NCBI GenBank assembly: GCA_017508605.1
Contig: JAFVYN010000069.1
Span: 1 to 50,498 of the forward strand
DNA length: 50,498 nt
Reading direction: 5' to 3'
DNA from: Clostridia bacterium
GTDB taxonomy: Bacteria > Bacillota > Clostridia > Oscillospirales > CAG-272
Shown: positions 1 to 50,498 of the stretch, piece by piece
How positions within the stretch are numbered: position 1 is the stretch's first letter
How the letters are laid out: each line of letters begins with the position of its first letter
Position numbers and translations under genes: made by a program
The notes under the pieces: generated by a model
Database searches by the model: none
Seen by the model: only the letters and a program-made list of their open reading frames with translations
What the model was told of the DNA's origin: nothing

Positions 1-73
1 AAAACAGCTTTTCCTTGAAGGTAAGGCTCTTTGCCTGTGAAAATGTGGTGTCGGTAATTCTGATCTGTTTCAT
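1..73 (-). CDS. 5' end (24 codons, continues past the window start) of the gene controlled by the T-box leader; possibly a DRE-TIM/HMGL-like enzyme (LeuA/CimA type), tentative
   Basis: ATG at 73..71 has a GAGGAA SD 7 nt upstream and lies about 25 nt after the T-box terminator T-run. The translation is MKQIRITDTTFSQAKSLTFKEKLF. The I-x-I-x-D-T-T start resembles HMGL-like enzymes, but the usual RDGEQ motif is not present, so the product is a guess. Confidence 0.45.
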   Translation of the reverse strand, partial: MKQIRITDTTFSQAKSLTFKEKLF

Positions 74-95
74 AACTCGTTTCCTCAATTCATAC

Positions 96-130
96 AAAAT
101 AAAAGTCCCCGAAGCTCACGCTTCGGGGAC
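96..130 (-). terminator. Intrinsic terminator of the T-box leader (attenuator)
   Basis: Minus strand reads GTCCCCGAAGCGTGAGCTTCGGGGAC (130..105), a perfect 10-bp stem, followed by TTTTATTTT (104..96). Confidence 0.85.
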
Positions 131-350
131 GAAAACATTCGTCGGTACCACCCGAATTGCCCGAAAAGGGCCACTCTCGTTAGGCTCCAATAAGCCCTAT
201 GCCACGGTAACGGGGCAAGCCGTAGTCCACTACTTGTTTTCACGGACTCCGCTCCGAAAGCGAGATCGCAATAAAACCTCCTTACCGACTCACAGCCACC
301 GTCGGCTCTCTGAAAAGGAACTGCTTCAAGCGTAACTTTCATCAATGCGT
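96..350 (-). promoter_or_regulatory. T-box riboswitch leader (tRNA-sensing transcription attenuator)
   Basis: Read on the minus strand. UGAUGAAAG (GA/K-turn-like) lies near the 5' end. The AGAGAG box is at 311..306, followed by the GACGGTGGCTGTGAGTCGG distal-loop region. The conserved T-box sequence AATTCGGGTGGTACCG is at 159..145 and overlaps the 5' arm of the terminator. The ORF-track entries 15..335(+) and 85..345(-) are artefacts of this RNA. Confidence 0.85.
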
Positions 351-360
351 TTACTTGGGT

Positions 361-389
361 ATTGTAACACAGCGCTTCCCCGTTGTCAA
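361..389 (-). promoter_or_regulatory. Sigma-A type promoter for the T-box leader
   Basis: Minus strand has TTGACA (389..384), a 17-nt spacer, then TACAAT (366..361) with TGT immediately upstream (extended -10). Confidence 0.65.
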
Positions 390-508
390 GAGTTTTTCAA
401 GAAAAAATTAAAAAACAGAAAAAGACAGCCCACACTCCGCCTGCCGCCTTGACTTTTTCCTTGCGAAACGATATAATGATAGTATCACACAGAAAAGAGA
501 ACACAGCG

Positions 509-1228
509 ATGAAGATCACCTACGAGACTCTGAAAACACCCCTGAAAAAGACCTACCATTTCCTATTGCTGTCCGATCTGCACAGCGCCCTGCCCCGCGG
601 TTTTCTCCGCACGTTATCCGCCCTTACCCCCGATTTCATCATCATGGCGGGGGATATGGTCGACGGCTCCTTGCAGGAAGCACCCCATATGCTCTCTCTG
701 TTGGCGGGAGCGGCGGCGATCGCGCCAACCTACTACGCTACGGGTAATCATGAAGCATTCACCGACGGTGATATTGAGCTGATCTCCTCGCTCGGGATCG
801 CCTTTCTTGACAATAACGATTCGACCTATGAAGAGATCCGTATCGGCGGTCTTTCCTCGGGCTTCGGGCATTCCAAACCCTTTCACAAGACCCCCGCACC
901 CGACCTCGCCTTTCTTGATCGGTTTTCTTCGCTTGACAGCTACAAGCTTCTGATCGCCCATCACCCCGAATGGTTTCCTTCCTATATAAAAAACCGCGCG
1001 ATCGATCTTACCCTTTCGGGACATGCGCACGGCGGTCAATGGCGTATCGCGGGGCGCGGGATCTTCGCCCCCGGTCAGGGACTTTTCCCGAAATACACCT
1101 CAGGACTCTATACCGAGGGCAAAAGCTCTCTCATCGTCAGCCGTGGTCTTGGCAGTCATTCCGTGATCCCGCGGATCAACAATTCCCCCGAGATCGTGGT
1201 CATCACGCTCGAGGGAATCGGTACTTGA
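509..1228 (+). CDS. Calcineurin-like metallophosphoesterase (YkuE/YaeI type)
   Basis: Motifs LLLSDLHS, MAGDMVDG, GNHE, IAHHPE and SGHAHGGQ are present in the canonical order. The ORF opens at TTG 383. ATG 509 (MKITYETL) is chosen as the start, but the start is uncertain. Confidence 0.8.
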   Translation: MKITYETLKTPLKKTYHFLLLSDLHSALPRGFLRTLSALTPDFIIMAGDMVDGSLQEAPHMLSLLAGAAAIAPTYYATGNHEAFTDGDIELISSLGIAFLDNNDSTYEEIRIGGLSSGFGHSKPFHKTPAPDLAFLDRFSSLDSYKLLIAHHPEWFPSYIKNRAIDLTLSGHAHGGQWRIAGRGIFAPGQGLFPKYTSGLYTEGKSSLIVSRGLGSHSVIPRINNSPEIVVITLEGIGT

Positions 1229-1232
1229 TCTT

Positions 1233-2000
1233 CTACGGTAACGCCCGTTCACGAAGCTCGCGCGGTGACATACCGAAGCGCTTCTTGAAATCGCGGTAGA
1301 AGGTCGAAAAATCGTTATAGCCCACCGCCCGTGAGATCTCCTCGACCGAGATCACAGTGGTGAGAAGCAGTCGCTCCGCCTCCTGCAAGCGCTTTTTGAT
1401 GAGATACTGATACGGTGTCGTACCGTATTCACGCTTGAAGATCTTGATGGTATAATCCTCCGAGTAATTATAGCGCTCCGCAAGATCCGAAAGCGTGATC
1501 GGGGATCGGAATTCCGATGCCAGATAGCGCTTGATATCCTTGGCGATCACGGTACGCTTTTTCTCGGGAACGGTACGGTTTTCAAGACCGGCGAGAAGCT
1601 CGTACATCAGGGCGTTCAGCGCAAAGAAGTTTGCCTCATGCGAGCGGTAGAGACGCTCATATTCCTCCGCTACCGCACGAAGCGAGCTTTCGTTGATCTT
1701 GCCCCGAATGGGAAGCCCGTCGGCATCGGAGCTTGAAAACGAAGCGTTGAAATGAAGATAATAGTACTTCGGCTCATCCGAGGGGCGGTGACCCTCCTGA
1801 AAGAGTCCCGCGCGCTGAATGTAATATTCCCCCGCCGTGAGCGTTACGGGAACACCGTCCTCACGGAAGCGAAGCACTCCGTCGAGCATCATGATGATCA
1901 CGCTTTCCCCAAACGTGCGTGTAATATGCTTTTCGCCCTTTTCAAACTGGCGAAAGCCAAAGTATTTAAATTCGCAAAGCGGTTGTCGGCACAGGAACAT
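1233..2000 (-). CDS. AraC family transcriptional regulator (cupin sensor plus HTH)
   Basis: The C-terminal AraC HTH reads ITLSDLAERYNYSEDYTIKIFKREYGTTPYQYLIKKRLQEAERLL. ATG 2000 is preceded by GGAGG. The ORF could extend to 2084. Confidence 0.8.
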   Translation of the reverse strand: MFLCRQPLCEFKYFGFRQFEKGEKHITRTFGESVIIMMLDGVLRFREDGVPVTLTAGEYYIQRAGLFQEGHRPSDEPKYYYLHFNASFSSSDADGLPIRGKINESSLRAVAEEYERLYRSHEANFFALNALMYELLAGLENRTVPEKKRTVIAKDIKRYLASEFRSPITLSDLAERYNYSEDYTIKIFKREYGTTPYQYLIKKRLQEAERLLLTTVISVEEISRAVGYNDFSTFYRDFKKRFGMSPRELRERALP

Positions 2001-2126
2001 ATTTCCTCCATCGTTCGATTTTTGCAAGTACTGTCTTGAAGGTTTTTCTTCAAAACCCATCTGTTTTACGGTATTATACCACACCTTCGTCCCAATGTCA
2101 ATTCATTACGAAAGGATTTTTACAAA

Positions 2127-3953
2127 GTGTTAAGACCGCTCTCCTATTCTCCCCTCTCCCCGGCCGATATCTCACCCGAGGGATGGCTGAAAACCCAGCT
2201 TCGCCTGCAGGCAGATTCTCTTGCGGGGCATCTTGATACCGTCTGGCCCGATATCCGCGACAGCATGTGGATCGGAGGCAGCCGCAACGATTGGGAACGG
2301 GTGCCCTACTGGCTCGACGGTTTTATTCCGCTGGCATACCTTCTCGACGATGACGCGCTGAAATCCCGCGCCGCCTTTTATATCAAGGGCATTCTCGACC
2401 GTCAGTGCGAGGACGGTTGGCTCTGTCCGACCGAGAACCGCCATCATTACGATACCTGGGCAGCTCTGCTTCTTTGCAAGGTGCTTGCCGTCTGGTGCGA
2501 GGCGACGGGTGACAAGCGCGCCGAGGAAGCCCTCTATCGCTGTCTTAAGCAGTTTTCCGCCCATATAGACGGCGCGACCCTCCGCAATTGGGGGGCGGCA
2601 CGTTGGTTTGAGGGACTCATCCCGATCTTCTGGCTATACGAAAAACGCCCCGAGGACTGGCTACTTCTGCTCGCGAAAAAGCTTGACGTACAGGGCTTTG
2701 ACTGGGAGAAGGTCTTTTCTTCAGGCATGCTCCTTTCCCTTACCGAAAGCTGGGATTATATCTCGCACGTAGTCAATATCGCCATGATGCTGAAGAGCCG
2801 CTCGCTTGCCTCCCGTCTGACAGGAGAAGATCCCGACCGCTTTGCCAAAAAAGCTCTTGCCTTTTTACGGGAGCAGCACGGTATGGCAACGGGGCATTTC
2901 ACGGGTGACGAGAATCTCTCGGGCGACTCCCCCATTCAGGGCAGTGAGCTTTGCTCGGTCGTCGAAGCAATGTATTCCTTTGAAACGCTCTTTTCGGTAT
3001 CAGGCGATCCCTTCTGGCTCGATGCTCTCGAAAAAGAGGCATTCAACACCCTTCCCGCCGCCTTTTCTCCCGACATGTGGACACATCAGTATGTACAGCT
3101 CACCAATCAGGTACAGTGCGCGCGTACCGAGACCCGTGTCTTTCGCACCAACAACGAGGAAGCGCATATTTTTGGGCTTGAACCACACTACGGATGCTGT
3201 ACCGCCAATATGGGGCAGGGCTTTCCGAAGCTCGCCATGAACGGATTTATGCGGACAAAGGACGGATTTGCCGCCGCGATCCCCCTGCCGATGACCGTCA
3301 GAACGACCTATGACGGTGTTCCCGTCACGCTGTCCTGCGAGACCGAATATCCCTTTCGGAACAGTGCGGTCTACCGCATTCACGCGGAGCGCCCCGTGGC
3401 ATTCACCTTCTCGATCCGAACGCCGAGCGAGGTGACAAATGCTTCTGTCAATGGACATAGGACCGAGGCAGGGCAGTTCTTTGATACGTATGCCACCTTT
3501 ACCGAGTCGACCTTCACGCTCACCTTCGAGCCTATACTTCGTTTTGAAAAGCGACCCCGTGGAATGAATGCCCTGTGGTACGGCAATCTTCTCTTTTCTC
3601 TTCCCATACCTTGGCGCAGTGAGAGACGCGAATACGAGCGGGACGGCGTCAAAGGACAGTTTCCTTACTGCGATTACTACCACTATCCCACAGGCAAATG
3701 GCAGTACGGCTTTTCTTCAAGCGACATCGAAAAGATCCTCATCAAAAATCAGCCCTATACTCTCCCCTTTTCACCCGACGCGCCGCCCATCACCCTGACG
3801 GTCGGACTGTCCGAGATCCCATGGCAGATGCCCGACGGCAGATGCGCCCTCGTTCCCGATTCCCATAAAGCCCTCTCCAAGTCCGAAGCCCTCACTATGA
3901 TCCCCTACGGCGCCACCGTCTTACGCATGACGGAAATGCCTTTTACCGAATAA
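2127..3953 (+). CDS. Glycoside hydrolase family 127/146-like (beta-L-arabinofuranosidase family, DUF1680)
   Basis: 608 aa with a GTG start. The E-x-C (SELCSV) and H-Y-G-C-C-x-x-N (HYGCCTANMGQG) cysteine motifs are typical of the HypBA1 family. It is divergent from the AraC regulator. Confidence 0.7.
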   Translation: MLRPLSYSPLSPADISPEGWLKTQLRLQADSLAGHLDTVWPDIRDSMWIGGSRNDWERVPYWLDGFIPLAYLLDDDALKSRAAFYIKGILDRQCEDGWLCPTENRHHYDTWAALLLCKVLAVWCEATGDKRAEEALYRCLKQFSAHIDGATLRNWGAARWFEGLIPIFWLYEKRPEDWLLLLAKKLDVQGFDWEKVFSSGMLLSLTESWDYISHVVNIAMMLKSRSLASRLTGEDPDRFAKKALAFLREQHGMATGHFTGDENLSGDSPIQGSELCSVVEAMYSFETLFSVSGDPFWLDALEKEAFNTLPAAFSPDMWTHQYVQLTNQVQCARTETRVFRTNNEEAHIFGLEPHYGCCTANMGQGFPKLAMNGFMRTKDGFAAAIPLPMTVRTTYDGVPVTLSCETEYPFRNSAVYRIHAERPVAFTFSIRTPSEVTNASVNGHRTEAGQFFDTYATFTESTFTLTFEPILRFEKRPRGMNALWYGNLLFSLPIPWRSERREYERDGVKGQFPYCDYYHYPTGKWQYGFSSSDIEKILIKNQPYTLPFSPDAPPITLTVGLSEIPWQMPDGRCALVPDSHKALSKSEALTMIPYGATVLRMTEMPFTE

Positions 3954-3974
3954 AATGCTTTCATAATCGAAAAA

Positions 3975-4009
3975 GAGCTGATACCGACGGTTTTCATCGG
4001 TATCAGCTC
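3975..4009. terminator. Bidirectional intrinsic terminator shared by the convergent GH127-like gene and proA
   Basis: GAGCTGATACCGA / TCGGTATCAGCTC forms a 13-bp stem, flanked by an A-run on the left and a T-run on the right. Confidence 0.8.
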
Positions 4010-4016
4010 TTTTCTT

Positions 4017-5276
4017 TCACCGTATCTGACCGCTTCCCTTGATGCGGTACTGATAGCTGACAAGTGCCTCGAGTCCGAAGGGGCCGCGGGCATGAAGCTT
4101 TTGGGTGGAGATCCCCATTTCACAGCCAAGACCGAATTCACCGCCGTCGGTAAATCGGGTCGAGGCATTGTGATAAACAGCCGCGGCATCTACCGTGGAA
4201 AGAAAGCGCTCCGCGGCGCTTTCATCCTCGGTCACGATCGCCTCACTGTGTCCCGTTGAATGCGCGCCAATATGCATCAGCGCCCCGTCAAGCGAGTCAA
4301 CGACCCTGACGGCAAGAATGAGATCAAGAAATTCGGTGTCAAAGTCGGTATCGGACGCCCTCTCGCTGTCGGGCAGGATCGCTCTTGCCCGCTCATCACA
4401 GCGAAGGCTGACGGGGGAAAGCCCTTTTTCCCGTCTTTGCTCCACCAGCCGCTTCCAAACGAGGGGCAAAAAGCTCTCGGCAATCGCACGATGCACCAAA
4501 AGGACCTCGGCAGCATTGCAGACCGAGGGGCGGGAGGTCTTGGCATTGTCAAGAATGGACAGCGCCATATCGGTCCTTGCCGCTTTGTCCACGTAAATAT
4601 GGCAGATACCCGTCCCCGTTTCGATGCAGGGCACCGTCGCTTGCTCAACACAGGTACGAATGAGCGCTTTGCCCCCTCGCGGTATGAGAAGGTCGAGATA
4701 TCCCTTCGCCTTCATCATTTCCTCTGCCGAAGCGCGGGATCGGTCTTCAACGAGAAGGATCAGATCCTCGGGGCAATTTGCCGTCCGCAAGGCGCGGCGA
4801 AGTGCTGTCACGATGGCATTTGCCGACTTCCATGCCTCCTTGCCCGTGCGAAGCAGAACGGCATTGCCGCTCTTGACGGCGAGCGCGGCGGCATCCGAGG
4901 TCACGTTCGGTCGGCTTTCATAAATGATGCCCACCGCCCCCAGCGGTACCGTCATTTTGGTGATCACAAGTCCGTTCGGGCGCAAGTACTCCCCGATACA
5001 CCGACCGAAGGGAGCGTCAAGCGGAATCAGTGCGCGAATGCCCCTTGCCATGTCCGAAATACGCTCAGGCGTCAGCATCAGACGATCAAGCATCGCGGGG
5101 GACAGCCCCTTTGCTTCTTCAAGATCCTCGGCATTTGCCGAAAGGATCGCCTCACGATCATCTTCCAGCGCATCCGCCATCAGGGAAAGCGCTTCGTTGA
5201 CACGCTTCTCGGTAAGCCCTCGCGCAAGACGGGATGCCGCCTTGACACGCCTCAGAAGTTCTTTCGTTTATGTCAT
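4017..5276 (-). pseudogene. proA: Gamma-glutamyl phosphate reductase ProA with an in-frame TAA at codon 3 (uninterrupted ORF only from 5180)
   Basis: ATG 5276..5274 overlaps the proB TGA stop (ATGA). The reading is ATG ACA TAA (5270..5268) ACG AAA GAA..., giving MT*TKELLRRVKAASRLARGLTEKRVNEALSLMADALED. The full frame of 420 codons matches the usual ProA length. Confidence 0.8.
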
Positions 5277-6052
5277 ACCGTTTCCCCCTTCTTGGCGTAA
5301 AACCTCGTTCCGACTGCCTTGCCGTCGAGAATATCGTATAAGATCTCCGGGTTCTGTCCTGCCGCAATGACCATATCACAGCCCGATGCCATCGCGATCT
5401 TTGCCGCGCGGAGCTTGGTCACCATACCGCCCGTCGAAAGCGCGGTTTTGCCCCCCTCGGCAAGCTTCATGAGATCTTCATCCACCGTGTACACACGGTC
5501 GATCAGTTTTGCCGCGGGATCGCGCCTCGGATCGGCAGTATACAAACCCTCAATATCCGAAAGGATCACCAGAAGATCTGCCCGACAGTGCGAGGCAACC
5601 TCGGCGGCAAGGGTATCGTTGTCGCCGAATTCGATCTCGGCAGTCGATACCGTATCGTTTTCGTTCACAATGGGCAGTACCGATAGCGCAAGAAGACAGT
5701 CAAGTGTCGCGCTCACCTTCTCACTGCGGGATGGCTCGTGAAGATCGGGCGCTGTCAGAAGAAGCTGCGCAACGGTGCGGTTATATCCCGAAAACATGCG
5801 ATCGTACACGTACATCAGCTCGCACTGTCCCACCGCCGCCGCGGCTTGCTTCAGATCAAGCGCCCTCGGGCGTTCCTTCAGATGCAGCTTTCCGACACCC
5901 ATGCCCACCGCACCCGACGATACCAGAACGACCTCAACGCCGCTGTTCATGATATCGCTGATCGCACGGCAGAGCGATTACATTCTCCTGATATTCACAC
6001 ATCCCGTCGGATGCGTCAGCGTCGACGTTCCGACCTTGATCACGATCCTCAT
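5273..6052 (-). pseudogene. proB: Glutamate 5-kinase ProB (short form, no PUA domain) with an in-frame TAA at codon 25 (uninterrupted ORF only from 5950)
   Basis: ATG 6052..6050 follows a GGAGG SD. The translation is MRIVIKVGTSTLTHPTGCVNIRRM, then TAA (5980..5978), then SLCRAISDIMNSGVEVVLVSSGAVG in the same frame. The frame spans 260 codons in total. Confidence 0.8.
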
Positions 6053-6082
6053 AATATCCTCCATTCAAAAAAGATATCGTTT

Positions 6083-6111
6083 ATTGTACCACAAAATTTT
6101 CTTATTTACAA
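6083..6111 (-). promoter_or_regulatory. Sigma-A type promoter of proBA
   Basis: Minus strand has TTGTAA (6111..6106), a 17-nt spacer, then TACAAT (6088..6083) preceded by TGG (extended -10). It lies about 30 nt upstream of the proB ATG. Confidence 0.55.
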
Positions 6112-6151
6112 TATAAAACCGAAAAATATTTTCGTTTTTTCTTTTTTATAC

Positions 6152-6180
6152 AAAAAAAGAAGGCGTAAAGCCTTCTTTTT
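6152..6180 (-). terminator. Intrinsic terminator after divIC (hairpin with A/T runs on both sides)
   Basis: AAGAAGGC gtaaa GCCTTCTT forms an 8-bp stem at 6157..6177. A T-run follows it on the minus strand. Confidence 0.7.
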
Positions 6181-6205
6181 GGAAAGGATACCGATATCGG
6201 CACCT

Positions 6206-6514
6206 TTATTCTGTTTCCGCAGTCTCTTCCTCTTTCTCGATCTCTTCGGTCATCGGGGTAAAGGTAATGTGCTTCTCCCCCGGAAAATAATACCCGAGCT
6301 TTCGCATGATGCGAATGATATATTCATCGGTGACGTCGAGAGAAAGCTCGTGCTCGAGCCTTTCGTTTTCGGCAAGAAGAGCGTCGCGCATCGCCTGAAG
6401 CTCCGCCATCTTCTCTTCCTCTTCCCTGAGGGCGATCTGCGTGGAGATCAGCGTTACAATCGCCACCGTCGCGACGGCAAGCACGATGAGAATAAAAAAT
6501 ACCTTTTTTTTCAT
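6206..6514 (-). CDS. divIC: Septum formation initiator family protein (DivIC/FtsB)
   Basis: MKKKVFFILIVLAVATVAIVTLI is an N-terminal TM helix, followed by a coiled coil (EEEEKMAELQAMRDALLAENERLEHEL). A GAGGA SD lies upstream of ATG 6514. Its position after yabP-yabQ matches Bacillus. Confidence 0.75.
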   Translation of the reverse strand: MKKKVFFILIVLAVATVAIVTLISTQIALREEEEKMAELQAMRDALLAENERLEHELSLDVTDEYIIRIMRKLGYYFPGEKHITFTPMTEEIEKEEETAETE

Positions 6515-6908
6515 ACACAATCCTCAATTTCTTCACTATACCGATACAGCACCGCACAGGGAGTGTCAGCAAGGATACCGTTTTTTGAAACAGGGGATAA
6601 CAGATCCCCGAAAGTGTCAGCCGCCAGAGAAGAAAGCCGAGCGCATTCATGAAAAACGCCGAGATCCTCACCCTGCCGCTGTGATAAACAAAAAATACGA
6701 TGGCATCGGCAACACCGAGTGCCGTAAAGAAGAGAAAATCCGAAATGCCAACCCAAAAATGACGGACGAAACGAATCAGGAGAGGGGAGCTTTGCGTCCT
6801 CGGTCGAAGAGTACGGAGAAGATCGTAAAGACAGCCGGACAAAACGCCGAGCAAAAAGCACCACACAAGAAGAAGGAGAAGCTTCTTCTGTTCAAGATAA
6901 AGCGTCAT
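6324..6908 (-). CDS. yabQ: Spore cortex biosynthesis protein YabQ family (3' end uncertain; the last ~190 nt overlap divIC out of frame)
   Basis: The multi-TM N-terminal 130 aa are typical of YabQ. The start overlaps the yabP stop (ATGA). The Arg-rich tail after residue ~130 looks like an out-of-frame reading of divIC. Confidence 0.6.
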   Translation of the reverse strand: MTLYLEQKKLLLLLVWCFLLGVLSGCLYDLLRTLRPRTQSSPLLIRFVRHFWVGISDFLFFTALGVADAIVFFVYHSGRVRISAFFMNALGFLLWRLTLSGICYPLFQKTVSLLTLPVRCCIGIVKKLRIVYEKKGIFYSHRACRRDGGDCNADLHADRPQGRGREDGGASGDARRSSCRKRKARARAFSRRHR

Positions 6909-7186
6909 GCGTGTCTTCCGAACAGCCCTTTTTTCTTTGATGGGCGCTCTTCCGAATACACCAGGGCATCCACTCTGCCCGTCAGAACAAGACAGCCCGA
7001 AGATACGTCACTCTTTTCAAGGCGCAGATCCTCACCCTCGACCGTCAGAATGCCGAGCGTGGTCGAAACGAGAGCATACCCCGTATCAAACGTCAGAATG
7101 TCGATCACACCGTCAAGCGTGAGTCTTTTTCGTGCCACAAGGCAGAGTTCTTCCTTTCCCTGCCCGGAATGTGTTGTTTCAGCCAT
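6905..7186 (-). CDS. yabP: Sporulation protein YabP
   Basis: 93 aa. LTLDGVIDILTFDTGYALVSTTLGILTVEGEDLRLEKSDVSSGCLVLTGRVDAL is the YabP-family pattern. Synteny is conserved. Confidence 0.8.
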   Translation of the reverse strand: MAETTHSGQGKEELCLVARKRLTLDGVIDILTFDTGYALVSTTLGILTVEGEDLRLEKSDVSSGCLVLTGRVDALVYSEERPSKKKGLFGRHA

Positions 7187-7245
7187 ACCTTGCCTCCTTG
7201 TCGGGATAGACCATCCTATGCCGAAGAAAGCGGATTTATGACTTG

Positions 7246-7494
7246 TCAGCCCTGCGAAATGACCTCAAACATCGAGGAAGCCTCTGCCTTCCCAACGTGT
7301 TCAACCGTGCTGAGTACCCGTACGACCAGCGTGCGCTGACCGAAGCGGATCTCGATCTCGTCGCCGATCTTGACCTGATACGAGGGCTTCACGACCTTGC
7401 CGTTGACCGCGATATGCTCGCCGTCGCAGGCATCCGAGGCGACTGTGCGGCGCTTGATGAGACGGGATACCTTCAGATACTTATCAATTCTCAC
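7246..7494 (-). CDS. RNA-binding S4 domain protein (YabO/Hsp15-like)
   Basis: GTG 7494 has a GGAGG SD 6 nt upstream. VRIDKYLKVSRLIKRRTVASDACDGEHIAVNGKVVKPSYQVKIGDEIEI is an S4 motif. The longer ORF up to 7626 would overlap mazG. Confidence 0.75.
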   Translation of the reverse strand: MRIDKYLKVSRLIKRRTVASDACDGEHIAVNGKVVKPSYQVKIGDEIEIRFGQRTLVVRVLSTVEHVGKAEASSMFEVISQG

Positions 7495-8140
7495 TGTCTT
7501 CCTCCTTCGCCGCGACCTCAAGAATGCGGCGGTCACAGGCATCGTAAAGCGCTTTTTCGGGATCAATGCCGCTGTCATTACAAAGGGTAGCGATGTCAAG
7601 AAGCAGATCACCCACCACATGATCAAGAGGCTTTCCGTAGCCCGCCTTTGCCGCCTTCTTGGCGATCTTGGCGGCGCGCATCAGAGAAGGCAGGGTGCGA
7701 GGTACCGAATTCAGGGTATCGACAAGGGTGTCGCGGTGCTTGGTCTCTGCCTTGATCTTATCCCAGTTGGTCAGAACCTTATCGGTGGTATCCGCCTCTA
7801 CGTCAGCGAAAATATGGGGATGGCGCACCACCAGCTTGCGCGCGACCTCGTCGCAGACATCCTCAAAGGTGAATTCGCCCGCCTCTTCGGAAATGCGCGC
7901 GTGGAAGACCACCTGAAGCAGAACGTCGCCAAGCTCCTCGCGAAGAAGAGCGGAATCGGCGGTGTCGATGGCTTCGATGACCTCATACGTTTCTTCAATA
8001 AAATTCGAGCGGATCGACTCATGGGTCTGTTCGCGGTCCCAGGGACAGCCGTCCTCGGCGCGAAGAAGCGCCATGATCGACACGAGATCGTCGATCGTAT
8101 ATCTGGATTTATCCTTTAAGATCTTTGCCTGTTCATTCAT
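7484..8140 (-). CDS. mazG: MazG family nucleoside triphosphate pyrophosphohydrolase
   Basis: CPWDREQTHESIRSNFIEETYEVIEAI and LREELGDVLLQVVFHARI are MazG EExxE/D motifs. Confidence 0.85.
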   Translation of the reverse strand: MNEQAKILKDKSRYTIDDLVSIMALLRAEDGCPWDREQTHESIRSNFIEETYEVIEAIDTADSALLREELGDVLLQVVFHARISEEAGEFTFEDVCDEVARKLVVRHPHIFADVEADTTDKVLTNWDKIKAETKHRDTLVDTLNSVPRTLPSLMRAAKIAKKAAKAGYGKPLDHVVGDLLLDIATLCNDSGIDPEKALYDACDRRILEVAAKEEDSEN

Positions 8141-8178
8141 ACTGTATTATCCTTTTCTTTATAATATCTGAATTCTTT

Positions 8179-9708
8179 TTAATCGGCACACGCTCTGACC
8201 TTACCGAAAACCCCCGTCAGAAGACAGCCGAGTGCGGCAGTCACAAGTGCCGCCGTAATGGAGACAAGCGTTCTGATGCTCTCCGGAAGACTGCCCCCGA
8301 CCAATGCACGGACGAAAAGGGCTGCCATGACCGACAAAAAGGCGACTAAGAAGGGCTTCAGTGTGATCTTGATCAAAAGGGAGCGTCGGAACAGACCCGA
8401 CAGCGCCGCAAGATCGATCGCCGCCGCTACGGTATAGAGTAACAGCGTACCGAATGCCGACACGCTCTCGCCAAGGGATCCGGTCAAAAACAAGGTGGCG
8501 AGCAGCTTGACCGTTGCCCCCGCGCCGAGCGAGATCACGGGAAGCCATAGCTTTCCGTGTGCCTGAAGAACCGCCGTCGCAACCGTCATGATCCCGAAGG
8601 GAAAAACCGCCACGGCAAGTAAGGAAAGATGCGGTGCGGCATGCGCCACCGCGTCGGTGTTGTGAAACAGAAGGGCGAGAATATCGCGAGAGAACAGCGA
8701 AAGCCCGAGCGATGCCGTTGCTGAAAGAACAGCCGTCACCGTCAGTGCGCCTTCGGTAAGGCTTCTCCCCTGCCTTTCATTTTGCTCGGCAGTAAGCGCC
8801 CGCAGTTTGGGAAGCAGTGCCGAGGCGATCGGCGTCAGAACGACCTGCGGCATGTGAAACAGCGGAAGCACCAGAGCAGAATAATTGCCCCATGCCGCGT
8901 TGGCAAGCGCTTCGGAATAGCCGATCGATTCAAGCATCCGCATGAGAAGGATCAGATCAAGCGCCGATGACAACGAAAGACAGACCGAGCTTGCCGTCAC
9001 GGGAAGCGACGCTTTGAGTGTTGCGTTAAGGAGCGGACCTTTCTCTTTGCCATACCGCCCGTTCTTTTGAAAAGACCCTCTTGTCAAAAGACAAAGTGAT
9101 CCGTAGGACAGCGCCGCAGCACCCGACAGCCCCAGAAGTGCCATCGCAGACTTCACGGGGAGGGAAAGCGAAAGCTTTTCGGCAAGGACAACGAAAAGAA
9201 GCCCCAAAACAAGCTTGAAGATCGCCTCCACCAAAGAGGAGATCGCCGTGGGCAGCATATTGCCCTGCCCTTGCGCGTAGCCGCGGATCGGAGCGGACAG
9301 CGTGACGAATAAAACGGCGGGGGAGATCGCCAAAAGCGAGTAAAACGCCCCCCTTGAGCCGACAAGACATGCGATCGGAAGGGAAAACAGAAAAAGGAAT
9401 CCAAAGAGAGCGCCTCCCATGAGCCACGAAAAGCGCCGCATGGCGTAAAAGCGTGCTTCGGCAAGCGCTCTGTCTTGGCAAGCAAGATCCTTTGCCACAA
9501 GAAGCGAAAGCGCCGTCGGGATCCCCGAGCCTGCCAGGACGAAAAAAAGGGTGAATACCGTATACGCAGTGTTGAAATACCCCATACCCTCGTCGAGAAG
9601 CATGTTGGCAAGCGGAAGCTTGTAGATCATGCCCAAAAGCTTTACCAATAATCCCGATACCGTCAGGAGCATCGCTCCCGTCAAAATTCCCTTTGCCTTT
9701 TCTGACAC
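8179..9708 (-). CDS. MOP-superfamily flippase (SpoVB/YabM/MurJ-like polysaccharide biosynthesis protein)
   Basis: The protein has many TM segments and sits in the yabM position upstream of mazG. The ORF extends to 9840 but would then overlap mtaD. GTG 9708 is chosen, and the start is uncertain. Confidence 0.7.
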   Translation of the reverse strand: MSEKAKGILTGAMLLTVSGLLVKLLGMIYKLPLANMLLDEGMGYFNTAYTVFTLFFVLAGSGIPTALSLLVAKDLACQDRALAEARFYAMRRFSWLMGGALFGFLFLFSLPIACLVGSRGAFYSLLAISPAVLFVTLSAPIRGYAQGQGNMLPTAISSLVEAIFKLVLGLLFVVLAEKLSLSLPVKSAMALLGLSGAAALSYGSLCLLTRGSFQKNGRYGKEKGPLLNATLKASLPVTASSVCLSLSSALDLILLMRMLESIGYSEALANAAWGNYSALVLPLFHMPQVVLTPIASALLPKLRALTAEQNERQGRSLTEGALTVTAVLSATASLGLSLFSRDILALLFHNTDAVAHAAPHLSLLAVAVFPFGIMTVATAVLQAHGKLWLPVISLGAGATVKLLATLFLTGSLGESVSAFGTLLLYTVAAAIDLAALSGLFRRSLLIKITLKPFLVAFLSVMAALFVRALVGGSLPESIRTLVSITAALVTAALGCLLTGVFGKVRACAD

Positions 9709-9748
9709 CCGAAACCACCCTTCCGCCGAAGGGCTAATGCCAAACGGC

Positions 9749-11017
9749 TCAGTAATCGCAAACCTGTTTGAAGCCGTCCTTGATCTTTTCGATATCCAGG
9801 GTAGTATATTCGCCGTTTTCGTATAAAATGCGTCCGTCAACCATAGTCATTCTGACGTTTGACGCCTTCGCCGCATAGACGGCGGTATAGGTGGGATCAT
9901 ATGTCGGCATCGTATTCACGTCCTCAAGCGAAACGAGGATAAGATCGGCGCGTTTGCCGATCATAAGCTCACCGGCATCGGTTCTGCCCTGCGAGAGCGC
10001 GCCGTTCTTCGTGGCGATCGTGAGAATATCCGCAGCCTTGCCGACAGTCGGATCACAGGAAGAGCCCTTGGCAATGAGAGACGCAACATACATCTCGCGG
10101 AAGAAGTCAAGAGAATTGTTCGATGCCGCGCCGTCCGTACCGAGACCGACGTTCACACCGCGCTTCATCATCTCGCTGACACGGGCGACCCCGCTGCCAA
10201 GCTTCAGGTTGGAGCAAGGATTATGCGATACCGTTGCGCCCACAGAGGCAAGCAGATCCATATCGTCATCACTGAGATAGACACCGTGCGCGCAGGTGGT
10301 GGGAGACAGGAACGTGCCGCAATCGTAAAAGAAACGGGCAGGCGTTTTGCCGCGACGCTCAATACAGCCCTCATGCTCGCTTAAGGTCTCCGAGAGATGC
10401 AGCTGCATGCGAAGACCTTCTTTGGCGGTATACTCCGATACGTCACGGATATAGCTTTCTACGTTGCTGTATTCGGCGTGAAGGGACATATCGACAAGCA
10501 GCTTGCCGTCGGCGGCGCCGTGATAGTCACGGCAGAGCGCAACGCTTTCCTGAAAGCGCGTATCGCCCTTGATGCGCGCGCCCTCTCCAAACGAGACGAG
10601 CGAGCGCGACAGATTCGCCTTGATGCCCGAGGTAAGCACGGCATCGGCGGTCTTGTGGCAGAAGAAATACATATCCGAGAAGGATACGATGCCCGAGGCG
10701 AGCATTTCGGCAATGGCAAGCAGGGAGCCGTAATAGACCTTGTCATCGTCAAGGCGGTCCTCGGCGGGCAGAATGCGGGTATCAAGCCATTCGCGAAGGG
10801 ACATATCCTCTCCGTACCCGCGGAACAGGGTCATCGCGGCATGGCAGTGCGTGTTATAAAAGCCGCTCATCAGAAGATTGCCGCGGCAATCGATCACGCG
10901 GTCAAATTGTGCCTCGGGGCGTCCGTCTCCGATATAGGTCACAAAAGCGCCCTCAACGGCAACGTTGACAAAGCGGTTGTCAAGAAGTCTGGCATTGATA
11001 AACAGATATTTTGTCAT
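9749..11017 (-). CDS. mtaD: Amidohydrolase, 5-methylthioadenosine/S-adenosylhomocysteine deaminase type
   Basis: 422 aa. It has the HCH metal motif (YNTHCHAAMTLFRGYGEDMSLREWL) and GLGTDGAASNNSLD. Confidence 0.8.
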   Translation of the reverse strand: MTKYLFINARLLDNRFVNVAVEGAFVTYIGDGRPEAQFDRVIDCRGNLLMSGFYNTHCHAAMTLFRGYGEDMSLREWLDTRILPAEDRLDDDKVYYGSLLAIAEMLASGIVSFSDMYFFCHKTADAVLTSGIKANLSRSLVSFGEGARIKGDTRFQESVALCRDYHGAADGKLLVDMSLHAEYSNVESYIRDVSEYTAKEGLRMQLHLSETLSEHEGCIERRGKTPARFFYDCGTFLSPTTCAHGVYLSDDDMDLLASVGATVSHNPCSNLKLGSGVARVSEMMKRGVNVGLGTDGAASNNSLDFFREMYVASLIAKGSSCDPTVGKAADILTIATKNGALSQGRTDAGELMIGKRADLILVSLEDVNTMPTYDPTYTAVYAAKASNVRMTMVDGRILYENGEYTTLDIEKIKDGFKQVCDY

Positions 11018-11970
11018 GATGTCCTCCGATCGGTCTTCGGCGATGATTCCTCCTCGCTTCCGATAAATTCGCGAAAGATCGAATGCTCGGGAATATACAC
11101 CGTGGCAATTGACGGGATGCGATCGTATTCGCGCATCAGACGTCTTGCTTTTTCATAATAGGGTGAATCTTCCTTGACGTAAGAAAGATATTCAAGATAT
11201 AAGTCACGGATCAGTGCAGGCTCATATGCCATCGTGGAGTCAATGCGATAGTCGACACCGTATTCAAACGGCTCAAGATACTCCCGCTCGTTGGCTCTGA
11301 CACCCTCCCAGAGAAGGAAGGTCTGATCGGGGGATGCCGAGCGGTAACGGTAATCACGCACCAGGCGTCTTGCAAAACGAAGCTCATGCGATTCGAAAAG
11401 CTCGCCCCCTGCCTCCACCGAGCTGGAGGGACGGATATAGACCGAGAAATACGGCTCGTTTTCAAAAAGCGCGATCACGTTGGGATAGATCGCCTGAATG
11501 CCCTCGAACAAAAACAGATCTGCCTCATCGGGGAAAAATTCGTCAATGCGGTCGCAGGTACCGGTCTTGAAATCGTAATGCGGAAGTCTTGCGACCTCGC
11601 CGCGGCGCAGTGCCCCGATGGCATCGGCAAGCATGCCGACGTCGATGGTGGTGGGAGAATCGAAGTCGACCGGCTTACCCGCCTCACGGGCACGCTCGAT
11701 CAGAACCTCGCGGCTGTAATAAAAATCGTCGATCGAAATGACCTTCACCCGCACGCCCCGTGCCGAAACGGCAGAAAGAATTCTTGCGGAGGCGGTGGTC
11801 TTACCCGAGCAGGAAGGTCCCGAGAGCGTTACGAACCGAACGCCGCTTTCAAGGATCTTCTCGGCACAGGTGTCGACCGAGCGGAAAAACTTGGCTTCGC
11901 AGTCAAGAACGAAGCGCTGGATCTCGTCGGATGACGAAAACGCATACGATACGGGAATAATGGGATCCAT
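11014..11970 (-). CDS. Uridine kinase/phosphoribulokinase-family P-loop kinase
   Basis: The Walker A motif is LSGPSCSGKTT, followed by ISIDDFYY. An AAGGAG SD precedes the start. The stop overlaps the mtaD start (ATGA). Confidence 0.65.
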   Translation of the reverse strand: MDPIIPVSYAFSSSDEIQRFVLDCEAKFFRSVDTCAEKILESGVRFVTLSGPSCSGKTTASARILSAVSARGVRVKVISIDDFYYSREVLIERAREAGKPVDFDSPTTIDVGMLADAIGALRRGEVARLPHYDFKTGTCDRIDEFFPDEADLFLFEGIQAIYPNVIALFENEPYFSVYIRPSSSVEAGGELFESHELRFARRLVRDYRYRSASPDQTFLLWEGVRANEREYLEPFEYGVDYRIDSTMAYEPALIRDLYLEYLSYVKEDSPYYEKARRLMREYDRIPSIATVYIPEHSIFREFIGSEEESSPKTDRRTS

Positions 11971-11997
11971 AAAGGACTCCTTTCTTTACCGACGGAC

Positions 11998-13488
11998 TCA
12001 GACGTAGGTATCGAAGAAACGGTCGATCTTGTCGATATACTGCGTCTTGAATTCCTCATCGGTCATTTTGAGATATTCAAAGGGATATTTCGGCATAAAG
12101 GTGCGCTCGATCTTGGCATGCTCACGGGAGACGAGCTTGGTCACAGATCCCGCGCCCACGGCGAAGATGTGTTGCATCTCTTCCATAATGAGAACATTGT
12201 AAATACCCTCCGCCCCGGGCAGAGAAAAGCCCACGTTCTCAAGATTGCCGACCGTGTTTTTCTGGCGGTAGATATAATAGGGTACATAGCCCATAAGCTT
12301 GGCTTTCACCTGCGAATAATCGACACTCTTCTGCGCCTCGCCGCTCGTGATGGCATAATTGGAAAAACCGCCGCTCAGCGCCATATCGGCGCTCTTTTTG
12401 ATGCAGAAGGTGTGAATGGTGAGATTGTCGGGGCGCATTTTGAGAATGGTATCCACACTTTTGGAAAAGCTGCGGAAGGTATCTCCCGGCAATCCCGCGA
12501 TGAGGTCGGTATTGATATACCGTATGCCCGCCGCACGCGCGATGTCATACGCCTTGAAGAAATCCTCGCCGGTATGACGGCGTCCGATGAGGGTCAGAAC
12601 CTCGTCATTCAGAGTCTGGGGATTGATGCTCACACGGGTAACGCCCGCATCCACGAGAAGCTTCATCTTGCCCTCGGTGATGGTATCGGGTCTGCCCGCC
12701 TCACAGGTGAACTCCTCAAGCGTCGACACGTCGACGTATTCGGCGATCTTATCAAAGATCAGCCCCAGCTGACTTTCGTCAAAGGTCGTGGGCGTGCCGC
12801 CCCCGATATAGACCGTCGTGACGGTAAGCCCCTTATCCCGGATCAGTCGGAACACACGGTCCAGATCGAGCAGTAAGCGTTCGAGATATTCGGGGATCAG
12901 AGAGTGAAGCCGCTTCGTTGCGTAGCTGACAAAGGAGCAGTAAGCACATCTCGTCGGGCAGAAGGGGATCGAAATATATACACTGCAGGAATTCGGCTTC
13001 AGGGAAGACAGGATCTCCTTTTCCTTGACGATGATATCGGTGAGAAGCGCCGCTTTCTTGGGATTGAGAAAATATTCGTGACGGAGCGATTTTCTGACGT
13101 GAAACTCACTGCCGTTATGAATATCGTAAAGCTCTCTCGCGATCTTGGCGGGGCGGATGCCCGTCATAATGCCCCACGACGGGGTATGACCGAAAAATTT
13201 CTCACCCGCGCGGAATACCGCCTTGCCCACAGCGATCTTGCCTGCGCGTTTTTCGTCAATGCCGCTCTTGAGAGGCTGTGTAAACTCTCCGTAAGCCGAC
13301 TGCATGCCGATCTGAATCGTCGCCGAGGCGGTAATACTGCCGTCCTCACCGTGAAAGGACTTGACCGTCACGATGGGCGTTTCCTCGGTCACGACCTCAT
13401 CCTGCGCGAATTTAGCGCCCGGAAAAAAGATCATGCAGAGCGATTGGATATAATTCAGATTGACGTCGGTGTCTAAAATCAGTTTCAT
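11998..13488 (-). CDS. hemZ: Radical SAM coproporphyrinogen dehydrogenase-like protein (HemZ/HemN family)
   Basis: The CxxxCxxC motif is PFCPTRCAYCSF. At 496 aa with a HemZ-like N-terminal extension. Confidence 0.7.
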   Translation of the reverse strand: MKLILDTDVNLNYIQSLCMIFFPGAKFAQDEVVTEETPIVTVKSFHGEDGSITASATIQIGMQSAYGEFTQPLKSGIDEKRAGKIAVGKAVFRAGEKFFGHTPSWGIMTGIRPAKIARELYDIHNGSEFHVRKSLRHEYFLNPKKAALLTDIIVKEKEILSSLKPNSCSVYISIPFCPTRCAYCSFVSYATKRLHSLIPEYLERLLLDLDRVFRLIRDKGLTVTTVYIGGGTPTTFDESQLGLIFDKIAEYVDVSTLEEFTCEAGRPDTITEGKMKLLVDAGVTRVSINPQTLNDEVLTLIGRRHTGEDFFKAYDIARAAGIRYINTDLIAGLPGDTFRSFSKSVDTILKMRPDNLTIHTFCIKKSADMALSGGFSNYAITSGEAQKSVDYSQVKAKLMGYVPYYIYRQKNTVGNLENVGFSLPGAEGIYNVLIMEEMQHIFAVGAGSVTKLVSREHAKIERTFMPKYPFEYLKMTDEEFKTQYIDKIDRFFDTYV

Positions 13489-13511
13489 ATGCTGTCCTTT
13501 TCGTGAACGTC

Positions 13512-13970
13512 TTATTTTTTCTTCAGAACGTCGCTTTCCATCACGATGGTCACGGGGCCGTCATTGTGAATGTCATACGCCATATGCGCGCCGAATACCC
13601 CTCTGCCCACCGTCTTGCCGAGCGCTTCCTCAAACTTCTTGATAAAGTATTCATACAGTCTCTCTGCCTCGGCGGGTGCCGCCGCCGACAGATAATCGGG
13701 GCGGTTGCCTTTTTTATAGTTGGCAAGCAGGGTAAACTGCGACACCACCACAGCACCCCCTTCAACGTCGATAAGAGAGAGATTCATTTTGTCATTTTCG
13801 TCGGTAAAGATGCGAAGCTTGGCGATCTTCGTGCTGAGAAGCTCGGCATCAAGCTCGCTGTCCCCCTCGGCAACACCGAGAAGGATCGCAAGACCCTTGC
13901 CGCATTCTCCGGTAACAACGCCGTCAACCGTGACCTTGGCATGGCTGACCCGCTGGATCACTGCTTTCAT
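13512..13970 (-). CDS. dtd: D-aminoacyl-tRNA deacylase
   Basis: MKAVIQRVSHAKVTVDG...GLAILLGVAEGD...SQFTLLA is the canonical Dtd pattern. Confidence 0.9.
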   Translation of the reverse strand: MKAVIQRVSHAKVTVDGVVTGECGKGLAILLGVAEGDSELDAELLSTKIAKLRIFTDENDKMNLSLIDVEGGAVVVSQFTLLANYKKGNRPDYLSAAAPAEAERLYEYFIKKFEEALGKTVGRGVFGAHMAYDIHNDGPVTIVMESDVLKKK

Positions 13971-14016
13971 ATGTTATCATTCCTTTTCATTTCTATTCCC
14001 TTATGTCCCGTCGAGA

Positions 14017-16221
14017 TCAGGTGTAGCCGCGCTTGACGTCAATGACGTGTGCGATCGAGCGCAGACGTGACATGATCGACTTGAAATGGTCGATGTCGCG
14101 GCAGCCCACCGTCATATTCACAATGATGCCGTTCTGCTTGGTCTGAGTATTGATCTGATGGAGAGAGACCTTCATGTCGGCAAGCGCCATCGTCAGATTG
14201 GCAAGGAGCATCATATCCTGCTCGGCAAAAACCTGAAGGATCGCCTCAAAGAGGTTATGCTCGGCGGTATTCTTGCCCGCGTTCTCCTCCCAGGCGGCAG
14301 ACACGAATCTGTCGCGGTTCTCGGGATTGTTTTCCGCCACGATCACGTTCGGGCAGTCGCATTTATGGATCGAGATACCGAAGCCCTTGGTGATAAAGCC
14401 CACGATCTCGTCTCCCGGCAAGGGATTACAGCAACGCGCAAACTTGACCTCACAGCCGTCCACACCGTCGATGATGACTCCGCCCTTATTTTTCTTATGC
14501 GGTCTTGTAACGATCTTTTCGACCTTCAGCTCTTCCTTGGGTGCTTCCTCAACGCCCACCACACGGTCGAATTCATCACGCAGCTTGACCGAGATCTTCG
14601 CTACGGTAAGACCGCCGAAGCCGATGGTATTGTAAAGGTCATCGACCGAGGCAATGCCGAGTCGGTGTGTCACGTTCTGCAGGATCTCGTCACGCTGAGC
14701 GGGGGTATAGGGACGGTTGTATTTCTTGAATTCCCTTTCGATCTCCGCCTTGCCCACGAGAACGTTTTCGGCGCGCTTTTCTTTTTTGAACCACTGGCGG
14801 ATCTTGGCTCTCGCCTCACCCGTTTTGACGATCTTCAGCCAGTCGCGGGAAGGTCCGCGCGAGGAAGCTGAGGTAATGATCTGCACGATGTCGCCGTTTT
14901 CGGGAATGCGGTCGATCGGGGCGATCATGCCGTTGATCTTGGCGCCCACCATCTTGTTGCCCACCGCCGAGTGAATGGCGTAAGCAAAGTCAATGAGAGT
15001 CGCGCCCTGCGGCAGGGTGATCACGTCGCCCTTCGGGGTAAAGACGAAGATCTCGTCCTGAACGATGTCAACCTTGAGCGCACGCATGAATTCTTCGGAA
15101 TCGTGTGTTCCCTCTTCGCTCTCGATAAGCTTCGAGATCCACTTAAGCTTTTCATCAAAGCTTTCGTCCGATTCCTTGATGCCCGATTTGTATTTCCAAT
15201 GCGCCGCCACACCGTATTCGGCGATCTGGTGCATCTTCTTGGTACGGATCTGCACTTCAAAGGGAATACCGTCCCGCCCGATCACCGTGGTATGAAGCGA
15301 CTGATACATATTGGGCTTCGGGGTGGAAATGTAATCCTTGAAGCGTCCCGGCATCGACTTGAAGGCATCGTGTATGATACCGAGGACGGTATAGCATTCG
15401 ATATCGTCGTCGGTGATAATGCGAAAAGCATAAAAGTCGTAGATCTCGTCAAACGACTTATTTTGCGAAAACATCTTGCGGTAGATACTGTAAACGCTCT
15501 TGACTCTGCCGTCGATCGAGAAGCTCAGCCCGTTTTCGCCGAGCTTTTCGAGCAGAATGCGTTTGGTACGCGCGATAAAGTCGATATTCTGTCCGTATTT
15601 ACTTTCGATGTCATCGCTGACCTCCTCGTAGCCGATGGGGTCAAGATAACGGAGCGAGAGATTTTCAAGCTCCTGTTTGATACGCTGCATACCGAGTCGG
15701 TGCGCAAGGGGCGCGTAGACCTGCATGGTCTCAAGCGCGGTCAGACGACGCTTCTTGTCGGTCTTCACCATCAGGGTACGCATATTGTGAAGTCTGTCGC
15801 AAAGCTTGATGAAGATGACTCTGACGTCCTTCGCCATGGCGAGGAACATCTTGCGCAGATTCTCCATATGCTCCTCTTCCTTGTCATCGAAGGGGATCTG
15901 TACAAGCTTCGTCAGACCGTCCACCAGCTGCGCGACGGTCTTGCCGAATTCCTTTTCGATGATCTCAAGCGAGATCTTCGAGCCGCAGTCCTCTACGGTA
16001 TCGTGAAGAAGGGCGGCACAGACCGAATCGGTGTCAAGCCCGAGGGATGCCACGATCTCGGCAACCGCGATCGGATGCATGATGTAAGGCTCTCCGCTGA
16101 TGCGGAACTGCCCGTCGTGCAGGCGATACGCGTACTTATAGGCGCGCTTGATCTTATTCATATCATAGGATCGGTTATTGTCGTCAAGCGTCATAACCAA
16201 TTTTGCAATCGCTGCATACAT
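14017..16221 (-). CDS. relA: Bifunctional (p)ppGpp synthetase/hydrolase (RelA/SpoT family)
   Basis: The HD domain motif is LLHDTVED, followed by a synthetase domain and TGS and ACT regions. ATG 16221 follows a GAGGTG SD. The ORF opens at GTG 16230. Confidence 0.9.
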   Translation of the reverse strand: MYAAIAKLVMTLDDNNRSYDMNKIKRAYKYAYRLHDGQFRISGEPYIMHPIAVAEIVASLGLDTDSVCAALLHDTVEDCGSKISLEIIEKEFGKTVAQLVDGLTKLVQIPFDDKEEEHMENLRKMFLAMAKDVRVIFIKLCDRLHNMRTLMVKTDKKRRLTALETMQVYAPLAHRLGMQRIKQELENLSLRYLDPIGYEEVSDDIESKYGQNIDFIARTKRILLEKLGENGLSFSIDGRVKSVYSIYRKMFSQNKSFDEIYDFYAFRIITDDDIECYTVLGIIHDAFKSMPGRFKDYISTPKPNMYQSLHTTVIGRDGIPFEVQIRTKKMHQIAEYGVAAHWKYKSGIKESDESFDEKLKWISKLIESEEGTHDSEEFMRALKVDIVQDEIFVFTPKGDVITLPQGATLIDFAYAIHSAVGNKMVGAKINGMIAPIDRIPENGDIVQIITSASSRGPSRDWLKIVKTGEARAKIRQWFKKEKRAENVLVGKAEIEREFKKYNRPYTPAQRDEILQNVTHRLGIASVDDLYNTIGFGGLTVAKISVKLRDEFDRVVGVEEAPKEELKVEKIVTRPHKKNKGGVIIDGVDGCEVKFARCCNPLPGDEIVGFITKGFGISIHKCDCPNVIVAENNPENRDRFVSAAWEENAGKNTAEHNLFEAILQVFAEQDMMLLANLTMALADMKVSLHQINTQTKQNGIIVNMTVGCRDIDHFKSIMSRLRSIAHVIDVKRGYT

Positions 16222-16246
16222 AAAAATCACCTCAGTGCGGGATTCG

Positions 16247-18364
16247 TTATTTTTTCATTTGCTGTTTCAGCTTCACATAGGTGGGCGCACGCTCGGTGTC
16301 CACCTTATTTTTGACGTAATTGACGGTATAATGCAGATTCTCGCCGTTCTCACCCGCATAGCGGATCGCAACGATGCCGCACTCGTCAAGGATCTTCAGG
16401 ATCACGCGCAGCTTCGTGTAGTGGATACGGGAATTGCCTCTGAACTGTGTGAGAAGCTCACGGATGCCGGTCATTTCATCCTTGGTATTGCCGTAGTGCC
16501 GCTTGAACCAGAGATAGACCGGGGCGATATCGTCACGTGTGGGGAGAATATCCTCTTCCTTGTCAAAAAGACCTCCCGCCATCAGCTCATCAAAGCGATT
16601 ACGGGCATCGGGATCGATCACGAAAGCCCCCTCCGACAGACGAATGTCCTTGACGATCATCTGCGCCGAACGGACACCGCGGAATTCATTGACACTGATC
16701 GAGAACAAGAGATCGACGGTGTCACCGCCGTAATATTCCAGCATTTCACGGCTTCTGCCGAAGCGGAGTGCCGCAAGCTGTACGCCGTCGTGTTCCAAAA
16801 GCAGCTTGGCATGCTTCTCGCCCAGAGGCAGAATACCGCGCAGACGAACGCCGCGCATCATGAAGACAGGCGAGGGATTGGCAATGCCGTAAGGCTCCAG
16901 TAAGGAAAGCTCCTCAGCCGCCTCAAGCGTAACATCATGACCCGTGATCTCGCAGTCCACGTCGATCCCCGCCGCGCCCTCAGCCGCGTCACGGTGCATC
17001 CTGACGTAGCGGTTGATATTCTGTCTGAAGGCTTCGATCTTATCACGCTCGACTGAAAGACCCGCTGCAAGCTCGTGACCGCCGAACTTGACGAGATATT
17101 CCTTCGAGTCGGTCAGCGCCTCCACAAGATTGATGCCCTTCACACTTCTGCCGCTTCCCTTTCCGATATCGCCGTCAAAGGAGATGAGGATCGAGGGAAG
17201 CGAATATTTTTCGGTAATACGGGATGCCACGATCCCGATCACGCCGTGATGCCAACAATCGTCGGCAAGCACGATGATATCATCATTCTGATAGTCGCCC
17301 GCCTTGATCTTGGCTTCCGCCTCTTCCATGATGCGGTTTTCCTCCGCCTGACGGGCACGGTTGATCTCGCAGAGCGCGTATGCCGTCTCGGTCGTCACGG
17401 TGGGAGAATCCGAGAGAAAAAGCGCGACTGCCCGTTCGGCGGAATCGATCCTGCCCGCCGCGTTGATCCTGGGAGCGACCGTGAAGCTGATCGTGGTCGC
17501 GGTGATGGCGGCAGGCTTTTTCTCGCCGCCCGAAGCGGCAGAGAGAAGCGCCGTAAGACCCATACGGGGACGGGTATTCATCACCTCAAGTCCGCGGCTG
17601 ACAAGAAGTCGGTTTTCGTCAATCAGGGGCATTACGTCGGCAACGGTACCCATTGCCACAAGGTCGATATAGTTGCGGCATAGGGCTTCGATATTTGCCC
17701 TCGCTTCGTTTTCATCCTTCGCCCGCTTGGTTTCAAGCGCTGTTAACAGCTTGAAGACCACGCCCACACCGGCAAGCTCCTTGAAGGGATAGCCGCTGTC
17801 CGAACGGCGGGGATTGACCACCGCCACGGCATCGGGCAGAAACTCCTGGCATTCATGGTGGTCGGTCACAACGGTATCGATCCCGAGCGAGGCGGCATAA
17901 GCGACCTCCTCAATGGCAGTGACACCGGTGTCGACCGTCAGCATCAGACTGACGCCCTCGGTGTGAAATTTATCAATGGCAGCATTGTTGATGCCGTATC
18001 CCTCACCGCTTCTGTCGGGAATATAGTAGCCGACGGTAAGACCGCGTTCCTTCAGATACAGAGAAAGCACGCTCACCGACGTGACGCCGTCGACGTCATA
18101 GTCGCCATAGATCACCGTCTTTTCCCCCGAGGCGATCGCCCTTTCGATGCGCGCGACCGCTTTGTCCATATCGGGGATCAGAAAGGGCGAGTGAAAAACG
18201 CCGTCCTTCGCCGCCATAAAGCGCCGTGCCGATTCCTCATCGGTATAGCCGCGCTGACAGAGAAGAAGCGCTGTCACACGCGAGATCCCGAGCGCTTCGG
18301 CAAGGGCTGTCACCTCCTCCGAGGAGGTGGTATACTCACTTTTTAAGATCCATTTACTGTTCAT
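16247..18364 (-). CDS. recJ: Single-stranded-DNA-specific exonuclease RecJ
   Basis: DHH motifs are present (GDYDVDG, VVTDHHE), along with a DHHA1 region. The ORF opens at TTG 18385. ATG 18364 (MNSKWILK) is chosen. Confidence 0.85.
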   Translation of the reverse strand: MNSKWILKSEYTTSSEEVTALAEALGISRVTALLLCQRGYTDEESARRFMAAKDGVFHSPFLIPDMDKAVARIERAIASGEKTVIYGDYDVDGVTSVSVLSLYLKERGLTVGYYIPDRSGEGYGINNAAIDKFHTEGVSLMLTVDTGVTAIEEVAYAASLGIDTVVTDHHECQEFLPDAVAVVNPRRSDSGYPFKELAGVGVVFKLLTALETKRAKDENEARANIEALCRNYIDLVAMGTVADVMPLIDENRLLVSRGLEVMNTRPRMGLTALLSAASGGEKKPAAITATTISFTVAPRINAAGRIDSAERAVALFLSDSPTVTTETAYALCEINRARQAEENRIMEEAEAKIKAGDYQNDDIIVLADDCWHHGVIGIVASRITEKYSLPSILISFDGDIGKGSGRSVKGINLVEALTDSKEYLVKFGGHELAAGLSVERDKIEAFRQNINRYVRMHRDAAEGAAGIDVDCEITGHDVTLEAAEELSLLEPYGIANPSPVFMMRGVRLRGILPLGEKHAKLLLEHDGVQLAALRFGRSREMLEYYGGDTVDLLFSISVNEFRGVRSAQMIVKDIRLSEGAFVIDPDARNRFDELMAGGLFDKEEDILPTRDDIAPVYLWFKRHYGNTKDEMTGIRELLTQFRGNSRIHYTKLRVILKILDECGIVAIRYAGENGENLHYTVNYVKNKVDTERAPTYVKLKQQMKK

Positions 18365-18381
18365 GTTACTGTCACTTTCTG

Positions 18382-20007
18382 TCAATGATCGGCTTTCGTC
18401 AAGGGAGAAAACCGTTCCATGATCTTGCCTGCCGTCCTGAGTCCGTCAAGGGCTGCCGAGGTAATGCCCCCCGCATAGCCCGCACCCTCACCGCAGGGAT
18501 AGAGCCTCTTTACCGACGGCGATTCTCCGCTCTCCCCTCTCAGAATGCGAAGAGGAGCTGAGGTTCTCGTTTCCACCCCGGTCAGAACGGCATCGGGGGT
18601 ATCAAAACCACGGATATGCCCCGCGAAGGCACAAATACCCGTTTTCAGAAGTCTGCTTACGTATGAAGGCAGGATTGCCGTAAGATCACAAGGGACACAC
18701 GCACCGCCGCGATAGGTCGGAGCAATGCGCCCGGGCATTTCGCCCGATCCCTCCCGTAAGAGATCGCCGACCGTCATCATCGGGGCATCGTAGGGCTTGC
18801 CGCCCGCCTTGAGAGCTGATGCAAACGCCGTCGCCTCCAATTTTCGCTGATAGTCGATCGCCGCCATCGGATCACTGCCGTAATCCTCGGGCAGGACCGA
18901 CACACAAAGGGCGGCGTTGGAATTTTTTCCGTCACGACGGCTGTAGCTCATACCATTGGTCACCACCGCGTTTTCTTCGCTGGCGGCGGCAACGACCTCA
19001 CCGCCCGGACACATGCAGAAGGAATAAACCCCCCGCTCACCCTCGCGGTAAGAAAGCGTATATTCGGCATGGGGCAGATAGATCGCGTCTTTTCCGTACA
19101 TCGCCCGATCGATATCCTCGGCAAGATGCTCAATACGAACGCCCACCGAAAACGCCTTGGGCTGAAGCGCGTGACCGCTTTCGTAAAGATGACGGTAGGT
19201 ATCGCGTGCCGAATGACCGATGGCAAGGATCACCGCTCCCGCATGAAGGGTATCGCCCTCCACCGTCAGAATGACACCGTCCACGGCTTCCCGAATGGCA
19301 TCCACACGGCTGTGATAACGGATCTCGCCTCCGAGAGAAACGATTCTCTCCTCGATGCGCTTTACCACGTTTTTGAGAACGTCGGTACCGATATGGGGCT
19401 TGGCATTGACGGTAATATCGGCGTCCGCTCCGAATTCCACCAGACGCTTCAGCACGTACTGGCAAAGAGGATCGTTCTTTCTCGTCACCAGCTTGCCGTC
19501 CGAAAACGTACCCGCACCGCCCGCACCAAACTGAATGTTGGAGGCGGTATTCAGAATTCCCTCGGTATGAAAGCGAAAAACGTCACGGCTTCTCTCATCG
19601 ATCCCCGCGCCGCGCTCAAGAACGAGCGGACGATAGCCGTATTCGGCAAGCACCAAAGCACCAAACATACCGCAAGGTCCGAATCCCACCACAACGGGGC
19701 GGGAAGAAAGCTTTTCGCTGCCCACCGTTACCCGAAACTCGCCGTCCGCTAAAGGAACTGCAGACAGGCGTTTCAGTACCGCTTCCCCGGGAAGCGCCTC
19801 CAGACGGGCGGCTACCGAGTAAAGATACGCAATGGCATCCCGCTTTCTGGCATCCACCGAACGCTTCGCGACCGTCAGAGAAAGTGGTGTCAGCCCCTCA
19901 AGGGTAAGCTTTTTTCTTGCCGTCCCGAGGGCTGCTTTGTCGCAAAGCGCTCTTTCGCGTTTCTGAAGCGGGATCTTGATATTTTGCAGTAATACCGTCA
20001 CTTGCAT
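18382..20007 (-). CDS. FAD-dependent protein (COG2509-type NAD(FAD)-utilising dehydrogenase)
   Basis: It has a Rossmann GxGxxG motif (VVGFGPCGMFGAL), is 541 aa long, and shows the typical COG2509 layout. Confidence 0.7.
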   Translation of the reverse strand: MQVTVLLQNIKIPLQKRERALCDKAALGTARKKLTLEGLTPLSLTVAKRSVDARKRDAIAYLYSVAARLEALPGEAVLKRLSAVPLADGEFRVTVGSEKLSSRPVVVGFGPCGMFGALVLAEYGYRPLVLERGAGIDERSRDVFRFHTEGILNTASNIQFGAGGAGTFSDGKLVTRKNDPLCQYVLKRLVEFGADADITVNAKPHIGTDVLKNVVKRIEERIVSLGGEIRYHSRVDAIREAVDGVILTVEGDTLHAGAVILAIGHSARDTYRHLYESGHALQPKAFSVGVRIEHLAEDIDRAMYGKDAIYLPHAEYTLSYREGERGVYSFCMCPGGEVVAAASEENAVVTNGMSYSRRDGKNSNAALCVSVLPEDYGSDPMAAIDYQRKLEATAFASALKAGGKPYDAPMMTVGDLLREGSGEMPGRIAPTYRGGACVPCDLTAILPSYVSRLLKTGICAFAGHIRGFDTPDAVLTGVETRTSAPLRILRGESGESPSVKRLYPCGEGAGYAGGITSAALDGLRTAGKIMERFSPLTKADH

Positions 20008-21425
20008 CAGCGATCCGATCCTCCGCTTACCGTCACGGTATAGGGGACACCGTTTGCGAAACGCTCCACGATACGGGAGTCAAAGTCGGAGGAGAACAGC
20101 ACCGTCACAGGTGCCTTGTTCTCTCGGGAAAGATCAAGATCCGCTACGTTCACAATGAGCGTGATCCCCTCGCGTCCCTGGGAGATCGCAGTCTCAAGAT
20201 AATATAAATACGCGTTGTCACTGATGGCAGTCAGTGTCAGAGCAAGAGATTCCTCACGTACTTCGGCATCGCCGCCCACGACCTTAAAATAGGTTTTCGG
20301 TACCGTCACGGTAACAGAAGAACCAAGCTTCAGCGTCGCCGTTACGGTCAGCTTGCCGTCCTTGATGCTCTCACCGTCAGCCGTGATAAGCTCCGTCACA
20401 CCGATCGGCAAGGCAGAAAGCGTCACGTTGAAGCTCTTGGTTACTTCGTCCATGACGATGCTTCTGATATCAAACGTGCCGAGCGAGAGCGAGCGGATCG
20501 CCTGAATGCTCATCGGCTCACCCTTGATGGTCACGGCAGTATGCGATAAGGTGATCTGCTCTCCCCCGATCACACCGTTCACCTCAGTCAGTGTCAGCGG
20601 AACGGTCTTTTTCATGACAAGGGGAAGCGTTACACTCACAGCCGAACGAACCACACCGTTTTTGGTGGCGGTGATCTTCAGATTGCGGTCAGAAATTACC
20701 TCACCGCTTGCGTTCAGCGCCTCTACCACAGCAGAGAGATTGGTGCTTGAGGTCATAGTGAAATGGTCGATCAATCTGATGCGGAGATCGGTGATCTCAC
20801 CGAGCAGCATGGTGGGAGCTTCTATCTTCACCGAGTCCACGTTCATGGTAACGGCGTCAAAATTGATCTCGCATCCGCTGGCGATACTCCAGTTTTCAAA
20901 ATACAGCTTCGAGCTGTCGACTTTAAAAGATTTGGAAGCCACGGTATCGACGGTGACTTCGATCACTTCCTTCGTCATTGATTCGGCAAGCGCCACGCCC
21001 GAAGGCAGATTGTATTTGACGGTCTTTTCGTACACTCCCGGCTCGGTGACGTCAGAGAGATCGACGTATGCCCAGAGATTGTCATAGGTAACATCTGAAA
21101 GAGAGGCTTTCGTACCTCTCAGCGTTACGTTGGTGTTGTAATAGGTCATGTCGAGGACAGCAAGACCGTTTGCGGTCATTTCCTCGGCACCCATGACCTG
21201 AACGGGGATAACATCAAAGGTCTCCTCCACGTGCTTGGTAGCATCGTTGGTGGAAAAGACGTAAAGCCAGATGAAAAAGGCAAAGACAACGGTCAGAACC
21301 TTGGCGATATTGTCAAGACGGCGATCCTTACGGCTCTTTTGCGGAGATTTCGTTTCTCCTTCGGAAGAGGAATTCTTTTCCAGCCAATCGGATTCAAAGT
21401 TCTTATTCTTCATATCTTCGCTCAT
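20007..21425 (-). CDS. cdaR: YbbR-domain protein, CdaA regulator CdaR
   Basis: An N-terminal TM anchor is followed by repeated YbbR-like beta modules. The gene lies immediately downstream of cdaA with an ATGA overlap. Confidence 0.75.
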   Translation of the reverse strand: MSEDMKNKNFESDWLEKNSSSEGETKSPQKSRKDRRLDNIAKVLTVVFAFFIWLYVFSTNDATKHVEETFDVIPVQVMGAEEMTANGLAVLDMTYYNTNVTLRGTKASLSDVTYDNLWAYVDLSDVTEPGVYEKTVKYNLPSGVALAESMTKEVIEVTVDTVASKSFKVDSSKLYFENWSIASGCEINFDAVTMNVDSVKIEAPTMLLGEITDLRIRLIDHFTMTSSTNLSAVVEALNASGEVISDRNLKITATKNGVVRSAVSVTLPLVMKKTVPLTLTEVNGVIGGEQITLSHTAVTIKGEPMSIQAIRSLSLGTFDIRSIVMDEVTKSFNVTLSALPIGVTELITADGESIKDGKLTVTATLKLGSSVTVTVPKTYFKVVGGDAEVREESLALTLTAISDNAYLYYLETAISQGREGITLIVNVADLDLSRENKAPVTVLFSSDFDSRIVERFANGVPYTVTVSGGSDR

Positions 21426-22312
21426 TGCTCGCCCTCTCCTTTCTCATCGTGTTTTTTGTTAAACTGACCGGCGATACGGCTGAAAAACGCCTTAACAGGA
21501 TTTTTGGTGTTTTCGGGATTTTGTGCCAGCATCACATCACGAAGTGCCTTGCTGAGTGAAATATGGTCATAACCCCGACGAAGTTTGCCCTCCTGCGCCA
21601 CCGAGATCACGCCGGTCTCCTCGCTGACCACGATCACCACGGCATCGCTTACCTCGGAAAGCCCGATCGCCGCACGGTGTCTTGTGCCGAGATCCTTTAC
21701 GATATCGGGATTGGTCGACAGCGGTAAAAAGCAACCCGCCGCACGCACTCTGCTGTCCCTGAGGATCACTGCACCGTCGTGCATCGGCGCTTTGTTAAAG
21801 AAAATGTTCTTGAGCAGATAGCTGTTCACCTTGGCATCAAGCTCGGTGCCGCTTTCGGCATAGGGGGTGAGATCGGTCGTTCGCTCAATAACGATAAGCA
21901 CGCCCGTTCTGTCGAGCGCCATATTGCAGGCGGCATCGCAGATATTCGAAATGGCGTCGTTGTATTCGGCATAGGACGCCTTGGAGTCCGCCAGGTTTCT
22001 GAAGGAACGGATCGGCTCGCTGCCCACCTTTTCAAGAGCCGAGCGAAGCTCGGGCTGAAAGACGATCACAAGCGCGATCATACCGACCTGCAGAACGTTC
22101 TGCAAAATGAACTGCATCACGGTGAGATTCAGAAAATCGCTGAACAGATTCAGAGCGAATAAGATAATTACACCGACCGCCAGCTTGGTCGCACGGCGTT
22201 CACGGATAAATTTATACAGCGCATACAAAATGAATGCGACGAGACCGATATCGAGAATGTCGAGAATATCCATCTCTTTGATGTAATTGAGAATTTCGGT
22301 TAACCGTTCCAT
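21422..22312 (-). CDS. cdaA: Diadenylate cyclase CdaA
   Basis: Three N-terminal TM helices precede a DAC domain (DGAVILRDSRVRAAGCFLPLS, GTRHRAAIGLSE). ATG 22312 is chosen. The ORF could open at TTG 22387. Confidence 0.85.
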   Translation of the reverse strand: MERLTEILNYIKEMDILDILDIGLVAFILYALYKFIRERRATKLAVGVIILFALNLFSDFLNLTVMQFILQNVLQVGMIALVIVFQPELRSALEKVGSEPIRSFRNLADSKASYAEYNDAISNICDAACNMALDRTGVLIVIERTTDLTPYAESGTELDAKVNSYLLKNIFFNKAPMHDGAVILRDSRVRAAGCFLPLSTNPDIVKDLGTRHRAAIGLSEVSDAVVIVVSEETGVISVAQEGKLRRGYDHISLSKALRDVMLAQNPENTKNPVKAFFSRIAGQFNKKHDEKGEGEQ

Positions 22313-22383
22313 AGTGTATTCACGATCGCTTAAAAGCGCCTTTCTGTGTTGTTTTGTCAGATCCTGATCGGGCACTTCCCGAA

Positions 22384-23268
22384 TCAAGACCCCTCAAACA
22401 AAGACGTCTCGTCAAGAAGCGCATCCAAAAACCGCTGTACCGTGCGGATGTCAGACAGAAGGATCCGTTCGATCTCCTGTCGGTCGAGTCTTCCGAAAAC
22501 TTTAGGCTCATACCGTGTCCTTGTGCCGTGTCGGGCTATATGTAAGCGGTTACGGTGAAAATAAAACATGAGATCCCCGGGCAAGTCATAATTCAGCCTG
22601 AGGATCGCCTGCTCCAGAGCAGGTGTCAGGAAGCTCTCCGCCTCTTTTTTGCCGACAGCGTAGACCTTGAAGAAGCGCCCGAGCGCCTCACTTTCGGTAT
22701 ACGTGCGGTTGAGATCGGGATGCTCGCCGCGAGGCTTCTGGGCGTTCAGGAAGGACTTTTCCTTGACCTGAAGACTTTCCCGAAAGCTTTTGTCAAAGGT
22801 GAAGACCATCCAGCCGCCGTCAAAATAGGTCACACGGAAATCTTTTCCGTTTTTCTTCACACGGCTTCTCAGCGCAACGTCGGACATCACGCAGTCGATC
22901 CCCCGATACCGTCCCGTTCGGAATTCCGAGGCACGATATTCGTTCCCCATCATGATCATGTCGGTATCCTCGATCAGAGACCGCGCGATCCCATCGTCGG
23001 GCTTGTAGGTCACATTCTCAAACTCCGCCTCCAGGATCTCACGCTGCATGTTACGGGCATAGAGCCGCATATACCGTGATATGCGAAGACGGATGACGGG
23101 AAGCATCACAAGAAAGAGCGCGAAGAGTATCGCGGCAAGTGTTATGCGGATTCCCTGAGAAAGAGGAACGAGCAGAGCGACAAGACCTAGCGTAAAGAGA
23201 ATGAGCGCGGCAAAGGAACAGACTAAAATTTCCTTTCGCAATTTTTCCAGAGCGGCAAACAGATCCAT
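22384..23268 (-). CDS. DUF3137-like membrane protein
   Basis: Two N-terminal TM helices are followed by a globular domain. The pattern is recalled from the DUF3137 family. It is the first gene of the cdaA operon. Confidence 0.55.
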   Translation of the reverse strand: MDLFAALEKLRKEILVCSFAALILFTLGLVALLVPLSQGIRITLAAILFALFLVMLPVIRLRISRYMRLYARNMQREILEAEFENVTYKPDDGIARSLIEDTDMIMMGNEYRASEFRTGRYRGIDCVMSDVALRSRVKKNGKDFRVTYFDGGWMVFTFDKSFRESLQVKEKSFLNAQKPRGEHPDLNRTYTESEALGRFFKVYAVGKKEAESFLTPALEQAILRLNYDLPGDLMFYFHRNRLHIARHGTRTRYEPKVFGRLDRQEIERILLSDIRTVQRFLDALLDETSLFEGS

Positions 23269-23323
23269 ACGTACCTCCTTCTGATGATACTATTCCCATT
23301 ATACTATAATAATTTATTTATAT

Positions 23324-23352
23324 ATTATAACGGATTTCTGCTATTATGTCAA
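23324..23352 (-). promoter_or_regulatory. Consensus sigma-A promoter for the DUF3137-cdaA-cdaR... operon
   Basis: Minus strand has TTGACA (23352..23347), a 17-nt spacer, then TATAAT (23329..23324), within an AT-rich intergenic region. Confidence 0.7.
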
Positions 23353-23394
23353 TAAAAAGCCGCAAAAAAAGTTAAAAAACGATAGAAAAAGCAG

Positions 23395-24051
23395 TCAGAT
23401 CCCCTCCACCATGGCATAGAGCGTGTCCATAGCTTCCCGAACACCTCCGATGGCACCGATCAGACCCTCCGAAACCGCCTCATAGCCGTCAAGCACCGTG
23501 CCGATATCGGTCGAAAGCTGATCGGGTGCCGTCATCAATTCCCGCAGTCTGTCTTTCGAAATGGCGGAATGCGAAAGAATAAATCGGTTGATGCGGTTTT
23601 GCACGCCCTCGAGATACTGATAGGTCTGCTCTGCCCCGATCACCGTTCCGTTGATACGGACGGGATGAAGCGTCAGAGTAGCGCTCGGCACAATAAAGGA
23701 CCGTCTTGCACTGACGGCAAGGGGAACACCAATCGAATGACCGCCCCCAAGCACCAGGGAGACCGTCGGTTTTCTGAGAGAGGCGATCATTTCCGCCATG
23801 CAAAGCCCCGCCTCCACGTCGCCCCCGACGGTATTGAGTAAAACGAGAAGTCCCGATACCGTCTCGTCTTCCTCAAATGCTACCAGCGAGGGCAATACCT
23901 CCTCGTACTTCGTCACCTTCTGTCCCTCCGACAGCGCAGAATGTCCCTCAATCTGTCCAATCACCGTCAGAGAGCGGATCTTCCCACGCGTTTTTTGGCA
24001 AAATTTCTCTTCGCTTGCCGCCGCCTCGCCAAAAAAATCGACTTTTTTCAT
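23395..24051 (-). CDS. tepA: ClpP-fold serine protease, TepA-like
   Basis: LLVLLNTVGGDVEAGLCMAEMIASLRKPTVSLVLGGGHSIGVPLAVSA is the ClpP/TepA family pattern. Confidence 0.7.
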   Translation of the reverse strand: MKKVDFFGEAAASEEKFCQKTRGKIRSLTVIGQIEGHSALSEGQKVTKYEEVLPSLVAFEEDETVSGLLVLLNTVGGDVEAGLCMAEMIASLRKPTVSLVLGGGHSIGVPLAVSARRSFIVPSATLTLHPVRINGTVIGAEQTYQYLEGVQNRINRFILSHSAISKDRLRELMTAPDQLSTDIGTVLDGYEAVSEGLIGAIGGVREAMDTLYAMVEGI

Positions 24052-24072
24052 AAAAAAAGTTCTCCGTTCTTG

Positions 24073-24101
24073 TTTACTTTATCGAAAATATATGCTATAC
24101 T
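24073..24101 (+). promoter_or_regulatory. Putative sigma-A promoter of pduL
   Basis: TTTACT, a 17-nt spacer, then TATACT preceded by TGC (extended -10). Confidence 0.5.
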
Positions 24102-24167
24102 GTATAAAGACACAAAGATAGTATGGTCAGTTTTTGACCGAATACCAAAAACAAAAGGAGTCAAAAC

Positions 24168-24746
24168 ATGGAAACTTTTATCGTTGAAACCTCCGCGCGT
24201 CACATTCATCTGTCGCAGGAGCACATTGACATTCTCTTCGGCGAGGGCTACACCCTCACCAACAAAAAAGACCTTTCTCAGCCCGGTCAGTTCGCATGCG
24301 CCGAAAGACTTGACGTTGTAGGTCCCAAGAAGACCATCCCCGGTGTTTCGATCCTCGGTCCCGCCCGCAAGGCAAGCCAGGTCGAGGTATCCTATACCGA
24401 TGCGAGAACCCTCGGCGTAACCGCTCCCGTCCGTGAAAGCGGCGATACCGCAGGTTCTCCCGGCGTGACCCTCGTCAATCCCCAGAACGGCGCATCAGTC
24501 GTTCTCACCGAGGGTGTGATCGTTGCCAAGCGCCACATTCACATGACCCCCGCTGATGCCGAGACCTTCGGTGTTGCGGATAAGGAGATCGTTTCGGTCA
24601 AGGTTGATACCAATGGCAGAAGCACTGTATTCGGAGACACCGTCGTTCGCGTATCTCCCACCTTCGCTCTCGCTATGCATATCGACACCGACGAAGCCAA
24701 TGCCGCTGCTGCTTTTGCCGGCACGGTCGGTTACATCGTAAAGTAA
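24168..24746 (+). CDS. pduL: Phosphate propanoyl/acetyl-transferase PduL
   Basis: ETSARHIHLSQEHIDILFG and AKRHIHMTPADAETFGV are the duplicated PduL motifs. An AAAAGGAG SD precedes the start. Confidence 0.85.
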   Translation: METFIVETSARHIHLSQEHIDILFGEGYTLTNKKDLSQPGQFACAERLDVVGPKKTIPGVSILGPARKASQVEVSYTDARTLGVTAPVRESGDTAGSPGVTLVNPQNGASVVLTEGVIVAKRHIHMTPADAETFGVADKEIVSVKVDTNGRSTVFGDTVVRVSPTFALAMHIDTDEANAAAAFAGTVGYIVK

Positions 24747-24755
24747 ATCAAGCAA

Positions 24756-24793
24756 AACAACCGTCTGAGATTCGCTTAGACGGTTGTTTTTTT
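24756..24793 (+). terminator. Intrinsic terminator after pduL
   Basis: The hairpin ACAACCGTCTgagattcgcttAGACGGTTGT is followed by TTTTTTT. Confidence 0.8.
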
Positions 24794-24859
24794 GCTACAA
24801 AAAAATTCTAAATTTTTATAAAAAATCACGTTTTTTTCGTTAATTCTCCCAAAAGCCTA

Positions 24860-24887
24860 TTGACTTTTTTGTAAATTCTGCTATAAT
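24860..24887 (+). promoter_or_regulatory. Putative sigma-A promoter of the YwaF-like gene
   Basis: TTGACT, a 16-nt spacer, then TATAAT preceded by TGC. Confidence 0.6.
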
Positions 24888-24931
24888 ATCGGATGTTTGA
24901 CCAAAATTATAAAAAAGAAAGGCAGTCAATT

Positions 24932-25690
24932 ATGCTTTGGGGTTCCTTTGGGGCCGTTCATCTCATCAGCCTTCTCGCGGCAGTCGGCATGATGATCGGC
25001 ATTTATTTTATTCTGAAAAATAAAACGGAAAAAGTCCAACGTATCACCTTATTCTTGCTTTCTCTCAGCGGAATCGCCGCTATTGTTTTTAATCTCCTCA
25101 AATGGGATTCGCCGATCGAATATCTTCCCTTCCACATGTGCTCGATCACCGCGATGCTTTTACCTCTCGCTATTCTCATCAAGAGCCGCGCGCTCTCCAA
25201 TCTGCTTCTTCTCTGGCTGCTCGGCGCAGTGTTTGCCCTTGTCATGAATACCCAACAAGCAGGCTATGAGCTTCTCTCCGACACCTTCGCCTTCTATTTC
25301 TTCCCACACGTGTTCGAGGCAGGCATTCCGGTTCTCATGTTCAAATTGAAGCTTTGGAAAAAGGATTACCACGCCATTCCCACTACCATCGGACTAACCT
25401 TTGTGATCTACACCGCCGTCCATTTCATCAACGAGCTTCTCAATCGCTACGTTGCCATCAACCACATCGTCGATTACGCGGGAAATCCCATTTTTTTAAA
25501 CTACATGTACTCTCAGAAGCCTGTCGTTCCTTTTTTGGAACTGCTTTGGAAGATCGTTCCTCACGAATACTTTTATCTGCTTCTGGCTCTTCCCATCATC
25601 GCCCTGTATCTTTCAATCATCTACCTTCCTGAAATCGTCAGCGTTCTTCGTAAGAAGCACAAAGCCAAAAAAGCATTGCTTGCCGCATAA
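24932..25690 (+). CDS. YwaF/TIGR02206-family integral membrane protein
   Basis: It has seven or more TM segments and the LPFHMCSI motif. ATG 24932 is chosen because ATG 24893 lies only 6 nt after the -10 box. Confidence 0.65.
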   Translation: MLWGSFGAVHLISLLAAVGMMIGIYFILKNKTEKVQRITLFLLSLSGIAAIVFNLLKWDSPIEYLPFHMCSITAMLLPLAILIKSRALSNLLLLWLLGAVFALVMNTQQAGYELLSDTFAFYFFPHVFEAGIPVLMFKLKLWKKDYHAIPTTIGLTFVIYTAVHFINELLNRYVAINHIVDYAGNPIFLNYMYSQKPVVPFLELLWKIVPHEYFYLLLALPIIALYLSIIYLPEIVSVLRKKHKAKKALLAA

Positions 25691-25704
25691 AGGCACATCA
25701 TAAA

Positions 25705-25742
25705 AACAAGGCTGTTGCACGTTCGCGTGCAACAGCCTTGTT
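25705..25742. terminator. Bidirectional terminator between the convergent YwaF-like gene and transketolase
   Basis: AACAAGGCTGTTGCACG ttcg CGTGCAACAGCCTTGTT forms a 17-bp perfect stem flanked by A and T runs. Confidence 0.85.
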
Positions 25743-25780
25743 TATGATAGATCCGTTTGAAAAAAGAGACGCGGCAGGCG

Positions 25781-26710
25781 TTACGAAAGAGCTGCCTCGA
25801 CCTTTTCGGCAATACCTTCAGGCGTAAGACCGAAGTATTCAAGAACAGCATCGGACGAACCCGAAAGACCGAAGGTGTCGTTGATACCGACTCTCGTCAG
25901 CTTGCAGGGATAGGTTTCGGTAATTGCCTCCGCAACGGCGGAACCGAGACCGCCGATCACAGAATGCTCTTCTACGGTAACGATGTTAGCGGTCTTCTTG
26001 GCATACTTGCCGATCAGCTCTCTGTCAAGGGGCTTGATGGTGTGAATGTTGATCACGGCGGCGTCAATGCCCTTTGCCTTCAGAAGCTCTCTTGCCTTCA
26101 GTGCCTTGGCGACCATGATACCGGTCGCGACAATGGTCACATCCTTGCCATCGGCAAGCACAACGCCCTTGCCAAGCTCGAACTTATAGCCCTCACCGTT
26201 GACAGCAGGGGTATTGGGGCGGGCAAGACGCAGGTAAACGGGACCCTTGACCTCAAGAAGAGCCGCCTCAGTTGCAAGTGCCGCTTCGATCGCGTCACAG
26301 GGCGAGATCACGGTCATATTGGGAACGACACGCATCAGCGCGATGTCCTCACAGCACTGGTGAGAGGCGCCGTCTTCACCGACCGACACACCCGCATGGG
26401 AAGCGCCGATCACAACGTGCAGATTGGGGTAAGCGATCGAGTTACGGATCTGCTCATAGCCTCTGCCCGCGGTAAACATCGCATAGGACGAGGCAACGGC
26501 GGGCGTACCCGTGGAGGCAATACCTGCCGCAACACCGATCATATTGGCTTCGGCAATGCCGCATTCAATATAGCGTTCGGGAAATTCTTTTTTGAAATAT
26601 TCTACCTTAACGGAATCGGCAAGGTCGGCGGACAAAACGTAAAAATCATGCTTTTTGCCAAGCTCGACGAGCGCGCGGCCGTAGGCTTCTCTGGTTGCGA
26701 TATCAGCCAT
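25781..26710 (-). CDS. Transketolase, C-terminal (pyrimidine-binding) subunit
   Basis: ATG 26710 follows a GGGGGAGA SD. MADIATREAYGRALVELG is typical. The ORF-track extension to 26818 overlaps the upstream subunit. Confidence 0.85.
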   Translation of the reverse strand: MADIATREAYGRALVELGKKHDFYVLSADLADSVKVEYFKKEFPERYIECGIAEANMIGVAAGIASTGTPAVASSYAMFTAGRGYEQIRNSIAYPNLHVVIGASHAGVSVGEDGASHQCCEDIALMRVVPNMTVISPCDAIEAALATEAALLEVKGPVYLRLARPNTPAVNGEGYKFELGKGVVLADGKDVTIVATGIMVAKALKARELLKAKGIDAAVINIHTIKPLDRELIGKYAKKTANIVTVEEHSVIGGLGSAVAEAITETYPCKLTRVGINDTFGLSGSSDAVLEYFGLTPEGIAEKVEAALS

Positions 26711-26723
26711 CGTATTCTCCCCC

Positions 26724-27554
26724 TCAGTTCTCTTCAATTTCTTTGCAGGCGGCGGCATACTGCTCGGCATTGGGCGCATTGCCGTGCCACTTGGGACTGC
26801 CTTCCATGAAGGAAACACCCTTACCCTTGACGGTATGGCAAATGATCGCCGTCGGACCTTCGTTTGCCTTGGCGTTCATCAGTGCAGACTCGATCTCTTC
26901 GAAATTATGACCGTCGATCTCGGCGGTGTGCCAACCGAATGCCTCGAATTTCTTCGCAATATCAAGCGTTCTCGAGATCTCGTCCGTTGCTGCCGAAAGC
27001 TGCACCTTGTTGAAGTCCACGAAAACGTAGAGATTCGACAGCTTATAGTGGTTGGCAAGCATCACAGCCTCCCAGATCTGACCTTCCTGAAGCTCACCGT
27101 CACCGACGATGCAGTATACGTTATACGCCCCCTTGGCAGCAATCGCCATGCCGCAAGCGGTGGAGAGACCCTGACCGAGAGAGCCTGTCGACATATCGAC
27201 ACCGGGAGTCTTCAGAGATGCGGGATGACCTTGAAGGATCGAACCGACGCGGCGAAGCGTCTTCATCTCCTCTTCGGGGAAAAAGCCCTTCTGACAAAGA
27301 GCCGCGTACAGTGCGGGAGCGGCATGACCCTTTGAAAGAACGAAACGGTCACGGTCAGGCTTGCCCGGTTCGTCTGCCGAAACATTCATCTCGGCAAAAT
27401 AGAGATAAGTGACGATCTCGGCGATCGAAAGGCTGCCGCCGGGATGACCGCTCTTAGCGGAAAAGATCCCTTCCAGGGAAAGAAGTCGGTTTTTCTTGGC
27501 TTTTTCTTTCAAAGCCATCAGCTGTTCGTGAGTCAAGAATGCCTCCTTGTGCAT
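26724..27554 (-). CDS. Transketolase, N-terminal (TPP-binding) subunit
   Basis: The motifs SGHPGGSLS, GSLGQGLS and GDGELQEG are present. A GGAGG SD precedes the start. Confidence 0.85.
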   Translation of the reverse strand: MHKEAFLTHEQLMALKEKAKKNRLLSLEGIFSAKSGHPGGSLSIAEIVTYLYFAEMNVSADEPGKPDRDRFVLSKGHAAPALYAALCQKGFFPEEEMKTLRRVGSILQGHPASLKTPGVDMSTGSLGQGLSTACGMAIAAKGAYNVYCIVGDGELQEGQIWEAVMLANHYKLSNLYVFVDFNKVQLSAATDEISRTLDIAKKFEAFGWHTAEIDGHNFEEIESALMNAKANEGPTAIICHTVKGKGVSFMEGSPKWHGNAPNAEQYAAACKEIEEN

Positions 27555-27630
27555 AGAAACTATGCGGTTTATTCATAAAGATACAGTTTATACTACCATA
27601 AAATCCGCGGCTTTTCAATAGTTTTTTCAA

Positions 27631-27653
27631 ACTTTGATGATATTTATCAAAGT
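27631..27653. promoter_or_regulatory. Inverted repeat ACTTTGAT-N7-ATCAAAGT upstream of the transketolase operon (candidate operator)
   Basis: Perfect 8-bp arms lie about 75-100 nt upstream of the tkt ATG and just upstream of a possible TTGAAA -35 element. Confidence 0.35.
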
Positions 27654-27716
27654 ACATAAAAAAATCCCGAAAAACAAGACGATCCGCACGTCTTTCACAA
27701 AACGCGCGGACCGATC

Positions 27717-29246
27717 TTACTGATTTCTCATCATTTGGAAAAAGCTGTCGGCACGGACAAATTCGATCTTGTCGGAGCTTAACTCCTTAAGCGTTTTTTC
27801 AAGCTCTGCCACACGGTCGGGTGTCAGCTCGCCCCAGACCGAATACTGCGCCGCCACAAATTTCGGGGATTTCTGATCCCAGGCGTGATATTCACGGTGC
27901 AAAACCTTCGAAAGATGCTCGACCGTCGTCGAGTAGCAGGGCGTCAGCTGTTTGATCGGCATGCCGTTTTTCTCAATCGAGGAAATGCTCTCGCGATCGT
28001 CGGTGAAGAGCTGTACCGTAATGCCGTACAAATAGGGCGCGTTCTCGGCGTAGATCCGTCTTTGATTCTCGGTCATGTTATCCCAGACCGTCACGGCGCG
28101 AAGACCCGATTTTTCGAAATAACGGTTGGACAGCTTGACGTATTCGGCAAAATCCTCGTCATTTCTGACGTAGTTTTTCGCATCGATCTCTTCCTGCAGG
28201 GTGTTGACGGGCATGGCGTAACCGAAGCCCGAGGGTCCTGAAACAAAGCAGTCCTTGTCAGTGGAATGATCGTAATAATAATTGAGCATATCGGGAGAGA
28301 CCTCCGAAAGCGCGGGCGAGATCGTCCAGTTGATACACGCCTTGCCGCGGCTCTTTTCCTGCGCCTGCCAATACTTACGCATATAGCGCTGAATATACTG
28401 AATATTGTCACCGTCCGACACAAAGAGAGAGACGTACATCTTGTTTTCCACGGGCTTTACCTCGCCTTCGGGACGAAGACGGATGGGTTTATCCTGCGCG
28501 TAAACGGTGAAATTGCAGTAAAGGTCGCCGGGAACGGTGGAAAGACCGTATTCGGTGGTGGCGGTAATGCCGGAACGCTCCTCGGTATACCAACCGATCG
28601 CCACCGACTGACCGGGAGTCATATCGGCAAGGAAGCGGCGGTACACGTTTCTGTCATCCTCGCGGCGATTTTCAAGAAAGACCACGGCACAGCCCGCAGC
28701 CGCGATCAGATCGCGGATGTGAAAGAGCTCATCGGGATTCTGCGACACGATGATGCGGTGGGTATTCTTCTGCCAGTAATGATCGTACAGATAGGTATAG
28801 ATCTCGCGCGGCTCGGTCATGGTAAGACCCGAAAGATCCTCAAGAACGGGAAGCGTAACGCCATGATCCCGCAGAGCATCATAGACCGGACGGGTCATCG
28901 GGATGGCGTTCATGGTCGATGCCGCCGAACAGGCAAGATTGATATAATGCTTCGAGTGTGCCTCGCTGTACAAAACAACGCCCGATGCCTCATGGGCGTA
29001 CTTCTGCATCACGGTGTAATAATAGGTGCGGCGGTAGGATAGCCCCATCGTGCGAGGCCAGGTGTCACCACCCTGATCGCACATCATGTCAAGCAGTAAA
29101 ATGCGCACCGACGTGCGGTTGACGATTCCCTGAAGGGAAGAAAACGCCACCAATTCATCGCGTGTCATTGAAGGCGATTCGACCGCGTCCAGAACACCGC
29201 CGTCATAGGGAAAAGCAGGAAACATTCTATCGTTTGAAAAGTTCAT
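27717..29246 (-). CDS. GxGYxYP-family putative glycoside hydrolase
   Basis: 509 aa. It carries the signature GPSGFGYAMP, a variant of the GxGYxYP motif. A GGAGGA SD precedes the start. Confidence 0.6.
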   Translation of the reverse strand: MNFSNDRMFPAFPYDGGVLDAVESPSMTRDELVAFSSLQGIVNRTSVRILLLDMMCDQGGDTWPRTMGLSYRRTYYYTVMQKYAHEASGVVLYSEAHSKHYINLACSAASTMNAIPMTRPVYDALRDHGVTLPVLEDLSGLTMTEPREIYTYLYDHYWQKNTHRIIVSQNPDELFHIRDLIAAAGCAVVFLENRREDDRNVYRRFLADMTPGQSVAIGWYTEERSGITATTEYGLSTVPGDLYCNFTVYAQDKPIRLRPEGEVKPVENKMYVSLFVSDGDNIQYIQRYMRKYWQAQEKSRGKACINWTISPALSEVSPDMLNYYYDHSTDKDCFVSGPSGFGYAMPVNTLQEEIDAKNYVRNDEDFAEYVKLSNRYFEKSGLRAVTVWDNMTENQRRIYAENAPYLYGITVQLFTDDRESISSIEKNGMPIKQLTPCYSTTVEHLSKVLHREYHAWDQKSPKFVAAQYSVWGELTPDRVAELEKTLKELSSDKIEFVRADSFFQMMRNQ

Positions 29247-29404
29247 TGTAAGATCCTCCGAAAGCTTCTCATCGTTACAAATAACATCTCCCGAAGACCG
29301 CAGTCACGGGAATGCCCAATTGTTCATATTATACCCTACTCTACCCAATTTGTCAAGTAATCGCCAAAAACTCTTTTGTTTTTCTTCAGTTTCACCAAAA
29401 ATTC

Positions 29405-29433
29405 TTGACACATTTGTGGCAATATGCTATACT
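29405..29433 (+). promoter_or_regulatory. Near-consensus sigma-A promoter of the TIR-Sel1-TPR gene
   Basis: TTGACA, a 17-nt spacer, then TATACT preceded by TGC (extended -10). It lies 29 nt upstream of the ATG. Confidence 0.7.
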
Positions 29434-29461
29434 AACCATAAGAATACGATTGGAGGCAGTT

Positions 29462-32461
29462 ATGGCACTTTTCTGCAAAACACGTAATGATTCTTCGCCC
29501 CAAGGTAAGCCCAAGGTCTATTTTGCCTGCCATCCCGACGATTTCAAATACTTTGACACGATATCCGATGAGATCCTCACCGAGGTCAACTGCGCCGTTT
29601 TTTATCACACCCAACCCATCGAAAACGAGGAAGCGCATCTCCGCGACCTTTCAGAGATGAACCTAATCGTCATCCCCATCACCACGAAATTCCTCACCAC
29701 CCCCTCCGCCGCGCGCGATATTGAATTTCCCTTCTCCCAACAAAACCACATCCCCGTTCTCCCCTTGATGCAGGAACCGGGGCTTGTTGACGATTTCAAC
29801 AAGGTCTGCGGTAATGTTCAGTTTCTCGATAAGAGCGCCCGCGACGATACCGCCATCTCCTACGAGGAAAAGTTCAAAAATTTCCTCACCTCGATCCTCG
29901 TCGGAGACGAGCTTGCCGAAGAGATCCGCAATGCTTTTGACGCCTACATCTTCCTCTCTTACCGCAAGAAAGACCGCGCCTATGCGCAGGAGCTGATGCG
30001 CCTCATCCACGAAAACGATTTCTGCCGAGACGTCGCCATCTGGTACGATGAATTCCTCATCCCCGGCGAAAACTTCAATAATACCATTGCCGACGCCTTG
30101 ATGAAAAGCAAACTCTTCGCCCTTGCCATCACCCCCAACCTTCTGGAAAACCCCAACTACGTTATGACCACCGAATATCCGATGGCAAAGAACGCGGGCA
30201 AGGAGATCCTTGCCGCCGAGCTTGTTCCGACCGACAGAGCGGCGCTTGAAAACCACTATGCCGACATCCCCGAAAAGATCGATGCGCGTCATTCCCAAAC
30301 TCTTGCCAATGCCCTCATCAATGCCCTTGACAGCATCGTCCTTCGTAAAAACGATACCGATCCCCGACACAATTTCTTTATCGGTCTTGCGTACCTTTCA
30401 GGCATCGACGTTGAAAAGAACCCCGAGCGCGCACTCTCACTCATCACCTTCGCCGCCGAACATGACCTCCCCGAAGCGATTGAAAAGCTCGTCACTATGT
30501 ATAAGACGGGCGAAGGCGTGGAGCGTGACCTCGAAAAAGCCATCAAGTGGCAGGAAAAGCTCGTCGAGGTTTACCGTAAACAATTCGAGACAACCGATAC
30601 CGAGGAAAACGCCCTGCTCTATCTTGCCTCATTACTGACTCTCGGGGATTTTTATTTTAATTCATACCACTACGACAATGCCCGCACCGCCTATCAAACG
30701 GCACTTGACACCACGCTGTCGATTTCCGAACGACTCAACGACAACCTTTCTCTCTCTTATCAGGCACGCTGTTACGACGGCATGGGGCAAGTAGAAAAAA
30801 GTGTTGAAAATCTGAACCAAGCGATGCAGTATTACCACCATTCGCGCAAGATCCGCGAGACTATCCTTAAAGCCAATGACACTATTGAAGCAAGTTTCGA
30901 TTTATGGAATAGCCTGATTCATCAAGGCGAGCTTGAGACTGCTGCAGATAACGGCGCGGGAGCCTATGAAGTGTATTTGGACGCTGAATTGATCGCCGTC
31001 TCCATCCATACAAAAGAAGAAACGCCTGAATCGTCATACTGTCTTGCTGTTTCTTGGTATCAACTGGGTAATGTGCTGTCTTACGAAAATATCAATCGCG
31101 AATTCTCGCGTGTTCACAAAAAATATTTCAATTGTGAACTGGATACCCAAAACGTCTTCAGCGAAGTTGAAAGATACTACTTAGCCGCAAGTGGGTTATT
31201 GGAAAGTATTTTGATTCATTCCGATGACACGGAAACACAGTATAAACTATCAGCTGTAACGGGAGCCTTAGCCGATCTTTATCTTCGAGAATCCGATTTC
31301 ACAAATGCAACCGAGTGGGCAAACGATTCCCATACCATAGCGTTGATGCTTATCCAAGAAAACAATACGATTCAAGCTCGCCGTACACTCTTTTTCTCTC
31401 ATTGCCGTATGGGTCATTTGGCGCAAGCACAAGATCAGACCGAAAACGCCACGTACCATTTTCGTGAAGCGTTAACCATTGCTAACCGCTTTTGCGAAAC
31501 GTTACCTACCCTTGAATTCCGATACTATCTTGCCGATTGCTATGAAAATTTAGGCGATCTTGCTTTTCATGAGAAAGAACTGTCATCTGCTCACCAATAC
31601 TATCGCGAAGCACTCATGATTCGCGAGGCATTGATCCGCGAAACAGAGTCTTTCGAAGCACGAAAAGCGCTCAAGGAAAGCTACGAAAAACTAGAGAAAC
31701 TTGCCGAAGCCTTCGGCGATTATTTTCTTGCTTTTGAATTCTTTAGCATCCGGAGCTTCATTAAGCCGTTGAGCGGTCATCTGTTAAAACTAATCGCTGA
31801 TCTACATTATCTTAAAGCATGGAAAAACAGCGGGGAAAAGCCAACCTCTTATCCGAACTATTTATCCTCCAACAATAAAATGTATCTCAAAGAACTTGCC
31901 AAGCATCCTCACCTCTTATTGCAGCTGCAAGCCGCCGAGGCAAAGTATCTTGGAAATATTGACACCGCGCTTCGTTTGTATATGGATGCCAACCGTGCGC
32001 ATCAGGCTTTTTTCGATGAGTATGACGATGAAGAGCGGAATCAAGACCTCTATTTTGACTATTGGAACATAGAAGGGCTTGCATATGAGAACCAACGCTT
32101 CGCTATTGCCTTTACCTATTGCCGAAAAAGATTAGAGGCGCAAAAACGGATATTTGAAAAAGGCAAAAAAGAGGAAAACGTCAAAATCATTACCGACGCC
32201 TATGTAAGGCTTTTGGAATTAGCACCCGACACCGATACTTCACCCCTGCCTATTGCGGAAGAGTTCTTTTCTTTCGCCCAAAAGCTCTACTCCGAAAACA
32301 CATCTCTTTTGGCTCTTGACTGTATGACCGTCGCCACGGAAAAGCTCCTTAACCTTTACCGCGAGACCAAAGTGTCTTGTTTCAAAAAACTTGCACTGTC
32401 ACGAAAACTCCGCCGATATCGGCGTCTGAAGAAAAAAGCCGACAAAAAAGCAGCCACCTGA
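29462..32461 (+). CDS. Tandem TIR-like domain protein with Sel1-like and TPR-like repeats (999 aa)
   Basis: ATG 29462 follows a GGAGG SD. TIR_2-like segment: YIFLSYRKKDRAYAQELMRLIHE..DVAIWYDEFLIPGENFNNTIADALMKSKLFALAITPNLLENPNYVMTTEY. An upstream degenerate copy reads KVYFACHPDDF...LIVIPITTKFL...DIEF. A Sel1-like segment reads GIDVEKNPERALSLITFAAEHDLPEAIEKLVTMYKTGEGVERDLEKAIKWQEK. About 630 aa of helical repeats follow. No P-loop was seen. Confidence 0.8.
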   Translation: MALFCKTRNDSSPQGKPKVYFACHPDDFKYFDTISDEILTEVNCAVFYHTQPIENEEAHLRDLSEMNLIVIPITTKFLTTPSAARDIEFPFSQQNHIPVLPLMQEPGLVDDFNKVCGNVQFLDKSARDDTAISYEEKFKNFLTSILVGDELAEEIRNAFDAYIFLSYRKKDRAYAQELMRLIHENDFCRDVAIWYDEFLIPGENFNNTIADALMKSKLFALAITPNLLENPNYVMTTEYPMAKNAGKEILAAELVPTDRAALENHYADIPEKIDARHSQTLANALINALDSIVLRKNDTDPRHNFFIGLAYLSGIDVEKNPERALSLITFAAEHDLPEAIEKLVTMYKTGEGVERDLEKAIKWQEKLVEVYRKQFETTDTEENALLYLASLLTLGDFYFNSYHYDNARTAYQTALDTTLSISERLNDNLSLSYQARCYDGMGQVEKSVENLNQAMQYYHHSRKIRETILKANDTIEASFDLWNSLIHQGELETAADNGAGAYEVYLDAELIAVSIHTKEETPESSYCLAVSWYQLGNVLSYENINREFSRVHKKYFNCELDTQNVFSEVERYYLAASGLLESILIHSDDTETQYKLSAVTGALADLYLRESDFTNATEWANDSHTIALMLIQENNTIQARRTLFFSHCRMGHLAQAQDQTENATYHFREALTIANRFCETLPTLEFRYYLADCYENLGDLAFHEKELSSAHQYYREALMIREALIRETESFEARKALKESYEKLEKLAEAFGDYFLAFEFFSIRSFIKPLSGHLLKLIADLHYLKAWKNSGEKPTSYPNYLSSNNKMYLKELAKHPHLLLQLQAAEAKYLGNIDTALRLYMDANRAHQAFFDEYDDEERNQDLYFDYWNIEGLAYENQRFAIAFTYCRKRLEAQKRIFEKGKKEENVKIITDAYVRLLELAPDTDTSPLPIAEEFFSFAQKLYSENTSLLALDCMTVATEKLLNLYRETKVSCFKKLALSRKLRRYRRLKKKADKKAAT

Positions 32462-32466
32462 CAACA

Positions 32467-32495
32467 AAAAGCCCGACCGTGCGGTCGGGCTTTTT
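32467..32495. terminator. Bidirectional terminator between the convergent TIR gene and rubrerythrin
   Basis: AAAAGCCCGACC gtgc GGTCGGGCTTTTT. Confidence 0.85.
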
Positions 32496-32508
32496 GTTAT
32501 GTGAAATC

Positions 32509-33042
32509 TTAATAGTTTTCTTTTCTGACTTCGAAGTAGCTCTGGGGATGAGCGCAGACAGGGCAAATAACGGGAGCCTTCTTGCCCATAACGAGGTGAC
32601 CGCAGTTGCGGCATTCCCACATGGTCTCTTCAGCCTTTTCAAAAACAGCCTGCATATCTACGTTGTTAAGAAGTGCGCGATATCTTTCCTCGTGCGTCTT
32701 TTCGATAGCGGCAACGGCTCTGAACTGATATGCGATCTGCTTGAAGCCTTCTTCTTCAGCTTCCTTAGCGAAGGTATCGTACATATCGGTCCATTCATAA
32801 TTTTCGCCTTCAGCGGCAGCCTTCAGGTTTTCAGCGGTGGTGCCGATGCCCTGAAGATGCTTGAACCACAACTTTGCGTGTTCCATTTCGTTGTTTGCGG
32901 TCTGGAGGAAGATAGCGGCGATCTGTTCGTAGCCTTCCTTCTTGGCAACGCTTGCAAAATAGGTGTACTTGTTTCTCGCCTGAGATTCACCTGCAAATGC
33001 GGTAGCGAGATTCTGTTCTGTCTTAGAGCCTTTGAGTTCCAT
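32509..33042 (-). CDS. rbr: Rubrerythrin
   Basis: ATG 33042 follows an AAAGGAG SD. A ferritin-like domain ([30 protein letters not shown]) is followed by C-terminal CRNCG...CPVC. Confidence 0.9.
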
Positions 33043-33079
33043 AATTCGTTCTCCTTTTGTAATAAAAAAATAATAATAG

Positions 33080-33454
33080 TTACTGTTGAGCCGCACGGCA
33101 TTTCGCACAGCAAGCATTCACCGACAGGTCATACTGAAAATCGTCCGAGCCAACCGCCTCTTTCAGGCATTCCGTCAAGCCCTTGACCTCAAGATCGAGA
33201 ACGCCGCCGCATTTGGGGCAGATCATGTGCTCGTGGGGCGAAACGGTTTTATCAAAACGGTCAGGTCCGTCGGGAACACGGATCTTGCGGATTCTGCCAT
33301 CCTGTGCCATTTCGTTCAGATTGCGATAGACGGTACCGAGCGCGATCTTGGGCATTGCCTTGACCGCCTCACGGTAGACCTCCTCCGCCGTCATATGTCC
33401 GAATTCTTGAATGATGGCGAGAATCAGCTTACACTGTTGGGTTAAATACTTCAT
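33080..33454 (-). CDS. perR: Fur-family peroxide-responsive repressor (PerR-like)
   Basis: It has a winged HTH ([15 protein letters not shown]), [10 protein letters not shown], and C-terminal CAKC. It lies upstream of rubrerythrin. Confidence 0.8.
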
Positions 33455-33490
33455 ATTCTCGTCCTCAATTTAGGAATTATTCTTGAATTG

Positions 33491-33519
33491 ATTATAACAG
33501 AGAAAACCCCTCTTGTCAA
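33491..33519 (-). promoter_or_regulatory. Consensus sigma-A promoter of perR-rbr; its -35 element lies in the loop of the upstream terminator
   Basis: Minus strand has TTGACA (33519..33514), a 17-nt spacer, then TATAAT (33496..33491) preceded by TGT. Confidence 0.65.
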
Positions 33520-33527
33520 GGGGTTTT
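33503..33527 (-). terminator. Intrinsic terminator after the dehydratase-like gene
   Basis: AAAACCCCT cttgtca AGGGGTTTT forms a 9-bp stem. TTTTC follows on the minus strand. Confidence 0.7.
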
Positions 33528-33545
33528 CAAAAATTTTTTTATTTT

Positions 33546-34850
33546 TTATCCCACCGTCGAGGGTATCTTCTGCTCCTTTTCACAAATCTCCTCAGAAGAT
33601 GCGTCAAGCTCTTCCCTTGCCACCGAAAGCATCAGCTTAACGCGATTCTCTTGGTTGACACGTGTAGCGCCCGGATCGTAATCAATGGCAACGATATTGG
33701 CATTCGGAAACCGCTCACGGATCGAGCGTGTCATCCCCTTGCCCACGATGTGATTGGGCAGGCATCCGAAGGGCTGAACACAGATAATGTTGTGATACCC
33801 CTCCTCGCAAAGCGCCGCCATTTCAGCGGTGAGAAGCCAGCCCTCACCCATTTTACAGCCAAGTCCGATCGTCTCTTCACCCCACCGTCTCACAGCCTTA
33901 TGGGAAAGGGGTGCCCGATACCGTCCGCTCTTTTCAAGGGCGTGCCGCATCATGCCTTCATATTCCTCCAAGAAACGGCGCAGGAAAAGATTCACAAGCT
34001 TTGCGATCCTTTTGCCGCCGTAAAGACGGATATCCTCGATGTTGTTATCAAAAATATACTGAATAAAGCCGAGAAGCCCGGGGACGTTCACCTCACAGCC
34101 CTCGCCGTGAAGAAAGTCCTCCAGATGATTGTTCGCAAGGGGGGAATATTTGACATAGATCTCCCCGACGATACCGACCTTCACTTTTGGTTCCTTGTGA
34201 AGCGAAAGTGAGTCAAAATCCTTTGCCATCAGGGAAAGGTTCTTCCGTATCGCGAAAAACGAAGAGTCCTTGCCCTGCTTCAGGCGCTCCGCAAGATAGT
34301 CGACCCATTTGCGGCAAAGTCCGTCAGCCGCACCCTTTTCGGTTTCATAAGGTCTTGCCTGATTCACAAATGCCGTCAGGGTATCGCCGTAAATGACCCC
34401 CGCCATCGCGAGAAAAATAAACTTAAGATCAATTCGGAAGCCCTCGTTCTTTTCAAGACCCGTGGGATTCAGAGAGATCACGGGCACCTGAGAAAAGCCC
34501 GCCTTCGCCAGTGCCTTTCGCAATAGGTGGATGTAATTGGAGGCACGGCAGCCGCCGCCCGTCTGCGTCAGCATCAGCGCGGTGCGGTCGGGATCGTATT
34601 TTCCGCTCTTCAGTGCCGCGATAAACTGCCCGATCACCAGAAGCGCGGGATAGCAGGTGTCGTTATGTACGTATTTCAGACCTTCGTCCACAATATCCCT
34701 GCCGTCGGTCGTCAGAAGCTCCACATTATACCCAAGACCGCGCATCGCTCCCTGCAGGATCTCGAAATGCAGATTCAGCATGTTCGGCAAGAGGATCTTG
34801 TAGGTCTTTCGCATGTCTTCGGTGAATTCTATTCTACGGATCTCTTCCAT
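33546..34850 (-). CDS. 2-hydroxyacyl-CoA dehydratase-family protein (partner of the activase fusion), function unknown
   Basis: 434 aa. The start overlaps the upstream stop by 1 nt, and a GGAGGAG SD precedes it. The family assignment comes from recalled similarity to HgdB/YjiM-like proteins. Confidence 0.6.
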   Translation of the reverse strand: MEEIRRIEFTEDMRKTYKILLPNMLNLHFEILQGAMRGLGYNVELLTTDGRDIVDEGLKYVHNDTCYPALLVIGQFIAALKSGKYDPDRTALMLTQTGGGCRASNYIHLLRKALAKAGFSQVPVISLNPTGLEKNEGFRIDLKFIFLAMAGVIYGDTLTAFVNQARPYETEKGAADGLCRKWVDYLAERLKQGKDSSFFAIRKNLSLMAKDFDSLSLHKEPKVKVGIVGEIYVKYSPLANNHLEDFLHGEGCEVNVPGLLGFIQYIFDNNIEDIRLYGGKRIAKLVNLFLRRFLEEYEGMMRHALEKSGRYRAPLSHKAVRRWGEETIGLGCKMGEGWLLTAEMAALCEEGYHNIICVQPFGCLPNHIVGKGMTRSIRERFPNANIVAIDYDPGATRVNQENRVKLMLSVAREELDASSEEICEKEQKIPSTVG

Positions 34851-37795
34851 CAGTTCTCCTCCTTTTGTCCGAGGGTAGCAAACAGACTGCGAAGACGGAT
34901 CTTCACAGCGCCGAGTCCCGTGATCTCGTCGATCTTGATCTGGGTATAGATCTTGCCCGCGCTCTCCAAAATGCGGCGCACCTCATCGGTCGTAATGGCA
35001 TCCACCCCGCATCCGAAGGAAACGAGCTGAACGAAATTGATATCAAGATCCCGTGTATCTGCCACAAACCGTGCAGCCCCATACAGTCTTGCATGATAGG
35101 TCCACTGATTGAGAACGGCAAGGGGCATGCGCTCAAAATGGTGTCCGAGCATATCCTCCGGGATCACCACGATGCCACGGTCACGGATAAAGGTATCAAT
35201 GCCGTGATTGATCTCACGGTCGAGATGGTAGGGTCTGCCCGCAAGCACGATCACGGGAAGCTTTCTCTCTCTCGCGACGGTAAGCAGCTCGTCTCCCCGC
35301 GTGCGAAGGCATGCCATATAGCGGTAATATTCGGTATATGCCGTCTCGACCGCCGCCTTGACTTCTTTTCGGCTGAAATGCCCGAATTCCCTTTCCAGCA
35401 TCTCATGAAAGTGCTTGGTAAACTCCTTGGGACGGTGGATCCCGAAATCGTCGCTGATGAGTCTTGCTCCCTTGAGGGACATATTATGGGCGATCACACG
35501 GGGATAGTAGGCAACGACGGGGCAGTTATAATGATTGTCCGAAAGCCCCTCGTTCATATTATAGGTCAGCGAGGGATAAAACACCGTCTTTACCCCCGCC
35601 TCGATCAGCGCCTCGATGTGTCCGTGAACGAGCTTGGCGGGATAACAGACCGTATCCGAGGGAATACTGCTCTGCCCCTTGAGATAGAGCTTGCGGCTCG
35701 AGGGCGGAGACAGCTGTATGCCGAAACCGAGCGTGCGAAAGAGCGTATGCCAGAAGGGCAAAAGCTCAAACATTCCAAGTACCACGGGAATGCCAACCGT
35801 TTCCCTGACACCTTCGCGGGGGCCGTAAGCCGAAAGCATCTCCCGTTTATCGTCATAGCCGCTGAAGGTCTCTTTGACCACACGCTGTTCGGTGGGCTTT
35901 TCACACTGATTGCCCCCGATATATCGCTTGCCGTCCCCAAAAGTGTTCACCGTCAGCTTGCAGCGATTGGTACAGCCCTTGCAGGTGATCGCCTTCACGT
36001 CATGCGTGAAACAGGAAAGCGCCTCCCGATCAAGAATGGTGCTTTTCGTCTTCTTCTCCCGCTCGGCAGATGCCTTGGCGTAAAGGGCGGCACCCAAAGC
36101 GCCCATCTTACCCGATACCGAAGGCCGCAGGACCTCCTCGCCGATCTCCATTTCAAAGGCACGAAGCACGGCGTCATTCAGGAACGTACCGCCCTGCACC
36201 ACAACGTGATGACCGAGGGGCTTGCCCTCAGCCTTGCGGATGACCTTGTACAGCGCGTTTTTGACCACGCTGATCGAAAGCCCCGCCGCGATGTTTTCGA
36301 CCGATGCCCCATCCTTTTGCGCCTGCTTGACCGAGGAATTCATAAAGACCGTACAGCGGGAGCCAAGGTCAACGGGCTTGTCGGCAAAGAGCGCGAGTTG
36401 ACTGAATTCCTCAGCCGTATAGCCGAGAGCGGCGGCAAAGGTCTCAAGAAACGAGCCGCAACCCGAGGAACAGGCTTCGTTCAGAAAAATATTATCGATC
36501 ACACCGTTTTTGATCTCAAAGCATTTGATGTCCTGACCGCCGATATCAATAATAAAATCGACCATAGGCTCAAATGCCTTGGCGGCGGTAAAATGCGCGA
36601 CGGTCTCCACCACACCGTAATCGAGGTGAAAGGCGCTCTTGACGATCTCCTCGCCATAGCCTGTGGAGGCGGCGGCAACGATCTTCACATCGGGATAGCG
36701 TTCGTATACCTCGGAAAGAAACGCCCTGACGGCAGGAATGGGATTGCCGCTGTTGGTATGATAGCGTGAGAAGACGATCTCACCATCTTCGTTCGTCAGA
36801 ACCGCCTTGATCGTCGTCGAGCCGGAATCAATGCCGAGATACGCGCGCTTTGATGCGCTCAGTTCGGCAGTCTTCTCTTCCCTTGTGTGACGGCGCCTGA
36901 AGGCTTCGTAGTCTTCGGTGCTTTGAAAGAGCGGCTCACATCCGATATAGTCGCCCGCCGCTTTGTGTTCTCTTGCCGCCTTCTCAAGCGCCAAAAGGGA
37001 GACGGGCTGTTTTTCATCGGCGAGATATGCCGCCCCGAGTGCCACGAAATACAGTGACATATCGGGAAAGACGCCCTTGGTTTTCAGCGTGCGGTCAAAT
37101 GCCTCGCGAAGAGAGGATAAAAAGGTCAAAGGCCCGCCGAGATAGACGACCTTACCCTCGATCTTACGCCCCTGCGCAAGACCCGATACCGTCTGATTGA
37201 CCACAGCCGCCATAATGCTTGCCGCGATATCCTCTTTTCTCGCGCCCTGATTGATGAGGGGCTGAATGTCGCTCTTGGCAAAGACGCCGCAGCGCGAGGC
37301 AATGCTGTATTCCTTGGTATATGCCGCCGCCAGCGTATTCATCGCGTCGGGTGTCACTCCGAGCAGGGTCGCCATCTGATCGATAAACGATCCCGTACCG
37401 CCTGCGCAGCTTCCGTTCATTCTGACCTCAAAGGCACCCGACAGAAAGAGGATCTTCGCGTCCTCACCGCCAAGCTCGATCACGGCATCGGCATCGGGGA
37501 TGCGGCGTGAAAGCGCTACCTTGGTAGCATAGACCTCCTGACAGAACGTAAGTCCCATCTCCTTGGCAAAGCCCATACCCCCCGATCCCGAGATCGCAAG
37601 CGCCGCCGTTTCAGCCTCAGGGAGTTCAAGACGGATCTCCTTCAGCATAGCGGCAATCTTTTCGGCAATGGCGGCGTAATGTCTTATATAACGGTGGAAG
37701 AGGATCTTTCCCTCTTCGTCAAGCACTACCGCTTTCAGCGTGGTCGATCCGACGTCAAGTCCGATCTTAAACATAATCTCACTTCTTTTCTCCAT
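34850..37795 (-). CDS. Double BcrA/BadF/HgdC-type ATPase (CoA-enzyme activase) fused to a C-terminal dehydratase-related domain
   Basis: Two acetate/sugar-kinase-fold modules each start with a G-[LI]-D-x-GSTT motif (IGLDVGSTTLKAVV and LGIDSGSTTIKAVL). A Cys-rich linker (CKGCTNRCKL) follows. The start is either ATG 37795 (AAGGGAG SD) or ATG 37774. Confidence 0.75.
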   Translation of the reverse strand: MEKRSEIMFKIGLDVGSTTLKAVVLDEEGKILFHRYIRHYAAIAEKIAAMLKEIRLELPEAETAALAISGSGGMGFAKEMGLTFCQEVYATKVALSRRIPDADAVIELGGEDAKILFLSGAFEVRMNGSCAGGTGSFIDQMATLLGVTPDAMNTLAAAYTKEYSIASRCGVFAKSDIQPLINQGARKEDIAASIMAAVVNQTVSGLAQGRKIEGKVVYLGGPLTFLSSLREAFDRTLKTKGVFPDMSLYFVALGAAYLADEKQPVSLLALEKAAREHKAAGDYIGCEPLFQSTEDYEAFRRRHTREEKTAELSASKRAYLGIDSGSTTIKAVLTNEDGEIVFSRYHTNSGNPIPAVRAFLSEVYERYPDVKIVAAASTGYGEEIVKSAFHLDYGVVETVAHFTAAKAFEPMVDFIIDIGGQDIKCFEIKNGVIDNIFLNEACSSGCGSFLETFAAALGYTAEEFSQLALFADKPVDLGSRCTVFMNSSVKQAQKDGASVENIAAGLSISVVKNALYKVIRKAEGKPLGHHVVVQGGTFLNDAVLRAFEMEIGEEVLRPSVSGKMGALGAALYAKASAEREKKTKSTILDREALSCFTHDVKAITCKGCTNRCKLTVNTFGDGKRYIGGNQCEKPTEQRVVKETFSGYDDKREMLSAYGPREGVRETVGIPVVLGMFELLPFWHTLFRTLGFGIQLSPPSSRKLYLKGQSSIPSDTVCYPAKLVHGHIEALIEAGVKTVFYPSLTYNMNEGLSDNHYNCPVVAYYPRVIAHNMSLKGARLISDDFGIHRPKEFTKHFHEMLEREFGHFSRKEVKAAVETAYTEYYRYMACLRTRGDELLTVARERKLPVIVLAGRPYHLDREINHGIDTFIRDRGIVVIPEDMLGHHFERMPLAVLNQWTYHARLYGAARFVADTRDLDINFVQLVSFGCGVDAITTDEVRRILESAGKIYTQIKIDEITGLGAVKIRLRSLFATLGQKEEN

Positions 37796-37804
37796 AATCA
37801 AAAG

Positions 37805-37839
37805 CTCCCTTGCCGTAACCTGAAGATACAACAAGGGAG
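37805..37839 (-). promoter_or_regulatory. 5'-UTR hairpin that sequesters the SD of the activase gene
   Basis: In the minus-strand RNA, CUCCCUUG (37839..37832) pairs perfectly with CAAGGGAG (37812..37805). The latter is the SD for ATG 37795. The loop is 19 nt. Confidence 0.45.
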
Positions 37840-37852
37840 ATGCTATGACTCT

Positions 37853-37881
37853 ATTATAACATAAAAACAGAAAGAAAGCAA
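37853..37881 (-). promoter_or_regulatory. Putative sigma-A promoter of the activase operon
   Basis: Minus strand has TTGCTT (37881..37876), a 17-nt spacer, then TATAAT (37858..37853) preceded by TGT. Confidence 0.55.
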
Positions 37882-37932
37882 ACCCCAAATCCAACAAATC
37901 GAGTCAAATTTTGTTGAATCTTTTTTTCACAA

Positions 37933-38820
37933 TCAGTCGATTCTTTCGCTTCCCACAAAGAAGAGCGCCACCGTACCGGGTCCGGTGTGACAGCCGATCG
38001 TAGGACCGATATTGAAGATCTCAACCTTGCCCTTGAGCGCGGGCACAAACTGCTCCACGGCATCGGCAACGGCTCTTGCGTCCTCATAACAGTCGGAATG
38101 CGAAATGTAGCATTTGCCGCCGTAATTCTCGCCATTTTCCACACACTCCTTGAACTTATCGACCATTGCCTCGATCACGCGCTTTTTACCGCGCAGCTTG
38201 TAACGGGCAGTCAGATGTCCATCCTTGTCCATATTGAGAAGGGGGCAGATCTTCAGAACCGTACCGAACCAGCCCGACATACGCGACAGTCTGCCGCCCT
38301 TGACGTAAAAGCTGAGGTCGGTCGAGAAGAACCAGTGGTGGATCTTCAGCTTGTTTTCTTCCACAAATGCCTTGACGGTGTCAAGGCTATCGCCGTCAAG
38401 CCGCATCTCGGCTGCCATCGAAACCAGAAGACCGTAGCCCGAGGAGGCGGCAAGGGTATCGACCACCTCGATACGGCGCTCGGGATATGCCGCTTTCAGA
38501 TCCTCCGCGGCAACCCGTGCCGACTGACAGGAGCCCGAGAGGCCGGTGGAAAAGGAGAGATGCAGAACGTCGATGCCCGCATCGAGAAAGCGCTTGAAAA
38601 AGGCGGTGAATTCATCGGTATTGACCTGAGCGGTCTTGGGCTCAGCCCCCTCAAGAAGCGCCCGATAAAAGGAGGAGGGGGAGAGTGATGTATAAAGATC
38701 GTCTTCAAATTCCACAGCATCAAGAAAATAATGGAAGGGTACGTAGGGCACGTCGAGTGCTTTCAGTTTTTCTTCGCTGACATCGACGGTTGAGCAACAG
38801 GTAATGACGTATTGGGACAT
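37933..38820 (-). CDS. DegV family fatty-acid-binding protein
   Basis: 295 aa. The text recalls the start of typical DegV proteins in the opening MSQYVITCCSTVDV, and GPGTVALFF near the C-terminus. Confidence 0.8.
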   Translation of the reverse strand: MSQYVITCCSTVDVSEEKLKALDVPYVPFHYFLDAVEFEDDLYTSLSPSSFYRALLEGAEPKTAQVNTDEFTAFFKRFLDAGIDVLHLSFSTGLSGSCQSARVAAEDLKAAYPERRIEVVDTLAASSGYGLLVSMAAEMRLDGDSLDTVKAFVEENKLKIHHWFFSTDLSFYVKGGRLSRMSGWFGTVLKICPLLNMDKDGHLTARYKLRGKKRVIEAMVDKFKECVENGENYGGKCYISHSDCYEDARAVADAVEQFVPALKGKVEIFNIGPTIGCHTGPGTVALFFVGSERID

Positions 38821-38984
38821 AGTGTTTTTCCTTTCGCGTTAAAAGAGTATTCGGTTCGGGACGGCACATACTTATCAGAAGCACGTCCCCGCCCCACGCT
38901 TTTATTGTATGGATTTTTTCAAAAAATACCACCCACAATTTGGGAAAACCGCTCTACAAAAGAAAAAAGCCCCGCGAGAGAGCC

Positions 38985-39023
38985 AAAAAATATCCGAGAA
39001 TTGAAGAAAATCAACTCTCGGAT
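38985..39023 (-). terminator. Intrinsic terminator after the XRE-family gene
   Basis: ATCCGAGAATTGA agaaaa TCAACTCTCGGAT has 13-bp arms with one mismatch. ATTTTTT follows on the minus strand. Confidence 0.75.
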
Positions 39024-39057
39024 TCTGAGAATGTTTCATTTTGATATCAAAAGAGAA

Positions 39058-39666
39058 TCATTTTGATCTCTTTTTTCTGCCGATGGAAAAGGCGATCGGT
39101 ACAATGATCTGAGCGGGGATGCCGATGAGATAGAGCATCCAGGCATTGGGCTGTCCGAGTAAAGAAAGATGGAAGGAAGCGAGAATGCCCCACACGGTAA
39201 CCGAAAGATAAATAACGCCAAGCCACCTCTTGCCCCATACACAGTTGAGAATAAACAGCACCGTGAAGGATGTCGGAATGGCGTAGATAAAGATCAGCCA
39301 GAAATAGTTACCGAAGATCGACATGGTCACGAAAATGAGTAAAGAAAGCGCCCAGACACCGAGAAAGGATACCCAGTTGACAAGACGGCGATTGGTCTTG
39401 GTGTGGGGATGCTCTTCTTCGGGAACAGGCTCCTCCTTGACGAACTCCTCTTCGGTATGCTCGTGCAGAATAAAATCGACCGTCACGCCGAAAATGTCTG
39501 CCATTTCGAGAAGCACGTAGGCATCGGGAATGGCTTCCCCTCTCTCCCAGCGGGAGACCGCCTTGTCGGAATAGCTGAGCTTTTCGCCAAGCTCAAACTG
39601 TGTCAGATGCGCCGCGACACGCAGCGTCGCGATATTTCTGGCAACCACCGTCTTCAGCTCCGTCAC
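39058..39666 (-). CDS. XRE-family HTH regulator with a C-terminal multi-TM domain
   Basis: GTG 39666 has an AAGGAGGG SD 7 nt upstream. The HTH reads LTQFELGEKLSYSDKAVSRWERGEAIP. It is followed by 3-4 hydrophobic helices. Confidence 0.8.
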   Translation of the reverse strand: MTELKTVVARNIATLRVAAHLTQFELGEKLSYSDKAVSRWERGEAIPDAYVLLEMADIFGVTVDFILHEHTEEEFVKEEPVPEEEHPHTKTNRRLVNWVSFLGVWALSLLIFVTMSIFGNYFWLIFIYAIPTSFTVLFILNCVWGKRWLGVIYLSVTVWGILASFHLSLLGQPNAWMLYLIGIPAQIIVPIAFSIGRKKRSK

Positions 39667-39771
39667 GGCTCATCCCTCCTTTTCTTACGGCTTTGCATAA
39701 CTTTCTACTGTAAGTATAACACAATCCGAAAAAAAATGCAAGTGATTTTTTTGTGTTTTTTTCATCGGATT

Positions 39772-41868
39772 ATGACCGCCACCGTCATGAAGGAAGCGGA
39801 CATCATTCTCGCAACAGGCGGACCCGGTATGGTCAAGGCGGCATATTCCAGCGGCAAGCCTGCCATTGGTGTGGGCGCAGGCAATACCCCCGCGATCATC
39901 GACTCCTCTGCCGATATCATCCTCGCGGTCAACTCCGTCATTCATTCCAAGACCTTTGATAACGGCATGATCTGTGCCTCCGAGCAGTCGGTCATCTTCC
40001 TTGACGGTGTCTATGACAGCGTCAAGGAAGAATTCTCACGCCGCGGCTGTTATTTTCTTAAGGAAGACGAGACCGAGCGTGTCAGAAAGACGATGATCAT
40101 CAACGGCGCTCTGAACGCCAGGATCGTCGGACAGACCGCTTACACCATCGCCGCTCTGGCGGGTGTCAGCGTACCGAAGGACACCAAGATCCTCATCGGT
40201 GAGGTCACATCGGTCGAGCTTTCCGAGGAATTCGCCCACGAAAAGCTCTCCCCCGTTCTTGCCATGTACCGCGCCAAGGATTTTGCCGACGCGCTTGACA
40301 AGGCAGAAAGACTCGTTGCCGACGGCGGCTTCGGTCATACCTCGTCGATCTATCTCGACCCCATAACCGAGTCCGAGAAGCTCTCCCTCTTTTCCGCGCG
40401 CATGAAGACCTGCCGCATTCTCGTCAATACCCCTTCCTCGCAGGGCGGTATCGGTGATCTTTACAACTTCAAGCTTGCTCCCTCGCTTACCCTCGGTTGC
40501 GGCTCATGGGGTGGCAACAGTGTATCCGAAAACGTCGGTGTCAAGCACCTTCTGAATATCAAGACCGTCGCCGAGAGGAGAGAAAACATGCTTTGGTTCA
40601 GAACCCCCGAAAAGATCTATATCAAAAAAGGCTGTCTCCCCGTCGCTCTTGAGGAGCTGAAAACGGTGAGAGGCTCAAAGAAGGCGTTCATCGTTACCGA
40701 CACCTTCTTATACGAAAACGGTTATACCGCGCCCATTACGAAAAAGCTCGACGAAATGGGCATTCAGCACGCTGAATTCTTCAACGTACAGCCCGATCCC
40801 ACCCTCGCAAATGCCCGTGAAGGCGCCAAGCTGATGCAGGCATTCAAGCCCGATACCGTCATCGCCCTCGGCGGCGGCTCCGCCATGGATGCCGCCAAGA
40901 TCATGTGGGTACTGTATGAGCATCCCGACGCGGATTTCATGGATATGGCAATGCGCTTTATCGATATCCGCAAGCGTGTGTACACCTTCCCCAAAATGGG
41001 CGAAAAGGCATATTTCGTCGCCATTCCCACCTCGGCGGGTACAGGCTCGGAGGTCACGCCCTTTGCCGTCATCACCGACGAGACGACAGGCGTCAAATAT
41101 CCCCTTGCCGATTATGAGCTTCTCCCCGACATGGCGATCATCGACACCGACTATCACATGTCCGCCCCCAAGGGACTGACCGCCGCCTCGGGTATCGATG
41201 CCGTCACGCACGCCATCGAAGCGTATGCCGCGATGCTTGCTACCGATTATACCGACTCTCTCGCCCTCGGCGCACTCAAAACCATCTTTGAGTATCTGCC
41301 GAGAGCTTACGAAAACGGCGCGACTGATGTTGTTGCCCGTGAAAAAATGGCTAACGCCGCCACCATGGCGGGCATGGCATTTGCCAACGCCTTTCTCGGC
41401 GTCTGCCACTCGATGGCACATAAGCTCGGTGCCTTCCATCATCTGCCCCACGGCATTGCCAACGCCCTGATGATCGAAGAGGTCATCCGCTTCAACGCCT
41501 CCGAGACCCCCGTCAAAATGGGTACCTTCTCGCAGTATACCCATCCTCACACCCTTGAGCGCTACGTTGAGATCGCCGACGCGCTCGGTATCAAGGGCGA
41601 AACCGCCGAGGAAAAGCTCGAGGGACTCATCGCCGCCATCAATGAACTGAAGTCCAAGGTAGGCATCAAGGCGACCATCCGTGACTACGGCATCGAGGAA
41701 AGCGACTTTCTTGCGCGCCTTGACGATATGGTCGAGCAGGCGTTTGACGATCAATGCACCGGCGCCAACCCCCGCTATCCCCTTATGAGCGAGATCAAAG
41801 CCATGTATCTCACTGCCTTCTACGGCAGAGAAGCTTCACCGAAGACACCCGTTTCACCCATCGACTAA
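39772..41868 (+). CDS. adhE: 5'-truncated bifunctional aldehyde/alcohol dehydrogenase AdhE, lacking about the first 190 residues of the ALDH domain; probably a gene remnant
   Basis: Homology starts abruptly at ..[39 protein letters not shown]. In full-length AdhE this lies near residue 200. The catalytic-Cys region [10 protein letters not shown] and a complete Fe-ADH domain are present. No SD precedes any candidate ATG (39736, 39772, 39787). Only about 105 nt separate it from the divergent XRE gene. Confidence 0.75.
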
Positions 41869-41881
41869 AGGAGTGTGTAGT

Positions 41882-42631
41882 ATGAAACTCGATACCGTAA
41901 TTGCAGTCAGAAAAAACAAGACCCTCTACCGTGACGGTGACAGATGTATCAAGGTCTTTGACAAGGCCTATTCCAAGGCGGACGTTCTGAACGAAGCGCT
42001 CAATCAGGCACGCATTGAGGAAACGGGGCTTCTCATCCCGAAGATCCTCGAGGTCACCATGATCGACGGCAAATGGGCGATCGTCACGGAGTTTATCGAG
42101 GGTAAGACCCTCGCCGCCCTGATGGCGGAAGACCCCGAAAACAAGAATGCCTACATTGAAAAGCTCGTCGAGCTGCAAATGAGAGTGCATGCCAAGACCT
42201 GTCCCCTTCTCAACAAGCTGAAGGATAAAATGAACCGTAAGATCAGCGCCACCTCCTTCGACGCCACCACACGCTACGAGCTGCACACCCGTCTTGAGGG
42301 CATGCCCAAGCACACCAAGGTCTGCCACGGCGACTTCGATCCCTCGAATATCATCATCACCGCGGACGGCAATGCTTACATCCTCGACTGGGCGCACGCC
42401 ACCCAGGGCAACGCCTCGGCGGATGTCGCGAGAACCTATCTTCTCTTCTGTCTGCGCAGCGACCGTGAGGGCGGAGATACCTATCTTGACCTCTTCTGCA
42501 AAAAGAGTGACACCGCCAAGCAGTACGTTCAGAAATGGATGCCCATCGTTGCCGCCTCGCAATCGGTCAAGGGCAACGAGGACGAAAGAGAATTTCTCAG
42601 CTCCTGGGTCAACGTTGTGGACTATGAATAA
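41882..42631 (+). CDS. Aminoglycoside/choline-kinase-fold phosphotransferase (APH family)
   Basis: HGDFDPSNIII and ILDWAHA are the kinase catalytic and Mg loops. An AAAGGAG SD precedes the start. Confidence 0.7.
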   Translation: MKLDTVIAVRKNKTLYRDGDRCIKVFDKAYSKADVLNEALNQARIEETGLLIPKILEVTMIDGKWAIVTEFIEGKTLAALMAEDPENKNAYIEKLVELQMRVHAKTCPLLNKLKDKMNRKISATSFDATTRYELHTRLEGMPKHTKVCHGDFDPSNIIITADGNAYILDWAHATQGNASADVARTYLLFCLRSDREGGDTYLDLFCKKSDTAKQYVQKWMPIVAASQSVKGNEDEREFLSSWVNVVDYE

Positions 42632-42651
42632 ATCCGCTTTCTGAAGCAAAA

Positions 42652-42683
42652 AAGACCGTTTCGGCTCGTGTGCCGAAACGGTC
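42652..42683. terminator. Bidirectional terminator
   Basis: AGACCGTTTCGGC tcgtgt GCCGAAACGGTCT is flanked by AAAAA and TTTTTTTT. Confidence 0.85.
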
Positions 42684-42713
42684 TTTTTTTTAAAGTTTCT
42701 CTGCCGATCGGAT

Positions 42714-45700
42714 TTACTGCTGATCGGGTTCGATGATAATGAGAGATGTCACGGGGTCAAAGGGAATCTTGAAGGTGGTCTTGCCGTCCTTGACGGTAAT
42801 TGTCAGGGGGGTTCTTTCGCCCGTCATGGGATCCCAGACTTCAAGAGCGGTATATTCCCCTCTCAGCGTGATCGTCGGTTCGACCTTCACGTCGGAGGAA
42901 TTGGCGAAGAAATAGATATTTCTGCCATCACGCATCTTGTGGATATAGGTAAAGTGACCGTTACGCTCGGTGACCGCAGAGACAGTCACATCGTAATTGG
43001 TATATACCTTCTTGAGGGTAGCGCTCAGCTTGGCGACCTGCGTCAGGTGATAGAGCTTACCGCCCTTTTCATTGGTCTTTTCGATCTCTCGGCTTGCCGC
43101 CGCCGTGGGAGATACCCCGAACATCTCGGTGATCATGGAGACGACCGCTTCGTTGTCCTTGGTTTCGGTCGCCATCACGGGAAGCGAGCCTACCGAGATG
43201 ACAATACCGCCGTTTTGATAGAATTCGTAGATCTTTTCAAGATTCGATTTCGAGATCACGCGGATCGAGGGCAGGATCATGACCTTATAGTCTTCATAAT
43301 TGTTCTCGTTGTCAAGATGGAGCGTCGATCCCTTGACCGAGACCTTTTCGTCAAGAACCGAGGGATGGAGATAGGTGTAATCCAGACGGATGCGTTCGGA
43401 AAGCTGATTGGTCAGCGCAATATAGTTGCTGTCAGCCGCGGGACCGTAGCCCTTGGTAAAGTTGTAATCGTATTCGAGGGTGTCGATCGGATAAAGCACC
43501 GCGATATCCGCCACGTGTCTGCCCTCCTGCAAAACGGTCTGCAGACGCGCGATGTATTCGTTAAACTTCGGAAGCTCCGAGGCATAAGGCTCGGTGCGAT
43601 AGGAAAGCTCGGGGGGATAGACCACGTTCTTGGTCGAGGAATACCATACCGCGTGAGGCACCATCACGTTGATGCCCTTAGCGAAGAGGTCCATTGCCTG
43701 CTTGTAAAGAACGTTCACGGGCATATTGGGGATCGCGCCGTAGCATTCCACACCGACGTGTGCATGGTCCCAGTTGTATGCCGCGGAGGAGATGATCTTG
43801 TAATAATCCTCACTCATCGTATAGTGACCGATCACGTCCACCGTAGGACATGCCTGATACTTGAAGCAGTACATCAGGTCGCCGTGAAGCGGAACGGGAT
43901 TATCCTGATCCTCAAACAGCATATGACCCATCAGCTCGATGCCATGCTTCTCGCACCAATCGTTGAGCTGACCGATATAATGCTTTGCGAACATTTCACT
44001 TCTCACGGCATTGAGCTTATCTCTCGCCTCTGCCGTCTTGTCACCGATATCGTACCACATTGCCGCATAGTAGAGAATGGGATTTTCCTCTTTACCGAAC
44101 ATTTCGGCAAAGACCTCGTTGAAATCGTCGGTCCAGGCTCTCGCGCCCTCAACACCGTAAGCAGTCAGACCGCCCGCGGGCCAGAAGGAAGGCTCATCAT
44201 AGAAAGCTGAGGTGATCGTGCCGTTGTCAAAATACTTCTTGAAGTGCTTGTAATAGGTCTCATAGGTCACGTCAATAAAGCCCGCGACCGCCTCTTCGGA
44301 AAGATAGTCCATACCGATACAGCCCTCACTGACGCAGATGAACGCCATCAGCTTCCAGTTGTTGCCCGATACGGGATACTCCACATAAGAGCCTTTATAA
44401 TGCGAATAGTCCTCTTCCACGATCACCTGCTGATTACCCGAGAAGGTCTTGATCTCATAGATCGTAGCCGATTCGCCGTTGGTGGTATTGACGTAGAAGC
44501 GGATACCCTTGCAGGTAACATGCTCAAAGGTCACAGTCTTCGACGTACCGACCGTCGTACCGGTGGCGCAGGTCTTCCACACCTTGCCATCAAAATACTG
44601 GATCTGGAAAGAGCGGATGCGGTTATACGCTTCCTCGATCACGACGGAATCCACCGTGACGTCCTTGCCGAACATCACCGAGACCCACTGATCGCCCGAG
44701 GAACCGTTCGGCGCGTTCCAGCGACTGCCCATATTGCCGTCAAACGCCTTTTGTGCCGTGTAGCCGTCGGAGTAGTCACCCGAAGAGAAGTAGCCAACCT
44801 CATCGGCAGAGGCGATATCGTCAGCCGAAATAAAGGCGGGATTTTCGATCTTCTTGCCGTCAGCATAGAGCGCGATCTCGGAGATCGTCGCCGAGTCGCC
44901 GTTCACGAGGCGGAAATGGATGCGGTAATACTGCTCCTCCACCGCGTCAAAGGTGATCTTCGCGCCGCTCGATTTGATCGAGGAGGTCGAGCCGAGAAGC
45001 ACCCATTCGTTCTTTTCGGTATCCCAGTATTCTATATCACAGCCTTTGACACGCTGAAGCTCGGGATTGCTGTCCTCGAACAGCTCGACGGTGTCAAGCT
45101 TTGTCTTTTTGCCGTAATTGATAATGATGGCTTCGCCGCCGCCCGAACGCTGATAGGCGTTCCAACGGGTAGTCTTCTTGCCGTCAAACGCCTTGTCGAT
45201 CTCGTAACCGGGCGTAATATCGTATTCGCTCGTTGCCATAATGCCGACAGGCTGTGCGTCGGGATCAAATTCAGGAAGCACGACAAGATGCGCCTTGTCG
45301 GAAATATCGATCATTTCGTGCGTAGCGGTATTGTAAGCCACAGCACCCACGAAATTGCCCTGGGGGATCTTCAGAAAGATCTTGCCGTCCTTTACGTAGG
45401 AGGACTCCGCAAGGTCGAGGCGCTTGGCGGTAAGCTCAGGATACTTTTCGGCAAACAATCCGCCCGCCGTATAGCTCGGGAAACCGTTTTCATCGTAAAG
45501 CGAGAACTTCATGCCGTATTTCGAGCCCTCGTCGAGCGCCGCTTCATACAGCTTGAGATACTGCTCGGAGAGATATCCCTCCTGCCAATACGGAAGGATG
45601 CCAAAGCCCGCGTAGCCGCTTTCTTCATATGAGCGTCTGACGATCTCGCGAACACCCTCTTCGGTCATTTCATCAAGCGTGGTGTTCCAGAAGAACAATG

Positions 45701-45959
45701 GCTTTGATGCCATATCGTCAGCGGGATCTTCAAACTGCGGATAACTGAGGGTTGGCTCAGGCTCGACGGTGGCGGGATCGGATACCGAGGAGCTGACGGG
45801 AGTCGTCTCCACGGAAGGCTTTACCGCCGTCGTTGTCGAAGGTGTGGATGGAGTCGGTGTGCCGTTCGTTGTCAGAGGCGCGCTCGTTTCCCGAGCGCCG
45901 CAAGCAACCAGAGTCAATAAAACCATAAGAACGGCAAAAAACAGGCTGAACATTTTCAT
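42714..45959 (-). CDS. Secreted lipoprotein, putative glycoside hydrolase with two F5/8 type C (discoidin/CBM32-like) domains
   Basis: The lipobox is LLTLVAC, followed by a Thr/Ser/Pro-rich linker. The two discoidin signatures are AFDGKKTTRWNA and AFDGNMGSRWNA. The protein is 1081 aa. Confidence 0.7.
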   Translation of the reverse strand: MKMFSLFFAVLMVLLTLVACGARETSAPLTTNGTPTPSTPSTTTAVKPSVETTPVSSSVSDPATVEPEPTLSYPQFEDPADDMASKPLFFWNTTLDEMTEEGVREIVRRSYEESGYAGFGILPYWQEGYLSEQYLKLYEAALDEGSKYGMKFSLYDENGFPSYTAGGLFAEKYPELTAKRLDLAESSYVKDGKIFLKIPQGNFVGAVAYNTATHEMIDISDKAHLVVLPEFDPDAQPVGIMATSEYDITPGYEIDKAFDGKKTTRWNAYQRSGGGEAIIINYGKKTKLDTVELFEDSNPELQRVKGCDIEYWDTEKNEWVLLGSTSSIKSSGAKITFDAVEEQYYRIHFRLVNGDSATISEIALYADGKKIENPAFISADDIASADEVGYFSSGDYSDGYTAQKAFDGNMGSRWNAPNGSSGDQWVSVMFGKDVTVDSVVIEEAYNRIRSFQIQYFDGKVWKTCATGTTVGTSKTVTFEHVTCKGIRFYVNTTNGESATIYEIKTFSGNQQVIVEEDYSHYKGSYVEYPVSGNNWKLMAFICVSEGCIGMDYLSEEAVAGFIDVTYETYYKHFKKYFDNGTITSAFYDEPSFWPAGGLTAYGVEGARAWTDDFNEVFAEMFGKEENPILYYAAMWYDIGDKTAEARDKLNAVRSEMFAKHYIGQLNDWCEKHGIELMGHMLFEDQDNPVPLHGDLMYCFKYQACPTVDVIGHYTMSEDYYKIISSAAYNWDHAHVGVECYGAIPNMPVNVLYKQAMDLFAKGINVMVPHAVWYSSTKNVVYPPELSYRTEPYASELPKFNEYIARLQTVLQEGRHVADIAVLYPIDTLEYDYNFTKGYGPAADSNYIALTNQLSERIRLDYTYLHPSVLDEKVSVKGSTLHLDNENNYEDYKVMILPSIRVISKSNLEKIYEFYQNGGIVISVGSLPVMATETKDNEAVVSMITEMFGVSPTAAASREIEKTNEKGGKLYHLTQVAKLSATLKKVYTNYDVTVSAVTERNGHFTYIHKMRDGRNIYFFANSSDVKVEPTITLRGEYTALEVWDPMTGERTPLTITVKDGKTTFKIPFDPVTSLIIIEPDQQ

Positions 45960-46051
45960 TGTTGTATCCTTTCTGAATCCGTATTTACTGTTTTACACTT
46001 TCATTATACAACGAATATACAAAAATTTCAAGAGCAATTTTCGTATATATC

Positions 46052-46094
46052 AAAACAAAAAGAGCATCTTACCAAAACTGTAAGCTGCTCTTTT
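46052..46094 (-). terminator. Intrinsic terminator after the AraC regulator
   Basis: AGAGCATCTTAC ccaaaac GTAAGCTGCTCT has 12-bp arms with one mismatch. TTTTGTTTTG follows on the minus strand. Confidence 0.65.
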
Positions 46095-46097
46095 CAT

Positions 46098-46970
46098 TCA
46101 GGTTTCGTTAGACATGTAATAAGAGGTCTTTCTGAATTTGCTCGGACTCATGCCCGTCATATCCGAGAAAAACTTGGTAAAGCGCGTCGCGCTCGAAAAT
46201 CCGACCATCTCGGAGATCTCGTTGATACGGAAATTGGTACTCATCAGAAGCTCCTTGGCACGGTTCACACGGGAGATCTGCACGTACTGATAGGGAGATA
46301 CGCCCATAAAACGCTTGAACAGACGGATGAAATAAAACTTCGACAAATGCACCAGAGCCGCCATCTGATCAATGGTGATATCCCGACTGAGATTCTCCTC
46401 AATATAACGGCAGGCAATACGGACAGCGTCCGAATCGACCTCACCATGCACTTCCTTGGAATAATGCGTATTGCAGAGAATCAGGAGAATGTTTGAAATG
46501 ATATCGCTGAAGGTCACGTAGCGAAGCATTACGTTGGATTCGTTAAGGATCGAATGGATCTGATCAAAATAACGGGGCAGACAGACCTTATCGTTAACGT
46601 TCAGAACGTCAAATTCCTCCACCAGAAGCTTGCGGTAAGCCTCCATCGAAGCGCCGTCGAAATGCACCCAATGGAAGCACCAGGGCGCGCCCGAGACCGC
46701 GCTGTATTCGTGATAGGTGCGGCAGTCGATCAGGACGCAGGAGCCTGCAGGCAGATAACGGGGCTTAGCATCCACCTTGATCACACCGCAGCCCGAGACC
46801 GTGTAGAGAAGCAAGTACATGGGCTTATCGCTTCTCTTGGTATAGTAATTCTTACCGGCTTCAAAATATCCGTTTTCATACAAACAGAACGGAAACGCCG
46901 TCGCCATGGCATCGGGCGTATACACGCGCATAAAGGATCTTTCGTTAATATCAAGGCAATAATCCAGCAT
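46098..46970 (-). CDS. AraC family transcriptional regulator (cupin plus HTH)
   Basis: ATG 46970 follows an AGAGGTGA SD. The AraC HTH reads ITIDQMAALVHLSKFYFIRLFKRFMGVSPYQYVQISRVNRAKELL. Confidence 0.8.
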   Translation of the reverse strand: MLDYCLDINERSFMRVYTPDAMATAFPFCLYENGYFEAGKNYYTKRSDKPMYLLLYTVSGCGVIKVDAKPRYLPAGSCVLIDCRTYHEYSAVSGAPWCFHWVHFDGASMEAYRKLLVEEFDVLNVNDKVCLPRYFDQIHSILNESNVMLRYVTFSDIISNILLILCNTHYSKEVHGEVDSDAVRIACRYIEENLSRDITIDQMAALVHLSKFYFIRLFKRFMGVSPYQYVQISRVNRAKELLMSTNFRINEISEMVGFSSATRFTKFFSDMTGMSPSKFRKTSYYMSNET

Positions 46971-47104
46971 TACTGTCACCTCTTTTTTCTACTTTACCAC
47001 AGTATACCATCCGAAGCTTTTTTTGTCAAGTCTTTTCAAAGCAATTTTTGTATAGCGGTCAAAAAATTGCTCTGAAAAACAAGACAGCGCCGCGTAGCCG
47101 GATA

Positions 47105-47728
47105 TCAGAAAAGCTTTTCTATCGCAACCAGGATCAGCGCAAATACCGCAGCGACCGCGATCCCGATGGGGATCGAAAAAATCAGCTCCCAGGTCTCAGG
47201 GGCCTTACCGCGAATTTTTTCCTTATATCGGTATTTTTGAGAAAAGGCATAGCGGAAAACATCCCACAGCGTATTGCGGCAGGCAGACCGCACCGAAGAC
47301 CGTTTGGCTTTTTCAAGAGTCTTCAAAAGCCGTTTTTCGATTTTCCGAAGCACCTTGTCCCTGCCGTACCGTGTCGTTTCGGGGGTCTCTCCGACGTGCG
47401 CGCGTTCGGTCTTTTTCAGAAGAAAGGCATAGTCCTTGCAGTCCTCTTTCGGAAGAAGGGCTTTATCATTCGGCAAAAAGGACAAAACGATCGAAGTGTA
47501 GCGGTTCGGCTCATACCCGTAGCCCTTTTTTCGCTCACGCCGATGATCCATCGCGCGCTCAATCGCTGTCAGAAGAGCCGTGCTTGAGATCGGCGTTCCC
47601 GTCCGTTCCCCGACCTCCGAATGAGCGGTCCTGTCTGAAACCTTCACGGTGATCCCAAGATCCGAAAACCGCTCCTCATAGATGCGGACCATTTCTTTCA
47701 CCTCATTGAGCAGAGAGACTTTTGCCAC
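47105..47728 (-). CDS. Hypothetical tail-anchored membrane protein (207 aa)
   Basis: It has a GTG start, a basic and charged soluble part, and a single C-terminal TM helix (LIFSIPIGIAVAAVFALILVAI). No family was recognised. Confidence 0.5.
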   Translation of the reverse strand: MAKVSLLNEVKEMVRIYEERFSDLGITVKVSDRTAHSEVGERTGTPISSTALLTAIERAMDHRRERKKGYGYEPNRYTSIVLSFLPNDKALLPKEDCKDYAFLLKKTERAHVGETPETTRYGRDKVLRKIEKRLLKTLEKAKRSSVRSACRNTLWDVFRYAFSQKYRYKEKIRGKAPETWELIFSIPIGIAVAAVFALILVAIEKLF

Positions 47729-47928
47729 ACTATCACCGTCCTTTGAATAAAGTATCGTACAAATTCAACGTTTTTCAATGAAGCATTCGCTTCGTGAATC
47801 AAGCATGAAGCGAAGCGCACACTAACTTCTCCGCGAGCCGAAGGCTTCTGCTTCAATTTTCATGGGCGTCAGCGTGCTTCATTTCCAAACAAAAAAGATG
47901 CCATCAATACTATAGCATAATTTTGAGC

Positions 47929-48124
47929 GTTTGTAAAGAGTGATGTTGCGACTTCGTCGCAATGATGTAGTGCTAACGCACAGTGATGTATTGCGCCTTC
48001 GTCGCAAAGTGATGTGATGTTTGCCCACTTCGCCGTAAGGCGAAACATCACTCACGCAGTGAACATCACTGCCGAAGGCTACATCACTTGCCCGCAAGGG
48101 CAAACATCGTTCCAAACAAAAAAG
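47929..48124. repeat. Structured repeat element, copy A (heptamer GTGATGT/ACATCAC spacers alternating with mini-hairpins)
   Basis: It lies directly 3' of the SUKH gene. There are four GTGATGT-like heptamers (47940, 47962, 47983, 48009) and four ACATCAC-like heptamers (48045, 48063, 48081, 48104). They are separated by hairpins at 47947-47961, 47970-47981, 47991-48007, 48029-48044, 48052-48062, 48071-48079 and 48089-48102. Confidence 0.85.
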
Positions 48125-48130
48125 ATGCTT

Positions 48131-48670
48131 TTAAAACTTATTCCATTTAGTTCGCAACCATGAAACAAAACGATTCCATCTGACTTGTATTGGAGAATAA
48201 ACGGGAATATCATCATATTTTGCAGGTTCTATTTTTTCACACAAATTCTTAAAAGAATTTGCAAGGAAAATCATATCCTTGAGAGAAATAGTATTTACTT
48301 CTTTCTCATCACAATCCATTATTTCATGGTCGAAAAAATATATTTTACCGTATGTTTTTGTGAAGAGCGACATACAAATTTGATTTCCGCAATCATCTTC
48401 AGCAATAGGGATGCATTTTGAGGGCAACCTGTTTTTGTATATTTCATAGGTCGACTCCATATCAGGATAGCTTCGGGTACTTATTCCATAGAAATAGCGT
48501 ATGTTTATTTCTCTATTTGGAAATTTTACAATGTTCGAATCAAGTTCAGCATTGTTATGCAACAATAAATAATCAATAAATTCATCGGGGAATATTGCAC
48601 CTATTTTTTTACAAAACACATCGTATTTTAAATGATCAAATGGCTCTTTGTTAGGAGATGTGCCGACCAT
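48131..48670 (-). CDS. SMI1/KNR4 (SUKH-1) family immunity protein, orphan
   Basis: It is AT-rich (about 32% GC in a sampled line). The motifs IGAIFPDEFIDYLLLHNNAEL and IPIAEDDCGNQICMSL...GKIYFFDHE are typical of SUKH-1. Confidence 0.75.
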   Translation of the reverse strand: MVGTSPNKEPFDHLKYDVFCKKIGAIFPDEFIDYLLLHNNAELDSNIVKFPNREINIRYFYGISTRSYPDMESTYEIYKNRLPSKCIPIAEDDCGNQICMSLFTKTYGKIYFFDHEIMDCDEKEVNTISLKDMIFLANSFKNLCEKIEPAKYDDIPVYSPIQVRWNRFVSWLRTKWNKF

Positions 48671-48713
48671 ATTTCCACCGCCTTTCTGGTTTTTTTATAT
48701 CGCATTTTGGGCT

Positions 48714-48908
48714 GTTTGTAAAGAGTGATGTTGCGACTTCGTCGCAATGATGTAGTGCTAACGCACAGTGATGTATTGCACCTGCGGTGCAAAGTGATGT
48801 GATGTGTTCCTTACTCACGCGCGAAGCGCACATCACTTCCGAAGGAAACATCACGCACGAAGTGCGCATCACGTTCCGCGCAAGCGGAACACATCGTTCC
48901 AAACAAAA
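48714..48908. repeat. Structured repeat element, copy B
   Basis: Its first 66 bp (48714-48779) are identical to 47929-47994. The remainder keeps the same architecture with different stem sequences. Hairpins lie at 48776-48792, 48819-48829, 48837-48847, 48855-48865 and 48873-48890. Confidence 0.85.
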
Positions 48909-48934
48909 GAGCACTGCTCTCGCAGTGCTCTTTT
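48905..48934. terminator. Bidirectional intrinsic terminator downstream of the UDG-like gene
   Basis: AAAAGAGCACTG ctctcg CAGTGCTCTTTT forms a perfect 12-bp stem that includes the A/T runs. Confidence 0.75.
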
Positions 48935-49077
48935 GTTTGAGATGTGTTGACAAAAAAGATGCCACCTTGAAAACGGCATAAACCCTTATATTTCAAGGAT
49001 ATTTGGCACTTTTTGAAAAGTTTTTCAAATCTTTTTCAAATCTTTTTTGAGTTTGGTGGGATATTCGTGAAAAATAA

Positions 49078-49129
49078 AGATTTGACAAAAAAGATGCCGG
49101 TTGACAACTAAGATTTGACAAAAAAGATG
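49078..49129. repeat. 19-bp direct repeat AGATTTGACAAAAAAGATG, two copies
   Basis: The copies lie at 49078-49096 and 49111-49129. Both contain the 14-mer that recurs five times in the 47.9-49.1 kb region. Confidence 0.8.
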
Positions 49130-49182
49130 TCGTGATGGGGTTAGCGTAGAAATGAGTTCTGCGCTTAAATTCAATTAGTTGG

Positions 49183-49869
49183 TTACTTCATAACTTTTCT
49201 TATTTCCGTAATTACTTTTTCTTCGTATTCTCGTGGTTGGCGGTTTGGATGCCATGTAAATATATAAAATATTCCATCTTCCTCAATTACATATACATCT
49301 TTTTTTGCAATTCTCTTCGCATTTCCATATAACTTGTCATATATTGATGGTAACTCTGCACGCAAAGAAACACCGTACCAACCGAAAAACACCACTATAT
49401 TCGGACGAGCAATTTTAATTTCCTCATACAATACTTTAGTTTCTGTGGAATGTAATGCTTTTCTATCGCTAACGGATAATTTATATTTTAAGCCGCCATT
49501 CCATTGTAGACTATGAATTTTGTCAATGTTATTCCAAATGAAAGATGTGTTCGGTGATTTTATTTTTCTTATACGTCTCCAAAAAGGACTTTTATTGTAA
49601 TCTGGATCTTCTTTATTTCCATTTAACTGTGTATTTAAATAATAAAGTATCCATCCTTGGATTTTTTGCATCGTCCATTTTTGCCTTTTCCCACAGCCGT
49701 TTTCCCCATACCCCTCTTCTCCAACTATCATAATCCTGTTGTCTGACTGATTCCAATCTTTTGGAATCGCCATGTAATAAGGATTTGAGTATTTGTCATC
49801 AGAAAAGTGAGGAGCTATTTCAGATAGTTCTTCATACCATTGCAAATAAAGTTTCGTTAACTCATCCAT
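49183..49869 (-). CDS. Hypothetical protein with a uracil-DNA-glycosylase-superfamily-like motif pattern (228 aa)
   Basis: It is AT-rich. The ordered motifs resemble family-4-type UDGs. IMIVGEEGYG compares with GEAPG, and FIWNNIDK with the N-x-x-K/C strand. ARPNIVVFFG compares with the P-x-x-I-x-x-L-G strand, and FTWHPN with HPS/HPA. The fold assignment rests on pattern recall only. Confidence 0.45.
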   Translation of the reverse strand: MDELTKLYLQWYEELSEIAPHFSDDKYSNPYYMAIPKDWNQSDNRIMIVGEEGYGENGCGKRQKWTMQKIQGWILYYLNTQLNGNKEDPDYNKSPFWRRIRKIKSPNTSFIWNNIDKIHSLQWNGGLKYKLSVSDRKALHSTETKVLYEEIKIARPNIVVFFGWYGVSLRAELPSIYDKLYGNAKRIAKKDVYVIEEDGIFYIFTWHPNRQPREYEEKVITEIRKVMK

Positions 49870-49885
49870 TATCTCTTTCTATTCC

Positions 49886-50038
49886 TTATTCAAACATGTA
49901 TTTCTCCGCCGCGGCGGTAAGTTCATCTCTAATCTCCTCGACGAGCGAGGGTGGCGAGGTTACAGTAACGTGGTGGCCATACTGCATCGCCCAATATTTC
50001 ATGGCATGGTAGTTGACTCGAACAGATGCGGTGATTTT
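49886..50038 (-). pseudogene. C-terminal remnant (50 codons) of a WYL/YafY-family transcriptional regulator
   Basis: The frame between TAA 50041..50039 and TAA 49888..49886 reads KITASVRVNYHAMKYWAMQYGHHVTVTSPPSLVEEIRDELTAAAEKYMFE. This matches the C-terminal (WCX) pattern W-x-L-x-x-G-x-x-V-x-V-L-x-P-x-x-L-x-x-x-I-x-x-E-L. No N-terminal part is present. Confidence 0.5.
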
Positions 50039-50251
50039 TTATCGGTCATATACATTACCTCTATTTCAGTTTACCACAGGACTCTCTTTCTGTCAATATT
50101 ATACCTCCCGGCCGTGTGACTTTTTTGGTACACACCATGTTGTATAATGAATTTGCGAAACAAGTTTCGACACAACACTGACGTAGTGTAGCCGCATTTT
50201 GTTCACATTTGTTTGATATGATATGCGTCCACGCAAAAAGGAGGGGATAAA

Positions 50252-50498
50252 ATGAAAAGAATTTACGACGAATACGATCAATACGTCATCGTTGAAGAAA
50301 ACGAAAAATTTGGTATTGAGGACAAGAGCGGACATTTGTTGTTGCCGCTTGAATATGACCGTATGATCATAGCACCCGGAATACGTGACGTCATCGGCTT
50401 TATCCTTTGTAAGAACGGAAAGTTTGGATACGTGGAGTTTGGCAAGAGAGAGTATCTTGAAGAATATGAGAACGGTGTTGTGTTGGGTGATCCAAACG
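50252..50498 (+). CDS. WG/KWG-repeat-like protein, 5' part (runs off the window end)
   Basis: ATG 50252 follows an AAGGAGGGG SD. The translation is MKRIYDEYDQYVIVEENEKFGIEDKSGHLLLPLEYDRMIIAPG...CKNGKFGYVEF. It shows G-K/E-x-G-x-x-D/E...G-x-x-x-x-P-x-x-Y-D periodicity. Confidence 0.55.
   Translation, partial: MKRIYDEYDQYVIVEENEKFGIEDKSGHLLLPLEYDRMIIAPGIRDVIGFILCKNGKFGYVEFGKREYLEEYENGVVLGDPN

What the first reader, a model, noticed from the sequence alone, without database searches (positions are those of the whole stretch)
29405..32495. Stand-alone tandem-TIR / Sel1 / TPR protein with its own consensus promoter and terminator
**Seen in sequence**
- A 999-aa ORF is transcribed against the surrounding minus-strand genes.
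- It has a TTGACA-17-TATACT promoter and a private bidirectional terminator, so it is monocistronic.
- Residues ~160-265 match the TIR_2 pattern.
- Residues ~15-125 look like a second, degenerate TIR/flavodoxin-like module.
- Residues ~303-365 are Sel1-like.
- The remaining ~630 residues are TPR-like helical repeats with visibly lower GC.
- I saw no Walker A motif, so this is not a STAND/NLR ATPase.

**Established knowledge**
Bacterial TIR domains degrade NAD+ or make nucleotide signals in Thoeris, CBASS, Avs/NLR-like and short-Argonaute systems. Some are secreted host-immunity mimics.

**Inference**
A repeat-sensor plus TIR-effector protein without an NTPase or partner gene could be a single-gene abortive-infection system. 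Alternatively it could be a host-interaction factor. I cannot match this architecture to a named defence system.
Basis: partly seen in the sequence, partly recalled or inferred. Interest (0 to 1): 0.75.

Follow-up and report, generated by a model that had tools for sequence, protein, structure and literature searches.

The report
Tandem-TIR protein with hypervariable repeat sensor
This stand-alone gene encodes a cytoplasmic protein with a strongly conserved double-TIR "head" that looks able to cleave NAD+ and a repeat "tail" that differs greatly even between close relatives, which suggests an uncharacterised immune-type sensor family in gut Clostridia, though it does not sit among known defence genes.

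Summary
A 999-aa monocistronic gene (29462-32461, +) has a near-consensus promoter, an RBS and a strong bidirectional terminator.

**Architecture:** a degenerate TIR-like domain, a TIR_2 domain, two Sel1 repeats, then about 625 aa of TPR-like helical repeats. There is no NTPase, signal peptide or TM segment.

**Conservation:**
- The two N-terminal domains are homologous (hhalign 97%, E 2.5e-11).
- The second domain keeps an invariant Glu (E238, 120/120 homologues), which aligns with the SARM1 catalytic Glu.
- The first domain's equivalent Glu is often lost.
- The head defines a family of at least 1,626 clusters at 50% identity, mostly from Clostridia MAGs. Copies are often multiple or tandem per genome.

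**Head versus tail:**
- In syntenic orthologues the head is 87-99% identical (dN/dS 0.005-0.07), but the repeat part is only 38-60% identical.
- In one pair with 96%-identical downstream flank, the repeat-coding DNA has no detectable nucleotide similarity.
- This window's tail has only two relatives among 5.8 billion proteins.
- A few members carry LRR or MORN arrays.

**Against a defence role:** flanks are housekeeping genes, there is no conserved partner gene and PADLOC finds no system.

**Best reading (about 0.5):** a single-chain sensor plus TIR NADase immune receptor. I rate it a new variant of a known kind.

The parts
29405..29433 (+). sigma-70-type promoter TTGACA-17-TATACT with a TG extension
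   Evidence: scores it 11/12. One search finds 9 such sites in the window against 0.14 expected. The -10 hexamer ends 28 nt before the ATG.
29452..29456 (+). ribosome-binding site GGAGG, 5 nt upstream of ATG 29462
   Evidence: Sequence read.
29462..32461 (+). CDS, 999 aa plus stop (tandem TIR - Sel1 - TPR protein)
   Evidence: for the ORF. fix the start from the homologues' N-termini.
29468..29905 (+). N-terminal degenerate TIR-like domain with a helical linker (residues ~3-148). The equivalent Glu, E88, is not conserved.
   Evidence: hhalign against the family's TIR_2 profile gives Prob 97%, E 2.5e-11. AF2 pLDDT is 91. Top Foldseek hits are RPS4, SARM1, AbTir, SPARTA and BtpA TIRs. E88 is E in 79, D in 19 and hydrophobic (V/L/A) in 20 of 120 homologues. 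dN/dS is 0.04-0.06.
29936..30331 (+). TIR_2 domain (residues ~159-290), predicted catalytic
   Evidence: Pfam TIR_2 scores 35.5 bits, above the gathering score of 28. Best PDB profile hit is AbTir NADase. AF2 shows a beta-alpha fold. dN/dS is 0.005-0.045.
30173..30175 (+). codon of E238, the putative catalytic glutamate (motif NYxxxxEYPxA)
   Evidence: Invariant in 120/120 homologues.
30359..30571 (+). two Sel1 repeats (residues ~300-370), part of the conserved head
   Evidence: Pfam Sel1 scores 36.3 bits, above the gathering score of 30.7. PDB Sel1-repeat proteins match residues 303-369, E 6e-23. G308 and A310 are invariant. dN/dS is about 0.06-0.07.
30587..32386 (+). hypervariable TPR-like helical repeat region (residues ~376-975), the putative sensor, with low GC3
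   Evidence: Pfam TPR_10, TPR_2, TPR_12 and related models hit here. Only P0002 and P0003 (43-44% identity) match it among 5.8e9 proteins. GC3 is 0.46 here against 0.67 in the head. The equivalent region is replaced in syntenic orthologues.
32381..32458 (+). strongly basic C-terminal tail (14 K/R in the last 30 residues)
   Evidence: It is shared with the two closest orthologues, P0002 and P0003.
32463..32498 (.). bidirectional intrinsic terminator (8-bp GC-rich stem, GUGC loop, flanking A-run and U-run)
   Evidence: Sequence. One search gives dG -27.9 kcal/mol, z -6.4, with 0 of 200 shuffles folding as well.
29328..29356 (-). divergent perfect-consensus promoter of the upstream GxGYxYP-family gene. 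It marks the 5' limit of the TIR gene's regulatory region.
   Evidence: 12/12 match.

Best explanation
The gene encodes a cytoplasmic, single-chain sensor-effector of the immune-receptor type.

**Proposed parts**
- The C-terminal TPR-like solenoid is a fast-diversifying ligand-binding surface. The ligand is most likely a phage or mobile-element protein.
- The conserved head is the effector. It comprises a degenerate TIR, a catalytic TIR and two Sel1 repeats.

**Proposed mechanism (inferred)**
1. At rest, the degenerate N-terminal TIR and the Sel1 pair hold the catalytic TIR in an inactive arrangement.
2. Ligand binding to the repeats causes a rearrangement or oligomerisation that forms the TIR-TIR interface needed for activity.
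3. The active site built around E238 cleaves NAD+.
4. This either depletes NAD+ or makes an ADP-ribose-derived product, which arrests the infected cell.

**Shown here:** the domain composition, the homology of the two TIRs, the invariance of E238, purifying selection on the head, hypervariability or replacement of the tail, and the absence of an NTPase, a partner gene and secretion signals.

**Inferred:** NADase activity, ligand identity, the activation mechanism and the defence phenotype.
For: **Catalytic TIR**
- TIR_2 scores above the Pfam gathering score.
- The closest solved relative by profile search is the NADase AbTir.
- E238 is invariant in 120/120 homologues and aligns with the SARM1 catalytic Glu.
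- SYR, WYDE and PGE motifs are also invariant.
- TIR dN/dS is 0.005-0.045.

**Second TIR**
- hhalign gives 97% probability, E 2.5e-11.
- Foldseek top hits are TIRs.
- Its equivalent Glu is lost or changed to Asp in about a third of members.
- It is still under purifying selection, dN/dS 0.04-0.06.

**Hypervariable tail**
- In syntenic orthologues the head is 87-99% identical and the tail 38-60%.
- In L025 versus L031 the tail-coding 1.5 kb has no nucleotide similarity, although the downstream flank is 96% identical.
- Tandem paralogues have heads 86-91% identical and tails 46-58%.
- This window's tail has 2 relatives among 5.8e9 proteins, while the head is in at least 1,626 clusters at 50% identity.
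- Some members carry LRR or MORN arrays instead of, or in addition to, TPRs.

**Mobile-element and defence contexts**
- L024 is next to GmrSD and TraG.
- L027 is next to a prophage integrase and L028 next to McrBC.

**Precedent**
- A single-protein TIR+TPR system (TIR-II) protects E. coli from phages and needs its TIR active site (PMC11350192).
Against: - There is no defence-island enrichment. 118 flanking ORFs from 12 unbiased loci gave only two UvrD-type helicase look-alikes in PADLOC, and otherwise housekeeping Pfam families.
- The gene is stably syntenic in core-genome contexts across species.
- It is absent from 50,697 phage and 72,556 plasmid records.
- Only 2 loci were found in 2.9 million IMG/VR contigs.
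- PADLOC finds no system for the protein itself.
- Repeat proteins can diverge fast under relaxed constraint alone.
- A near-consensus promoter implies constitutive expression of a potentially toxic enzyme.
- No biochemical or phenotypic data exist.
- The Glu alignment to AbTir by HMM is in a different register.
Confidence: 0.5

Rival explanations
1. The protein is a housekeeping or physiological NAD+/nucleotide-signalling regulator. It would use its TPR array to sense an endogenous protein or peptide, for example in sporulation, germination, stress or quorum signalling as in RRNPP-type TPR receptors. It would then tune NAD+ or produce an ADPR-derived signal. It would not be an anti-phage system.
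For: - The gene is stably syntenic in the core genome next to housekeeping genes such as Spo0A, AddAB, transketolase and rubrerythrin/Fur.
- There is no defence enrichment.
- It is absent from phages and plasmids.
- It has a strong constitutive-type promoter.
- Some copies lie within 10 kb of NAD or nucleoside metabolism genes: NAPRTase in L029, NAD synthase in L019 and three IU_nuc_hydro genes in L030.
Against: - An endogenous ligand would not explain complete replacement of the sensor region between near-identical strains.
- It would not explain tails that are essentially unique.
- It would not explain tandem paralogue arrays with diverged tails.
- It would not explain swaps to LRR or MORN arrays.
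Confidence: 0.2
2. The protein is a non-enzymatic scaffold. The TIRs would mediate only protein-protein assembly, as in animal TLR adaptors, and the repeats would recruit partners. There would be no NAD+ chemistry.
For: - The N-terminal TIR has lost the Glu in many members.
- Sel1 and TPR are classic protein-interaction modules.
- No enzyme assay exists.
Against: - E238 and the surrounding NYxxxxEYPxA motif are invariant in 120/120 homologues.
- TIR dN/dS falls as low as 0.005.
- The nearest solved relatives by sequence are the NADases AbTir and SARM1/TIR-1.
- From established knowledge, bacterial TIRs that retain this Glu have as a rule proved to be NAD+-cleaving enzymes.
Confidence: 0.1
3. 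The protein is a host-interaction factor. It would be a secreted TIR mimic or Sel1-repeat protein that interferes with animal TLR signalling or host NAD+, like BtpA/TcpB, TirS or Legionella Sel1 proteins.
For: - The source organisms live in animal guts (record titles).
- Foldseek hits include BtpA/TcpB TIRs.
- Sel1 repeats occur in host-interaction proteins.
Against: - There is no signal peptide or TM segment. The maximum 19-residue hydropathy is 1.02.
- No secretion-system genes are adjacent.
- Non-pathogenic anaerobes carry multiple tandem paralogues.
- The hypervariability lies in the intracellular-type TPR_12/TPR_10 arrays that are typical of bacterial cytoplasmic sensors.
Confidence: 0.05
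4. The protein is the signal-generating half of a dispersed Thoeris-like system. The TIR would make a cADPR-isomer signal that activates an effector encoded elsewhere in the genome.
For: - There are weak ThsB and SAVED-TIR PADLOC hits, E 0.003-0.012.
- From established knowledge, TIRs in Thoeris are signal generators.
- Gut-bacterial TIR domains make v-cADPR isomers (PMC9092222).
Against: - No ThsA-like, SLOG, Macro or SAVED gene lies in the 50-kb window or in any of the inspected flanks.
- No gene is consistently linked to the family.
Confidence: 0.1

Closest known systems
E. coli 'TIR-II' single-protein TIR+TPR anti-phage system (Nat Commun 2024, PMC11350192)
   Same: - TIR and TPR are in one polypeptide.
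- It can act as a single gene.
- Its TIR active-site residue is required for defence.
- It is described as the most widespread of the newly identified E. coli TIR systems.
   Different: - Homology was not tested, because no sequence was available here.
- About 30% of TIR-II systems carry an ATPase, and TIR-II occurs in Caudoviricetes. This family's head has no tblastn hit in 50,697 phage genomes and never carries an NTPase.
- A tandem-TIR plus Sel1 head is not described for TIR-II.
DSR2 (defence-associated sirtuin 2; PMC11087589, PMC11290490, PMC11850899)
   Same: - It is a single large protein with an N-terminal NADase and a C-terminal alpha-solenoid that binds a phage protein directly.
- It has no NTPase.
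- It acts by abortive NAD+ depletion.
- It is the best mechanistic analogue.
   Different: - Its effector is SIR2, not TIR, so there is no homology in the head.
- DSR2 has no tandem effector domains or Sel1 repeats.
Avs / bacterial TIR-NLR (STAND) receptors
   Same: - An N-terminal effector, sometimes a TIR, is joined to C-terminal TPR sensor arrays of the TPR_10/TPR_12/MalT type.
- The sensors are diversified.
   Different: - The defining STAND NTPase module is absent here. There is no Walker A motif and no NB-ARC, NACHT or AAA Pfam hit.
Thoeris ThsB and the BcTir/BcTpr two-gene system (bioRxiv 10.1101/2023.05.26.542521)
   Same: - Both use a bacterial TIR with a catalytic Glu.
- Both associate a TIR with a TPR protein.
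   Different: - Those systems are multi-gene operons with a separate effector or TPR protein.
- Here there is a single gene with no linked partner.
- The ThsB model hit is only E 0.003.
AbTir / SARM1-type TIR NADases
   Same: - They are the closest solved TIRs by profile search and by fold.
- They share the SYR motif, the BB-loop Gly and the catalytic Glu.
   Different: - Those proteins have a single TIR, activated by coiled-coil or SAM/ARM-mediated assembly.
- Here a degenerate second TIR is fused in cis and a repeat sensor follows.

Membership tests
TIR domain superfamily (Pfam TIR_2, NADase-type) | Sequence match to the TIR_2 profile above its curated threshold | tested here: met
   Residues 163-250 score 35.5 bits against a gathering score of 28. 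All 21 long homologues scanned also match TIR_2.
TIR domain superfamily (Pfam TIR_2, NADase-type) | Flavodoxin-like beta-alpha fold similar to solved TIR domains | tested here: met
   AF2 models have pLDDT 87 and 91. Foldseek hits include RPS4, SARM1, AbTir, SPARTA, BtpA, MyD88 and TLR TIRs with TM 0.5-0.67. These are interleaved with other flavodoxin-like folds.
TIR domain superfamily (Pfam TIR_2, NADase-type) | Conserved catalytic glutamate in the alpha-C region | tested here: met
   - E238 is invariant in 120/120 homologues.
- It aligns to the Glu of SARM1 'WVHKE' by hhalign.
- The HMM alignment to AbTir is shifted by four residues.
- In the N-terminal TIR-like domain the equivalent E88 is not conserved.
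TIR domain superfamily (Pfam TIR_2, NADase-type) | NAD+ hydrolase or cyclase activity | not testable with these tools
   This needs an enzyme assay.
Thoeris | ThsB-type TIR encoded next to a ThsA-type effector (SIR2/SLOG, Macro, TM and so on) | tested here: not met
   - The PADLOC ThsB hit is only E 0.0033.
- The neighbours are a GxGYxYP glycosidase-like gene, transketolase, rubrerythrin and Fur.
- No such effector lies in any inspected homologue flank.
Avs / STAND (NLR-like) receptors | Central STAND NTPase with Walker A and B motifs | tested here: not met
   There is no G....GK[ST] motif. No NB-ARC, NACHT or AAA Pfam hit occurs in the query or in 21 long homologues.
Avs / STAND (NLR-like) receptors | C-terminal repeat sensor (TPR and similar) | tested here: met
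   TPR_10, TPR_12, TPR_2 and TPR_MalT hits fall in residues 390-734.
E. coli TIR-II (single-protein TIR+TPR defence) | TIR and TPR domains in one protein acting alone | tested here: met
   The gene is monocistronic. No partner gene is conserved across loci.
E. coli TIR-II (single-protein TIR+TPR defence) | Sequence homology to the characterised TIR-II protein | not testable with these tools
   - The accessions are in a supplement that is not held.
- Indirectly, the head has no tblastn hit in the phage or plasmid collections.
E. coli TIR-II (single-protein TIR+TPR defence) | Protection against phage that depends on the TIR active site | not testable with these tools
   This needs an experiment.
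Sel1-like repeat (SLR) proteins | Sel1 profile match above threshold | tested here: met
   Sel1 scores 36.3 bits against a gathering score of 30.7, in 2 stretches. PDB Sel1-repeat proteins match residues 303-369 with E 6e-23.
Secreted bacterial TIR virulence factors (BtpA/TcpB, TcpC, TirS) | Export signal or association with a secretion or mobile virulence locus | tested here: not met
   There is no hydrophobic N-terminus or TM segment, with maximum KD 1.02. No secretion genes are nearby.
Defence-island resident systems (operational criterion) | Homologues enriched next to known defence genes | tested here: not met
   - 118 flanking ORFs from 12 GTDB loci gave only 2 UvrD-like helicases matching GajB and RTasHel models, plus mad3.
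- Of about 8 further independent contexts, only L024 (GmrSD, TraG) is defence- or MGE-like.
- The two IMG/VR loci are next to an integrase and McrBC, but that collection is biased.
- The sample is small and there was no formal background.

The most novel reading that the evidence does not exclude
Gut Clostridia may carry an NTPase-free, chromosomally anchored repertoire of 'NLR-like' receptors.

- A near-frozen tandem-TIR/Sel1 effector head would be recombined with hypervariable repeat cassettes (TPR, occasionally LRR or MORN) at fixed genomic sites and in tandem arrays.
- This would be a germline-encoded receptor-diversification system. A built-in pseudo-TIR would replace the oligomerising NTPase as the switch for NADase activation.
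Probability: 0.35. Interest if true: 0.75.

Novelty: new variant of a known kind. Interest (0 to 1): 0.6.

Why it matters
**Possible significance**
- If the reading is right, this is a large family that may act as single-chain immune receptors. It has at least 1,626 clusters at 50% identity and no characterisation that I could find.
- It occurs in Lachnospiraceae, Oscillospiraceae and other gut Clostridia. Defence biology is barely explored in these groups, and current defence finders report nothing for this protein.

**Two features are mechanistically new relative to known TIR systems**
- A cis-fused degenerate TIR sits next to the catalytic one. This could be an intramolecular version of the TIR-TIR interface that switches NADase activity on.
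- The family has no NTPase or partner gene, yet its sensor region is exchanged wholesale between near-identical genomes.

**Cautionary point**
- An immune-looking, fast-diversifying receptor can sit stably among housekeeping genes.
- Searches based on defence islands would therefore miss it.

Tried and rejected
- **Foldseek on the two-domain model.** Tandem-Rossmann proteins such as Der/EngA GTPases dominated the hits and the result was uninformative. I re-ran the N-terminal domain alone.
- **HMM alignment to AbTir.** It placed the AbTir catalytic Glu opposite V234 rather than E238. I judged this a local register shift. The spacing from E238 to the next strand (11 residues...GK.I.P) matches SARM1 in hhalign, and E238 is the invariant residue.
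- **PADLOC on the protein.** It gave only sub-threshold ThsB, TPR and SAVED-TIR hits, so no system was assigned.
- **NCBIfam.** It gave only spurious low-score MotX and MamA matches to the Sel1 and TPR parts.
- **Phage and plasmid tblastn.** There were no hits.
- **Literature.** I looked for tandem bacterial TIRs, TIR-Sel1 and TIR-TPR and found no description of this family. The TIR-II supplement was not available.
- **DGR-type diversification.** I considered it, but saw no reverse transcriptase near any locus in the Pfam tables.
- **Amino-acid composition as the cause of the low G+C.** I rejected this because the drop is in GC3.
- **Upstream in-frame ATG at 29312 (1049 aa).** I rejected it because it lies upstream of the promoter and the homologues start at the 29462-equivalent Met.

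Full report
**1. The observation**

The + strand reading frame is open from 29312 to 32461. The real start is ATG 29462, which gives 999 aa. All 120 best homologues begin at the equivalent Met with the conserved N-terminus M..L.YKTRG..SPQGKPRVYF. A GGAGG sits 5 nt upstream.

A TTGACA-17-TATACT promoter with a TG extension lies at 29405-29433. It is one of nine near-perfect sigma-70 sites in the window, against 0.14 expected by chance. A perfect-consensus promoter fires the other way, at 29356-29328, for the upstream GxGYxYP-family gene.

Just after the stop codon (32459-32461), a GC-rich hairpin flanked by an A-run and a U-run spans 32463-32498. It folds at -27.9 kcal/mol with z = -6.4. It separates the gene from the convergent rubrerythrin gene.

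**2. Anatomy of the protein**

Pfam places TIR_2 at residues 163-250 (35.5 bits, gathering score 28) and Sel1 repeats from 306 (36.3 bits, gathering score 30.7). Several TPR models hit residues 390-734. PDB sequence search finds only Sel1-repeat proteins, matching residues 300-370. There is no Walker A motif, no NTPase domain, no hydrophobic N-terminus and no TM segment.

The first ~150 residues have no Pfam hit, but three results identify them as a divergent TIR:
- A family profile of residues 10-150 aligns with the family profile of the TIR_2 domain at 97% probability, E 2.5e-11, over 87 columns.
- An AlphaFold2 model of residues 1-149 has pLDDT 91.
- Its best matches in the PDB are TIRs (RPS4, SARM1, AbTir, SPARTA TIR-APAZ, BtpA). 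These are mixed with other flavodoxin-like folds at TM about 0.5-0.6.

The protein is therefore a true tandem-TIR protein.

**3. Which TIR looks catalytic**

In the second domain, E238 is invariant in 120/120 homologues. So are S166-Y167-R168, W194-Y195-D196-E197, P201-G202 and N232-Y233. Profile-sequence alignment with the human SARM1 TIR puts E238 on the Glu of 'WVHKE' (E642) and Y233 on W638.

The best solved relative by profile search is the NADase AbTir (E 0.0013). In that local alignment the AbTir Glu is offset by four residues, which I attribute to AbTir's longer alpha-C helix.

In the N-terminal TIR the equivalent residue, E88, is Glu in 79, Asp in 19 and hydrophobic (V/L/A) in 20 of 120 homologues. 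That domain is therefore probably non-catalytic. It is still under purifying selection (dN/dS 0.04-0.06).

**4. The family**

The 290-residue head alone finds 1,626 clusters at 50% identity with E <= 1e-30, among 1.84 billion representatives. It is almost always at the N-terminus of proteins of 423-1903 aa. A word-indexed search of 5.8 billion proteins gave more than 2,400 hits. The named ones are 'TIR domain-containing protein' or 'tetratricopeptide repeat protein' from Clostridia and Ruminococcaceae MAGs.

Species-representative genomes that carry it include Lachnospiraceae, Acetatifactor, Mediterraneibacter, Acutalibacteraceae and the cultured Gemmiger formicilis.

Across the top 120 homologues the first 300 residues are 50-83% identical to the query, while overall identity is about 40%. 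The usual tail is an array of 42-residue TPR_10/TPR_12 units. The 21 longest members carry no enzymatic or NTPase domains. One (P0135) has a BspA-type LRR array and no strong TPR hit (none at E <= 1e-12), and one (P0185) adds MORN repeats.

**5. A conserved head and a hypervariable tail**

This is the main new finding. Three related genomes carry the gene at the same site, BioY - gene - SH3/C39 peptidase - AddAB.

| Region | Amino-acid identity across the trio | dN/dS |
|---|---|---|
| N-terminal TIR | 87-93% | 0.04-0.06 |
| Catalytic TIR | 94-99% | 0.005-0.045 |
| Sel1 pair | 81-87% | 0.06-0.07 |
| Repeat tail | 38-60% | not computed |

dS is about 0.65-2.2, so it is partly saturated.

At the DNA level, L025 and L031 compare as follows:
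- The upstream flank is 84-88% identical and the downstream flank 96%.
- The first 1.4 kb of the gene is 82.5% identical.
- The next ~1.5 kb, the tail, has no detectable similarity.
- Similarity resumes 27 nt after the stop codon.

Other comparisons show the same pattern:
- The tail of P0088 is no closer to its syntenic orthologue (38%) than to unrelated family members (34-36%).
- Three tandem paralogues in L023 have heads 86-91% identical and tails 46-58%.
- The head of the window's own gene is 78-82% identical to P0004, P0010 and P0002. Its 624-residue tail matches only P0002 and P0003 (43-44%) among 5.8 billion proteins.
- P0003 is the syntenic orthologue (transketolase - gene - rubrerythrin - Fur - DegV). 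It is 51% identical overall, while most compared neighbours are 64-92% identical and one, DUF3137, is 50%.

GC3 is 0.46 in the tail, 0.67 in the head and 0.53-0.69 (mostly 0.60-0.69) in neighbouring genes. The drop recurs in most family members examined. Amino-acid composition therefore does not explain it. It fits a region with a different evolutionary regime.

**6. Genomic context**

The window around the gene is ordinary metabolism: RecJ, CdaA/YbbR, ClpP, PTAC, transketolase, a GxGYxYP glycosidase-like gene, rubrerythrin, Fur, a 2-hydroxyacyl-CoA-dehydratase-like pair, DegV, AdhE and a rhamnosidase-like gene.

Of roughly eight independent homologue contexts with gene calls, only L024 is defence- or MGE-like, with GmrSD, large helicases and TraG.

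I also scanned 118 flanking ORFs from 12 unbiased GTDB loci. PADLOC matched only two UvrD-type helicases (GajB and RTasHel models) plus mad3. Pfam showed housekeeping families.

The head has no tblastn hit in 50,697 phage or 72,556 plasmid records. Only two loci turned up in 2.9 million IMG/VR contigs. One lies immediately after a Tn916-type integrase at a prophage end, and one lies downstream of McrBC.

No gene is consistently linked to the family.

**7. Interpretation**

The head is under strong purifying selection. The repeat tail is wholesale variable and is occasionally exchanged for a different repeat class. Copies occur as tandem paralogues. This combination is what one expects of a sensor-effector receptor in an arms race, and it is hard to reconcile with sensing a fixed endogenous ligand.

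With no NTPase and no partner gene, the closest mechanistic analogue is DSR2: an NADase head plus a solenoid that binds a phage protein directly (PMC11087589, PMC11290490). The closest in domain composition is the E. coli single-protein TIR+TPR system TIR-II, which protects against phages and needs its TIR active-site residue (PMC11350192).

Established work on SARM1, AbTir, TIR-STING, SPARTA and plant TNLs shows that TIR NADases become active when TIR-TIR contacts reorganise the BB loop. The BB-loop region here has the lowest confidence in the model (pLDDT 64-68 for residues 190-210). From this I infer that the cis-fused degenerate TIR acts as a built-in partner or brake for the catalytic TIR, and that ligand binding to the tail releases or assembles it.

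I put about 0.5 on this sensor plus NADase immune reading. The rivals are:
- a physiological NAD+-signalling regulator (0.2);
- a dispersed Thoeris-like signal generator (0.1);
- a non-enzymatic scaffold (0.1);
- a host-interaction factor (0.05).

**8. Novelty and verdict**

TIR+TPR fusions are known from domain surveys, and one such system is validated in E. coli. This is therefore not a new category.

I found no description of this tandem-TIR/Sel1 head, of its family, or of the head/tail evolutionary contrast. PADLOC has no model for it. I rate it a new variant of a known kind, with interest 0.6.

Noticed in passing
window 361-47029 (nine sites, e.g. 2073-2101, 23324-23352, 29328-29356, 33491-33519): Nine TTGACA-N17-TATAAT sites lie within 1 mismatch of consensus, four of them perfect, against 0.14 expected by chance. 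The organism evidently uses textbook sigma-A promoters, which makes transcription units in this window easy to map.
   Followed up: partly
window 30587-32458 versus 29462-30571; also L019, L022, L024, L025, L026: GC3 drops sharply inside the gene at the Sel1/TPR junction, from 0.67 to 0.46 in the window. A smaller or larger drop occurs in most homologues examined. The cause is unexplained. It could be relaxed codon selection, AT-biased mutation in a fast-evolving segment or imported cassettes.
   Followed up: partly
window 32381-32458 (residues 974-999); homologues P0019, P0071, P0123, P0164, P0211: The query and its two closest orthologues end in a very basic tail (KLRRYRRLKKK). Five of 258 homologues end in GFFKKLFGKK-like amphipathic basic motifs, against 0.11 expected. 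These resemble MinD-type membrane-targeting helices, so they could be a membrane- or nucleic-acid-binding tail.
   Followed up: partly
L030 9036-14360; L029 15894-17345; L019 18069-18803: In L030 the homologue is embedded among three inosine-uridine nucleoside hydrolase paralogues. In L029 a nicotinate phosphoribosyltransferase lies within a few kb of the homologue, and in L019 an NAD synthase does. This may be coincidence or a link to NAD and nucleoside salvage.
   Followed up: no
L017 10001-10841: The head of this Lachnospiraceae copy is split over three reading frames, so it is probably a frameshifted pseudogene.
   Followed up: no
P0121 (1903 aa): This homologue has two separate TIR_2 matches and three matches to the head. 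It is either a fusion of two complete units or two tandem genes called as one.
   Followed up: no
window 27717-29246 and 33546-37897, compared with L019: The GxGYxYP-family gene and the 2-hydroxyacyl-CoA-dehydratase-like pair with its BcrAD/BadFG-type activator (1015 aa) are absent from the otherwise syntenic L019 locus, while the TIR gene is retained. In this region the metabolic genes are the variable ones.
   Followed up: partly
window 32509-33117 and 33080-33454; 25781-26818 and 26724-27554: The mechanical ORFs for rubrerythrin and Fur overlap, as do those for the two transketolase halves. Orthologues in L019 match only from residue 26 of rubrerythrin and residue 37 of transketolase-C. The true starts are therefore probably internal ATGs and the overlaps are artefacts.
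   Followed up: partly
L027 8040-12037; L028 23-12403: These are the only two IMG/VR hits. In L027 the homologue lies directly downstream of a Tn916-type integrase at the end of a siphovirus-like prophage that carries an endolysin and DUF859. In L028 it lies downstream of McrBC and a 1325-aa M4-peptidase protein.
   Followed up: partly
window 24893-25690: A bacterial protein matches the TMEM164 family (Pfam PF14808, E 6e-17), which is mostly known from eukaryotes.
   Followed up: no

Follow-up and report, generated by a model that had tools for sequence, protein, structure and literature searches.

Gut-1 RNA (Rfam RF01706) has been an orphan Rfam family since 2010 and was judged by its discoverers to be an RNA (Weinberg et al. 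2010, PMC2864571). The Rfam model comprises three hairpins of one arm, its gathering cut-off is 50 bits, and the motif is marked by three or more short hairpins with a GUGAxxU linker. We compare with it two structured elements, A and B, in a 50,498-nt stretch of DNA from a Clostridia bacterium (hereafter the window, i.e. the whole stretch analysed).

A preliminary description had placed two copies of a structured element at 47929–48124 and 48714–48908. The cores recognized by our covariance model R1 lie inside both spans: element A at 47939–48111 on the minus strand (∼173 nt; 185.7 bits on the minus versus 71.2 bits on the plus strand) and element B at 48724–48898, also on the minus strand (∼175 nt; 146.1 versus 50.6 bits). 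The model finds A and B only, i.e. no third copy within the 50-kb window. The first 66 nt are identical as described (47929–47994 and 48714–48779), and the shared stretch runs on into the flank with 88% identity over 115 nt. One arm is exactly common to A and B, and the second arms differ.

Each element is built of seven small hairpins and an 11-bp long-range helix, and the hairpins of one half are separated by GTGATGT words, those of the other half by ACATCAC words. In the minus-strand reading, element A consists of four GATGT-hairpin repeats (a Gut-1-like arm), a central GGGCAAACATC-ACATCAC and three hairpin-ACATCAY repeats; element B has the same layout, except that its 5′ arm in this reading is of the GTGTTCC type rather than the TTTGCCC type of A. 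The core ends, AGTGATGT...ACATCGTT, are inverted relative to each other. The initial count of four forward and four reverse heptamers per copy is roughly right: there are five forward words in each copy, two of them overlapping, while the reverse words include a terminal ACATC in both, besides three exact ones in A and, in B, two exact ones and a GCATCAC variant. RTGATGT matches number 25 in the 50-kb window, 15 of them inside A and B; shuffled windows contain 10.9 ± 3.0 matches, and none of 100 shuffles reaches 25. A chance palindrome was considered and rejected, as was a coding region; the only ORFs overlapping the elements are spurious.

At the gathering threshold, an Rfam search of the window and 33 loci returned only T-box, tRNAs, 5S rRNA and one true Gut-1. 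The preliminary description recognized no named family, but the element is not wholly unnamed: both copies match the full Gut-1 model (positions 1–77) on the minus strand below that threshold, at 48040–48112 in A (37.9 bits) and 48825–48899 in B (31.5 bits), and both follow the Gut-1 design. Aligned to the model consensus, A and B show the short hairpins and the GUGAxxU linker of the family. Like Gut-1, they (i) are runs of short covarying hairpins split by a conserved GUGA-type heptamer, (ii) are confined to gut Clostridia-type sequence and (iii) follow a tRNA, or a gene and its terminator; moreover, the Gut-1 seed rows and the true hit (locus L038, 63.2 bits) have the same second arm and long-range helix. 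They differ in the word itself, which is GUGAUGU in A and B but GUGAAAU or GUGAUAU in Gut-1 (GUGAUAU in some seed rows), and in extent, with a two-armed unit of ∼173 nt instead of the one arm of the Rfam model. A and B are distant relatives of Gut-1, their closest known family, and the true Gut-1 at one locus proves to form a single arm of this two-armed layout.

The best explanation of these and the following observations, to which we give about an even chance as a whole, is that A and B belong to a dispersed, terminator-associated DNA repeat (MITE/REP-like) that is neither coding nor autonomous. It would be a hairpin-array element of the Gut-1 superfamily, and its hosts are uncultured Clostridia of gut and rumen (Oscillospiraceae, Acutalibacteraceae and relatives).

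Covariation of the hairpins and the long-range helix

Both strands of A and B fold far better than shuffled sequences (z = −8.5 and −6.5 as DNA, the former for A; −8.3 and −5.0 as RNA). The long-range helices are as originally described, with coordinates that agree with the sequence. In A, the 5′ strand in the plus-strand reading, GATGTTTGCCC (48016–48026), pairs with the 3′ strand GGGCAAACATC (48098–48108), which overlaps an alternative local hairpin at 48089–48102; in B, GATGTGTTCC (48801–48810, 5′ strand) pairs with GGAACACATC (48886–48895, 3′ strand). The competition between the long-range helix and the adjacent local hairpin is borne out by the sequence, and the C-GAA-G loops are real.

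All seven hairpins and the long-range helix covary, which upholds the initial proposal of a structure conserved at the nucleic-acid level through compensatory changes: among the 36 hairpin pairs, 32 change on both sides. In an alignment fitted to the covariance model, compensatory hairpin cells number 521 versus 141 ± 12 in shuffles, and 87.3% of the hairpin cells are paired versus 67.8% after shuffling (0 of 500 shuffles as good). The long-range helix is 97.1% paired over 84 copies, with five double-changed pairs, and again no shuffle of 500 matches this. The apparent compensation could partly come from hairpin-templated repair or the swapping of whole modules, rather than from selection. Pairing of the GTGATGT with the ACATCAC words, which the preliminary description had implied, finds no such support: the nested 'rod' helices do not differ between observed and shuffled data, and the only variable pair of this word-to-word rod does not covary. 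A seeming correlation between L3 and L5′ tracks the division into subfamilies.

Stem sequences are not conserved (26–41 distinct sequences per hairpin position), and conservation is confined to the linkers. Wobble cells number ∼39 against 521 double changes, many of the latter being transversions (e.g. CG to GC or AU). Among ∼900 stem pairs, ∼26 are G·U reading one way and 24 reading the other, so that the stems are almost purely Watson–Crick on both strands; assignment of a strand by G·U versus A·C pairs was tried and rejected, as there is no bias. In each arm, the ACATCAC strand has mainly C-GNA-G and C-GNNA-G loops, and the loops on the GUGAUGU strand are UUC, UGC or UNNC, not of the UNCG type. 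Loops of the d(GCGAAGC) type form exceptionally stable DNA hairpins. The Watson–Crick stems, the scarcity of wobble cells and the loops on the ACATCAC strand are signs that the structure acts at the level of DNA. Tandem G·A mismatches recur in two hairpins. Heptamer spacing ranges from 18 to ∼30 nt and varies with hairpin length, which indicates that helical phasing is not kept; a double-stranded iteron array was rejected because of this inconstant spacing.

These features bear on whether A and B act as RNA. Under such a reading, they would form a structured non-coding RNA or 3′-trailer element of the Gut-1 class, produced by read-through from an upstream tRNA or gene or from a promoter of its own, in which stable hairpins might display single-stranded GUGAUGU words that bind or titrate an oligomeric RNA-binding protein, or might block exonucleases. 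This reading is in line with the Gut-1 matches, which cover the full model and share the strand of the upstream genes, with the strong covariation of the hairpins, with the recurrent tandem G·A mismatches, with the biased orientation towards upstream genes and tRNAs (see below) and with the discoverers' own verdict (PMC2864571). One-armed versions also exist, so that the unit of hairpin and word can stand alone, and the words of the two arms in L038 are not fully complementary, which favours word recognition over word–word pairing. Against it stand the near absence of G·U pairs, the lack of strand bias, GUGAUGU-strand loops outside the UNCG type, the position of the window array between an intact terminator and a promoter, and units that have no conserved preceding promoter; the many-copy, mosaic and contig-breaking behaviour is that of repeat DNA. 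We therefore consider an RNA role unlikely. Nevertheless, the orientation bias and Rfam's curated view of Gut-1 as an RNA are equally compatible with an RNA role, and a typical MITE would not require selection on as many as seven separate hairpins; both count against the repeat.

Copies of the family and their placement at terminators

The preliminary description called for a search for further copies, and we find 84 strong copies (at least 100 bits to model R1) in ∼70 non-homologous loci. All 84 come from uncultured herbivore-gut Clostridia, with several copies per genome (six or more on five contigs in genome SIG702), and one arm is variable, with variants of 0, 1, 3 or 4 modules. Many copies break contigs; a hairpin-array repeat of the Gut-1 superfamily would explain these assembly breaks in the metagenome-assembled genomes. 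A scan of viral contigs gave eight pattern hits, none matching the model. BLAST with a 298-nt module found nothing in plasmids and, in phages, a single weak 60-nt match on an unannotated contig; no copy was found in viral contigs, plasmids or phages. The family showed no target-site duplication, neither a transposase nor an autonomous partner came to light, and no long (autonomous) version bounded by the same terminal repeats occurs among the loci examined. An all-against-all search among the loci yielded no pair of filled and empty orthologous sites, and the empty-site pattern for the terminator of locus L005 gave nothing in metagenomes.

The copies are placed at terminators. A canonical terminator lies beside nearly every one, and the majority stand singly next to housekeeping genes or tRNAs. 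When copies are read from the CGATGT end, 52 of 72 have a gene or tRNA of the same strand before them; the strand is the same for all 12 upstream-adjacent tRNAs, mostly at a distance of ∼41 nt, which is exactly one terminator. In two related subfamilies, the units lie inside locus-specific terminator hairpins. Units of sub1 (355–361 nt) and sub2 (326–329 nt) are uniform in length, have imperfect terminal inverted repeats and are bracketed at 19 of 26 loci, versus 22% in the control, by the two halves of a locus-specific terminator (A-run and arm at one end, arm and T-run at the other). The whole unit folds with the terminator arms paired, on either strand. No direct repeats were recognized at the ends of these units, the flanks being inverted terminator arms, and neither subfamily has a conserved or adjoining promoter.

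The arrays themselves are not plain terminators, a reading rejected because the array hairpins have no T-runs. A terminator scan made three weak calls in the cores (48868–48852 and 48869–48853 in B; 48000–48014 in A), in each of which the 'tail' is a linker word and not a genuine T-run. The arrays might instead act in cis on transcription, either as a hairpin-cluster back-up terminator or insulator, or as a double-stranded, protein-binding array of heptamers that regulates the abutting promoter. It has been proposed that transcription can end at clusters of hairpins that lack U-tracts (PMC8355165); the arrays are always found in terminator regions, and in the subfamily of the window type the last word lies just upstream of the −35 box. 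Yet a canonical terminator already stands beside nearly every copy, the arrays have no U-tracts, the heptamers do not keep helical phasing and sub1 and sub2 adjoin no promoter, so that a cis-acting role seems to us very improbable.

In the preferred explanation of a dispersed repeat, a copy strings together short hairpins that vary individually and are perfectly self-complementary; a conserved 7-nt word links one hairpin to the next, and the 11-bp helix closes one arm. We infer that the family spreads by copying into, or directly beside, intrinsic terminators. Since a copy folds back on itself and does not disrupt the terminator stem, its presence there would, we propose, be tolerated. The hairpins would be relevant in single strands, most likely of DNA rather than RNA.

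These results indicate that Gut-1 is one arm of a larger, two-armed modular element, and that linker words are interchangeable within the superfamily of this element (GUGAAAU, GUGAUAU, GUGAUGU and AUGAAG). The superfamily is abundant in uncultured fibre-degrading gut Clostridia and appears to home to terminators, with some members in the terminator loop. The question would then shift from the role of a small RNA to the mode of spread of a hairpin-array repeat and its tolerance at terminators.

Modules between AT-rich cassettes

The 48–49 kb region of the window has a GC content of 0.39, versus ∼0.53 in the rest. The ORF between B and A (48131–48670, minus strand) was labelled SUKH beforehand, and this immunity-type assignment is confirmed by a match to SMI1_KNR4 (Pfam PF09346, E = 8.4e-16); a Pfam search of the 'UDG-like' ORF gave no match. 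Conserved intergenic modules of ∼300 bp, each with a cassette-end motif, a terminator, a hairpin array, a sigma-70 promoter and a ribosome-binding site, characterize this region.

On the minus strand, the 'UDG-like' cassette is followed by the cassette-end motif GGCATCTTTTTTGTCAAC (48950–48962), just upstream of the terminator and B. The terminator is a bidirectional terminator-like hairpin (48900–48939), an inverted repeat with a perfect 18-bp stem directly upstream of B; it also occurs in L119, L094 and L123, where it precedes different arrays. At the end of B is a promoter-like TTTACA-17-TATAAA (48694–48722, minus strand), read from the sequence and falling short of the scan rule because its final −10 base is A; after it come AGAAAGGCGGTG, a ribosome-binding region that is conserved, and, at 48670, the start codon of SUKH. 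The 5′ leader after B is conserved across loci that carry different ORFs. The array in the window, with a terminator before it and a promoter after it, thus lies largely outside both transcripts.

The cassette-end motif GCATCTTTTTTGT (48116–48128, minus strand), 2 nt past the SUKH stop codon, is fused straight onto element A, giving a junction without a terminator that, from its sequence, a deletion between TTTTGT repeats can explain. An outward-facing sigma-70-like promoter, TTTACA-17-TATAGT with TG (47909–47937, minus strand; 10 of 12 matches in the scan), has its −35 box within the last bases of A, and downstream of it are a cassette-end motif and no ORF (an 'empty' slot). This arrangement is conserved in L045, L094, L096, L113 and L119. 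Further copies of the motif lie at 49086–49097, 49119–49130 and 47890–47901. Alignment to intact relatives in L119 and L094 also reveals a degenerate third hairpin array, element C (47770–47886, minus strand), which belongs to a sister family whose words are ATGAAG/CTTCAT; taken alone, element C does not fold significantly (z = −1.5).

The modules are mosaic. Those of the window are 91–94% identical to modules of other genomes that flank different ORFs; element B, for example, is 94% identical to positions 601–897 of L123 over 299 nt, and the flanking ORFs differ. The alignment with L119 reaches 48928, past the GGCATCTTTTTTGTCAAC motif into the start of the terminator stem, and stops there. 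Searches for contigs encoding the two cassette proteins found none for SUKH and, for the 'UDG-like' ORF, no more than two, each of 2 kb. The pattern first noted, one element after each AT-rich cassette gene, is correct for this window; across the family it applies to one subfamily only. Foreign AT-rich ORFs in such settings include immunity-type SUKH proteins, four-helix-bundle proteins and small membrane proteins.

In the preferred explanation, these modules separate foreign AT-rich ORFs and provide each with its own terminator and promoter, and we infer that repeated modules offer homology for the shuffling, gain and loss of cassettes. The results suggest that immunity-type genes form small, variable islands whose framework is a repeated terminator–array–promoter module. 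A different view is that the arrays, or the GGCATCTTTTTTGTCAAC motif, are attC/attP-like sites at which a trans-acting recombinase captures or exchanges AT-rich cassettes by tRNA genes, as an integron-like platform of Clostridia. It would account for islands of 1–8 small same-direction ORFs with GC contents of 0.30–0.39 in hosts of 0.50–0.57, in which each ORF ends in a cassette-end motif, a conserved module lies between ORFs and the series often starts at a tRNA. It would also account for the same ORF preceding different modules in different genomes, and in their repeated direct and inverted heptamers the arrays are reminiscent of the arm-type sites bound by tyrosine integrases. We regard it as distinctly unlikely, however, since no integrase is seen in any 8-kb locus or beside the island of the window, most copies are solitary between housekeeping genes, and the cassettes bear their own promoter and ribosome-binding site. 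In addition, the seven variably spaced local hairpins are not one long imperfect hairpin with R/L boxes, their 173 nt exceed the attC size range, and homologous recombination between modules can explain the shuffling. There is a slimmer chance still that the arrays, together with the stop-codon-adjacent GGCATCTTTTTTGTCAAC motif, form the recombination platform of a previously unrecognized integron-like cassette system in Oscillospirales, whose trans-acting recombinase captures foreign AT-rich ORFs by tRNA genes; a captured ORF would then receive a ready-made terminator, promoter and ribosome-binding site.

Comparison with REP, MITE and attC elements

The preliminary description had suggested a 3′-UTR RNA or an attC/REP-type site. 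Like integron attC sites (e.g. the Vibrio cholerae repeats), A and B combine conserved structure with variable sequence, contain complementary 7-nt boxes and, in this window, lie between small foreign co-directional ORFs. However, attC identity does not fit: an attC site is a single imperfect hairpin of 55–141 nt with R″/L″ and L′/R′ boxes and extrahelical bases, as opposed to seven hairpins and a long-range helix, and it stands in arrays of cassettes that lack promoters, beside intI and attI, as opposed to mostly solitary copies and cassettes with promoters.

MITEs and modular repeats (Correia, ERIC and pneumococcal BOX) also share features with the family. Both lack coding capacity and occur as many copies of uniform size, with inverted-repeat ends (seen here in sub1, sub2 and the core ends), and both form long structures when transcribed and may carry outward-facing promoters; the variable number of internal modules recalls BOX. 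Unlike MITEs, the family has shown no target-site duplication or parent insertion sequence, sits inside or right behind terminator hairpins and has an interior made of a string of independent hairpins instead of one long inverted repeat.

The REP/BIME elements and REPINs of Proteobacteria differ in host phylum and in their stems: a REP has a conserved palindrome of 20–40 nt with a likewise conserved 5′ tetranucleotide, whereas the stems of the A/B family vary freely and only the linkers are conserved. To our knowledge, no RAYT-type transposase is known for these hosts. Nevertheless, both are high-copy and extragenic, located at gene 3′ ends or between convergent genes, both have hairpins with an adjacent conserved short word and form clusters in both orientations, and both probably act as single-stranded DNA. 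Of the types first suggested, the REP type therefore fits A and B better than a plain 3′-UTR RNA.

Structure of the two elements in the window

The two hairpin-array elements of the window, A (core 47939-48111) and B (core 48724-48898), are real, as is their structure. Both copies claimed in the preliminary description are present in the sequence and in pairwise alignment; their first 66 nt are indeed identical (47929-47994 = 48714-48779), the likeness runs slightly into the flank (115 nt, 88%), and no further copy lies in the window. RTGATGT occurs 25 times on the two strands of the window (10.9 +/- 3.0 in shuffles), with 15 occurrences inside A and B. The reported four plus four heptamers are roughly right: the left half of each copy carries five plus-strand RTGATGT words, and the minus strand of the right half carries three in A and two in B. 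Either strand folds far better than shuffled sequence, both as DNA (z = -8.5 for A and -6.5 for B) and as RNA (z = -8.3 and -5.0), and the helices listed earlier are found in the sequence.

On the minus strand, which is that of the neighbouring genes, one copy reads AAC-GATGT-[H1]-GTGATGT-[H2]-GTGATGT-[H3]-RTGATGT-[H4]-GT-GGGCAA-ACATC-ACATCAC-[H5]-ACATCAY-[H6]-ACATCAY-[H7]-ACATCAC, where H1-H7 are hairpins of 11-18 nt whose sequences vary from copy to copy. The GGGCAAACATC segment, a repeat of the 3' strand of H1, is able to pair with GATGT and the 5' strand of H1 in a long-range helix that encloses the entire first arm and is incompatible with H1. Complementarity between the two arms is limited to the heptamer words and does not include the hairpins, which makes the element a pseudo-palindrome. 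It is clearly asymmetric: the covariance model of the element, R1, gives 185.7 (A) and 146.1 (B) bits on the minus strand versus 71.2 and 50.6 on the plus strand.

In a model-based alignment of 84 related copies, itself fitted to the model, (i) the seven local hairpins are paired in 87.3% of cells (67.8% shuffled; 33-54% with the partner slid), with double changes at 32 of 36 pairs (521 cells vs 141 +/- 12; 0/500 shuffles as good); (ii) the long-range helix is paired in 97.1% of cells (88.8% shuffled), with double changes at five pairs (48 cells vs 11.7; again 0/500 shuffles as good); and (iii) the nested word-to-word 'rod' is paired in 94.5% of cells (94.4% shuffled), with double changes no more frequent than in shuffles. 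The long-range helix has two main types (TTGCCC/GGGCAA and GTTCC/GGAAC), and its GATGT/ACATC part shows rare private double changes (loci L118 and L051). Covariation therefore supports both the local H1 and the rival long-range helix, in agreement with the two alternative folds proposed earlier; words can pair with words only because they are conserved. One-armed elements also occur. The 'compensation' resembles, in large part, an exchange of whole hairpin modules.

Dispersed relatives and their placement at terminators

A three-heptamer pattern with unconstrained spacers matched more than 118 stretches in a species-representative genome collection (about two estimated by chance, given 23 specified bases), most of which share the A/B architecture. 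A covariance-model search of the kind proposed, with R1 built from 57 copies, returned 84 copies that score 100 bits or more, spread over about 70 loci. Every one comes from uncultured Clostridia (i.e. Oscillospiraceae, Acutalibacteraceae, Ruminococcus and 'Eubacteriales') sampled in the rumen, colon, caecum or faeces; the animals are ruminants, horses and the like. Six or more copies lie on five contigs of one metagenome-assembled genome, SIG702, and several other genomes have two or three; contig ends cut many copies, as expected of repeats. Eight pattern matches came from viral contigs, none of which fits R1, and the plasmid and phage collections searched yielded nothing comparable.

Read from the CGATGT end with crude gene calls, 40 copies have a same-strand CDS as their closest upstream neighbour, 12 a same-strand tRNA and 20 an opposite-strand CDS. 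Every tRNA directly upstream (12 of 12) shares the element's strand, mostly 36-53 nt off, which is the length of one terminator, and the element starts only a few bases from the terminator T-run. Downstream neighbours, from the same crude calls, show no preference. At L046 (3892-4067 and 5046-5221) and L071 (6945-7120), the element end far from the tRNA gene adjoins a tRNA-like 3' fragment (GGTTCGAATCCAC...TTGACGGAG); L046 also carries a tandem pair of near-identical element-plus-gene units, ~1.15 kb apart.

Two related subfamilies, sub1 and sub2, are bigger units that contain the array with conserved flanks and span 355-361 and 326-329 nt, respectively, between imperfect terminal inverted repeats. 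Just outside the unit, 19 of 26 sub1/sub2 loci (control 22%) have locus-specific complementary arms, the first preceded by an A-run and the second followed by a T-run. Together these arms make up a bidirectional terminator, which places the unit in the terminator loop (L003, L005, L011, L017, L051, L068, L090, L098, L102, L103, L107, L115, L118 and others). When unit and arms are folded together, 15-16 of the 16 outer bases pair on either strand at most loci tested (11-13 in a few), and the unit folds on itself inside the paired arms. Neither a filled/empty site pair nor a target duplication was found among the loci compared. GTGATAT/ATATCAC arrays lie directly beside a GTGATGT-type sub1 unit at L025 (3331-3560) and L100 (5493-5692); different word families can therefore share one intergenic region.

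These observations define a dispersed, non-coding repeat family that dwells at terminators: its copies are numerous, lie at non-homologous sites at or inside terminators and lack coding capacity; its units are uniform, with inverted ends and mosaic modules; and contigs break at it. We give about even odds to the whole reading of A and B as copies of this family, whose self-folding spares the terminator and whose blocks serve foreign open reading frames (ORFs). We infer a mechanism in which the self-folding design would let the terminator survive insertion, as the folding of unit plus arms suggests, and the repeated blocks would provide foreign ORFs with expression signals and recombination homology.

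Modules of the cassette island

A and B belong to a third subfamily, whose members share a conserved block of ~300 nt. The block's minus-strand order is a cassette-end motif, GGCATCTTTTTTGTCAAC(RCGCCTC), a terminator, the hairpin array, a TTTACA-17-TATAAT-like promoter with its -35 box within the element's last bases, a conserved AGAAAGGCGGTG leader and the next start codon. The sigma-70-like outward promoters of these two elements (-35 box TTTACA) read on the minus strand, that of A at 47909-47937 and that of B at 48694-48722. Just 6 nt separate A's promoter from a cassette-end motif, i.e. an 'empty' cassette slot. Each AT-rich cassette ORF has the motif (~18-25 nt) 0-5 nt past its stop codon. 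The motif occurs on the window's minus strand at 47890-47901, 48117-48128, 48951-48962, 49086-49097 and 49119-49130, and also in L094 (five copies), L096 (three), L007, L119, L122, L123, L125 and L126. One ORF plus motif is followed by differing modules in different genomes, which identifies the motif as a marker of the cassette boundary. The final bases of the motif are similar to the tRNA-Cys 3' end (GCCTCCA).

Blocks share 91-94% identity with blocks of other genomes that flank unrelated ORFs. The cassette ORFs are small and co-directional (GC 0.30-0.39 vs 0.50-0.57 in hosts), form islands of one to eight genes that often start at a tRNA, and encode SUKH, 23S-rRNA-IVS/four-helix-bundle, HTH and small membrane proteins, among others. 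An attC/attP-like cassette recombination site has these islands in its favour; we consider it improbable.

On the minus strand, A does follow the SUKH gene (48131-48670), which Pfam confirms. B is preceded, as described, by an ORF (49183-49869, minus strand) and a terminator-like hairpin (48900-48939, perfect 18-bp stem), but the ORF's 'UDG-like' label finds no Pfam match at E <= 0.01. A protein identical to its product occurs on two short metagenome contigs (L119 and L120), which part from the window within ~20 nt of the cassette-end motif, in the start of the terminator stem (alignment to 48928). Two junctions lack a terminator, one between the SUKH stop and A and the other at the empty slot beyond A; loss of the DNA between the TTTTGT repeats flanking the terminator would produce such junctions. 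A and B share one arm exactly and differ in the second, A's being like L096 and B's like L123 and L122; they are therefore mosaics. Other blocks bear arrays with other words (ATGAAG/CTTCAT or CATATCATC), and a degenerate third array of ATGAAG/CTTCAT words at 47770-47886 (minus strand; fold z = -1.5, not significant) has intact relatives at L119 1269-1430 and in three places in L094. The window's only above-threshold Rfam family is a T-box leader (RF00230, 122-354, minus strand, 96 bits), unrelated to A and B.

The window array lies between terminator and promoter and is thus probably poorly transcribed. A cis-acting transcriptional insulator or protein-binding array is improbable too, and we rate it marginally below the recombination site; the idea of termination by hairpin clusters comes from PMC8355165.

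Nucleic acid and relation to Gut-1

The stems are near-purely Watson-Crick on either strand (G.U ~26 one way and ~24 the other, of ~900 pairs). Wobble cells are scarce (~39 vs 521 double changes), and many double changes are transversions (e.g. CG to GC or AU), for which no wobble intermediate is possible. Loops on the ACATCAC-reading strand of each arm are mostly C-GNA-G triloops and C-GNNA-G tetraloops (79/118 folded hairpins in one arm, 45/113 in the other); those on the complementary strand are UUC, UGC or UNNC, not UNCG. d(C-GNA-G) loops (e.g. GCGAAGC) form unusually stable DNA hairpins, and hairpin-templated repair of quasi-palindromes gives instant 'compensation'. Tandem G.A mismatches recur in two hairpins on the minus strand. 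We lean towards a structure relevant in single-stranded DNA, on both strands, rather than in RNA. A functional RNA of the Gut-1 type, e.g. one displaying single-stranded GUGAUGU words for a protein, has these strand-neutral stems against it; we regard it as unlikely.

Gut-1 (RF01706) is the sole Rfam family that responds to A and B, with full-length minus-strand matches of 37.9 and 31.5 bits (cut-off 50) and weaker plus-strand matches from the other arms. Its 2010 description calls Gut-1 a probable non-coding RNA, known from human-gut metagenomes only, and proposes no function (PMC2864571); we found no further work on it in the later literature. Some Gut-1 seed rows have GUGAUAU words, a downstream AUAUCAC-hairpin arm and an A/B-type long-range helix, and stand after a tRNA or a gene plus terminator. 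In L038 a true Gut-1 (63.2 bits) forms one arm, the first, of a full two-armed element that R1 detects as well (4286-4730; 5' words GUGAAAU, 3' words AUAUCAC, hence imperfectly complementary; long-range GAAATAAATCC/GGATTTATTT helix), placed after a duplicated tRNA 3' end and terminator. The same contig has a second, GTGATGT-type copy at 367-536, behind a 5S rRNA and tRNA cluster.

Identification of A and B as attC sites, strict-sense REPs or terminators was rejected. In this light the orphan Gut-1 RNA family becomes part of a repeat superfamily that homes to terminators, and the analysis brings to light small cassette islands built on repeated modules. By Rfam's own criterion A and B are not Gut-1 members; they work like Gut-1 and are evidently related to it. 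They are a new, two-armed variant, of GUGAUGU type, of a known but uncharacterised kind.
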